Origin: Catajapyx aquilonaris
Lineage: Eukaryota
Length of the DNA: 64,000 nt
Direction: 5' to 3'
Assembly: GCA_000934665.2 (NCBI GenBank)
Contig: JYFJ02001310.1
Location: forward strand, 1 to 64,000
The notes beneath the pieces are model-generated. The model did no database searches. It was given only the letters and a program-made list of their open reading frames with translations, and was not told where the DNA came from. Position 1 is the first letter of the stretch. Each line of letters begins with the position of its first letter. Positions 1-64,000 of the stretch are shown here, in pieces. A program made the translations under genes and the position numbers.

Positions 1-280
1 CAAGAGGAGCTTTAAGGAGCCCCCGCCGCCGCCCCAATGGGCAAGGAAATAAAGATTTGAATCTGCCGGCATTCTTGTTGTTGTAATTTTTTTTTTTCCC
101 CCAATCCTAACGACCCGCCCCTCTGGCATTCCGGGTCCGTTCCAATTCCTGGCGAGTAACGCTGCTGCTGCTCCCCCCAACCAAAGTAGCGCTTAACCTC
201 GTCCTTCGGCTCTGGGTGGTGGTGGCAGGAATGCACCCCCTCCATCTGGTATGATACACGTGTGCTCCCTATAGCCGAGC

Positions 281-285
281 ACGTG

Positions 286-317
<32 letters not shown>

Positions 318-361
318 CGCTTGTCAGCTGGTCCCAGCTGCTGCTGCTGCTGCTGCTGCTG
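281..361. repeat. (GCTT)n followed by (GCT)n microsatellites
   Basis: Read directly: gcttgcttgctt... at ~287-316 and gctgctgct... at 337-361. Confidence 0.9.
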
Positions 362-883
362 GCGCGAATAATTATTATTTCTGTTATGCATTGCACACGC
401 TTGATCGGAATTTCGAGAGTGCGCAATATTTTTCTGGGGTGTGGGGCCTGGGGGCCGTGGGAGGGCCAATTCCCCAACTTATATAATCCGCGCGGCAGGT
501 ATAATAATTATATAGGCGATAAGGCGGGGGGCCATCTTAGGTTTTTTTCCCCCTGAACCGCGGCAACCTTTTTTTTTTAATCTCCCGCCGCTGAGCCCCA
601 AATATATTTTTCGGGACTTTCCCATGGGCCCACAGAAAATCTGGCTGGGCCACCTTGTCCCACGTGACGAGTTCGGAATTTAGGCATTCCCACATTTCAC
701 CTAGGGCCTCTCTGGAGGCCGCGTGGGAGGGCCAGATGTCCTTAGTTTTTTCATTCCCCCAACTTACGTAATCCGCGGCAAGTAATATATTATATATAGG
801 AGATAGGGTGCATGGCGGGTTGCGGGGCATCATTCGGGACTTTCCCAGGTGGGCCAGCCACAGATAATCGGGACCTGCCATCT

Positions 884-938
884 TGCTGCTTGCTTGCCTG
901 CCTGCCTGCCTGCCTGCCTGCCTGCCAGCCTGCCTGCC
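884..938. repeat. (GCTT)/(GCCT)n microsatellite
   Basis: Read directly: gcttgcttgcctgcctgcctgcc... Confidence 0.9.
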
Positions 939-1110
939 CACAACGTGTTGGTTGCATCATCGTGTGTGAGTGTGAGAGTCAACGCGTCACAGGGGAAGGG
1001 GCCGTGCCGTGTAAGCGTGCGCAGGCAGGCAGGCTGCATATAGGGCGCCTCCCAGCGCCTCTCTTACAGGCATGCGGCTTTGGCCGTGATCCTAAGAGCA
1101 ACGTCATCCT

Positions 1111-1234
1111 AATCGGGAGGCCCTGGGTTCCAGCCCGGACCGGCGCCGCTGCGGATTTTTATTTCNCCCGCCTCCGAATCGGGAGGCCCTGGGTTCCAGC
1201 CCGGCTCGGCGCCGCTGCAGGGGATTTTTATTTC
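1111..1234 (+). repeat. Two ~55-bp GC-rich direct repeats, probably internal to an unclassified repeat element spanning ~1-1350
   Basis: AATCGGGAGGCCCTGGGTTCCAGCCCGG.CGGCGCCGCTGC..GATTTTTATTTC at 1111-1165 and 1177-1234, with an N at 1166. Confidence 0.8.
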
Positions 1235-1459
1235 GCCAACTCGGGCGACGGTGCTGCCACTGCTGCGGGGGCCGCCGCTGCTTGTAAACGCGTAGCTTCT
1301 CGGCGAGCCTCCTGATTGGCTGGAGACTCTTCCCACGCATATTTACTAGTTACACAAATCGCCGCAGTAGCGCTTTCCCATGTTAAACTCGCATAGACGG
1401 TGGCGACACTGCGGAATTTTTCCATGAGGCTCCGTAATAAGCCGTGGGCTACTACTCTA

Positions 1460-1767
1460 TCTCTATAAATAAGGAAGTTTGTCAGTTTATTTGTCAATTT
1501 GTCAGTTTGTTTGTCCCTTATAGAAATCCGGGGGAAGGCCCCTACACCGCCTTAAATTAGCATATCGGGAGTTGCATTTTTCAAGGAATTTAATGCCGCA
1601 TGTTTCAGCTTCCGAAAATGTACCTAACACCCATAACACGCATATTCCCAATTAACCAATTGCCAATTACCTATTTAACAATATTCATAGATTTCCATGG
1701 TAATGCCCTCATTACATTGTAGGCCTACCACCATAACTTACCCGGGCAACGCCGGGTAACCTGCTAG
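1460..1767 (+). mobile_element. Non-autonomous Helitron
   Basis: 5' A|TCTCTATAAATAA followed by GTTTGTCA-type tetramer repeats. 3' hairpin ACCCGGGCAACGCCGGGT (1740-1757) followed by CTAG|T. Insertion between A and T is the Helitron hallmark. Confidence 0.8.
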
Positions 1768-1856
1768 TTATATTTAATTTATTAATAATGTGAAAGTGTC
1801 AGATCCGGACTGTGACCCCACGTCACGAGTGCCATTTCTGCTCTTCCTTTCACGCA

Positions 1857-5063
<3,207 letters not shown>

Positions 5064-5108
5064 GTAGCGGAAAAAATATTCCAGGAGGATAGCCATAATA
5101 TTATTGTA

Positions 5109-5802
5109 CAGTTGAACCTGGATATAACAGCTTCGGCTATAACATTCGTAGGTTTGATCTTTTCCTGATTCTGCACTGACATGTTGGGGAGGGGTAAACA
5201 AATCGGACACTTCAGATCCAAATTGATTGACATGTTCATCTCGGGAAAATAATTTCTAAACCGTTGCGCCAGTTGATTATTGTGCTCCAGTACGTTGGCA
5301 TGGAATCTGACCTCAACTGGGGCTCAGTTGTCGCTTGGACATTGCTGGAAAGCAAGTCAAGTTGCTTGCTTGTACACAACATTCCCAAAACTGGAATTTA
5401 CTGATCCTTCCTTCGATTTTGTCATGCACAATATTTGCACATTTGCCTTGAAGCCCTCCGTTTCATATTCTGGGACTCGAAAAATTGTCGGCCAGGTAGA
5501 TAGCAGCCTCTGCAGCCAGAAGTTATTTCCAAAACCTCCACAATGTTGCAAAGCTCAGTGGTAGAATTGATTCAGTTGTTACGAAGAGGGCTTAGTCCAC
5601 TTTTTGGTATTTTCGAGTTAACACTGCTACGTTGCTTCTTGAGTTTCAACGCGTGTGCTGAATGAATATCGCATCAATCAGAAAATGCCTCTGCATGTAA
5701 TAAATCTGCACTGAAGTACGAATAATAGCACGTTCATTTTTTCATTTCTTCACGGCATTGTTCCAAAGGAGGGGTAGCCAGCTATAACATGGTGTATAAC
5801 TG
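5109..5802 (-). mobile_element. Decayed DNA transposon: hAT (Charlie/Buster-type) transposase relic between TA-flanked CAGTT...AACTG termini
   Basis: Minus-strand fragments across frameshifts at ~5240-5760: LLHAE..., FWLQRL / YLADNFS...GLQGKCANIVHDKIEGRISKFQFWECCVQASNLTCFPAM / LEHNNQLAQRFRNYFPE. These resemble the WL..LAYLADIF..LN..LQGK...DKI..KL.LW...NF..FP...F..YFP pattern of Buster/Charlie transposases. Ends: TA|CAGTTGAACC and TATAACTG|TA. Confidence 0.65.
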
Positions 5803-6326
5803 TATACAATAAACTACATTTAGATTACTTCTTATACTTTTAATGGACCCATACTCCTGTTGGCAATCCATTTACTTGAACAGCTGCATCTCCTGATGCA
5901 GCTTACCTGGATATGAAACTGAACCCAGAAATGAAGCCTGGATTTGCTTTTTAAAATCATACGGAATTTTGGGATGCAATATATTTCACAGTACAACGAC
6001 CACACTGCCAAAGACATGATAATTCATGTTGAATTCTAACTAACTTACCAAAAATATGGGGGTTCAGAATATTGCTCTCTATAATATATTATTCTAGAGT
6101 TGTGGATGAATGTGTAAGCTAACAAAAAATGGGAATATGGGAAATAACATTAACAGCTCCTAGAGCAGAAAATGAGACAACATTATAAATCAGAACACTT
6201 TATTGCCACATAAAACGGCCTATACAGGGCATGTTCGGCATTTACACAAAAATAATTCAAAAATTATTAAAATTAAAATTTAATCAATAAAAATAAAGAA
6301 ACATATAGGTCTCGTTTTCAGGGGGA

Positions 6327-8290
6327 TCACGGGAAAATAAGTTTTCGCGTGAGTATTTCAAACACCATTCGCTTTCGAAAGTAAGGCATGTCTTGCTGTG
6401 AGAAGGTTATGCGGGCATCTCTTGACACATACTCTGCATATTTGCAAACGAACATCCCACAATCGCTTCCATTTCCCTGATGCGGAATGTCAGCCACGTT
6501 GATGAGCCTCCAGTCGCTTGTGTCAAATGGCACTTTCTTCTTGTCCATGCTCTCATCAACCAAATACCGCAGAATGGTCTGCATGTGAATATGATTTGTT
6601 AGTAGGCCTACAGTACACTGAATCATGTCAAAGTTTTCTTTTTTCAGTCTTCCATGTGAGAAGACATGATCAAATTCAATTCCGCATACCAAAATAGATA
6701 CCCTTCAAGGTCCAACACAAATTACACAAATATACTACAGTATTATTATTGTAAATGCAGTGAACCCTGCCTTTAGCAGATCTAGAATATGGCCCAAACT
6801 TGTCTATTGAGGAAAATATTTTACAGTCCCAGCAGCAAAATAGGATTTCCCTTGTGTTTTTGTCTGCTATAATGGAACTGAATTTTTTGGAGAATAGAAA
6901 GATTCCGCTATATAGCCTACAGGTTTCATTGTAATAATAACAATGCCAACGAGAATGAATGGCCTGCCATTACTTTACAGAAGCAAAGGAATTTAAAACG
7001 AATTACCTTAAGACACTGATCATTGTGACCTCCCATGCTGTCAAAATAGCGTATAATCTTGTCTCTGAAGTCTACCAGAGCCAGACACCAGTGCATGCCA
7101 AGGTGCACTGGTATGATGATGAGGTTATAAGAAAAGATGTCTGTCTTTTTTGTCCATCTTTTGAGGGCTTTATGGCCTCCCGACGACAGATTGGGGTAGA
7201 AGAAGGTACTGAAGGCATATGCTTTGGGGAAACCATCAGTGCCTCCCCTACGAGCCACCATGCTCATGTAGAAGTTAATCACCTCGTCGTTAAGCCAGGA
7301 CAGACCTTTCAGTGTCAGCATGTCCTTGCGAAGGATTTTCAACGCGAACCCTTCTGACAGCACCTCTGTATTTGGACCTGGCTTCAGTGCCCGCGCAATC
7401 TTTGCTTGCATTTCAGGAGTGAGTTTCGGTAGTGTTGTTTTTGGGGCTGAAATCACTCGTAGTTCCTCCCGAACCTGGGCGTCAGCTTCCTTCTTGAGTT
7501 CGTTGTCACCAAGATCCAGGGAAAACATCATTGCTTCCAGGCAATCTGCAAGAATTTTTTTAAATATCCCTTCCTTCATAGGACTTAGCAAAATACATAA
7601 TTTCTTCATCCATCTTTCGGACGAGTTCACCCTCAGGACTTTCATTCATCTGCTCTGACTGTTTTGGACATGCCTACTTTGTCAGTTTAAATATCTGTTT
7701 AATCTGTGACTATATTTGCCTGGCTTTTGCTGTCATTGATACTCCTTGACTGTCTGAGGCAGTCGAAGCGCTACGAGAATCTAAGGTGAGTCAAGAGAAT
7801 CCAATAATAATGATATAACATGGAAACATATATGAATGTAAAATTTGAAATAACTAAGTGCATTGATATAGCAATAGGTGGTACAAGTAGGCCACAATTT
7901 GAATACCAGAATGTTTGCTAAAAATGATTTACACAACATACCAATATTTGGTAAATTTGGTGATGACAGTGAAGAGGATGTAGCAGCATCACTGTCTTCT
8001 GTCACTTCCTTCTCAGCTGCACAATTCTCCCGTTTCGTCCCCTCCCCAATGGGCTCTTCTATTACTGCTACCATCTTCCCACCACTCTTCTCCAGAGAAT
8101 CACCCTTGGGGCTATGCAGAGCTCCATTCATGATGGAACCAGCTCTGCTTCCATTGCTCACAGACATGGTACCTGAGGGTCCCAGTTCAGGGGATGCACC
8201 AACTGCCTTCAAAAGATTGTCAATCCCATTTAGTGACCCTGTGTTGCTGGAGCCATGACTGGAGCAGCTGGCGGTAGCGCTTTTTCTCAT
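6327..8290 (-). CDS. Sentrin/SUMO-specific protease (SENP1/2-like, Ulp1 peptidase C48 family)
   Basis: Model with exons 8290-7942, 7545-7007, 6578-6327 gives 1140 nt (379 aa). Motifs: WLNDEVINFYM, FSTFFY, KRWTKK.DIF, IPVHLGMHWCL, YFDS, HQGNGSDCGMFVCKYAE, FSQQDMPYFRKRMVFEI. The 5' end is uncertain. Confidence 0.9.
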
Positions 8291-8428
8291 CAAGCTGGTA
8301 TCACTGCTACCAATATCACATCAAAATTGCCATAAATAGATTTTAGAAACAGTAAATGTTAATGTTCCACATTCTTCAAGATTGCTGGTTCTTCACTGTT
8401 CCTTAATAATAATAATATATTAATAATA

Positions 8429-8841
8429 AGGGACACTCCACTTAAAAACAAGTTTGGCTCTAAAAATCTGGCAAAAAATCCTGAATCCGACGGTGCAATT
8501 CGTTTTTCGCTACGCGGAACGGTAATCCCAGGGCGAGGTGTCAAAGTATGTCGTCTGCTAATGAGCGGCGCCGCCACGCGGGGAACAGGGGAACTGGAGG
8601 GCTGCACCGCTGTGGGATGGGCCTAAGCGCGCGGGCAGGCAGGAGCAGCCCTCCAGTTCCCAAGGTCCCGAGGGCGTCGCTGGCGGACGGCCAGCTTCTA
8701 GCGCACTATTTGAATTGCCTCACTTTGACCCCTCTCCATGGGATTACCGTTCCGCGTAGCGAAAAACGGATTGCACCTTCGGATTCATGATTTTTTGCCC
8801 GATTTTTAGAGCCAAACTTGTTTTTTGAGTGGAGTGTCCCT
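8429..8841. mobile_element. MITE with ~120-bp TIRs, Kolobok/T2-like
   Basis: 8429-8547 is the inverted repeat of 8722-8841 (AGGGACACTCCACT.AAAAACAAGTTTGGCTCTAAAAATC...). The right end is followed by TTAA; the left TSD is degenerate. The core is GC-rich. Confidence 0.8.
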
Positions 8842-9193
8842 TTAAAAACACATGCAATTTCTTTTAAAAAAAACTTAGCAGCCTTCTTAGAAGAGTGGAT
8901 TGATAATTGCCTATAGGGAACCGTTTGCACTGAATGATAACTGATCTTAACACTTAAAGGCGAGGCAAAATATTCTGTATGCTGATATGGTGGAAAATGT
9001 TAATTTACCTTGTCAGACCTATAACAAAATCATGAGAAGTAAGCAGCAGGTTCCTTTAATCGCATATTTCTAAGTACTTAGAAAAATAAGCCTGATATTT
9101 TTTTGCAAATTCCAATTGCAAAACAAAATCCTGCAAAAGATAGCGGACCTTGACCTCCTAACTTTGCCAGGGAGGGTTCTTTCAACCCTAGGC

Positions 9194-10498
9194 GGTATAA
9201 TTCTGAATCTACTCTATGAGCTGAGTCGAATGACACTATACCTAGAGTGCGGAAATGCTTGGTCCAAGAGTAATTGAATTTTGAAATTGCAAGTTATAAC
9301 AATGAATAAATGAAAATAAACAAGTGTTCCATTGTTGAAACAGTTTACTCCCATTGTTGAGTTAATGAATATCCATGGTAATTTTAAACGTAATTTGGAG
9401 GTTGTGTGTTCGCAGCATTACTGTCCGCCTTGTGGCGGCGTAGATGTGTGTCTTGCGTGATGTGGGTGTGGCAAAGCCACAATAACGTTCGTTGGCCTGC
9501 GGCGCCACAAGACGGACAGTAAATGTTGCGGATACAAAACTCACAATAAGCGCCTAGCTCCGCTATCGCTCCGATTTAACTAAAATTATCACGCATGGGC
9601 GACGTACCGTGCCTGGCAGGGCCACAAGACGGACAGTACTGGTGCAGTCACTCCAACGCCTCGCAGATGACACCAACACAATCAGAGTGGGGCATGCCTT
9701 GAGTAATTAAAAAAAGCTTAGGATTCATGTTACAGCAACACTAACTTGTTGGCGGGCAAGAGAGAGAGAGAGGCCTCGAGCAGTGGCTCAGGAGATACCA
9801 CAACATCCCTCCTTACTTCCAGGAAGGCTTGCCCAATTCCAGATAAGCACCGATGCAATGACTCGGCCATGAACGCTCCTGAATCTTGAATTAAACTCCT
9901 TCCCTCTCGTTCTATGTCCAACGAACCAAGAACAACCGTTTGTTTACGTTGCCATGGAATCTCTCACGTTTCCACGGAGAATCACCTCACGCAACAATGG
10001 GAGTGAACAGTTTCAACAAAGGAACACTCGTTTATTTTCATTTATTCATTGTTATTACTTGCAATTTCAAAATTCAATTACTCTTGGACGGGGAGGTGTA
10101 GATGGCCGAGATGGTAACGGCTCGGCTTGCTGAGTGAAAGGCCCCAGGTTCGATCCCCGCCTGGGGATCTTTCCTTTCACCTGCGTCGAGAGGGTCTCTA
10201 ACCTGCACCAAGGAGGTGTCTGGCAACCTAACCTCCTGGGGGACAGCACAAGACCCCTTTACCGACATTGCACTTGCACCCCTCCCCCAAAAATCCCTAT
10301 CCTTACCCCATGTCCTTTCATCCTTGCACCGGAGTTAGAAGAAAAAGCAGAAAATTGCAGAGTAAATGGTGGTATTCCACTCCCCTATAAGGGCCTATGG
10401 CCCTATCACGTGGTAACGCTAAAAAAAACTCTTGGACCAAGCATTTCCGCACTAGTGTCATTCGACTCAGCTCATCGAGTAGATTCAGATAATATACC
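9194..10498. mobile_element. Non-autonomous DNA transposon with ~165-bp TIRs; right TIR split by a SINE
   Basis: Left arm 9194-9359 is the reverse complement of 9992-10089 plus 10438-10498. Internal repeat GCCACAAGACGGACAGTA occurs at ~9503 and ~9621, and inverted at ~9420. Superfamily not determined. Confidence 0.8.
10090..10427 (+). mobile_element. tRNA-derived SINE, full length
   Basis: A box TGGCCGAGATGG, B box GGTTCGATCCC (10147-10157), 3' oligo-A tail, and perfect 10-bp TSD ACTCTTGGAC at 10080-10089 and 10428-10437. Confidence 0.9.
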
Positions 10499-10576
10499 TA
10501 AACCTGCAAGATTTTTGCGGCGCTAAACTGCACCGAAGCCTTTGTCCCAAAGAGTTCAGCTATAATTATGATATAA

Positions 10577-10849
10577 TATATACTTACAGAGGAAGCCGTG
10601 GAGGAATACTACCTATCCTTTCCTATTAGCCATCGGTCTGAGGCAGCCGCCATCTTTACTATGGTCATATTGTGTATTACGACAGTAGTTGTCTAGCAAC
10701 TGAGACAACAACTAAGTTAATAATGACAACTGGTATGACAATTAGTCCAATAATGTCCAATACCGCCGCTCTTACGATATAGCAACGTGGTTACCTTAGC
10801 ATCATCTGTCATTTATCCATCCCCGTGCGAAGAACGGGTATCCTGCTAG
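10577..10849 (+). mobile_element. Non-autonomous Helitron
   Basis: 3' hairpin CCCGTGCGAAGAACGGG (10822-10838) followed by CCTGCTAG|T. The 5' end TATATACTTACAGAGGAAG is approximate. Confidence 0.7.
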
Positions 10850-12016
10850 TAAATATATACTGTACGTATAAATGCACATTTTATAAGAGGGATACGGGAT
10901 GGATAACCTCAATCAATGATGGGCACCGTTTCATATAGGTGTTACCCGGTGTCTCTTTTTCGTTAACGAATGTCATTGCAGTTTTGTCTGAATAATAAGC
11001 TGAATAATATATTATAAGTAAACTTGTGATGCACTGTACATACTGTATAAACAGGTCACCCTTCGTTATCAGGTATACACTCATGTTCGAGTCAACAATG
11101 CAGAAGGGGCATCATTTAGTATGCTACTTCTTTATCACACTAGGAAGTAGAGCAATGTCAATATCTCTAAGACGTGAGGTGACTTTGAGTCCTTCAACTA
11201 ACAGCAAGTCTCTACCATAAGAGAGTATACTACATCTGCTAATGAGGATTCTGCCATTAGCCCTGTTATGAGTTAATTCAAGGTTATAGTAGTTGATATG
11301 CATGCCTATACTGATGCGAGAGTCACGACGTATAAAAACGACAAAAAAAGTACGGAAAGTGTTATGAAGTATCATTTTTCATTGCAGGAAAAACATCATC
11401 GATAATAATCGCCTCTCACTAATTAGAGAAAAATAATCAACCTGTAGTCCCAGCAGGAAACCAACTCGTTAGTAATTTTGGTCAATTCTGAAACTAACCA
11501 TTCACAACAGTTCAGTGCAGTGCAGTGGTGCCACGTTCCAATCTATGCAGTGAAAACAATTTATTTATACTGTACGTGTAATAATCTATAGGCCTATACG
11601 CTTGTGCTATAGAGCTAGGCAGTCACAAAATGCAGTTTTATTATTAATCAACAAGAGAACGGTACTGTTGTTACAAGCCTGTTACAATCATTATTTTCAC
11701 TGTTAACAGTCACTAGTGCCTTCCGTGACGTCACTACCATTCTATGGCTGAATCACTCATACAAACACAATACACTGGCATGCAGGTGTGGCAGGTTCTT
11801 CTGACTGGTTAATTCGTCGTGTCACGGAATTAGGATAATTTATAAAAAATAAAAGATGGGGGCATCAATCTCTATGAACGTTACTCCTTGACACATTAAT
11901 GCTCGATCATGCAGCATCACATAGCAAGCATCCCGAGATAAGCAATCTCCTTAAGATGTTGCAATAGGGTCAAAATACTCTTCCAACTGCCCATTCAAAG
12001 CATCAAGTCAGACGCA

Positions 12017-13481
12017 ATGAAGCCCCATGTTGTGTACGTCACCATCGTTACATTCTTCGTAATTTCTGCAATTGACGCGTCTGCTGCAAGCAATGGCTCC
12101 GACACAGTGTGGTCTCACAAGAATTCAGTGTATCCGACTGACGACATCGAAGCAGTTGTGGAATGCATTTCTCAGAAGAAACTGCAACAATCCGGTGAGG
12201 TCTTCTCTAAAATTGTTCCCTAAATTCAGTAATTAACTTAATGCTCTATCGCCAAAAAAGGAAAACCCGATTCGCAAGTTGGAAATTTTGCAAAAAGCCT
12301 CGAAAAAGTGCTGGAAGATAAGTTCATGAATATTGAAAAGAAAATTACTTCAAGAATGGAAGAAATTCAAGCGCAGATTATGTCCACACTTATGGCACTC
12401 GTCCATGAAGTTTCTCAACTTAAAGCAGAGTCATCTCAGCAGGTATGTCGCATTTATAAGGTGCCAAAATGTTGCCTAAAAATCTTAAATATTTTCCCCC
12501 AGGAGTACAAATTAGCGGAAGAATTAAAATTAATTCGGCTAGACATAACTTCAGAGATAGTAAATATCAAGAAAGAAGTCAATCATTGTGCTGATACTAC
12601 AAATTCAGCAGAAGACATTGCATCAAAAGGTGGGTATAATTAAGTGTAAGAGTACTGTGTATGCAATTATATTATGGCCTATTTATCTGTTCGTTAGCAG
12701 ATGAGCCAGCTCGTTCAAACTGTGCTGATGTCTACAGAGCTGGTATCCATCAAAGTGGAATTTATATGATGGACACACTTGAAAAACAATTTGAGGTAAT
12801 TTACGTCCACATTCGCAACCGCCTTAATTACAAATTATTTTAAATGCAGGTGTACTGCGAGATGGAAAGCGACGGAGGAGGCTGGACACTCATTCAAAGA
12901 AGAGATTATTATTTGAATGAAATAGACTTTTTCCAGCACTGGAGCGATTACAGGGAAGGTTTTGGGAACCTCAGCGGCGAATTTTGGATTGGTCGGTTAC
13001 GCGTATACCTTAATGCAAGTTGCTTTTTAAAATAATCACCTTGTAAAATATTTCAGGACTGGAAAAGATCCACTGGCTGACATCAAAAGAGCCAATGTCG
13101 CTTCAGATCAAGCTGGAAGACTTTGCTGGTAACGTGGCCATCGCATCGTACGACCGATTCCATGTGGCAAGCGACAAGGACATGTTTGTATTGGACGTGA
13201 CTGGATTCAGTGGGAACGCAACGGACAGCTTTTCCGCCAATTCCGGAATGCCTTTCACGACTAGAGACGTCGACAACGACAAACTCTCGGTTAATAACTG
13301 CGCCGAAGATGAGCAAGGAGCGTGGTGGTTTTCGGATTGCGGGTACTCCAATCTGAATGGCCCTCACAATGACGGGGCGACGGTGCAGAGGTACGGCTTC
13401 AAACTAATTTACTGGCACACTTGGAAGCCGCGAGTGCCTCTCAGAAAAACGGAAATGAAAATAAGGCCGTACGGCTTTTGA
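12017..13481 (+). CDS. Fibrinogen-related protein (FReD; signal peptide, coiled coil, FBG domain), copy 2, intact
   Basis: Exons 12017-12194, 12261-12442, 12503-12629, 12701-12795, 12850-12991, 13057-13481 give 1149 nt (382 aa). Motifs: NCADVY..SGIY, VYCEMESDGGGWTLIQRR, EFWIGLEKIH, FTTRDVDND, GAWWFSDCGYSNLNG, EMKIRP. Same six-exon structure as copy 1. Confidence 0.93.
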
Positions 13482-16400
13482 AGTAAGATAAAATCGTGAT
13501 ATATCGAATTAAAAAAAATACAACGCAATATAATGATCTGATTTACTTGTTACAATTTCTTACATATATTTATAAAATTGACTGTACAGCCTATTGTTCT
13601 CTAAATAACCAATTGCCATGCAACATAGTCACAAACGTACTTTATGTAAATCCAATAAAATTGTGTCATGTCGAAAAACATTTTTATCAAAAATACAGAA
13701 CCCTTTTAAATGTATCTCATCAGTCATTCGACGGAAGAGTATAGGCCTAATACAGCGTTGCATACGAAAAAAGTTGCTGTCTTAGATTCGGATAATGAAA
13801 AAACCCTGACGCCATAATTTCAACCAAAATGGTTTTAAATCAAACATCATATAATAATTATATTTATGGCACAAGATAGAGGCCAATCGAATGTGACCTT
13901 GTCCCGCGTCAAAATGATGAAAAACAACTGTTGGCTTTCAGCACCCTTATTGACCTCTCGTTTCTCCGAAATGCTGATAAGATTATACTGTATGTATAGA
14001 GTAACTGTACGTTGATTCCAAATATCCTATTTCTGTACACTAAATTATCATGCAACAAGTGAGTCGTTTAATCTCTCAATTAAAAGTAATAAATAGCTAG
14101 TCTTAGTAGTCTACTTCATGCTAATTTTGCAACAATTGTTGATAACAGTTCGTCTATACTTCTGGGCTATCCAGCAGCGCCAAGTGAAATATGATGTCAA
14201 AATAAAACGCAATCCGAAACCTCCAACAGGAAATCATGGCCTAATTCGTCGCCTTTATTAATCACCCCTGTTTTCAATGGCCTTTGAGAATGTATAAGGA
14301 AACCAGGAAAATTCTGATAAAATCCACGCAAGCACCAGGAGAAATCAAAGACCCGCACAAGAAAACCCATCGATCTATCCCAGAATCGACCTCTCAATTC
14401 AATTGTAAAGCTTGTGATCTCCCGCCCTCATGTGGCCAGCTTTGAGTTGTTGCCTGTCTATGCTGCGGCTGCACTATACACTTCTGCAAAAGTAAAGTGC
14501 TGGTTGGTACCTGACCCAAGAAAGTGTAGAATAAAAATACCGCTATACACAAGTGTTTGGCTCTCAAGATATTGAACCAATATAAATATTTTTTTCCAAA
14601 TATTTTATCACAGGAATTAACTTACCTGGCTGGAGCAAAGAAACACAATTTTCAGTTTAATACGCAAAGAAAAAAAGATAACCATGGGAGACTCACATTT
14701 CAAGTTTGTCCAGCTACCTACGCTGCTGGCGTGCAGTGCACAGTAGTAACACCAGAGATGATTCACTATACAATCACGAATACTGCTTCCTACAGGATAT
14801 ATGAAAGGCGGGAAGCAACAAGACACGATTCTCTACAGATGTTGGGGGGCGGCCGCCTCGTGCAACTGATATCAATTCTCAAGAGAGGCGTCTCAGGCGT
14901 CTTGCTGGCGTCTCACAGAATCCCAACGACGCCGCCCTCCATATAGAGTTAACTCACAAGTTATATACGAACAGGAAATGTCACTTCCAGAAACTATTAG
15001 TCCCAACTTTTTTTTTGCAGCTTTGCTCATCACAGCTGAGTATGTCACATTTCCGCCAACTATACCCGCAGTTTCGGAACTAATTACAATATTGATGCAA
15101 AAACTTGCACTTTTGTGCTAACTGAAAGGTTGAGAACTATTGATTTTTCCATTACCATCCAAGTTTGTTAAGAAGTTTTAGGTTGGTAGCAGCTGCCCTT
15201 AACACTCGCCCTTTACTCTAAATATCGGAGGCGGCTTTCACCATCCTTTCCAACCCACATACAAGCCAATCTTGAGCATCTCCGTGCATTCTTGAAGCCC
15301 CAACAAAAAGAGGTCAGTGTGACAAGACAAGGTCGATCCAACCGTATCTCGACTACACTCCCCAAAAAAATTGACAAATAAAAAAAACGAGTCGAGGAAT
15401 CTTCGTGAGTCTCAGAAAACCTGTTACAAGTCACCGAAAAAAAAAGAGTCCCAGCTTCTAGCTTCTGTCCCCCACCAAGTCGATGAGTCGGACAGCCGGC
15501 CTTTTTCGCAGCCATCACTCAGCATGGGTTCAGCGGAATGGGGTTTAACTGCAGATCCAGCAAAGTCGCTCGATATTGGCCGTTGGAAGCTTGGCCATGC
15601 GATGATTGCGGTCTGGACAGGGAATTATTTCCTCTCTGGACTGTCCCTCTCCAGATGCTCCACTGCACTCTTAAAAACACTTTGGTCGAAAGGCATCAAA
15701 TCCACAGAGAGTAAGCACGACGCTGCAGCTTCGGAATATTTAAAGTGCATTAAAATATTCACATGTGCATCGAGCCCAGAAAATTATTCACCATTTTAAC
15801 TAACTTTATGCAAACAACGTGCCTGCAGGATAATTATGAAATTGGTGAATATTTTTATGAATTATATCCATTTAGTGCATGGAATTTTTTATGACGTAGG
15901 CTTATGAAGTGAATAAAATTATGCATAGTGATGAATAACTTTGATTTGTCCTCTCCCATGAAGTGTTGATGAATAATACTTTTTATTTGCCCTCTCGCAG
16001 GTGCGTAAATGAGAAACGAAAACTCTATTTCGGAATCTAGCAATGGCCACGTTGACTCTTCTGGTTTTTGTGTGTATTGGCTGCAGAAAGATTTGGACCT
16101 CCCTCAGAGCGCATCATAGGTTATTACACACCGACTCTATCTCGTTACGTCCCTTGGTCGTAAAGTTGGCCGGATATTAGGCACCGGACGGTTCCATAAA
16201 GGGGGCTTAGCCAGCAGGGTAAAAAGATGAAGGGAGAAGACGAAGAAAAAAAAATGTCGAGTTTTTTTGATCAGCATCGATAATTTTTGCGGGGGGGAAA
16301 AGATCGGATTTGAATATCATAGTTGGATACACACGCACGTATTCAAATCTTTTTATAGCTATATATGCATAGGGAGTGGATGTTCAAAGCGTCAAAACCA

Positions 16401-19400
16401 GACGTGTTATCATATCTGGGTATCAATAAATTGAAAATATGCAGGGTGAACGAAAAGCTCCCGTGCACATTTACATGACACAACGATTCTCCTGCTAAAA
16501 TGCATGTGATGTTGTGCTTTTGGTATCACTTCAAATAGTCTATACGCTCAATGCCTGAATATGAGGTTGTCTTGCGCCATGTTCGCAATTTGAACAAACT
16601 GAATAGTCACGTAGCCCACGTGACGCACGTACAGTACTGTCACACTTGATTAATTACAACACACAGTTCGACAATACAGAAATGTTGATAACATATAATC
16701 ATCAACCAAAAATCCACACACACAATAAAGGATTAAAATCGTGTAAAGATGCCGTCTTTTGGGTCTTATTATAAGACAACTCTGCATGCTAACCCTTAAG
16801 AAGAATTATTCGAAAATCGCTGAGGCTGCAGCTTCCCCATTGGCTTTTGCTGAGAGAAGCTGGATTAGTTTGAGATGCGGCCCTGAGGGAACCTTCGCAG
16901 CTTGTGTTGTTGCGCGTGAGATAATACTTATTAATGAAGGCAAATTACATCTCGGCTGGATGATTTTACCTGGAGGCGAAACCCAGCAAGAAAATAATGA
17001 ATCTCGACCTCTTGGCTGAAACGTCTTTGGCCCATTGCCCCACTTCAAACAAAATCGGATCCGCTTAAAAATAGGTTTATCATTTTTGGATCCTTGTTCA
17101 TTTATGATAGTAATTATGATGAGGCAAAAGCAACAAATCACTGCCAGGACAGGTGTACACGAAATAAAACATATTCACTTTATGTCAGCCATATTATTAC
17201 GTAGGGCATTCATTTTTCAAGTATTTATTTTGCTGTATAATGTAGGCTATACCAATATGGATTCATTTTGTAATGCAAATTATTCATTATTTATTAGCTT
17301 TACGACCTGATTTAAACAACCTTAATGAAGGGCCAGAAGCATATTTAGGTGGTTCTTTGAGCGTATGATGTGGAATTTTTCAGATGATAGAACACAGGGC
17401 CCAGACCGGCGAGTTTTCACACACAAAAAAGTGTTGATTGATCACCACGCCTCTGATAATGGAAAACAAGTAAAAATGAATACCAGTTGGGCAGGTTTTG
17501 TCAGAAGGTCGCGGTGGTGATGCTCGTGCTAGCACTTTTCCATGGCATGATTAGAAAATGGACAAAACCAGTTTTTTTTATTTTGTTTCGAGGGAAAAAT
17601 ACAGCCCTCTTATGTAATGAGCCAACCCTCATTATACCCGGACTATACACTGTCACGCCGAATTTGTTTTAAAAGCAAGTCACGAATATTGGCAGCCAAA
17701 TTCTAGTCCACTTTTCCTATTTCAGATCTCCATATTCCCAAATGGTGCATAAACATTTTGGCTCTAGAAGCCTTTGGCACTATAATGGCATATTGTACAG
17801 TTTCCTGGAAATTCTGGTAATTATTTTCATAGTCGTCAACAGCTCCGAGCAGAAGTGTTTCAGCAGCAGATGAGCCTTCATGCTTCAAAATTTCTTTGAT
17901 GCTTATCACCGTCTGATAATATTAATAAAGCTCCTATCTTAATGAGTGCATAAATTCCCCTTTGGGCAGCTTAACTCTTCCATTAAAATTTTTCGCAAGG
18001 TGCTTTGAATCAAGCAGGATTATCCGAATTATCCGCATCTGATGATGCCCCTGGCTGTTAAAAATGACCTGAGTGATGGCAACACCTTTGTCATCCAAAC
18101 TCCAGCCTATCACAGCTCGTGAGAAATTAACTACACTTTCTCATGAGCCTGAGAACCACGATCAGGTTCGAGGACCAGGACGTCTGCTTTGTTTGCCCTA
18201 CATATACCGGTTGCCAATAAGTTTGATATATCCAAATGAGAGCCAGTTACAGTTAGTATACAGACAGTTGTATGCAAAATTGGAACACCCTGTACTCTTT
18301 TTCGATCTCATATTATGGCTCCAAAAATGTCGGGCATTGTGCGGCAGTGCGACACTAAATAATTTTGAAGCACCTAATGCAGAGTGCAGGCGCCATGAGT
18401 GGGACACCAACGCGAAGTGATTCGTTCAGTCAAGTGACATTTTCCACCGCATAAACCCTGACGTTAAAGGTAGCATTCGAAGCTCATTCTGACGCGTAAT
18501 AGCTAATAAAAACAAGTCGCTTTAATTAGGGCCCGCCATACACCAGGCGCCGAGCGTAAAGTTAATTCGCTTTGCAATGCTACCTTTTTTAATGTTAATC
18601 TTGTAAAAGGGGGGGGGGGGGGAGACTGGTTGGCCATATTCTGCCGCTGGGCCAAAAACCAGGGGAGGGAAAAGTGCGCTTGTTAAAACATAGTTTGTGT
18701 GAGATGTTGTCATTTTAATTGAGAGCCACTGCATGTTTTGTCAGTAGGGGCGTGAGGCTCTGGATTGCACACACTGGCCCTTTTTTGTATTATACCAGGC
18801 GGCAATGTCGAATGTGGCCCGTCACTGCCACTTGGGCTTAATTGTTTGCTTAATTGCAATAGAGCATAAAGAACGCACTTTGGCCCCGTGTGACAGTTAA
18901 AGGCACATAAAAACTAAAATACGAGACACTAATAACCGGGGGATACCCCAGGAGACATAGAAATGCCATCGGGGTTCTATACGTCCAGAGAACCGAGGGT
19001 GGTGTTTGGACCAGTCGAGCGTGCGTTGCTCGTGACACACAACGACGGACTGAGGCATACCAGTAACTCTCTAGGAGGGTTGCGTCTCCACAAAATGCCT
19101 TGATGCACCCTGGAGAGATCCACCACAATAAGGAGAAGGAAATGGACCGAGACGATAAACAGTGTGGTTACGAGTGCGGTAATGCGCAACAAAACAAGTT
19201 ATATGGATCCAGTTAGTCACAGGACGGGGCTGAGGTAACTATTTTGATACCGTATGTATAGGCCCCTACATGACTAGGCGAGACTGTGTCTGTCCACTGA
19301 CTCATCACCAACGTGCATGTAGTACTACTTTTCCTCTGCGAGCGGCAGCAGTGTGCAGAGAGGAATCCTGCGCGCCATCTAGTAGTCGGATCATCGTTTT

Positions 19401-22400
19401 AAATAATTAAAGCCACAGGTTGACGCCTTCACGAAATGGCAGCCTTCATATTTTTTTTGAAATGCCATTTCCATGGTATTTCGGTATAAGAAATGGCTCT
19501 TCCTTCCTCCTTCATTTCCTCCCCCACTTCTTCTCCGTCCCCCCCCCCTCCCGCGCATGGCCCCCCCCTCAACAATCGAAAAGGGCACGTGGTAGTGCAT
19601 CATGACAATCGATCGTTTCGGACAAGCTGGCTCTCAGCAGGGAGACCCATCCAGAGTTGTAGGGGGAGGAGATGGATAGTGGTCCATCCCAGCAGAATCC
19701 GTTTGGATCATCGGCAGGGGGTTGTTCACTCCAACGTTCCCGAAAAATAATAAAACCCGGGGTCTCCGGAAGTTTCAAATACCGGTTTAAATATGGTATT
19801 ATTTTCCCATGATGCATGAGTCGGCTAGATTCGACAAAAGCTCAGTTCCATCAGGGGAAGGATGGATGCAATTTCCATAAACCTCATTGGTTCTGGAAGC
19901 TCGATTTTAGGTAGCTGGAATTACGGGCAGAGCCGTAATTACGGCTGTGTACTTGATGGCTTGAAGGTAAGAGCAGTGGGCCATTTTATTGCTCGCCTGC
20001 CGACCGTTTCCCAAATGCAGAATACTTCATCAAAGGGACGTTTTCCCCGGGTCTAATCGCACGCTCGTTTTACTAACAGTATAACTGGGCCTGGGATTTT
20101 CTTAGGGGAAGGATGCTGCGGAGATTCAACCCCCTATGTCTAGGGTTATTCCATTAGACAGGGGCGTAGTCCGAATCCACAGGAGGGATGAAACAATCGG
20201 AGGGGTAGAACTTCCCCTACTCAGCCGACCTTTGACCTCATTGTAACAGCTGCGACACCCATCTCCACAGTTGAAAAGCACGTACTGCCCACACTCTTCT
20301 AACAGCATGTCACTCCTAAACGAGCAGCGAGAAAATCGTGCATTGCACACCGATTCTTCGCAATATTTTTTTGTGCATGAATTCATTTTAACAATAAAGC
20401 AATGTATAGGCTAATGGAGCGTGTAATGAGACTTTTAAAAAAAGAAGCATGACATTTTTATCTTCACAAGAGGCAGATGCTCAAAAACAGGGCCGCCCAG
20501 ATTGTGCATTCTCCTCGGCCAGAAAATGTCGACCACCAAAACCCATTCCCTCCATGGCTTGGAGGAAAAGCAGGGGCACCCACTTATCGTCCCAGCCCAT
20601 CTTAATTGCCTTAATAACTCATGGATGCAACACATATATTACGGAAAGTCGTGCCGCTGGACCCAGAAAAATTCGGCTTCCAGCCGGCGGAGGAAAACTT
20701 GATTGCAGATGCCCTTGAATTTTCACTACATTTTTTGGCAAATTCATAATTTTTACAGTAGCGACAAAGTAGAACCTTTTGACAATTATAAGCTCCAAAA
20801 ATGCCTCGTTAATTCGGTAAAAATCCAGGAGCCAAATCCCACCTCAGAGTCCCCCTCCATTCCTCAGAGTCCCTCCGCATTTTGTGCCTTATTAGCCACT
20901 GGCGACCTTTAACTATGGGCCTGTAAGTGTGCAAGAGAATCTCTAATCCCCTTTGCAAATAAGAGGCGAGAAGGGATTTAATTGTGCCTCCTCCCTAAGT
21001 GCATATTTCAGGACAAAATACTGGGGGCTTGCAATCCTCCGTCTCGTTTTTCCTGGCCGATCGTTACACAGAGAGGCTCCCAGCATGAACCCAAAGGCTT
21101 AAAGGATTGCGCCAATTCACTTAGGTTCTTTGTAGGGATTATTGGCCACATCCTACTCTCTCCCGACCCCCCCTTCCCCATCAAAGAGACCCCTTCTAAG
21201 TCTCCAAGGGATCCCGCCATATTACACTCATTGCCTCACAAAGTTTCCAGACGAATCCCAAATCATTGCCCCTAATTAGAGTTGCTTAAGTCAGGGAGTG
21301 TGGCCAGCAGTCAAAGGTGGCAGTTAACGATGACTGCGCCATTGTGCAGGAACCATGGGGGTCGAAAGTGACCCCAAAAGCAAGTGACATGAAACGCCAT
21401 CCAAAAATTACGCATTAGTATAGCCAACAAAGCGTGTAATAATCCAAAACCCATCCAAACTCTTGGCGAGAAAAAAAAAATCGCGATAGGAACGCCCATT
21501 AAACTCCCTTATAAAAGCTAAAGAAGAAGATCCGACGCTCTCGAGTGATTTAGGAGACAGAGAGGGAATGAGTCGGGTTCGTAAATACCGTAATAACACA
21601 TGCAAGCACTCATTTTTCATTTAAGAAGATATGAAAAACTGGTTCGTATCGTGTGGATTTTCGCATCCTTATCCGACCACCTTCTGGTGAGAAAATTTGC
21701 AAAAAAAAACAGCCAAAGCGTGCCATTAATTCATAATCGGCACCTGAATTTACTGAACACTAATAATTTTAAATAACAATTATTGATCAGAAGATTTCTG
21801 TTTTTTTTTAAAAAAAGTCAGGCAGCTAATTTTTTTTTCTGATTCAAGTCACCGACTGTGAGAATCCAGAATTTCTTGTCTTACCAAAAAAGGTTCGTCT
21901 TTTCCTCCCCAACGTGTTTTAGCTCCCTGAAAAAAAATATCGAACCCTATCAAGTAACGATTCGGTTTTCTGCCCTTAAGCACCATAAGCCTACTTTATG
22001 CGACAAGAGGAATTTAGACCCTTTTGCAATTAAGTCTCCTGCTTTGGAAAAGTGTTCCCAAGGAACTCGTACAATATCAGTCGACCATTCTATGACCCCC
22101 TCCGCCTGAATTATTTTAAGTTAATTCCTTTAAAGGGAGGGCTGCTGTTGCATGGAAGAAATATCTTTTGCCTCCACATTACTATACCTTACAAAAATAT
22201 ATGGGACTACTTTTCTTTCATGGGTCGGGTTGAGGGGCACTTTATTGGTCAGATTCCTCATCTTGCGTGGCGTGAGATATATGAGCGACCGGTTTGGCCT
22301 GACAGCGATGAAGAGAGAATTTCCCTTCTTTACATTTACGGACGCCAGCTTTGTGCGGTTTTTATTTATTTGTCGGGTTAGCCATTTGACACGGGGGGCA

Positions 22401-25199
22401 ATTGAAGGGCTGGAAGTCACAACAAATTCGTTTGCCGAAGAATTTAGCAAGCATTCTTTAACACAGATGCACCCATATTATTAGCGAAAATTTGCTAATT
22501 TTGTACACATTTTTTTGCGAAATTGTAGCACAATTACTTCGAAGGTAAGCTAATTTTTCAGTATTTTGCGAACTTTTGGGTAGCACCTCGCATGTCAAAA
22601 TTTTGCCACAATGAAAATTACTAGCATGGCAGCTTGATTTGTGCAATTTATTTAAACTTTATTAACTTGTTCGTTGTTGTTTTTTGCAAACGAATTACAG
22701 ACCCCCCATCCGAAAATTACTTTCCAAAAAAAGTGGATGACAGAATGTGGCTTCAACTCGTGAATTGCCAACGCTTTAGTTCCGCCCTACTTGTTGAACC
22801 GTTCGCAAATTTCCCTGTGAACGCAATAATCTGTGGTTTACGTGAATCGCATCCCCACAAAAATTCCAGTTCGAAAATCCAATGTCCACCCCCGCGCGAA
22901 TTGCTGAAAAAAAAAAAGTCGGGAACGCATGAGCACAAAATTGCTGTACTCACCTCCAAAAATGCTGAGCGAATCCGGGGCATTGGTCTCCGCATTTGGC
23001 ACACCGCTTGCTAGGGTCGTCTGCATAACTCACGCTCATTCCAGCCTGGAAAATAAATTTACCATATTCAAGTGGATGGTTCGTCTCACTCAGAATTTTT
23101 TTCGCTAAAAATTCATATAGGCTACTGTATATTACAGATGAGGATTATGAAAAAGGCTAGCCTCATGTCCGTACCTTTCCACTCGACTGACACATCAATT
23201 TTCAAATGGCTGGCTCCTTTTTAAAAAAATTGTAATGCATGCTGATTAAATACACATTCGGGGACTCATATGAGCGGGCTTGATGCTTCGGGGCATGTTT
23301 CATATGCTGTGAACTGTAAGAAGTAGGCACATATGCCAAAAAGGCAAAACTGTGGCTGAATTTCAATGTGTAATTTCTTTTATTAGTCCTGAATTCACCT
23401 CATAATATAATGTATATTTCCACTGCATTTTTGGAGATGATAATGTCAAGTAATTTTCAGCTCGTTTTTCATCCGCACGTTGGCTGGCAGAAGCTTACAA
23501 AATCCTACGAGTAAAATCGGCAGTCATGCACGACACGGGCACTAAAAATTACAATAACCGTGGGCAAATTCAATAAAAATGCTGACGACGTGCTTGATGA
23601 GACCGCAAATACAAATTGCCTGCAAGAACACCCGAGCGGCGCAAAATCCCGAATGACAATATATGCTGAACCCTAGGACATCCGATTTTACGACGGCGTA
23701 ATCCGAACTGGAGGTATATACTGCTCACATCGCACATTGCAGTCGAGAGTGTGCCAGCGGGTGTTAAAACTTATTTACCGCCCCACCAGTAGTGATGTCC
23801 CATTTTGGTGTTTCTGTGGTACCCACCACTCTTTTCGTACTGTAAAAACCTGCGGGCGGTTCGACACTCTAATGGAGATGTTCCTAAACTTTGCTGTCTC
23901 CCGGAACAAATCCGGGGGTAAATCACCTTGGAGGTATTGCACATGTGAAGAAACTCCCAGCTGCATCCTGATGATGAAGTAATTACGCCTTGTTGCAGTC
24001 AGGATGATTAATTAAGGACAATACAATGGGAGACTGTCAACAAGGACAATCTCGCACCTTTCCAACTGTTGATGGCTATCTAATGGCCACGTTGAGTCAA
24101 TCTGAGTTGGGCGGCCAGCACAACTATGACGTTTCTTTTTACAGATATACCGGTAAAATGTGGCAGGACATTTCCGCATTCCTTGGTCGACAGGTGTCAG
24201 GATTTGAATTAGACGCCATGGCACATACTATTGGAATGAATATGAATTGAAATTTATATATTGCGTCGCAACCTGAAGTATTCCAACTCTCAGCTGCACC
24301 TGTAACGTTTCACTTCCTTGGAGTCAACCCAACGCCTCCGTTTCAAAAGCCTTATGCAAGGGACGCAAAAAAAAGTAGCCGTGGTTAATGACATTTTCCC
24401 CTGAGGTTACACGAGAGAAGCACAGAATGTCACAAAAGAGGACGTGGGATGCCGCGAAAGGAACGTTGAAAAAAAAAATAACAGACTCAACCCAAGCGGA
24501 AATGTGTTTCATTATCGCGTCCAGCAAGCAGTAGATCAATCCTTAGTTTTCCATCAGCATTGTATCAAGTTCTGACCACACCTTAGCAATGGTGAAAGGT
24601 GCAAAAACCCATCCCCCATCTGGTTCTTCAATCTATTGTGAGGTGAAATAAGGCAGTGTTTCACTCCTTAGATGCCATCGACCTTTTGTTTCCAAGCCCT
24701 CAAGGCATCCAATTACAAAACTCTGATTCGCACCTATAGAGCACCTTCTATTAGCATCTTACGAGACCCCGCCAATTTATATCCCAGAAAGCACAAGGTG
24801 AGATTCCGCCACCCATAAAAATTCAGCGTGCGTATTGCACTCCGGAGAAAATATAACCCTCGGAAAGTTATCATGTAATCTTATTATTCAAATTCTTAGG
24901 ACCGAGGGAAAGTCTTCAAGTTAGCCTAAGGCTCAACCCATCTTCTCTCTTCATCCTTTGGCTCCATCTCCCCCCTCATCCTCCTCTTTTGACTTTATTC
25001 TCATCATCTCCAACAGGTTTCATCTCTCATTCATACCGTCCTTCCAACCCCAGCACCTTCTTGAATATTATACCTTGAAGAGAAGCCTTTATTATTCATA
25101 ATGAAAAGCTACTGCACTGCCTTTCCTCAAGATTGTATAATATTCAGCAAGGAACTAGTTACAACAACAGAAGGTTATTAATACTAATTAAGTAGCTTA

Positions 25200-25300
25200 A
25201 AGCTGGAGGTTTCTGGGTTCGAATCCCGGAGCAGGCCATTTTTGGCTTTTCTGTGGTTGTTTGCATACAAAGTTCTGTGTTCAGTGATACATTACATGGG
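25200..25300 (+). mobile_element. Probable truncated tRNA-derived SINE fragment
   Basis: B box GGTTCGAATCCC at 25216-25227; no A box or cloverleaf visible. Confidence 0.35.
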
Positions 25301-27681
25301 CAAAGCAACGCGGTTTTTGTTCGTGTTTGACAATGCAAGGCATGAAAAACCGCGAGTCCCTGTGAGAGTGCCCAGCATCAAAACCGCCACCATTTTCATC
25401 CTTCAATTTGCACGTCCCTCTGCGGGTAGAGAAGTCACGACCATGAAAGGTCATATCGGGCCAAAAAAAACCATTCATCACCAAACTTGAGGTCGCGGAA
25501 ACTTGGCCCAGTGTCACGTCCGCCACTAATGATACGCCCGCCTAATTAAACTAATGTTGACGGAAAAGACACGGCCATCAGGAGCATCGCTCGTGGTCGC
25601 CAAAATTTAACGAGTGAGCAGGCCTTTTTTTGCACGTTTGGCTCGAAAGGTGTTGGCCCCCAAAAAATCCTGATCCATATGTTCAAGTCGTGTTCCACAC
25701 CCAGCCGTAAACACACGTAGACGCCTTTTTTTTGTAACTATAGAGGATTATCCGCCCTTGTGTTCTCAGCATCTGCTGCACAAATATTTGCGAAATGAAA
25801 AGTTAGCAAAAAAAGCACTTTTATGCAACGAGAGCGGCTTAATTACTAACTTGCAAATTCTCCCAAGTAATTAATGTGCCCTTATTGCCAAAAGTGCAAA
25901 AAAATGCGAAAAGGAAGCTTGATTATTATTTCGCAACTTTCAGCAATTTCCGGGATTTTTGATGCCACACTATGCATAATTATTATAGGCAATAATATTA
26001 TATGGCTATAGAAGTGCTGATTTTCCTACTATTAGGTATAGGCTAAAATCAATTTAATACAAATTTCAGGCACATTTTTTTCAACTCCACCGAAGGAGAT
26101 GGCAAATATAATTAATTGATTGGCACAAAATGGGTAAAAATTAAACTACTTAATTATTCAAAAGCATAGGTTTCAGAATAATTCGCGTTGAAAAATATAT
26201 TCAGCATATTTCATATTTCATGCCAATTCCATCTTGCGGGAAGCTCTAATAAATTCTTATCACTTCGCGAACACGTTTTACCCCCCCCCCCCCAAATGAG
26301 TATCTGTTTATTAACCGGCTCAATTGAAACACTCGCGATTTTGCCAATAAATTTTCGCACTATCGGCAGTCCAGATCGCGCGCCAGGAACAAAGCTGCGA
26401 TCGTCGGTCTGCAACCGAATAACAAATGGGCATCTGCAACAATGCCCGTCGCACTTGACCTCACCCCCAAATTACCGCCCCAGGTACAATTAATAGATAT
26501 CTCTAACACTACTGGGGAAGCATAAATATTCGCATACGTGTGCTCTGGATGGAAAGCCAACTCGACCAAGGTAGGTCGAAGAACCGGACCAGAAGTAGGC
26601 CTATGAAAATTTCCCCCCAAGCATATAATATAACCCGTAATTAATTACAGCAGATTGTGTAATTCATACAACGCCCACCTGTGATTATCCTCCGTCAGTC
26701 ATATCCATTTAAAAAGTGTACAAGTGGTGTGATAATTAATATAACCGACAAAACGCTTCACAGGCACCTATGAATATGTAACGTCGCAATTATTAGCGTC
26801 AACGGGTGCGCATTAAAGTGACGTTGTTGTTTGCTTATGTTAATTGAACCGCACTGTATTTCAAGCACGGCTCTATTTGGATAAATGGACATTATGTTAG
26901 TCCGGATGGGATCAACTAAATAAATATTAGGGGTAGATGGACATTCAAAATATGTCAGGTCCATATGACGTCCGCATTGTCATTTGAATTTTTTCGTACA
27001 TTTTTTAACATCCTACCAATTTATATACCACCTTAAGGAAAAAAAATTGCTGTTTGTTACAACATACTTACGCTCGGATGTAACCTGATGTCACTCATGG
27101 ATCACTCGCACTACACTTTATAAATCGCACTTAACACGTGGATCCGAACACACAAAACCAACACAAGTCAACACATATTCACATGATGCTTGTTGAATAA
27201 GAATCCTCGCACTTTTATTCCGATTTCTTAAGGAAAAGAAGCGGCCAAACGAGCAGGTGCAGTTGGCTGCTACTACTACATGGAATCTGAGGTAGGGAAA
27301 ATGTAGAGAGTTGTTCAGGTAGGTTTTTTTTAAAAGGGTCTCGAGCACTTCCACGTCATAACCAATCATGCGCTTCAGCTCACCTGGCCACTAGAGGGAC
27401 CTGCTTGTTTTTCTTCTTCTTCTTTTTGTACCAACTGAGGACTTCTTGGTAGTCACAAAAAAACACACACACACAACAACACAAACGTGGTCCATTCATC
27501 TCGATGGCACGAGTCGCTGCGTTTCACTGCGCTTGCGTCAAGATTTGGATTCTTCTGGCCTCGAAAATTAATTTTTCGAAATTTAAGCTGTGTATGCTGC
27601 AATAATTGGACAAGATGATATATTACTGCAGGTTTTAATTTGTCTATAAAATATTGTGGGTACCTTAAAATGTCTCAATTT

Positions 27682-27709
27682 GGGGGGGGGGGGGGGGNGG
27701 GGGGGGGGG
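27682..27709. repeat. poly-G run containing an N
   Basis: Read directly; likely a low-quality assembly point. Confidence 0.9.
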
Positions 27710-28843
27710 AGAGAAATTACACTGTAACTTGAAGCCAGCCGCAATAGTTCATTTCAATTAAGGTTCAGCTCTAGGCTACTTGGCTACCATGTAATTCAAG
27801 TGCTAACGAGGATTACTTGTCCAAGTTCTGATTGTACTTGTACATCCGTAATGCCCATTTGATTCAACACGACGAATCCTGTACCTGAACAAGGTAAGCG
27901 CATTTCGGGCAATTGGTGTCTACTTACGAGCGGAACTAAAACCCAAGCGAGAAACAATGCTGCTGCTGCTCCCGGAAACCTTTGTAGTGCAATAATCTGG
28001 GCTTAAGTCTTGGGGAAACATGGAGCGCCTGGGTTTCCTCGGAAAGTTCACTTGTTACGGCCCCCCTTGTCTCCTGCCAATGTGTCTTAGCTGCTTAGAA
28101 GCAATTCCCTAACCTCAAACCCCGGACGGTGCACAACAATTCCGTTGGCTTTAAAGGATGATCGGGATATATGAGCGAAGCTTCTAAACACAAGTATACA
28201 CCTTATTGCATCGTTCAGTGACACCCCCAGCTAGTTAATGAGTATTAAACGCCACTAGTCAACTTCGGCCTTTCAATAATTGCATTGTTATACGCTACAA
28301 ACAAAGATTCGGCAGCGGTATCAATACTCAGCTAAACCATTATGTTTTCCTTCATGAAACTACATGTAGGCCAACAGTACATGACTTCATGCAAAAATAA
28401 ATTGATATCCGGATGTACTGTCCAGTGGAGCGTATGCAGCTAACTGCACAGCTGATTCCTCAACAGGTGGTTACCGATAGAGGTTGCAAAGCTTTGGGCA
28501 TAACATAACGGTATTCGTACGCATTATTATTAGGCTATTCTCTCCCTGATGTAAGTTTTTCGTAACCAAGTACGTAACACAGATTTTTGGTGTGGGCGTT
28601 GGTTATTGCGCCATTATTACCAGATGTTTCTGTCAAAGTGAAAGATCGAAATAATTGCAACTCTATAATAGTTAATAGCTCAATGAAAAGCACAAAATAA
28701 TGTCTCTGTATGATACATTTCATTGACCCATCCGCCTCGAGCAGCTAAATTATGTGCCTTCTTGAAAAGCAATACATGGACACTCAATAATTGCCATAAT
28801 AAGACACAATATAGTAAGAAACCAAGCATTAGCACTGAATGCA

Positions 28844-28932
28844 ATTATTATTATTTATTTTTATTATTATTATTATTATTATTATTTATTTATTATTATT
28901 ATTATTATTTATTATTATTTTATTTATTATTT
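28844..28932. repeat. Imperfect (TTA)n microsatellite
   Basis: Read directly. Confidence 0.95.
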
Positions 28933-29206
28933 AGGTCTTTATGGTGATAATATATTTTTGTTCAGTGCAAGTAGCCTAATAAGTGACAAAATTTAGTAGC
29001 ACATTTTTTTTTTCTTCGTTCATCCTTTAAAGGCGTCTGTATAAACCACCAGTGCGAGATAATCGAATTAAAGGCACGTGCGATGGTACTACAGTAATAA
29101 ATGGAATTATTCATCTTCGAGGAGCGACACGTATTAATCCTCAAAAAAATTAATAACCTGAGAACATGTTTCTGCCTGACGCAAGGGGTTATTTATAACG
29201 ACAACA

Positions 29207-29207
<1 letters not shown>

Positions 29208-29290
<83 letters not shown>
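29208..29290. repeat. Perfect (AAT)n microsatellite
   Basis: Read directly. Confidence 0.97.
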
Positions 29291-29293
<3 letters not shown>

Positions 29294-29607
29294 TCCCGCC
29301 GAATTTCGTGTTAAGTTCCATCACTTTCCACCAGAGTCCGCTACCGGATCGCAAATGTGACCCTGCCATCTGTCGACAACATGTTCAACTTCTACATCCA
29401 TTGTTTTCGTTTATGACGTCACTTTTTATTTTTATTTTTTATTTTTTATTTTTATTCCGGTCGGATGAGCTGAGGTCTTTCCAAATTCTTCCAACGTCAT
29501 TCTCCCCCGGCCATTTTTTTTCCCCCTGCAAGCCTTTGGAATGGTGCAGCTGAAGGAGCCAACAACTACAGCCTAAGAACACCCTTCGTGTGATGTGAGC
29601 CCCTGTG

Positions 29608-29728
29608 ATGAACAACCTCACCCAGGTGGTGGTGCCCTGGCCCTTCCCAACGCAGACCACCTTCGCCTGGAGGGTCACCAGCACCATCACCGTCGGATTC
29701 GTAGGAATACTAGGAACCATCGCAATCG
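29608..29728 (+). CDS. TAFAZZIN: Tafazzin alternative first coding exon 1A
   Basis: ATG 29608 gives MNNLTQVVVPWPFPTQTTFAWRVTSTITVGFVGILGTIAI, then G|GTAAGA. The phase-1 donor fits exon 2 at 31755. WPFP...W..S...G.VG matches the tafazzin N-terminus. Not in the ORF track. Confidence 0.85.
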
Positions 29729-30335
29729 GTAAGAGAGAGAGACACATTCGCAAAGGATGCCAAGCATAATGGAGAAAGAAACAATCAAATCATTTTTGGA
29801 ACGATTAGGGGAGCAAAGGTCACGTGACCAATTATGCGGGATTTTCGAATTTAAAAAAAATACATTACATGTAGGGCTTGCTGTTACACGTATCCAATTT
29901 CTGCAGTAATTGGCCCTATTGTTACAAATAACAACTTCCTGAACGATAGCGCAATTTTTTTAACTGCCGCAATAAAAATTCGTTGTGCTAATTATGTAAG
30001 CAGGATTGCATTTATTATTTACCATGCCGTTCAGTAGGTTAAAGTATTGGCGACAAGGGTGAGTGAAAATTTTGCCATCTCGCAATAGACGAAAATCCGG
30101 TGTTGCTTCTCATAAGGAGTCGCCATAACAATGACAAAGGTCCGCACATAAAGCCACGTTTACATGTGCGCGATTTGATGTCATCATCGAGCGAAAATAA
30201 CAATCATGGTAACTATATACTTGAGTGTAATTATCGCATGGGAGAAAATCAGGTGTCGCTTTTTACATAACCTGAATAAGCAAGTCACCATAAGGATGAC
30301 AACAAATATTAATTTGTACACTTAAAGATAATTAA

Positions 30336-30619
30336 GGTGCGTTTACATGTTAGTGATTTGACGAGCGAAATCTTCACCTAGGCTGAGTAACCCAAGTAAC
30401 CAATATTGTTTGAGGCGAAAATCTATTGTTAATTTCAGCCTCGGCGAAGATTTCGCTCCTCTTCGCTCGTGAAATCGCTCACATGTGTTAAGCCGCATTT
30501 ACGTATGGGCACAATGAACCCGATTGTTTGGGGGCAAATGTAACAATATATTTTCGACCCCCAAGCAATTGCTCAGCGATTCTCAGCAATGAGCGAATCG
30601 CTCGTATGTAAATGCGGCC
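30336..30619. mobile_element. Two adjacent PIF/Harbinger-type MITEs
   Basis: 30491-30619: TTA|AGCCGCATTTACGTATGGGC ... GCTCGTATGTAAATGCGGCC|TAA. 30336-30486: GTGCGTTTACATGT..GATTTGACGAGCGAA ... TTCGCTCGTGAAATCGCTCACATGT. A related end lies at ~30152. Confidence 0.65.
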
Positions 30620-31172
30620 TAATTGTCAAATGAGTGGGCATCACTACAGTTTACGTGCACCCAACAATGAATTTAAAAAATCAGTAGCGAAATTAGTAGT
30701 TGCAGGCGTGGCTTTCGTATCCTTTTGCAGAAATGGGATGGGCAAAGTCTGGCAGTGCGTGCGCAACAATAACCGTTTGATATGCGAGGGAGGATGCATG
30801 TTTTGACATTTTAATGGCAGAACAGATGGAGCGTGTGGTGCAGACGTAAGGGGTTCAAGGGAACTTGCTGCGGACAGCTGTGGGGAGAGATAAGGGAATG
30901 AGTTACATGGGTTGTTTGGTCCATCAGGAGATGACATAACCAAATCATATGAAGATAAGTAGTTATTATCAGGGTGGACCTTTGGGATGTGCAAACTCAT
31001 CACCTGATGGTTCTCAAAGCTTCCAAACAAAGGCAACAACCCCCTTGTAAATAGTATCCTAGCAATGCCAATATTGTACCTAGTGCAAGAGAGTTCAAGT
31101 GTCCTTATAGTGTACTTGTGATAAAGAGTTAAAGGAGTTGTTGGGGGCTTTTCCATTCAAAAGTGCCTAGTG

Positions 31173-32584
31173 ATGTCAAGTAGCGTGGTGCCTGTTAGCA
31201 AATCTCCTGCCCCTGACACCACCGAGTGCGAGTCGGCAGTGTTGGAATGGCCCCTGCCGACGCAACAGACCTTCCTTTGGCGGGTGGCGAGCATAGGAGC
31301 TGTTCTGTTCTCCGCTGCCATCGTCAAGCCTATCATGGGTAACATGCAAATTTGGCGGTGGGATCACATCTGGACTTGCTTTTTCTTTCTGGCGCAACTC
31401 TTCTGACTAACCGACTCGCAATGCGGCGGTATTGCTTTCTAGTCTTCTGCTCAGTGACGCTTTGCTTGTTACTTTCAGGGACGTAACTTTAGCTGTAAGC
31501 TCTGACTAACACAAAAATCACATGTTTCCATCCATATGGCCACTTTACAAGAAAAGCTGCATGTCGTAACTTGTAGATTGCAAAAAACATTTGTAATGGG
31601 GATTGGCAAAGTACCAGGTTGAAATAATTTCAAGGCTTTGTTACGTACTCTTTTCTGCTAAAAGTGATTGCCTATGTTATACATTTTGTTACGTAGCCGA
31701 CCACGGGAGCTGAGTGCTTTCCAAGTGTGTACTGATGTGTGTTAATTACCTCAGGATGGATGAACACAGTGCGTGTGTACAACAAAAACATCCTGGTAGA
31801 TGCCTTGGAGAACCGCCCTGTACACATACCGCTAATCACCGTTTCCAACCACCAGTCATGCCTGGATGACCCTGGACTTTGGGGTACGTATACGGTTTAT
31901 TCAAATTCCAGCAGATCAATTAGCATCGAGTTTATTGCAGGCATCCTCAAGCTGAAGCACATCTTCAACCAGAGGATGATGCGGTGGTCCCTGGCTGCTC
32001 ATGACATCTGCTTCACCAATCCAGTCCACTCGCAGTTCTTCGCTTTCGGCAAATGCGTCCCAATCGTGAGGGGGATGGGCGTCTACCAGGTTGGAATTGG
32101 GTTGCGTGGCGTTCACTTAATATGAATGTTGTTTGCATGTTAGTTCATAATCGCATCGTCACATGTTCTCACTTGTGCACTCTGCCCTTTCCAGCGAGCA
32201 ATGGACTTCTGCATCGAGGAGCTGAACAAAGGACGGTGGGTCCACATATTCCCAGAGGGTCGCGTGAATGTCCACCATGAGTTCATCCGCCTCAAGTGGG
32301 GAGTCGGTCGGCTCATAGCGGAGTGCACCCAAGTGCCCATAGTCATCCCGATGTGGCATGTGGGGATGGACGAGATTCTGCCGAACATCCCACCGTACTT
32401 CCCTCGGGTTGGGAAGACAGTGACCCTGAAGGTCGGAGAGCCCATTGACTTTACGGAGACCCTGGCAAGACTTAAGGCGAAGAAAGCAGGCGAGGAAGAA
32501 ACCAGGAAAGTTATAACTGACCGGATACAGGAAGCGTTCGGGGAGCTCAAGGTGGAGGCGGAACGGCTGCACTACGGGAGGTGA
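31173..32584 (+). CDS. TAFAZZIN: Tafazzin (cardiolipin transacylase), isoform using exon 1B
   Basis: Exons 31173-31338, 31755-31883, 31941-32089, 32195-32584 give 834 nt (277 aa). Motifs: [14 protein letters not shown] (HxxxxD), [49 protein letters not shown]. Confidence 0.95.
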
Positions 32585-33599
32585 TGCATGAAAAAATTTG
32601 AAATGAAACACTGGAAAAAAAAAGGCGGCGGCATAGTTTTTTAAAACATGGAAAAGTTTTTTAGTGGGAAAAGGCAACACTTGATGAGGTGCAAAGAAAG
32701 GACTAGTTTTATAATCAGCTGAGTTACGTCTTTTGTTTTATTGTTGTGCGAGTTCTACCAGCCTCGGCACAAATAAATGGTCTTTAGGAACGCAATATTT
32801 TTGCCATGATCAGCAATTAAAACTCTGGATTTCTCTCTGGATAACATGCGCGTAAATAAGGTCGGAGTTGCAGTGATGAGGAAAGGTGCAACATGCAAAT
32901 TAAAATGGAAACGTTGGCACCAAAATGACTTGTAACTGATTTATAGCCACGTTTCAATTGGATATGGAGGCATTTTAGACATTCAATTTCAGTGTAATAT
33001 TGCACAATGAATCGGCACCAGAGTAATATTTAATAAAATTATAATTTATGTACACTTGTGTGAAAGGACTGGACCAGCACGTTTCATTTGTATTACATTT
33101 ACAAAAGTCTTTGGCAGTTGCACCCTTCTCCACCACGTATCTCTTTAATAACTTCTTTTTAGGATAAAATCTGCAGCAATAAAGTTCATAAACAAACTAA
33201 CAAAAATGTCAAATGTTACACTGATTTTTTTGGCACAATTTATGTGTAAATGGACAGTGCATGTGACATCCTTTTTTTTTTTTTTGGAATGATGCATTAC
33301 CGCATAACAAAAAAAAAAGTAAGGAAAATGTACATCATATACAATACATGTTGCATGCGATTAATAAACTCTTTCATGTGTTCTTTCCCATTCCCAGTCC
33401 CCCTTACCTGATATCACAATCGTTTGCTATCTGCCAAACATGGAAATGTCATAATACAGGACCAATCTTTGAAAAGAATTTCATATTTAAAAAAAAAGGG
33501 AGGCATGGGGCCTGCCAAGATGTCAATTATCACAATGAAGTGCAGCCCCGGTTCAAAGAGGGCTGGGTTTTGAGAGAGTAGGATTGTGTTGCGTCAAGA

Positions 33600-36500
33600 T
33601 CATAGCTTCGGTTCACTCTTATCTACAGTGCTTGCCTTCTTCAGTTCAGTCTTCCTGTAACTGCGGATTGCGTTCAGGAGGTTGGACCTATCCAAGGCTG
33701 GTGGCATTTCAGGAGGAGCAGCTGGCAGTGGGGGTGGCAGGGGCTGGGTAGGGACAGGGGGAGGTGGAGGAGGCGGCGGCGGCGGCGGCACATGGCCTCC
33801 GTTGCTGCTCAAATGTCCGTGTGTTCCTGTAAAGAAGTTGCCATTAGTTTAAAATGTTCTAGAACGTCGAATAGGCCAGAAACAAAATGCATGCAGGCTA
33901 ATTTAAAAAGTAGTGATTAGCGAATAACAAAATTAAATATTGGGTTGTCCAAATGACTAATCACAAATATTACTTCACTGCGCCCTGTTACAGTAATAAA
34001 TTAATGAATAATATTACAAAATAATTCAAGCTGTCAGTGCAAGCCCATTAATTACGGACAATCCATATAGTACGTCGTATTGTGGTGTTTCACAGTGATT
34101 CAAAATTCTAGGATTAATTATTGGGTATTTGAGGATTACTATGTAGTTTCAGTTTTCAAATGTGTTGCCACAGGTGGTTGAATATCCTCAACTACTTGTT
34201 CGGTGTTTACCACTGTTTATGCAACCCACCAGCATGACTATACTTCACGGGCGACCTTGCAGCAAAAGTTTCATGCTACTCCTCCGTATGGCTTGAATCC
34301 ATTGCACCTGTTCATGTTTATGATTACAAGCTTTCATGTGCACAACCCATCTCATGTAATTAAAAGAGATAAGTACACTATCCCACTGAGGATCTAAGCA
34401 GGCATAATGATGTTACGAATACTTCCAAACCATGCAATACGATTACTGCAAACAAATTCCCAAAGTAGCCATAAGCGCAAACCATTTCATTTTTTTCCCA
34501 TACTTAAATGCATGTCACTAAAACTACGCAAACTGAACGTGCAGTACTACAAAAAATGAGTACACATGCAATTAAATGTAGAGTACAAGACACATACAGC
34601 ATTTCTGTTTAGAGGGCAAGCTGGGACTGGTCCCCCACATTTTTCTGATATATATATATATATATATTTTTTGGCTTATTTTTTTTTGTTGTATTGTGGG
34701 GGTGGTGGGTGGGTAATGCATATGGGGGAGGGAGCCTTCATCTCTTGGTCCCTGGAGAAACAGGGTGGAGTTAAGTCACAGCCACAATGCAAAATATTTT
34801 ATTCACACATTTCCTCTTCGCATTACAAACTCACCGGGTGGGGGAGAGGACGAGTTGGCAGTGCTGACGCTATTCGGACTATCAGATCGGTCGGATGTGC
34901 GGTCACTTGGGTTCACCTGCAGCGTCTCCTTCTGCTTGCTCTTCTTCCGCTTCTCAGTGTTGTTGTTCGAGGCTTTCTCTTGCGCCTTGGCCATACGCTT
35001 CTGTTTCGTGATGGCCCGCTGCTCGTCTCTTAGCCTGTCCTCCAGTTTCTCAGTTGCCTCCCTGAGAGCTTGCCTAGTATGGGATGGCAGCTTAAGGGCA
35101 GGTCGTTCCAGTGGACAAGTGCCGTTCACGTCAAAAAATGGGTCGGATAGTAGAGCTGAGATTGTTGGAAGGCCATTTTTCAGGGCAGCTTGACTCAGAA
35201 TCGACTCCAGAACAGATCCTGCAATGAAGTGTAACGTCTTGTGTGAAATATCCTTACCAGCGGGCATTGCACTGCTGCAGCAATGTGCAATAACCACACC
35301 TTAGCATTCATGTCATGCGATGAGATGAGTAACACTCAACTTGATCGCACAATGCGCTTATTGTTTTAGTGCAGCTGTGTTTTGCTGCAGAATTGTTGTG
35401 AATACTCACGTATCATGGGTGAACAGTTGGATGGGTAATCGTCGCAGTATGTTGTTGTAAGCGAGTATCCAAATGTCATCTCATACAGCAGGTGGCCAAA
35501 GCAATAAACGTCAACTGCCCTAACCCCTCCGACCTTCCGATGCTGTAGGAACTTGGGTCTGTAGTACGAAGGAAGTCCCAACACACCACCTTCCACGTCC
35601 ATGAGCCTCGCCTGGCCTCCTTCCACACACACATTCCGCAAGTGCAAGTTTCCATATGGAATTCCCTTCTCTTCCAGGAAAGCAAGTCCCTCCAGTATGT
35701 GCCTTCCGTACACTCTCACTTCACCGATTGATAGCCCATGGACTTCCTTTGCATTACACTTCTTGAGGAACGGAGCTTTAGGATCACTGCCTGACAGGGT
35801 GTCCCATAACGAACCTGACGGTAGGAAAGGACGGACAGTCATGGCACCCGAATCGGTCAGAGCCACATGCTCTGGTGGGATTATGTGCAGGTGATGAGTG
35901 GAGGACAATGCGCGTAAACAGTTGTGCAAATCTCGCTCCTCCAAATGCTTGTCGGGGCCGTAGTCTGCCCAAGACAGGAGCTTTTCCTGAGTGGGGTCGT
36001 GGCGGGATCGGACCAGGAAGTAGTGCTTGCGAATCCGCCAGCCCATATCCGGGAGGCGGCGAACCAGCTCATAGCGATCCTCGCTGCGGAGAAGCATCGA
36101 CACATGCTGGAGAACCGGCTCTGCAGGAGAAAAGCAACGTTAAAACGATGCGCCACACACAAGCTGCTCACACTTACCATGAAGTGTCTGCGAGTAGTCG
36201 TCAGGGTTGAGAAACCTCCTAACTGGAAGTGACATGGCGAGGCATGGGCGGGCCAGAACAGCGTCAATGAAGAGCTGCAGTGCATCCATCCTCTCGGACA
36301 CAAATGCCCTGTCCATGTTGCCAATGAGTTTCTTCGGAGGAAGGGGCAAGTTGGTCACGCCACACGACTCGAAAGATGTATTCAGCTTGGAAAAGTCACT
36401 GTACCTGAAAGAATAATGTCAGTGCAATAACTCATTCATTGCAAGTATGTGACACACATGCACATACAAGTGTCAGTCATGATGATCCGAAGTATCCGCC

Positions 36501-37392
36501 ACGTTCATCTACGTAATGAAGGTGTCAATACAGTAATCAACAATACAGCTAACCTAAGTAACGAGCCTATTCTATGCCAAATAAAAAGCGGCATAAATGT
36601 AGCATCATTAATAATTAAAGGCTAGTTAAGAAAGCCTTTTAAAATATTATCAGGACTCCCGACATTTTGGCATTGAGCGAGACTAGATGTTGCCCAATCA
36701 AAATATATCAGTGTCATTCCAATAAAAGGACACGTTCATTACCACCCCTTTTTTTTACCCCATCGTAAAAACACTGTGTTTTAATTAAGGTCACTGCAAG
36801 GACATGAAATATTTATAATCCCGCACGACATTGAGACATTTTCCTAATCAGCAACATGCACCAAATGAACCCGAGTCGGCTTCAAACATTATTTTTAGAA
36901 AATAACACTACGGCTCCCTTTAAACATCTGTACATAAATGCAACATTTTTTCAGGTGGGCGGAAGTGCAATCGTTAAGATAACGTGTCAGATAAGGCGAG
37001 TCATCTTTACACGTTGATCTAAATTCTACGTGAATCATGTACATCCCACGTCGTTGACTTGCACATGTACACAACCATGAACATTATGCCGTGTTTTCAT
37101 GTGAGCCGTTTGATCAGCGATCTGTCACACGATTTGCCCCACTCTTCCGTTCATTCTTTGTATCGCTGCACACTTCGACTGCGATTTTCAGCCCATTGCT
37201 TCGTACTTGCACTACCACACATACGCACCTCCTGTTGACGTGCCACGACTTCTCCGGGAAGCACCCGCTGCACACCCTGAGCACGTACTCGGTATGCCCT
37301 CCGACCGCCTGGAAGTTCAGTATGACGCACGTCAGCTGCTCGGTGTCGTCCACCGTCACCTTCCCAGGCCTCCTGGTCTCAAACAGAGCCAT
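33600..37392 (-). CDS. PXK: PX domain-containing protein kinase-like protein (PX, pseudokinase, polyproline, WH2)
   Basis: Exons 37392-37229, 36404-36178, 36120-35410, 35218-34835, 33826-33600 give 1713 nt (570 aa). Motifs: RRYSDF, LPLPPKKLIGNM, DMGWRIRKHYF, LSWADYGPDK, PYGNLHLRNV, VDVYCFGHLLYEM, polyP, DRSNLLNAIR...LKK. Confidence 0.93.
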
Positions 37393-38868
37393 ATCTTAAC
37401 CCTGCAATGGAACGTGCAATGGAAGAGTGCCTCACACGTACAGAGGATGAGGAGGTCATACCCTCCTCTCATTATTGCTCCATACCCGTTGTTGTAGTCA
37501 TGTGCAACTTACAGTGCCTGTTGCAATCAGCAGACGAAGCCTTCCATCCTTAATTGCTCTGATTCTGATTGACACCCCTGCCAGCCCTTCCTTTTCGTCT
37601 AATTCACCCTGGGTGTAATAAACATATTGCTGGCAGCGTTGCCAAATCTACTGATTGCGTAAAAGGAGGGCGAGGTTGCCACGTTGTGATAAAAGGCGCC
37701 AAGGTTCAAAAGGGGTTGGTGTTTTATGTTGCTAAAAGTGTGCTAATAATAATAATTTTATTGCAGGTAATAACATCAGGGATTGAATAGAGCGATGTAG
37801 GTCATGTTGGGAGGGGCCGTAATGGAAGTGAGAGTGCAATAGAGAAATTTTTATCCAGCCAATTACAATTAATTGGCTTCACATTTACATCAATTAATAC
37901 GCAAGAGTATATCACATCTGCAATTGAAAAAATAAAATGCCAAAACAAAATCGACTGAATAATTCAGATGGTTGATTATTCTGATGTTTATTATTGTTTA
38001 ATTAACAGTTTTTTGCAATTTACACAGGAACAAATATATAAAAATATGGGGGCATTTTTATTTTTTTAGATATTCACAAAGTGGACTAACAAAAAGAAGG
38101 TTTGCCATCACCACATTATTAGAAGAAAAAAAATTATTCACATTGGGACTTAATAAGAAATGAACACACGCACACGTCACGAGACTTTTCATGTTGTTTT
38201 TTTTATACACATGTATTGCACCAGATTTGCAAAGCTGTGATATTTACAAAGAGCATTCATGCACTTGGAAAAAAAAACAACACACTTCGTAGTTGAAAAA
38301 GTGGCAAGTTTTAAAACAATAATAAATAACAGGTACTTGATTTCATCAAGTATTAAACTGACTATCACAAATCTCAACTACCGCACTTATACTCGGTCTC
38401 CATATAATATTCCATCATTATGAAGTAAATTTTGATCCCAGTGTAACCGAATAAAAATAAAAATGACAGCACAGTAATGTCACGTCGAAGAATCCAAATA
38501 ACTTCAGCTTCATTCCGCGTGAATATATTTCTTGAAAATAATCATAATAATGTATTATGCAATTCCACAACTTTTTCTCGCAATTTCCAGTACAACTCAA
38601 GTTTAAACCACATGATCAAAAAAAACGTCTGGTAAATATTTGACATCAAAATTCACTATTACGCTATTTCCATCCTCTCATAATAATTGCTTTTCAGGCT
38701 CATTTTCATCAAACAAAATCTGGCACAAGTACGTCCTACTTGGTGCACACCACATATCTTGTTTAAATGTTCTCTTTTGAGAAACCACGTATTATTGACA
38801 AATCACACACATTTTCACTCGTAGACAACAGGTATTGAAAGCACACCGGTATTTCAGGTGAATTTGCA

Positions 38869-41307
38869 TCAGTATGTCTGCTGAAAAGTAGATGCAGATG
38901 CTAAGAGATTGATGGCTGTAAAGTCATTTGGAGCATGTATGTCCATGGCGGGTTGCGGCTCTTGAGAGGAAGAATCTTCCAACGGCTGCGGCTGTGAGGC
39001 AGAATTGGCCTGGAAGTCCAAGGATGGCGTCTGGCTTGCATCTGCAGAGTTGGTGTTCTCGCAGCCCAAGATCAGACTGTCATCCTCCGCCTGAGAATCA
39101 GGTCCGGTTGAACCTTGGTTCCGCTCATGGTTCTTGATGTGCTTGTAGCATGCGGACATCTCTGCAAAGCCTGCCAATAAATAAATAAACCGGTTAACGA
39201 TCGAGTTCATTGTCGGTTGACAATGCTGCTTACCTTTCCCACAATATTTGCACTCATACGGCTTCAGCCCGTAATGCCTGTTGGTGTGTTCGTTAAGAGA
39301 CTGCTGCCTCGTAAAGGTCTTCCCACACAGGTCGCACACAAAGGGCCTCTCTCCAGTGTGTATGCGAGTGTGCCTCTCCAAGTCTCCCTTGGTGAGAAAC
39401 GATGCAGGGCAGTGTACGCAGAGGAATTTCCGCACCCCTGCATGTCTCTGAAGATGCAGGCGCAGCTGGGACTTCTGGCGAAAGGCCTTGCCGCACAAGT
39501 CGCATAGATGAGCCTTCTGGCCGAGGTGCATCGCCATGTGCGTTTGAAGAATTCCGCTCTGGACAAATCTCTTTGGACAGAGGCAACACCTGGAACGGTC
39601 GAAAATGTCAGTCCTGAAACTATCACAGAACTATTGCGGGAACTTACTGGTATGGCTTTTCTCCAGTATGCCTCCTCATATGTACTTTGAGCGACTTTTT
39701 CTCCGTAAAGCGTCCCCCGCATGTCACACACTCCCAGGGCTTCTCGCCGCTGTGAGCTTTGACATGACGCTTCAAGTTCCCTTTGGTGGTAAATCTGGCA
39801 CTACACTGAAGGCACGGGAATGGCTTTTCACCAGTGTGGCGGCGCCTGTGGACTGAAAGTGCCGCACGTTAAAACCAGCTCATATTTGACATGCCAGTTG
39901 CAGATTATACTCACCGACTAAGTTTCCCTTAGTAGAGAAGCAAGCCTTGCAGTCTTGACACACGTACGGCTTGGTGTGTGTCCAGAGATGGGCTGAAATT
40001 GGTGAGTTTAGTGTAATGTAATCGCAGGTGGTACATTAATAACTTACTAGCTAGCAGTGCATCCGATGCGAATGTTTTCTTGCAGTATTCGCACTCATGA
40101 ACTCCATTCTCTGTCCCATTCTCCTTGTTATCCTCCTCTTCCTCTTCCCCCTCGTCTAAACCCATATCTTCCGCACCCACTTCCCCATCCTCGTCCTCTT
40201 CCTCCTCAGCTTCATCTTCACCACCTTCTACCAATTCCTCCTCGTCCTCGTCGTCATCCCCTTCAACAGCTCTGCCTTCAGTCGGCAACTCATCAGACGA
40301 GATCATGAAGTGTAATGCCTCCGGAGGATCCTTAGCACCCTTTTCTTCTGACGCACCTTTCTCCCTACTATTTCTTTTTGGCTCGCACATCGCAACTTTC
40401 TTCTTCGGACTCACTTTCTTTTTGACATCCAACTTGAACGGTTCGTCCTTCACCACACTCAACTCCACTTTTTCCTCTTCATCAGCTGCCAAGGCATCTG
40501 ACTTTGCTTCTGTCACTTTCGTCGCCTCGTACTGCGGTCTGTCCTGAGTCAGCAAAGTAGAGAGGATACTAGTGCTGCAGACACCTTGTGAGAATGAGGG
40601 CAACGGGTTTGGGTGTAACGATGGCAGTTCGGTCTGGTGGATCGAAGGAGCTGGCTGGAGCGGAGGCGGTGGTGGGGCTGAAGCTGGTTGCATCGCCGGT
40701 ACCATTTGGGTTTGCGGCGCAGTGAACGGGGCCATCGACGACGACTGAGTCGACGGAAGTGACTTGTTTATGTCCGCGACCGAGTTGTTAACAATCTCCT
40801 GCAGACGCTCCGACACCACATTCCAGAAGTGTACAGCATGCAGCTTGTCCTCAGGCGGCATCGCTGGCACCATCCCAATGGCATACTCGATCTGGGGAGC
40901 CGCACAAAAATTGCATTACAATACCGCCAAGTCCCACATTGCATATGACACGCTTAAATTGCTTAAAAAATCACTATTTGCGACACAATGAATATTACCT
41001 ACTGAAATTGTATTACACGGTAATATTAATGTGCTCTGAGGTTGTTGGTCGTACCGGTACACAATTCATTGTAATTGCGTACATATTAACTGGAACATTT
41101 ACACACAATCTCAGTACATGGCAATTGTGACAGGCATGTTCTACTAGTTCCTAACAAAAAAAACACATGTTGCCTGGAATGACTAAAAGGCAAACATTTG
41201 ATTGACTTATTCTTCCTGGATATTTCCCCCCACTTCCATTTTTCGTTCTCTTTTTCCAATTTGCTTTTTACCTTCTCCTTGAACGCGGCCAGAAGCTGCC
41301 CGGCCAT
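38869..41307 (-). CDS. C2H2 zinc-finger protein (9 fingers, acidic linker)
   Basis: Exons 41307-41272, 40891-40048, 39992-39915, 39852-39648, 39589-39234, 39170-38869 give 1821 nt (606 aa). Nine CxxC...HxxxH units with TGEKP-type linkers. Ortholog not recognised. Confidence 0.88.
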
Positions 41308-41718
41308 TGCTTCCACCGGGAGTGGCCCGTGGGCCGCCCCGGTCCCTTCCCGCCCCTCCAACTTTTTCACTCTCTCCCAGGGAGGAGGGGCTGGAATTAA
41401 TCATAAAAAAAAATAGTAAATTGCCAAGTGGAAAAAAAAAAGTAAAGCTAGAAATTCAAGATGGCCGACTTTTCATTCGCAAGCGGCCATCTTGGTACAG
41501 GCAGAAGCATAGCGGTTATCGTATTAGTTATTGTTGCCATGGGGAGGGGTTGAAAGTAGCGGTTAGTTTGTTGATGGCTATTGGGCGCGTTCGTACCCGC
41601 TTCATTTTTGGGCGAGTGGGAAGTTGCGAGCGCGCCCCGAGTCTTTTTCCTTGGCCGATTGTGGCCGAGGAGAGGCGAAGAGCTGGAGAGAGATGAAGTG
41701 ACGGGAAAAGGGGCGAAG
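41308..41718. promoter_or_regulatory. Bidirectional promoter between the zinc-finger gene and DCAF15
   Basis: Divergent ATGs ~410 bp apart. Opposed YY1-like motifs CAAGATGGCCG (41457) and GCGGCCATCTTG (41483); X-box-like GTTGCCATGGGGAG (41533). Confidence 0.7.
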
Positions 41719-44700
41719 ATGGAGGAAGAAGAGTCGCCCCAGCCGATCAGGCAGCCTCCCTCGCCCGACCCGGACCAGGAAGGGCAGGTCAAAGGGTCAG
41801 GAAGGAGACCCAGGCACAATCTGCTGCAGTCACTCTACGTCAGAGAAGTAAGACGGCATGGAACACCGATGGAACATCAGAAGGATGGGGGGAAAGAAAA
41901 AAAAAACTGTCATGCTTTTTACATACACACAGAAAGAACAATTTGCCAAGTGTCTTTTTTTAATGATTTAATGTCCTGTTGCAGACACGAGGCTCACTAC
42001 GTCCCTACTCACACTCCAAGAGACTGAACATTTTCACCCACATACCCTCGCGACTGATCTTTTGCCTCAGTGACATTGTGCCCCAGTCGGCCCTTGAAGC
42101 AGGGTAAGTACTGTGTACAAACAACAACAACTAAAAATTTGCATCAAAAGTCGGAATGTGTGTACAAAATCTGCACAATCTTTTTCTTAGGCATGTGTTC
42201 ATGGGCTTCACCGAATGCGGCCAATTCCTGTTGTCGTACACCCAGAGCACTGAGCCGGACCACATGTCCATCCTGTACCGATATCGCCTGCACTGGTGGC
42301 TCTTTGTTCCCTACCAGAGGTCGAGGAAGGTGGCCGAGGTCACCCTTTTCAACGACCAGGGGCTCTACTACAACTTGTACATCACCATTTGTCAGTGGCC
42401 GAGAGACAGCTCGAAAATCCTGGTCTATGGTTACAGGTGCAACTGCTTTTTTAATTATCATAAACTAGCATCATACCCTTTCTTCCCACGGGAGTTGAAG
42501 AATCATGTTTCTGCGGTAACGCTGTTGCCATGTTAATACGTTGCTATGGAGATCCGTTGCTGTAGTAACCGGTTGCCATGACAGCCCGTTGCCATGGTAA
42601 GAGGGGGGGAGGGGATTGGGACAAACCAACAAACTTTCCCTTTTATATACACTTAAGATTTTTTTTTTCACATGTAGCTATTAATGTAATTTATTGTCGG
42701 TTGATGAAATTAGTGGTTGAGCGCTGTGCCATGGTATGAAAAATTCCCTTGGGATTTGATTTTTACTGTTGCTGTGAATTTAGGCTGACAACTTGCGTTA
42801 CTTTCAGTGGGGAAGGCCTCGAGTTTCCATCGTCGCAGCAGACAGCCCATTGCCACTTAACCATAACCGCAGCCCCTTCCTTACACAACTGTAAGGAGTG
42901 CCAGTCGGTGGCGGCCTCTTACGAGGATGAGGACTTGGCCGCAGGGTGGGATTCCTGCATACGTTTCTCTTGCTTGCGGCATGGACTCACTCTGCACACC
43001 AGCTGTGATGTGGTGCCCCCTTATCCACGCTTTGAGCCGAGGGTCAGCATGAGTCTGCCCGGAACAGTGGTCATCAACACTGGGAACTTTTTGCACCTTC
43101 TGAGGGTCCAGCTGGAGCACCAGTGTGTCGGGAGGAAGGGGAAAGTGGCTGGGGGAAGGAAGGGGGGCAGCAAGACGTACGAGGTCTCCGAGTTTCTTAT
43201 TGGTCAGTCAGGGCTTCTTGCGCTGAGCACAGGGTTTCAGGAGGATGACGAAGGTTGTGCTGCCATGCTCAACCTACCCCCACCTGGTACTGGTGTCAGT
43301 GGAGGAGGAGGAGGGGTGCACAGGGTATTGGTGAGTTGCAAGCCAATGTTGTGCTTGTAACATCCTGCGCTATATTTTAATGACGTGAACATTCGTTCCA
43401 GAACTTGGCCAGTTCTACTGAGTCGGAGAGTGATGACAGCATTCCTTACATGGAGCAGCACCAACGTGTAGTTCCACCAGTCAGTTCAGCACCTCCTGCC
43501 TTCCGACCCATGACCCCTGTAGAATGGCGTCGCAGGCGTGCAGCAGACGAGGCTTATGAATTTAAGGAGGACAATGCAGATTCCACTGAGAAGCTGAGCA
43601 CCTTTCGAAAGCGACGCCTGGCTGATAAGAAATACGAATTCTCTGATGAGGACGCGGAAAACATTGTCCCCTTCAGGCGACAGCCATCCCTACGTTGTTC
43701 GGTTGTGACTCCTCCTGTGTCACCGGGAGCAGCCCCTATCGCACCATCCACTCCGCCCCTAACCCCCATACACCTCACGCTCTGTGGGGATTCAAACTCT
43801 CAGGTATTTAGCATTCACTGCATAAAATGCTAGTAGTTTTTCTTGTGCACCTGACAAGAGTAATTGCATTCTATTTGTGCAATTAGGTGTTGAGGCCTCG
43901 CAACTGCAACCCTGCGGCCATGTTGTCTCCAGCAGCCATGCTATCTCCTGCAGCCATAATAATGTCACCTTGCTCCGAGTCCGAATGCAGCGTGAAGGAA
44001 GGCTCTGGAGGAGGGGCAGCCTCACTTCCCCCTCCGCCTCCGCAGCTGTGGGGTCAGGGAAGCAGGTGTTTGGTGGAGTTTCTTCGTCGATACGTGGAGG
44101 TTGATGACGAGCTGATGACTGTGATAACGGACATCGAGGATGATGACCTCAGTGGGAATTCTGGTTTCCACACGGCCCTACCACTGGAAGTTCACGGGTC
44201 AGGATATGCCCAGATGCAGATGATTTCTAATGGAAAGGCTGAGAAGCTGGTAAGCACTGAACAAACGCATGATATGACTGTTTTCAGCTTCACCTGACTG
44301 GCGATGATGTATGGGAGCAATTATTTCTGCTATAATTACAGCCTCAGTGTACTTGACGAACTTACTGTGCTGAAAGAGAATGGCGTTAATCAAACTGCGG
44401 TACATTTCAGGGTGCCCCTTGTGTGATGGTTCAGCAGAAGACATTTGATTTTGAGCAGTTTTGTCATGAGATGGCTCAAAAGCTCTGTGCAGATGCTGGG
44501 ACCAAGTACTGGTTCTGTACTGACTATGACGTTGAGATTGTAGATGTACGTACCGCTTTATGATGACACATGCCACTTTGTTCCACGTCGGATAATAAAT
44601 GATTTATGCTCTGCCAACAGGTGTGCCCCGACTCAAGTTTGGTAACCGTAGTAGCGGTAATGCTGGTGCAGGCCACAGTGAAGACCAAAGGTCTTGCCAA

Positions 44701-45064
44701 GAGTCAGCGCCACCCGGTGAACAGCAAGCAGCGCAAGCTATACCAAACGGGCTTCAAGTTTGTCTGGAACCTAGAGAGCGGTTCGTACACGGTGGTGGAC
44801 ACGGATGCCCTCGTTGAACCCCCGTTCCCCGCCAAGGTTGGATCACCTTCCTCAGGGAGTGGAGAAGACTGGAGAGAGAGCTGGCATCCGGCCAGAGAGG
44901 TTTGCCACCAGATGCGCCAGGAGCTATTCAGGCTTGATCGAGACTGGCAGAGGCATCTCAGGGCCTTCTCAAACGAGTCTGTCCACCGGGGAAGGTCACT
45001 TGACTTACTGGAGGATAGGGAAAATTTCGTGGGGCTCGTCCTGGATTTGGATACTGCCGCTTAA
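41719..45064 (+). CDS. DCAF15: DDB1- and CUL4-associated factor 15
   Basis: Exons 41719-41847, 41985-42103, 42191-42436, 42808-43330, 43402-43803, 43887-44249, 44411-44545, 44621-45064 give 2361 nt (786 aa). Motifs: GHVFMGFTECGQFLLSYT, YRLHWW, ICQWP, CLRHG..LHT..DVVPPYPRF.P, VINTG, LPLEVHG.GY, FDFEQ, DYDVEIVDVC, F.WNL.SG.Y. Confidence 0.88.
42507..42601. promoter_or_regulatory. Tandem array of six RFX X-box-like motifs in DCAF15 intron 3
   Basis: 14-mers starting at 42507, 42524, 42540, 42556, 42572 and 42588, each resembling GTTGCCATGGCAAC. Confidence 0.7.
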
Positions 45065-47422
45065 TAGAGGCGGGAGGGGATGTGCATTTTTAACCTCCTT
45101 GAGAGAGAAGACTGGGACTTGGGGATGGTTTCAGACTTCTTTGTCACTGCAGCAGGGATAATCCACCAGGAGACGACCTCGGTTTTGTCTGTATTTGTGG
45201 CGGTGTGTGCTTTGGAAGGCAGTTATTATTCACATGAATATACGACATCGAAAGCTGGATGGCGCATGTAACATTTTCTGCCTTCTGATAACGAGTTGAA
45301 TCACACATTGCGAAGACTTTTTATTGTATTAACTCATTGCAAACGTACGAGATGGTAGGGTATGATTTGGAAAAATAGCAATAATTGCAATGTGAACAGT
45401 CGGCAGAAGTTGGAAATGTCATGTGTGTCTTTCGCATCGAAGGTAATGTATTTTCTTGGTCGTCTGCCTTACTACATATTTATGTACTTGTAACCAGTTT
45501 TCAGTGGGTTATCCTTGCTTCACTAATTCAGGAAGTGTGGAACGGCCCTTACCGCACTACTTCATACGCAGGCCTTCCTTCCCTGCTTTTAATTTTTTTA
45601 CACCTGTTCTTCAATTTATTTTTAAGTTGTCCAATTGCAACATGTCGGTTTGAGTTTAATTACAGCATTGGAAGCCACTAGCATTGTTTGCTGGGAAAAG
45701 CCGCAACAAGTCTCTTTGCTAGTAATGGCTGCTTTTAGCAGCTGCAGACAGAAAGTGAGACATCGAATTTGGAATACAACTGAATGAGTGAAATCAAACT
45801 GCAGGATATTTGGTCAAAGTGCAAGTTGCAACTCTGGAAAATCAATTATTTCGCCGTTTGTTGTTTGTTGTACTGCAATAATTGTTTAATTTGGTTCGAT
45901 GGCACCGAGGACCTCCATTGGCACTTGTTGAAATGTGCTGGGTCTTGTCACGTGCTACAGTTTTTACTGGGCCATGTATGGAGCTTTACTGCGTTTGGAA
46001 TAGAAACTAGACCAAATTAATTAAAGTCAACCTAACCTTGAAATCACACCCTTTTCTGATATTCGAAGCATACAACTTGCACTTTGACGGGAGTTTTTAT
46101 GTGAAGGAGGATCAGGCTCATTGCATTAATATGGATATTGCTAAAACCAGATGGGCGTACAATGTTCAATACACATGTCCTGTCTTTCCAATGAGATTGC
46201 AGGCTGCCCTTCAAATTAGCCGATGGTTTTACTTGACCATGATCGGTGCCATTGGCAGAATTTTGCTGAAGTAGTCCTTACAAAAACATAACCTCAATCC
46301 AAAATTATGCTTCTGGATGTACTGCTTTGCATTTAAAGGTGCTGTTTGAAGCAGTAACGACATCGTGCTTTATGAATCAAAATGCGAGTTCAGCTCATTA
46401 TGGAAATTGGCTAGCAGAAATATGGAAATTGTTCAAGTGCTTTGAGTACCAAGTAGGGGACAAAATAATGCATAATACAGCAGCCATCAGTGGCTAATTC
46501 CCGGTGCGCATATTTGTCGTTCACTTCAGTACAGCAACAAATACTGTATATTGCCATGATTTTTTTATATAGAGAACTTGAGCAGGATGAGAGGATAGAA
46601 TGTCCTTTAATAGGCCTAAGAAAACTGCATAATATGAAGAACGGGTTACCTCTTTTTGATCAAATGACTGACGTGAGCAAAACGGACGCATATGATAACC
46701 ATTTGAAGTACTCAGGTGTCTGGCCGCACTCAATCAAGCAAATCGGATCGTTTTTAAAAAAATGTTGCAATGGCTACACAGGATATTTTGTTGTCCCCGG
46801 TTCAAGCTGATGCGGAGCTTATTGGGGTACATGTGGCATTACCTTTATTTAAGTGCATAATATTTAAAGAGTAACTGCAAGAGTTGGGTCTCGTACCATC
46901 TGCAACTTGAAACCTGGTTGAATCAGCTACTTGTGATTTGTATATGCCAAAAGCCAAAGCAATTTGTGGGCACTATCATCAGCATAATAATTGTCTGGAG
47001 AAATGCAAATAATTTTATTTGCGAAGTTTTGTTTGTAAGTTACATTTGTCTGTGATTTTTTGAGACAGGGACCAGTTATTAAAAAATCCCACCTTTTTTT
47101 CTGTTTTCTAATTGTATGTATGACCATTTTTAAGGTACCTCCCCCGCCCCCCCTCCCCTTGTTCCTATTCAGGAAGGTGACAAATGAAAAAGCATAATGA
47201 AAGGCTCAAAAGTGGAGACACTTTATTAGTTGTGGTCAATAGTGTAAACATGCCTTACTGTTTGTGGTGGTAATAAAAAAGTCAGATTTGAAGCAACAAT
47301 TAATATTTATTTTCTTAAACAATTATTAGCAACATTCATGCGGATTTGAGAGGAAGAGCGGAAAAGTACAGAACGGATATGAAAGTAGAAAGTGGTCCCG
47401 AATGATTTGTCGAGGTTGCGTC

Positions 47423-49195
47423 TTATCGGTTTGCGGCTGCTCCCTCCGGTTCTGATTTCCCTGCTTCTTGAATCTTCGGTATGGCAGCTTCCCATGCAGA
47501 CAAACACTGGAAAACATGACAATGCTATAACAGACTTTGAATTAAAGAAAGACATGACATCATTGTCTGGCCGAGATGGGTAATTTTTTTAAAGCGTGAC
47601 TGTCCTCTACCAACCTTTTCGTACATCTGAACCTGATGCTTGGCCATGTCCGTTATTATCCTCTTGAGGTCCTCCTTCTTTTCCTTCTGCCACCTCTCCG
47701 TCTCCCCCCTGAGATCCTCGTTGGCACACTCAAGCCTGTCTTGGCTCGAGCCCACCTTCAGCTTCAGATCTGCTATGCTCTTATCCAGTTTTGTCTCCCG
47801 CTCTTCCTTCACCTCCTCGGGACTTTTCCATAGCGAGGGACCAAATGAGAACACCGGTGCTTCTCCGCTCTTCAGCTGTACGTGAAAATAATTTCATATT
47901 ATGTTGCGTTACTTGGTTCATCAATGACTATCCCTTTTTATAGGGAAACGTTATTATTGTATGTACATCTCGTAATAACTCACTCCATCTTGTTCCTCCT
48001 TTTTCCGCTCCAGTTCTTCAACACAGTTCTCGTGCTGGGCCTGGATTGCGTCCCTCCTAAGCGTGGCCTCCTTTGCTGCCTCCACGTACAACAGGTACTC
48101 TTTCAGAGGCTGGGCGAACCTCCTTTCATGTGCTTCCAACAGCTCCTCCTGTGCTTGGCAGCACTGTCCAAACGCAAATGACAGGCCATCCAACGCAGGA
48201 CGCAGAGCTGTTGCCTCTTCTGCTCCGGCCCATAACGTCAGCAGTGGATTAACCCGCTTCAAGGTGGCCACGTAATCAAACCGCTCTGAAGCTACCTTGC
48301 GTCCTGTCAATTCAATCTGAGCCAGTTTCTCACCTAGACTGGCCAGGTATGTCTGAAACGGCTTGAATTCTGGATCCGGTTGGCCCCGTCCAGTTGGAAC
48401 GGATTGTGGACGAGCTTTCTTGTGCACTGAAAATTCTGACGGTTTGGCTGATAGGAAGACGCAAAAGTCTGGATCAAAGGACAAGGTAGGATGACGTGCC
48501 AGTCGAGTAAGGAAGCGCTGCAGGAGGGCCATGCGGGCCATAACAAAGGCACGGGCAAACCGGTCCAACTGGCCCAGGAGCGTGTGCTTCTCCGGTATCG
48601 GCGGGACTATATGAGTCGGATGCGTTCCTACCAACTTGGAGCGAAGCCATGCGAAGTCATTGTAGCGCCGCCGCACCGAGAATTCCGTCTCCGAGAACTC
48701 CGGACGGCTAGTCTGCAATTGAGTCTATTAATAATGGCAACAGTACGTTGAAAGTCCGCCCTTACCTTCGTGATGATCTGAAAGGTAACGTATGTCTCCA
48801 TCGTAGTGACATGCTTCTGCGGATTGTCCACTCTCACCTGCAGGTCCGTATCCTCATCCGGCTTATCACTCGGCGACAGCTCATCCAGCGATATAGTCTT
48901 ATCCTGTAATGCACATACGATTAAAATCAAGCATGTCAGTGACAGTGGCATTCGGCATATCAACCCACAGTAAAATCAAGCAATGCGACGAACCGTGCCT
49001 GTCAGGGTCACTGGTGCAAAAGCTGCCATACAAATGTGTCTTTCCCGAATACGTAACACTTACAATGGACTTTGTGTCGGCGAGTCCCTGCAGACTCATA
49101 GTAGCCCTAGTTTCCGACTCTTCAAGTGACGGAGACGTGTCCTCTTCTCTTCCAAGAGGCCCGTCATCTTCAGACAAACCCGCAACGGCCGCCAT
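47423..49195 (-). CDS. Sorting nexin 7/30-like (PX-BAR)
   Basis: Exons 49195-49064, 48903-48766, 48712-47984, 47875-47615, 47506-47423 give 1344 nt (447 aa). Motifs: VDNPQKHVTTMETYVTF, VRRRYNDFAWLRSKL..HPTHIVPPIPEKH, HPTLS, LKEYLLY.E...RRDAIQ, ECANEDLR...ERW, YEKCLSAWE. Confidence 0.92.
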
Positions 49196-49593
49196 TTTAA
49201 ACTTTCTGAACCCACCCACTATTAAGTGACGTCACGTGCTTCCCGGCTGAACACACCCACTTCAGTGACGTCACATTGATGACGTCACTTATTGGCTTAG
49301 CTGCTATGCGACTTTGAGCCCCCCCACCTTTTGCGTCATCGGCCTGTGGATCCAACATGGCGGCTCCTTCTCGGGCAGAATAAAGATGGCGGCCGATTCC
49401 TCGTTCCGTGTTCCGCGACCGGCCCCGTCCCCACACCGCTGAGAGGGGCAGCAGGCCAAGGGGCGGGACACAGGGGCGGACACCACATAGGCCAAGAAGA
49501 GGGGAGCAAGGCCAGAGGGGAGGGGGGACCAGTGCAGCAGCTGTGGGGGGCTGGTGCACGAGGGTCCGGTCGCCGCCGATCGATCAGCACGGA
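49196..49593. promoter_or_regulatory. Bidirectional promoter between SNX7/30 and STK11, with a CRE cluster
   Basis: TGACGTCA at 49227, 49266 and 49280; CACGTG at 49233; ATTGG at 49291; TTGCGTCA at 49331; YY1-like CAACATGGCGGC (49353) and AAGATGGCGGC (49383). Confidence 0.8.
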
Positions 49594-52500
49594 ATGGAGG
49601 AAGTAGTAGGAGGAGGGGACCTAGAAGGAGGGGCAGCACAGGGGCAGGATGGACCAGGGGCGGACCGGATCATCTCCTGCGCTTCTCCAGTGTTGGAGCA
49701 GCAGCAGCATCACCAGCCGGTCATCTTCTCCGACTGGCTATCGGAGGAGGACGACCCCATCTCAAACATCTTCCATAGGGTTGACTCGGACCAGATCATC
49801 TACCAGGTACGGTACAAGGACATGCAGAAAAAAAGCAGGTGGACTAACACTGTTTTGGTAACAAACAAGGCTAAGAAGAAGCGGTGCAAACTGATCGGCC
49901 AGTATGTGATGGGCGACCTACTAGGAGAAGGAAGCTACGGGAAAGTAAAGGAGGTGATGGACTCGGTAACGCTCAGAAGGCTTGCAGTCAAGATACTAAA
50001 GAAGAGGAAGCTGAGGAGGATACCTAACGGCGAAGAGAATGTGCGCAGGTAAGACCCTACACACGTCTTTTCAGATAAAATGCGGGTGACTGGATTCATT
50101 GCATTTTCGCAGAGAGATAAGGCTGCTGAGGAGACTCAATTACAAGAATGTGATTCGTCTCTATGATGTCCTGTACAACGAAGAGAAGCAAAAGATGTAC
50201 ATGGTGATGGAGTACTGTGCTGGGAGCCTTCAGGACATGCTGGAGAAAACCCCACAGAAGAAGTTTCCTGTCTGGCAGGCACACGGGTAAGGTTCATGAA
50301 ACGTGCAAGTATTGATGTTGAGTCACACCTTTTCATTGTCAATTTGTAGGTATTTTTGCCAGCTGATAGATGGACTGGAGTATATGCATAGTCAAGGGAT
50401 TATTCATAAGGATATTAAGCCAGGGAACCTGTTGATTGACCTAGACGAGAGGCTCAAAATCTCGGACTTGGGTGTTGCTGAGGTGAGCACAGGGCTTGAT
50501 TTATGCGAGAGAGCTCAATTGACGGGCTCTTTTTTTATTCAGGCTCTGGACACCTTTGCAAGTGATGACATGTGCCATACGAGTCAAGGCTCCCCAGCCT
50601 TCCAGCCACCAGAGATTGCCAATGGACTGGAAAAGTTCTCAGGTTTCAAGGTGGATGTGTGGAGTAGTGGAGTCACCCTGTGAGTAGACTTACTGGTCGT
50701 ACATTCCGTCAGCATAATTTTATCTTCCACCGTTTAATTTATAGGTACAACATAACCACCGGTTGTTATCCGTTTGAGGGCAACAACATATTCCGGCTGT
50801 TTGAGAACATCGGAAATGGTGTGTACACTATTCCTGATGAGGTAGACTCGCTACTTAGGAGTCTTTTGGAAGGGATGTTGCTGAAGGATGCCCAGGAGAG
50901 GTTCACGCTTAACCAGATTAGGAGACATGCGTAAGTGTTTGCTTCCCCACATATCTGGCCTACGCAGTGTTGGCAGTGTTTTTCGTGTCCTCACCTGTAA
51001 ATATTTGTCCTGAGTAACTCTTCCTGAATTGTTGACAGATGGTTTGTGAAAAAGCACCCTCGTACCTTGGAGGTAGTCCCCCTGCCACAAATTCCAGGTA
51101 ATGAGCTTCGCAGCATGACTGTGCTTCCCTACCTGGAGGAACTACATTACGGAGCATCGGAGGGATCAGAGAGCCAAGAGTACATCACGGAGCACCAACT
51201 AAATGGTCAGTGGTGCTTTTTGCGTACATGTTGTTGTCGCATGATATGGCATTTGCAGTAGGCCATCTGATAAAACTTTAATCAATATTGCCTAATTTGG
51301 ACATGAAAATAATCGATGGTTTCATTTTGCATACATTATAGAAAAGCATTTTTGATTCTGAATATACTAATCATCTTTTGCTGCAATCTTATTCCATTTT
51401 GCAATGTACCTTTTTTTTATTTACAGTATGACAGTGAATGTGTAGTTTGAAATTATTTCACACTAGCTGACATAGGTTTTGATGTGCTCAGGACAGACTT
51501 ATCTTGCATCATCTGTGTGCATAATATATGTGACAAGGATCTTGCACAAAGGAAAAGTAAACAGGAAAATCTTTAGTATGGATGGTTGTGATCTGAATTT
51601 TTTGTTGTAGAATAAGATGCCTACTTTTTTTAAATGTCTACTGCAGGCGCCACAATTTCCTGGTGAGTCTAAAGTCTTGTCTTGTAACCACATAACGATC
51701 CATTGGTGTGGGATTGTGGAAACTACTGACTCACAAGTAGCATTGTATAATGACACTTTTAATTATTATCATCGTCCATGGATCTGCAGGAGTGTTGCCA
51801 CTTTTGTAGGACCCTCTTGACCCAGTTGTATCCAGTCGCATTAAGGGACCAGTCAAGTGATCAGAAGTAAATGCAGCACAAGTTGGTAATCTTAATCCGA
51901 ACAACTTGGATCCACTAATTGTGTTGTGTTTACCAGGTATCATGCAACCAGCCCTAATTAACAACCTTCAGTCATGAATTGTGGATTTTGATACATAATT
52001 GGAGAATATCTCTCGATTTGTGTTTTTATAGTCAAGCTTAAAATATGATTTTAAAAATCTCATTTCATTCTCAAATGAAGTTGTATATTTTCCAATTTCG
52101 CAAGTGACAACCGAGGACAAAATGTGTGCCACTTTTGTTGTTTTTATTTTTATTAAATATTCTGGGTATAGTGTTGCTGCATGTTATCAGGTGACAATGC
52201 TGTTGGAGTATCCTGAGAGTGCATGTCTGGACAGGTTGCGTGATGTTTGCGCTCACAAGGAACATTCATGCTCTGTACTGAAGGCAGTTGGTACTGAAAA
52301 GAGAGGCAAAAGTTGGCAAAACAGCACCCAATTATATGAAAACTAATATTTTATCATTTGTGCATCTCTCTCTAATTGTGCTTGAATTGTCATGAAAATG
52401 AGCATAACAACTTGCACTTAGAATTTAATAATTATGGCTAGTAGAATTTTGACTCACCTTATGTTGAGTGGTGGCAGTCACATGCACACATTTGTTGTTA

Positions 52501-52727
52501 GAAATGCAAATGTTGCATTAAAACCCAGTGGCACTGATGCAAGCAATGGTCTCGTTATTTTCTCTTCAGAGGAGAGGCGACAACAGGAGATGGGCAACAC
52601 ACCAAAGAGATCTGTGGGTAACAGTGGCAGCGAGGAAGACAGACGTCGCTGCCAGACCAAGTCCCGATGGCGGAGCTCTATTTCATGCATAAATGTCCGC
52701 AACTTTCCCTCTTGTAAGCAGTCGTGA
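49594..52727 (+). CDS. STK11: Serine/threonine kinase STK11/LKB1
   Basis: Exons 49594-49806, 49870-50048, 50113-50286, 50350-50482, 50543-50679, 50745-50930, 51039-51205, 52570-52727 give 1347 nt (448 aa). Motifs: [62 protein letters not shown], and C-terminal CAAX CKQS. Confidence 0.97.
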
Positions 52728-54046
52728 CACAGCGAGTGTGAGAGTACATGCACAGTGGGTGGGTCAGTAAGGGGGGTGTGACGCGGAGGGTGACAAAGAG
52801 TGCCATTCTAAGTAAGTTAAACCAAAAAGAAAAGAATAACAAAAGCAAGCAGAGGAAAGGGGTTGTTCCTCTGGCAGTTCTGTGCACAAAGCTTTAAGTT
52901 TGTGGTTGATTGGAAGGAAAAACAACAACTAATAATAAGGAAAGGTCCGAGTCATATCAGTGCATATTTTTATATATGGATGTGTGTGTGTATATATACA
53001 TGAGATGTAACTCAGTAGGAAGTTTTTTTTTTTTTGTTATTATTATTATTATTTTGTGATTTGGCAAGAGTGTATGTATATGCCCTGTCTGCAAACCTTC
53101 CTCCTGTCCGATGATCCCAATCCTTCCTCCCTTTTACCAATATGTGAATGCATGTTTGCTTCATAAACAAGTTCCTGTACAAATAAGCATAATACAACAC
53201 ACAAAAAAGCAAAGCCAGATAATCGACACCACATAATATGTGACGAGTACCTCCCCCTCCCAAATCTGCAAAAAAAAAAGAAGAAAAAAAAAGCATTCCA
53301 TTATGTTTTCCTGCCTGCCAATTGTGTCGGTGAATAAAATTTTATTTCGTCTACAACATGCATTTTAACATCTGGACGACATCACGTACACTGGGATATA
53401 CTAGACAAACATACGGGCACTCTTGTTGTGACATAAGAATAAAAGACAATCCGAGGCAAGAGGAGACTATGACTTGTAACAAATTACATTCACCACATAA
53501 AGTTAATTAATGAGTATGTTCAAAGTTGACAATCTTGATGCGCACACATCCCTCTTCTGAAAGTGGCCATCTGGCATGATGGTCAATCTGACAAGCAGAT
53601 TTTACAGAAAGGATAATGTTTTGCAACATAGGGAAAAATGCAGGGTGATTTAAAAGGTATCTGAAAAATAGCTGTTCTCAACAATCACCCATTCACAAAC
53701 ATCGGTGTATTGTTTAAATTCAATTTGTGTAGGAGGTGCGAGTAACTATAGCCGCCCAAATTCATAAATATATTGAAAGAAGTGGTTTGATATCCAAATG
53801 AAAAATTATTGTTTTCAGGAAGTGCTGGAGAGACTGATGGCCTTTTCTGCAATCGACCAAAGAGTATTGGCTAAACTTACAGTACTCTGCTCAATGCTTT
53901 TTTATTAAATCTTTGCTCCAAGCAGCAGCAGAGAAATGAAGGCACATAAATCGTGAGTACTATTGTAGTTAGCTAGATTTTCCATACTGTCTCAAAATTG
54001 CAACAAAGTTGCCATGGCTCATATATTTGGTCACTGATAACACTGA

Positions 54047-56637
54047 TCACTTCCGGTGGTGTGTTCCATTAGCATAACCATTTGAATGGCCGTTTGAGTA
54101 GCCACTGGAATGGCCGTTGGTGTGGCCATTGGTATGGTTGTTGCTGGCACCGGTCACATGTCCATTCACTGCCTCCTTTTTGGCTTGGATGTGGTCGGAC
54201 TCGTACAAGGGCATGCACAATCCATTGAGCCCTTTTCTAACCTGCCCATTGCCATTGGCTTGCGCCTTCACCTTGGCTGCATTGGTCTTGTATTCATTGA
54301 CGTAGAAGTTGGTGAAGAGCGATATGAGCGTGATGCAGTACACTATGATGTACCAGTTTACCACAAAGGGAAAGTCACAGGTAGAGGTGTAGATCATGCC
54401 AGTCACCGTGTGGGTCACGATAGCCAAGAACTGGATCTGTTGGGATAAAGCAAAAGTCAGGCAACTATATTCTGAGGCCTCGTCTGAGTGGACGGTGGCT
54501 TACCAGTTGGAGTTGAGTTAGGTAGCGCTTCCACCAGAGGTACTTCTGCATGCTGGGTCCGCATGCAGAGAGGAAGTAATATGTGTACATGACAACATGG
54601 ACAAAGGAGTTCACTGTGCACTGGAAGTATACTGAAAGGGAAAAAAGTATGGAAAAAAATTAATTTATTGAACAACCAGGCAAATACAACCTTCGAATAA
54701 TATTGCCTGCATACAGTTTGACAATAAATATTTAAACTTGCCGTGATGTAAAAACTATGCAGATCCAAATTTTTGCTGAGGGACACATTTCAGATGGGTT
54801 TACATTAATATTATTTTGAAAATAGTGAGCAAGTCCATCTCTTGTCTGAAGCCATCAGGTTTGCTACTATTCATCTATGAAAAATGACTTATTTTGTGAA
54901 AAACAACTGTTGAATAATTCAATTTACGTGTTGGTGAGAACATGGTTTTGATGGAGAACCAGTGCCTTGGACTGTGGGAAGTTGATAACCTTCAAGCCAA
55001 TTTTGATGGTCACATAAGAATGTGCTTGGACAATATTGTCAAGGTCCAGAATGTTATTATGCGGGTGCAGTTACTGTGTCACGTCCGACAAGTTTCAAAG
55101 ACATCGTGAAATGTGCAGCATTTGCCAGATTGAAGGGTGTAATTAAAAGTATTACTAGCCATATAATATTGCAGAATGAGCATAAGTTGCAGATTTTATG
55201 TAGATGCTGATTTTTATTGTAATTTTTATTGCAATAAGAAAAAAATGTTGTCCCCCAGCATCAAAGGCAACAGACTAAAAATTAAAACTTGCTTTAGGAA
55301 ACCTGGTTAACGTGCTATTGGTTCCAGTTTTGTGGGGCAAAAAGGCGGTACCTGCTGTACTTTCAAGTGTCGTGTATTGATATTTGACTTTCTGCTCACA
55401 CTACCTGTTACACTGGGTTTTGCCTCTGATTTAAAAAAGCTGGTGTCATTGCGCCAGTGTTGCAAAGCACTAACACTTTTTCCCCCTTATGTTCAAGAAC
55501 ACTTTGTTATATATTTTTTAAATATTAATTATTACATGTACTGTATTGTAGTGCTTGGCTTACTTTGACCTCCTGGTAGGTGTTTCGCAGCCAGCCACCA
55601 GTTCATTATCATGCTGAAGTGGTGATACACGTGCAGGAATGTAATCTGGTTATTCTTTCTCCGCAGTACAAAAAATATCTGCAAAATTCAAATAAATGGG
55701 TTAACACAAGGATGTCAACTGTAAATTTGGTAAAGACATGTTGGGAACTTTGCTAATTAATTAAACGGAAGGAACTAAGTATGGGGGACAGCAATTGCCA
55801 TTTTTTTTCTTACTCTCTCTCTCTCTCTTCCTGATTTGTACTCTGGATTTGTATACGTGACCAGAATATTGGTCCAGAGAAGTAGGTCGAACTTACTGTG
55901 TCAAATGTGTCCACCAGCTTCGAGAAAAAGAACCACCAGCAGGCTGCGGCCATCTGAAAAAAATAGTTTGAATGGTCACTGATCAGATATGAACAAATTG
56001 CTGGTGGCCATTTTATGACTCATTCAATATTTTACATTTTCTGACACAGGAATTAGGTGAAAGGTACAGAACAGGTCATCTCGTGCGGCATTTGACCCTT
56101 GAGTCATAAAGTAGCTTTCTTTTTGTACAATAATTCTTACCCTGCTTGGTAACTGCGTAGGTGCAGGGTCATATGACTGGCAGGTCAAGCGGTACCCAGA
56201 CAACCAGGCGGTCACCACGAACTGTTTTGGGAATAAAATAAAGCAATTATGATAATAATGTGCAGAACAGATTTAAAAAAAAACTAAACAGTAGCGTAAC
56301 TCATAACCGATTTTTATTTTCATGCATTCGCTCATGCCTTCTAAACGAGTAGGTGGGAAGTTATTACCAAAATTATGCATGAAATTTGGGTATAATTGCA
56401 TACTTTTGTCATGCAACAGTATGCAAATGTGATGGATGCTGACACGAACCTCTTTGAAAATATACGAGCAGAGTATGACTTGAAAAGCGTTGTAAGCCAG
56501 TAAAAGTGGCCGAAGTTGAAGAGGCTTTCGGTTCCTCATGGCGAAAGGTCCGAAGAACACTATGGCCAGATATGATGTCAGGATGAAGATGATTGGCTTC
56601 CAGCTTCTCATTAGGAACCAGTGCTGAACACGCGCAT
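54047..56637 (-). CDS. Very-long-chain fatty acid elongase (ELOVL family), 5'-partial model
   Basis: Exons 56637-56450, 56221-56141, 55953-55897, 55678-55564, 54631-54504, 54436-54047 are in one continuous frame. Motifs: [40 protein letters not shown] (HxxHH), [31 protein letters not shown]. The upstream coding exon was not identified. Confidence 0.93.
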
Positions 56638-59600
56638 CTGTAATTTTTTTTTTTTAAAAAGAAGAAGCAATTAGAAAAATTTGGCAGCGAATATCGTCTC
56701 AATAGATGGCGCATCATCCCTCTCTGGACACTACTGCCGCCTAGTTGATCTGATGACTCACCCCGGACAAACAACGAAATTGACCTTCGAAGGTCACTTT
56801 TGGTTATGGTTCTTTAATACTGCATGTGTACTTGAGCGAAACACGATTGCACTTTCAAACTGCAGCCTACATTTTGTGTACGAGATCAGTGCAGAACCGG
56901 TTTTACCAGACACAGGTCATTCTGTGTGCTTCGGAGAAAGAAAAAAAAAAAGTGCAGACCTTGAATATTCCTAATGGAGATAAATTATTAACCGAGGTTG
57001 TTCATATTCCACATCTCACCTGAGGTTATAAAAGGAAATTCTGCGAAACTTGCTCAGGGAGACTATGTATTACGTATATATCGCCTGTTCTGCAGTTTTT
57101 CTCACGAAAGTTCAGAAATACATAAGGGCTGCCAGGTAATTATTTAGAAAATTGTAAGTTTGAAGTGTTATTGTGGGAAACTGTCTGAATTACGAGATCT
57201 TATCTGCGCTCGTGACTTTTCAATTTTTATGATTTTGAACCTACCGGAAAATTTCTTGCTTTAAAAATTCTGTGGTATTAAGAATCGGCTTCTTCTGAAT
57301 TTAAGCCACTAATTGTATGGAAACAAAATTTTTGCACTAATTTGATATATTCAACTAATCGGTTTTGATCAACCCCTTGAAATGTACCTCCCCGACGCGA
57401 CGGTAGATAAAACTATATATTGCGGAAGTTGTCACAATGATGTCCAGAGGAGCGATTGATGCCTTTATTGCTGGCTAGTGAAAGCAACATTGCCCAGCAG
57501 CATGAGATGATGAATGGGCGTCTTAGTTCTGGTACTAATAATTATGTGTGCATGGACAAATCAGTGGTCGCATCATTAGTTTTCTGTCTAATAATCAGCA
57601 GGAGGGCAGACATTGTTGGGATGTTTTTTTAGAGTTCTTATCAACGTAGGTGGAGTATGTTGGTGTATGTACTTACATAGGGAGCAATTTACATCATTTA
57701 ACGATGTTGTCAACCTTAATGTAAGAGTCACGAAAAATCCAGGATGAGACTATAGAATGAGACACGTTGTGAACAGCAATGTGTGAAAGTGCCATATGCA
57801 ATTACATCATGAGTTACTCATAAACTTTTACCTTCTGATCACTGTTATTGTAAGTCCACACTGTAATAAAAATAGGGGTTTATTACTCTATTCTTTGCTA
57901 TTCCATGTTGATTCAGTATTCGAAAGGGTTCATACTGTACCGTAAAAGAGCGGTACTCTTTTATAACTTTGACACTTTACTTGACTCGTCATATAATGGT
58001 CATGTTATGAAAGTGACAATAATTATGTGAACAATGCAGTTTCTGCACAAAACTGATGACTTGATTACTCTGGACCATCCACGCGTATCTTGAGAGTGTG
58101 GCTGGGCACCGTCTATTTTTGGGTCATACAGTATGCCAAAGTGTACTAATTAAAGTGCGGAAAAAAGGGGGAAGGCGGTACATGTCACTTTCTAGGAAGT
58201 GCCGTTGAGATTATGCCTCCCGTCCTTTCATTTCCCAATGCATCATTCGCATACTGTCATCTTTTCAAAGGCCTCTAATTATTGTGAGTATAGTGGTGTG
58301 TTTGTGTATGGTACAAAGCAGGTAGAACTTTTATTCAAGCAGCATGACTCATTGATACGTACGCACGACGATAAGGAAAAGTTGTCAGGAAATTATAAAT
58401 GTTTCTTTGATGTGCGAATCGATTGGAATGAACTAGATTGCACATCATCAATGAGGGGGAAAATTGCAATTGTCCAGTTTGTCAGTATGAAATTTTCTTT
58501 GGTGTTTGTATGGGGGTTTCCCCACATATTCAGCGATTGTCCAGCACTGGCGTAACCCCAACGTAACCTTCTAAAAACTAGTTAATATATTCTCAAGTGC
58601 CATCCGCTTTGTTCCAGATTGGGTCAGTATTATGCTCAAGGTAATGATTCGTCGAAATGTTTCCTACATCAAGGTGGCAAGCGTGTAGCAAGTGTGATCG
58701 CAGTATTTTTTAAATAGCGATTCTCATAATTTAATTTTTAATGAGACACAATAAGGCGACGTAATCACTATTTCTATTCCCACACATTGACATGTAACTT
58801 GACTGACGCCTCACGTGGTGTTTCCCATGCTAATCTGGTACTGACCAGTAGTCTGACGTTACCACCTCAGAGTATGCATGCTTTAGTTATAAGTTACGTA
58901 TCCCTGTCACACAACCCTGACTTCCTTATAGGAAAAAAATAATCCTTGAATAAAAATGGGTCCCGTCACACGTATACTGTGGCCGTGAAACAAAGGCCAT
59001 CATATTGGACTGAAAGAAAAAGCCACGTGGTTTGAAAGAGACACACGTGCCGTTTTGAACAGACCTCCACCTTCAAGAGTGTCAGTATGTTATCCCAGAT
59101 CGAAATGGCTCAAGGAGAACCTCTCTCTCGTGTGTGTTAAGATTCATTTCCCTCTCCATAGTATTATCCAGCCCAGTGGCAGAACGCAGGAGCAGGGAAT
59201 CCCGAAAGGAAAAGTAGGCCTAGATCAAGGCCTGATGGACTCTCTCTGCTGCTTTTTTAGGTGGACTGAAGGGCTCTTCTAAGATTGCTTGGGGGACATT
59301 TTGGGCAAAATTTTTGTGGGGGTGTGTATATGGCCGGGGAAAGTAAGGTCGAATTGGGTAGGGCTTTTTGGAATATTGCTCTGTACGTCACGTGGTATGT
59401 CCATGAGCCCAATTCTTGCACTTTTGGAGGAAATGTGTATCGTGTTAATGATGCAAGATATTTGCATATATGCCAATGATGATTCTTTCGAGGTCAGGTG
59501 TTTGCTTAGTGTTGAGGTTGAGGATCTCTCCTAGACTGCTGGACATCCTGAAGGCTGTACAGTACCTGATATTGTACAAAAAAAAAATTACAACGTAGGT

Positions 59601-61895
59601 AGAAACGTCTCACATACACGCTAAGGAGTCAACTCCGCAAAGAGAAAAATGTAGCCAAAAAATGCAGTCGAATTACAACAAAATTTTAGATTAATTTCTC
59701 ACTTATGATGAACGAGCAAATGCATTTTATTCTAGCACACACTGTAGGTCTATAGTGTATTAAATTTTCTGATGCGTCTTATTTTGCGCCAGTCTCACGA
59801 CAAATAATGTGAGCAGAATTAATGATTACCTGCTGGTATGGCACAATTGCAAATCTTGCATGTAATTACTGGTTGAACTTCTCAGGGGCAACCTTGTGTT
59901 TCGAAATATGCTACATGTTTGAATGTTTCTGTTTGACGTCAGTAACTTACGTCTTGACGTCTATTTTAATGGGGTTCTCCTTATAGGAGTGTCTATGCTT
60001 GCCGTGAAACATAGCACTGCGTTATACTGTATAAATGGTTGTGTAATTATTGCAAGCAGCCTTAATATAGGCTAGAGTCAACTTTTTATGATACTTAGGT
60101 AGCCTATATCAGCAAGATGTGCTTGATGTCGTAATCGTAAAAGTAATTAGTTACCTCTCAGCAGTACTCCGATATCATGTACTATCGTCTATTTGATGGA
60201 GTTTGTTTCACTGACTTATACGGTTTCTCCAACTGTTTAAGTGGCAGCTAATAGTAGTTTAAATGCATCAGAAAACAAATTTAAAGTGCAGTTAGCTCTT
60301 AATTTTCAGTTAGAAATTATGGAAAAACCAGACATCAGTGATTGGATTGCAAAATGATGTTGTAGAGCTTTTGGTAGCATCATGGGGATAATAGCTAGTG
60401 ATGACTGATATCTTCTATTGCACACTGCACTGTCCCTATACACACAATGCGTGATTGTGAAGATTACAAAGCCATACAAAAGGTGTCGGGTTTTAATTAT
60501 GTGTGAAAAACCTTCATTTAGCAGGTAACCTTTTTCCTGCCTTGAATTGCGTGGGAAATCTATACTCCTTCTTGTCGTTATGCTCTTATATCAACGTCAC
60601 GTTTTTTTCTCGCCGGGTCTTTAAGTATAATATCTCACAGTATAATGTCAATGATGTCTACCTGTATAATGTCTCATGAATAATTTCTGTGATGTAACGT
60701 AATATTAATGTCAGAGTCCTTGTCTTGCAGGACAAGACGTTTTTTTTCTGCAGAAGATGCTCGACTGTTAAGAAACAATAATGTCGACTTGTGGAGATAA
60801 ACATTACTATTCTGGTCGTATATCTTGTGTGACGAGCAAGGCCGAGCTTGCCGAAATGAATACAGGAAGTAAGTACTGTACAGGCATGCATTGAACATAT
60901 AGGCTACATGAAGACAGGTTATGTCTACAATACTACAGTATTTTATTTTGGTGAGTTAAAAAGTGAATGGAAATTAGCCTTATTAATTAAATAGCTTTCT
61001 CATATAGGCTAGTCTAATTATAATGATAAAGAAAATGCGCGGTATATACAGCAGTATGCAATCATTCAATTTCATAAAATGAGGAAGGCGTAAGAAATGA
61101 TCTAATTAAGTCTACTTATGAATTTTGTAATTGGCTAGGTTTTGAGTGCACGAACACAATCCACGCAATATTGTTTTCCATAGTGACGTCCAAATGCATT
61201 GCGTGCCAAGTAAATATTTCTACATGCCTTTATATAAGATATCCCTCTCCTTAACAATTGCGACGGGGTGAAGGTCAGGGGCATCAGGTTGTATGACATT
61301 TTCAGGGTTATAGCCCGTCTTTATCTTGAAACTCCTTAAAAATGTACACATAGTTTTCATTATTTTTTATCGTGAATTTATTCAACATGTAGAAGTGACC
61401 GAAGCTTACAAACCCAATAGTAATACAATGCCACCTATTCAATTAATGCATTGCAATTAAGCTATCATGCCACTGATTACTGGGGCGTGTTGTTTATTCA
61501 CGAAAGACCTCAAGGCTGTAAGCAATACCTGATGAAGAGTAATCTCTCATGAAAAATGCACATAAAAACTATACCTATTTTTATCACAACTGATGTTACC
61601 AGTTTTACTTTTTTTTATATTTATTTACGCCTCTTTCACAAGTCGAAGTTATTACAGTATATAACTTTGCAAATCATTTATTTGTCACGCAATCATGACG
61701 CATCGGGATATCCAGTTCAAAAAACTGTGTTGATTGAGCTGCCTTTGAGGAAAAAGCTGTTTGTTAACTTCCGCCATATTATAGTGACACAACAAATTAA
61801 CATAATTGAATCGCGTCATTGGAATATCCGCATTACAGTTTCGGAAATGTCCAAAATTGTAAACTATGTTTTTAAATTACATTTTTATTTATATT

Positions 61896-62013
61896 TATGT
61901 ACTATATCGCTCAAAAAGATAGAGACGATTGGCATTTGATTCAAGTGCAAGTTGCACTTGAGTCAAATGCAAAATCGTCTCTATCTTTTTGGGCGATATA
62001 CAAGTAGTACATA
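61896..62013. repeat. Near-perfect foldback palindrome (~49-bp stem, minimal loop), MITE-like
   Basis: TATATCGCTCAAAAAGATAGAGACGATTGGCATTTGATTCAAGTGCAA-G-TTGCACTTGAGTCAAATGCAAAATCGTCTCTATCTTTTTGGGCGATATA. Confidence 0.85.
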
Positions 62014-64000
62014 CCCCTTGCTCAGGGCTGTTTCGGTGAAACTGAACAACTATTTTATGCATCGTGATTAGCAGCATCACATCGCATTTCATATGCAGTA
62101 ACGCACTTACATTTAAATAATGGTACCTTTTGCAATATATGCAGACCCAGAATGAAAAGAAAATCAAAAAAGTTTAGTGAAATTTTTGCCAGAGTGAAAA
62201 TTGGGTCTCTCTCTCTCTCATCTTTCTCATCATCGTTCTCTGTATATCTAACCATCACATCTCCGTCTTTATAATAATGTCAACAGTTGAGGAATCTTCG
62301 CCCTCCAAGAGAGGAGCTTATGAAGAAAAAAAAACTTTCCCTGACAACCTAACGAGACTGATGCATTTTTTATACAGTGTTTAACACAATGTATAATCTT
62401 GGCAGAAGTTTCCTGTCCCCCATGAATCAGAAAAACATGGTGTGGAAAGATGGCATGCATGTTGTGCCATTGGGAAAATTGTTAAAGACAGTGATGTTTC
62501 TGGCTACATAAGGACGACAAAAAAAAACAGTGTCCCTGTAAGGAACCACTCCGGCGTCATTTTACGGTGTAGTCCGCCTTTAATCATTATAATAATAAAC
62601 GTTATGGCAAGCAAAAGGACCTTGACATTAAAATATGTAAATATATAGGCTCAAGGGTTAGCAACAAAAAAAAAGTGGGGCATTCCAATCAGATTTTAAA
62701 GTTGATTAATATTCATACTAGAAAAATCATCGCTTCGCTCGCATTTTTAAAGGGCTAGAAAGGCACTCGATTCGCTCGGTTTTTTTCTAGGCCTGCGGTG
62801 GTCGAGGACATATTGCTAATTGCCATCCATCATTTATCTAGTCATATGACATCCTAGAATGCACTTCTTTCCATAGAAATTATCTCAATAATGAGTAAAG
62901 AGTGTCAACAAAAGGACACTGTTTACTAACATTGTTGTGTGAGATGGCCAATCGGAAGGCTTATATCCAGCTAATATTTCAATATTAATTATTCCGGACA
63001 ACTAATCAGTACAAATCAATTGACCTGGTATATAATGCGGGAAGACAAAATATTTTCAAAGCGAAATGTCCCGTTTAATGCATGCGTAGTAGGTTATCTG
63101 GTGGACAAGTCTGGTTGCGTCGGATGTAAGTGTGTAGGACAAACAAGTTCCTCGACTTTTTCTTCGAGTATATAGAGGGGGGGTTGGTTGAGGTTGGAAA
63201 GAGAGACGAAAAAGAGCCAACCTGAGAGAAGAAGCATGGCTTGCTTTTTGAACCTCTCGTAAACCGGATTTGTGAACTTTGCCGCTCGACACAATGACCC
63301 TGAATCTCATGTGAGAGCCTATACACGAAACATTGTTGCTGTTATGTGTCTCAATCTCGTCAGGAAATGAGAAAAAATACACATTAATTACATGATTAAA
63401 TCAAAGCCATATTCAAGCTTGAAAGAGCTAGGTCACCTTTAAAGCCATCCTTCAAAAACAAAAAAAATATCCTTAATAACTTTTATTCATGGTCACTTCT
63501 ATATTCCAATTTTTTAATGCGCAGTTTATCGCGTGCAGTGTATTGTTTACGTTGCAAAAATATTATCAATAGGGTTTGTTCACATATCTGGAACAACTGA
63601 CGTATCGCGGTTTTCACCTGATGTGAAAAATTTTAAATTTGTTGTTTTGTAGCGACGGGCGACACAGTTTCTTTTGTACATTTCGGCTTGTTAGAGAGAG
63701 ATTAAAATATAAGAGACACGTGGTTCCACTCGAAGGGATTCGCACTCATTCCTAAAAATCTTCTCTTTCCGTTTTTTTTTTTTTTTGCACAACAGGCCAG
63801 TCACGCAAATCTTCTCCGCTATCGTGATTGCAGACCTACCTCAACAATATTGCTTGAGGGACATAAACGCTGGTCATGATCATATTAAAGAAGATAAGAA
63901 AAGAGGGATGATTTGCACGCAAAAAAAATCCCAAGCATCATTTCACATCTCAATGCACGAAACTGCTTAAAAATCAGGGTCGCATTTTGCACACAAAAAA

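Follow-up and report, generated by a model that had tools for sequence, protein, structure and literature searches.

Two related first coding exons in a tafazzin gene of Catajapyx aquilonaris

The window analysed here, a stretch of 64,000 nucleotides from Catajapyx aquilonaris (GCA_000934665.2, contig JYFJ02001310.1, positions 1 to 64,000), contains a tafazzin gene (cardiolipin transacylase; LPLAT/AGPAT-fold, PF01553) with two related first coding exons, called 1A and 1B below, and all of its parts lie on the forward strand. The coding part of exon 1A (29608..29728; 121 nt) comprises 40 codons plus a G and ends at the donor TCG/GTAAGA, with its GT at 29729. As far as the contig reaches, the 5' UTR of the exon-1A transcript occupies 29532..29607 and holds two upstream ATGs, one at 29541 (an 11-codon uORF) and one at 29593 (TGA directly after the ATG, in frame). 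A spacer (29729..31172; GC 0.41), intronic for 1A transcripts, separates 1A from 1B; MITE-like inverted repeats were also seen in it, at 30345-30486 and 30488-30622. The coding part of exon 1B (31173..31338; 166 nt) comprises 55 codons plus a G, with the donor TGG/GTAACA and its GT at 31339. The intron between exons 1B and 2 (31339..31754; GC 0.42), defined by contig joints, also makes up the 3' end of the intron removed from 1A transcripts (2026 nt).

The common part of the gene begins with exon 2 (31755..31883), where helix 2 is completed (W-M-N) and the catalytic H-X4-D motif (HQSCLD) is encoded. Exon 3 (31941..32089) is delimited by the joints 31883>31941 and 32089>32195, and exon 4 (32195..33076; contig and homology) is coding up to the TGA at 32582-32584 and then continues as 3' UTR to the contig limit. 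The coordinates and peptides that an earlier note on this DNA gave for 1A and 1B agree with the sequence, as does its statement that each copy has its own ATG and a phase-1 GT donor fitting exon 2 at 31755: both donors match the acceptor CTCAG/G at this position, and the split codon is Gly in either form. Splicing in silico yields a 1A form of 262 aa and a 1B form of 277 aa, each open with one terminal stop and with an identical catalytic body, and no second copy of exons 2-4 occurs within the 64-kb window.

The family assignment comes from a search with the exon-4 peptide, in which 167 of 578 candidates reached E<=1e-3 (best E 3.5e-44); PF01553 is present in all 120 listed matches, and the named ones among them are tafazzins. 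The best full-length identity to any homologue is 58%, and no close relative of the gene was found in either protein library used (best exon-4 identity 63% among the matches listed). From this membership of the tafazzin family, transacylase activity on cardiolipin and monolysocardiolipin and a mitochondrial location are predicted. In a FastTree phylogeny of 40 sequences (midpoint root, no support values) the protein adjoins a transcript-derived protein outside the insects, a placement too weak for assigning it to a clade.

The peptides of exons 1A and 1B are co-linear and identical at 14 of 29 positions (BLASTP, E 1e-8). When each was searched against the whole window with tblastn, the other copy was the only match below E 0.2 (E 4e-6 and 2e-6; next-best matches at E 0.43 and 0.23). 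Counted from the conserved Trp up to where the exon ends, both copies have exactly 30 residues, and both end in phase 1 in the same register. The first coding exon has thus been duplicated in tandem, which bears out the claim that the gene has two homologous first coding exons, and the window contains no other pair of this kind. The best explanation is that this duplication happened long ago; third codon positions are saturated between the copies, while positions 1-2 are conserved.

The two copies are unequal, and judged by its sequence 1A is the canonical one. Against a profile of the family N-terminus built from 96 homologous N-termini, 1A scores 38.1 bits and 1B 18.0 bits (maxima of 500 shuffles each, 8.1 and 9.5). 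Exon 1A has the canonical tafazzin N-terminus, W-P-F-P followed by W-R-V..S...V-G. In 1B we found W-P-L-P and W-R-V..S, with the Trp and Ser kept, but Ser-Ala where the family has Val-Gly, a pair retained in 1A and nearly invariant in the homologues (Val in 95/96, Gly in 96/96). Moreover, the Pro of a Lys-Pro in the 1B helix stands at a column that is I, L, F or V in 96/96 homologues, and Pro occurs in that half of the helix in none of 91. The N-terminal tail of 1B is 15 residues longer than that of 1A, acidic and rich in Ser and Pro, and its donor GTAACA is weaker than the GTAAGA of 1A. For the 1A and 1B versions of the helix alike, hydrophobicity and hydrophobic moment fall within the range of the 91 homologues.

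Several of these features would suit a leftover of the duplication, seen as low-level splicing or transcription noise or at most as an unproductive transcript, laden with uORFs, through which tafazzin output is lowered, and in either case giving no useful protein. The lost Val-Gly, the gained helix Pro, the lower profile score and the weaker donor all point that way, as do the lower depth of the 1B contig described below, the seven upstream ATGs that 1B would have if its 5' UTR extends to 30827, and the absence of a 1B-like protein from the two protein libraries. Indeed, neither the 1B peptide (27 candidates) nor the 1A peptide (10 candidates) had a match at E<=10 when compared with longer proteins. 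A phmmer search of 1B against 1.84 billion representatives gave three matches with E values of 6-8e-4, none of them a tafazzin; we rejected these as relatives, since their Pfam domains (SPO24, Por_Secre_tail and Beta_helix) mark them as chance matches. Against decay, however, 1B holds ancestral residues that are gone from 1A: Lys at 1A residue 37 (60/96 homologues), Ala24 and Leu20 belong to the family consensus and are kept by 1B only.

The pattern of change between the copies bears on the same question. Of 33 aligned codons, 18 are identical at position 1, 20 at position 2 and 11 at position 3, a weak contrast on so few codons (Fisher's test of positions 1+2 against 3, p = 0.033), and one that by a rough calculation could also arise with constraint on 1A alone. 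Overall pN is 0.41 against a pS of 0.79, and 0.25 against 0.60 in the motif half. Despite the low identity at third positions, the ATG, the 55-codon frame, the donor phase and the W-P-x-P and W-R-V-x-S motifs of 1B are intact, which is not what a leftover would lead us to expect. Nor has its composition relaxed to that of the introns (GC 0.41-0.42): 1B has a GC of 0.58 and a GC3 of 0.67, compared with a GC3 of 0.64-0.84 in exons 2-4, and none of 1695 intronic windows of 165 nt reaches its GC. Open windows of 55 codons make up 217 of 3976 in the flanking non-coding DNA. From these sequence properties, 1B looks coding and appears to have been kept as coding sequence; selection on 1B and its translation are putative. 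A leftover of the duplication is a rather improbable account of 1B.

Evidence for splicing was obtained from the RNA-derived contigs (contig set 31.8 Mb) of a single public run that has no recorded type but shows the behaviour of cDNA; the contigs are silent on 29000-29422 and 29846-30127, which they do not cover. The earlier note had named the junctions 29728>31755 and 31338>31755 for checking, and both are present in these contigs. The 1A joint is carried by one contig (depth 30.6) and the 1B joint by another (depth 6.91), both with GT..AG borders and 0 mismatches, and the 1A contig agrees with 29532-29727 at every letter. Also present are the constitutive joints 31883>31941 and 32089>32195, the latter with a depth of 64.5. 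Each alternative joint has just 30 letters on the exon-2 side, one under the 31-letter bridging rule, the length that a k=31 graph yields at a branch. In these contigs, exon 2 is thus spliced to either donor. A processed DNA copy is an unlikely source of these joints, since two 5' forms, an unspliced form and a UTR-bearing spliced contig of 1161 nt coexist. Contig depth is a poor measure of abundance (6.91 for 1B and 30.6 for 1A), but 1A is apparently the more abundant form and 1B probably a diverged, minor one.

No 1A>1B joint is listed among the five joints in the contigs of this run, in keeping with the claim that a transcript uses only one first exon, although this absence is weak evidence because contigs drop rare forms. 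The further claim, that joining both exons breaks the frame, stands for the 166 nt as delimited but not in general: there are four hypothetical acceptor AGs, with exon starts at 31129, 31135, 31138 and 31171, that would allow 1B to be included in frame and stop-free. In that case 1B could also serve as an internal cassette after 1A, giving a protein with tandem copies of helix 2. The acceptor before 31171 has a pyrimidine tract of 65%, but the tracts of the other three are poor (0.3-0.4), and with the joint missing from the contigs we regard such a cassette as very improbable. Splicing of either first exon, never both, to exon 2 is the best explanation of the joints.

The contig with the 1B joint reaches upstream to 30827, at least 346 nt before the 1B ATG and through seven upstream ATGs, and therefore represents either a long, uORF-laden 5' UTR or merged pre-mRNA reads. 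Its length is also what one would see if 1B were no first exon, and a single promoter upstream of 1A produced transcripts in which the 1A donor is skipped and the 1B donor used; such an mRNA would retain 29729-31172, its translation would stop soon after exon 1A and it would be degraded. Low-depth contigs do extend over most of 30128-31337 and over 29705-29845, just past 1A. However, introns are covered at depth 3-5 in the run, which indicates unspliced RNA or DNA in it, and as the intron between 1B and exon 2 shows this depth too, the upstream cover fits a pre-mRNA or DNA background merged by the de Bruijn assembler. Furthermore, no contig joins 1A and the 1B region, and a single promoter leaves the ATG-initiated frame of 1B, its coding-like composition and its family residues unexplained. 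We consider this alternative quite unlikely; a separate promoter for 1B is putative.

The segment encoded by exon 1 can be placed in the protein with the help of a homologue that was modelled with AF2 (pLDDT 89.3) and in which one long helix (residues 17-40) runs across the exon 1/2 boundary. The model aligns with tafazzin 7zkq_T (Z 23.2, rmsd 3.2, 237 aligned) and with PlsC 5kym_A (Z 17.8, rmsd 3.5, 206 aligned), and the helix lies inside the aligned ranges to both structures. On this model, the exon-1 segment corresponds to the long helix, helix 2 of tafazzin (7zkq chain T), and is comparable with the N-terminal surface helices of PlsC (5kym). In the available part of the cryo-EM report, helix 2 is described as a long amphipathic helix that rests on the surface of the membrane and sets the orientation of the active site (PMC9668296), and the accessible text of a preprint likewise places it at the membrane surface and does not treat it as a transmembrane anchor (bioRxiv 10.64898/2026.02.05.703992). 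The description of the duplicated segment as a membrane anchor thus stands as background for an N-terminal hydrophobic segment, but not as a transmembrane reading, as the cryo-EM structure shows a surface helix (PMC9668296, in the portion available). These structures contain a single version of the helix, and in the available portions of both sources no natural isoform pair that swaps it is described (PMC9668296; bioRxiv 10.64898/2026.02.05.703992).

Taken as a whole, an old tandem duplication that gave rise to 1A and 1B isoforms, with 1B retained as coding sequence for an altered surface helix, is the account we find reasonably probable. Each copy has its own start codon and codes for an N-terminal tail, the short W-P-x-P helix and then some 22 residues of helix 2, which in solved tafazzin structures adjoins the active site on the membrane surface. 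The likely effect is that the 1B helix, kinked or packed in another way, would take up a different position on or in the bilayer, and 1B may change the preference for membrane, substrate or partner rather than catalysis. We infer a functional difference between the 1A and 1B forms on these grounds. That 1B acts as a selected, regulated switch, in which a Pro-kinked helix without Val-Gly and a longer acidic tail direct the enzyme to a different membrane, membrane curvature or protein partner, is a doubtful extension. If it were true, the partner might be, for example, the complex I assembly intermediate in 7zkq, and one catalytic core would remodel a different lipid pool in certain tissues or stages.

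Variation at the N-terminus is already known for tafazzins. In human TAZ, initiation can take place at two alternative sites, and the N-terminus carries a hydrophobic 'anchor', as stated in the available part of PMC6855050, and from the accessible portions of PMC6855050 and PMC7344621, short human forms lack the hydrophobic region, Drosophila tafazzin-A is mitochondrial and tafazzin-B occurs in mitochondria, ER and Golgi. The background on the N-terminal hydrophobic segment and on Drosophila isoform localisation that accompanied the earlier note therefore holds (PMC6855050, as far as available). As in our gene, these isoforms come from one gene and their N-termini differ at the hydrophobic helix region, but the Drosophila and human forms add or remove N-terminal sequence and, in the parts of these papers at hand, are not described as homologous, interchangeable exon copies. 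Several predicted tafazzin isoforms, for example of an ant (X1), a butterfly (X4) and three fish proteins, have another N-terminus at the same join (…W/Y-L/M-N…), and alternative first coding exons therefore recur at this boundary. However, these automatic gene predictions have no W-P-x-P … V-G helix pattern in their alternative N-termini and so are not homologous copies. In a literature search, no report of tafazzin first exons that are duplicated or mutually exclusive came up in the portions of the sources available.

Tandem exon duplications and variable first-exon arrays such as UGT1A and the clustered protocadherins consist of homologous neighbouring exons of the same phase, one of which at a time is combined with shared downstream exons, and every variable exon of the arrays is served by a promoter of its own and has no splice site but a donor. 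The tafazzin gene differs from these arrays in having just two copies and in varying the membrane-surface helix of an enzyme, not a ligand- or substrate-binding domain; an own promoter is a feature of the arrays, but putative for 1B.

The finding would be ordinary if 1B proved to be untranslated noise. Tafazzin is the enzyme defective in Barth syndrome, and its membrane attachment and substrate choice are still debated, with structures now suggesting that helix 2 anchors the enzyme at the surface and so positions its active site. The gene of Catajapyx shows cleanly, on a small scale, how a first coding exon was duplicated in tandem long ago and, if the interpretation is true, a natural isoform pair differing only in helix 2, with one member devoid of residues that are invariant in 96 homologues, would be a ready-made experiment on this helix and its Val-Gly pair.

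Tafazzin is encoded here by a compact animal gene on the plus strand, made up of exons 1A (29608-29728), 1B (31173-31338), 2 (31755-31883), 3 (31941-32089) and 4 (32195-32584); both first coding exons have an ATG start and a GT donor, the H-X4-D motif in exon 2 reads HQSCLD, and the coding exons 3 and 4 follow, the latter with TGA at its end. Of 578 candidates, 167 matched the exon-4 peptide at E <= 1e-3 (best E 3.5e-44); PF01553 is present in all 120 listed matches of the 167, and the named ones are tafazzins. Among the matches listed, identity does not exceed 63% for exon 4 and 58% over the full length (an ant tafazzin), and hence the gene's own product and close relatives are absent from the protein library searched with this peptide. 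In a FastTree phylogeny of 40 rows, drawn without support values, the protein lies beside a transcript-derived protein, outside the insects. Neighbouring ORFs match kinase, C2H2 zinc-finger, DCAF15, PX/Vps5 and Ulp1-protease families. One convergent neighbour on the minus strand (33600-36200) has weak protein-kinase-domain matches (PF07714, E 8.8e-7; PF00069 under the cut-off) and a Gly/Pro-rich C-terminal exon, and only some 0.5 kb separates its 3' end from the point where the tafazzin 3' UTR stops (33076).

Two homologous first exons, each with its own ATG and a phase-1 GT donor and sharing exon 2, were postulated in the earlier note and are confirmed here. Their peptides align without gaps (14 of 29 residues identical, E 1e-8), with exactly 30 residues from the conserved Trp to the exon end in both. 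When either peptide was compared by tblastn with the entire window, the sole match below E 0.2 was the other copy (4e-6 and 2e-6; next 0.43 and 0.23), and no second copy of exons 2-4 was found in the window. Each exon closes with the first base of a codon, directly followed by GT (donors TCG/GTAAGA in 1A and TGG/GTAACA in 1B); the acceptor at 31755 fits both, the split codon is Gly either way, and after scripted splicing the frame stays open for 262 residues (1A) and 277 residues (1B), with no stop other than the terminal one. The accompanying statement that joining both exons breaks the frame holds for the 166 nt of 1B as delimited, but not in general, since four AG sites would permit in-frame, stop-free inclusion of 1B after 1A (exon starts 31129, 31135, 31138 and 31171, the last with a 65% pyrimidine tract).

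Contigs were taken from a single run (type not on record) that contains 60% of the sampled words; its 85,611 records (31.8 million letters) have the character of cDNA. One contig of 1161 nt has exons 2, 3 and 4 spliced together, with both short introns (GT..AG) removed (depth 64.5), and continues through the 3' UTR to 33076. Exon 2 is entered from 1A by the joint 29728>31755 (contig 29532-29727, depth 30.6, 0 mismatches) and from 1B by the joint 31338>31755 (contig 30827-31337, depth 6.91, 0 mismatches), each with 30 letters on the exon-2 side, one below the 31-letter bridging rule, as expected from a k=31 graph at a three-way branch. Neither junction is thus without support in contigs of this one run, and the proposed promoter-selected switch between membrane anchors is upheld in part, for the exon duplication and for the use of either donor; contigs give no starts, strands or levels. 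Use of 1B as a cassette is very improbable: in-frame AG sites exist for it, but the joints listed for these contigs include none from 1A to 1B. One contig (31447-31783, depth 4.8) represents the unspliced boundary of intron and exon 2, and introns are covered at depth 3-5, therefore the run contains unspliced RNA or some DNA. The 1B contig takes in 346 nt or more on the 5' side of the 1B ATG, across seven upstream ATGs, and this extension is either a long uORF-laden 1B leader or background pre-mRNA merged into the contig. That a single promoter with partial splicing generates both joints seems quite unlikely.

The region upstream of the gene contains microsatellites, namely an imperfect (ATT)28 (28844-28931), a perfect (TAA)28 (29208-29291) and a poly-G run (27675-27710) with an N that marks assembly uncertainty. 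The perfect palindrome TGACGTCA (29414-29421), which we take to be CRE/ATF-like, is situated roughly 190 nt ahead of the 1A start codon, just 5' of a TTTTTA-type repeat (29423-29456), and is a candidate promoter element of the 1A transcript. Between 1A and 1B, two nested or adjacent inverted repeats (arms 30345-30386/30435-30486 and 30488-30510/30600-30622) look like MITE-type elements; contig depth over 30345-30622 rises to 187 with many loose ends, therefore indicating a multicopy repeat transcribed elsewhere. An antisense stop-to-stop frame of 170 codons upstream of exon 1B (30644-31156, minus strand; no Pfam match) is probably due to chance.

Of the 120 listed homologues, 96 were aligned with both isoforms; the 24 left out had a length outside 240-330 aa or lacked W-x-[FIVL]-[PFY] within their first 75 residues (truncated or alternative N-termini). 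Exon 1A keeps the Val-Gly pair at its residues 32-33 (Val in 95 and Gly in all of the 96 homologues), where 1B has Ser-Ala. The 1B Pro occupies a column with I, L, F or V in all 96, and among the 91 homologues whose 24-residue helix segment is free of gaps, Pro never occurs in the second half of that segment. Against a profile of homologue N-termini, 1A reaches 38.1 bits and 1B 18.0 bits (shuffle maxima 8.1 and 9.5, 500 each; homologues themselves 37.9-78.7). These columns and scores mark 1A as the orthodox exon and 1B as the diverged copy. Mean Kyte-Doolittle hydrophobicity (1.64 in 1A, 1.65 in 1B) and hydrophobic moment (0.239 and 0.224) are all within the family range. Residue 37 is Lys in 1B (as in 60/96 homologues) and Thr in 1A, and 1B also keeps the majority Ala24 and Leu20; each copy retains some ancestral residues gone from the other. 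Both share the loop motif P-T-Q-x-T-F, not seen in the homologues inspected for it, a sign that the duplication took place in this lineage. In a DNA alignment of 29590-29610 with 31170-31215, GTGATGT upstream of 1A pairs with the 1B start-codon region, followed by a 30-nt gap and GCCCCTG, and this upstream in-frame ATG (29593) directly precedes TGA, suggesting that the 1A start codon may have moved downstream, with the ancestral start surviving as a one-codon uORF.

Synonymous divergence is saturated over the whole alignment (pS 0.79 vs pN 0.41; motif half 0.60 vs 0.25) and similarity in the flanking introns ends at GGTAA, and the duplication is therefore old. Identity at codon positions 1, 2 and 3 is 18/33, 20/33 and 11/33 (positions 1+2 vs 3, Fisher p = 0.033), and a rough calculation for 33 codons indicates that constraint on 1A alone would be compatible with this contrast. 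Exon 1B retains its ATG, a donor in the correct phase and a 71-codon open frame between the last upstream stop and the donor; 55-codon windows are open in 217 of 3976 cases in flanking non-coding DNA. Its composition is coding-like (GC 0.58, GC3 0.67; exons 2-4, GC3 0.64-0.84), and none of 1695 intronic 165-nt windows reaches its GC (introns 0.41-0.42). Long retention of 1B as coding sequence is favoured, with no single point decisive. That 1B is spliced but useless is unlikely in our judgement, and it is fairly likely that both first exons are genuine protein-coding alternatives, 1A being the main form.

N-terminal tafazzin isoforms are already known: passages of PMC6855050 describe two alternative initiation sites in human TAZ, with short forms lacking the hydrophobic region, and Drosophila tafazzin-A in mitochondria and tafazzin-B in mitochondria, ER and Golgi. 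Predicted isoforms of ant, butterfly and several fishes (P0009, P0115, P0016, P0043 and P0051, all automatic gene predictions) have the N-terminus swapped at the same exon boundary, before ...L/M-N..., but with unrelated sequences, unlike the homologous 1A and 1B. Alternative first coding exons at the exon 1/2 intron thus seem recurrent in animal tafazzin genes. Well-known designs include variable first-exon arrays (UGT1A, protocadherins) and tandemly duplicated exons that are used in a mutually exclusive manner. A full-text literature search, with most subscription journals outside its scope, brought up no description of a tafazzin gene whose first exon exists in two homologous copies.

In an AlphaFold2 model built for the closest named homologue (40-sequence alignment, mean pLDDT 89.3), residues 8-13 form a short helix, and a single long helix runs from 17 to 40 across the exon 1/2 boundary. 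The model matches tafazzin as solved by cryo-EM (chain 7zkq_T; Z 23.2, rmsd 3.2, 237 residues, model 6-259) and PlsC (5kym_A; Z 17.8, rmsd 3.5, 206 residues, model 15-259). Helix 2 of tafazzin is presented in parts of PMC9668296 and bioRxiv 10.64898/2026.02.05.703992 as long, amphipathic and on the membrane surface; an older model, in part of PMC4412953, treats it as transmembrane. On the basis of these papers and the modelled helix, 1A and 1B each specify their own version of the N-terminal tail, helix 1 and roughly 22 residues of helix 2, on a common catalytic body. The 1B isoform, if made, would have an equally hydrophobic surface helix, kinked or packed differently, and an extra 15-residue acidic Ser/Pro-rich tail; these changes would alter the manner or place of the enzyme's attachment to membranes and leave its chemistry as it is. 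If 1B is conserved and tissue-regulated, nature would have provided a test of the invariant Val-Gly pair of the tafazzin membrane helix.
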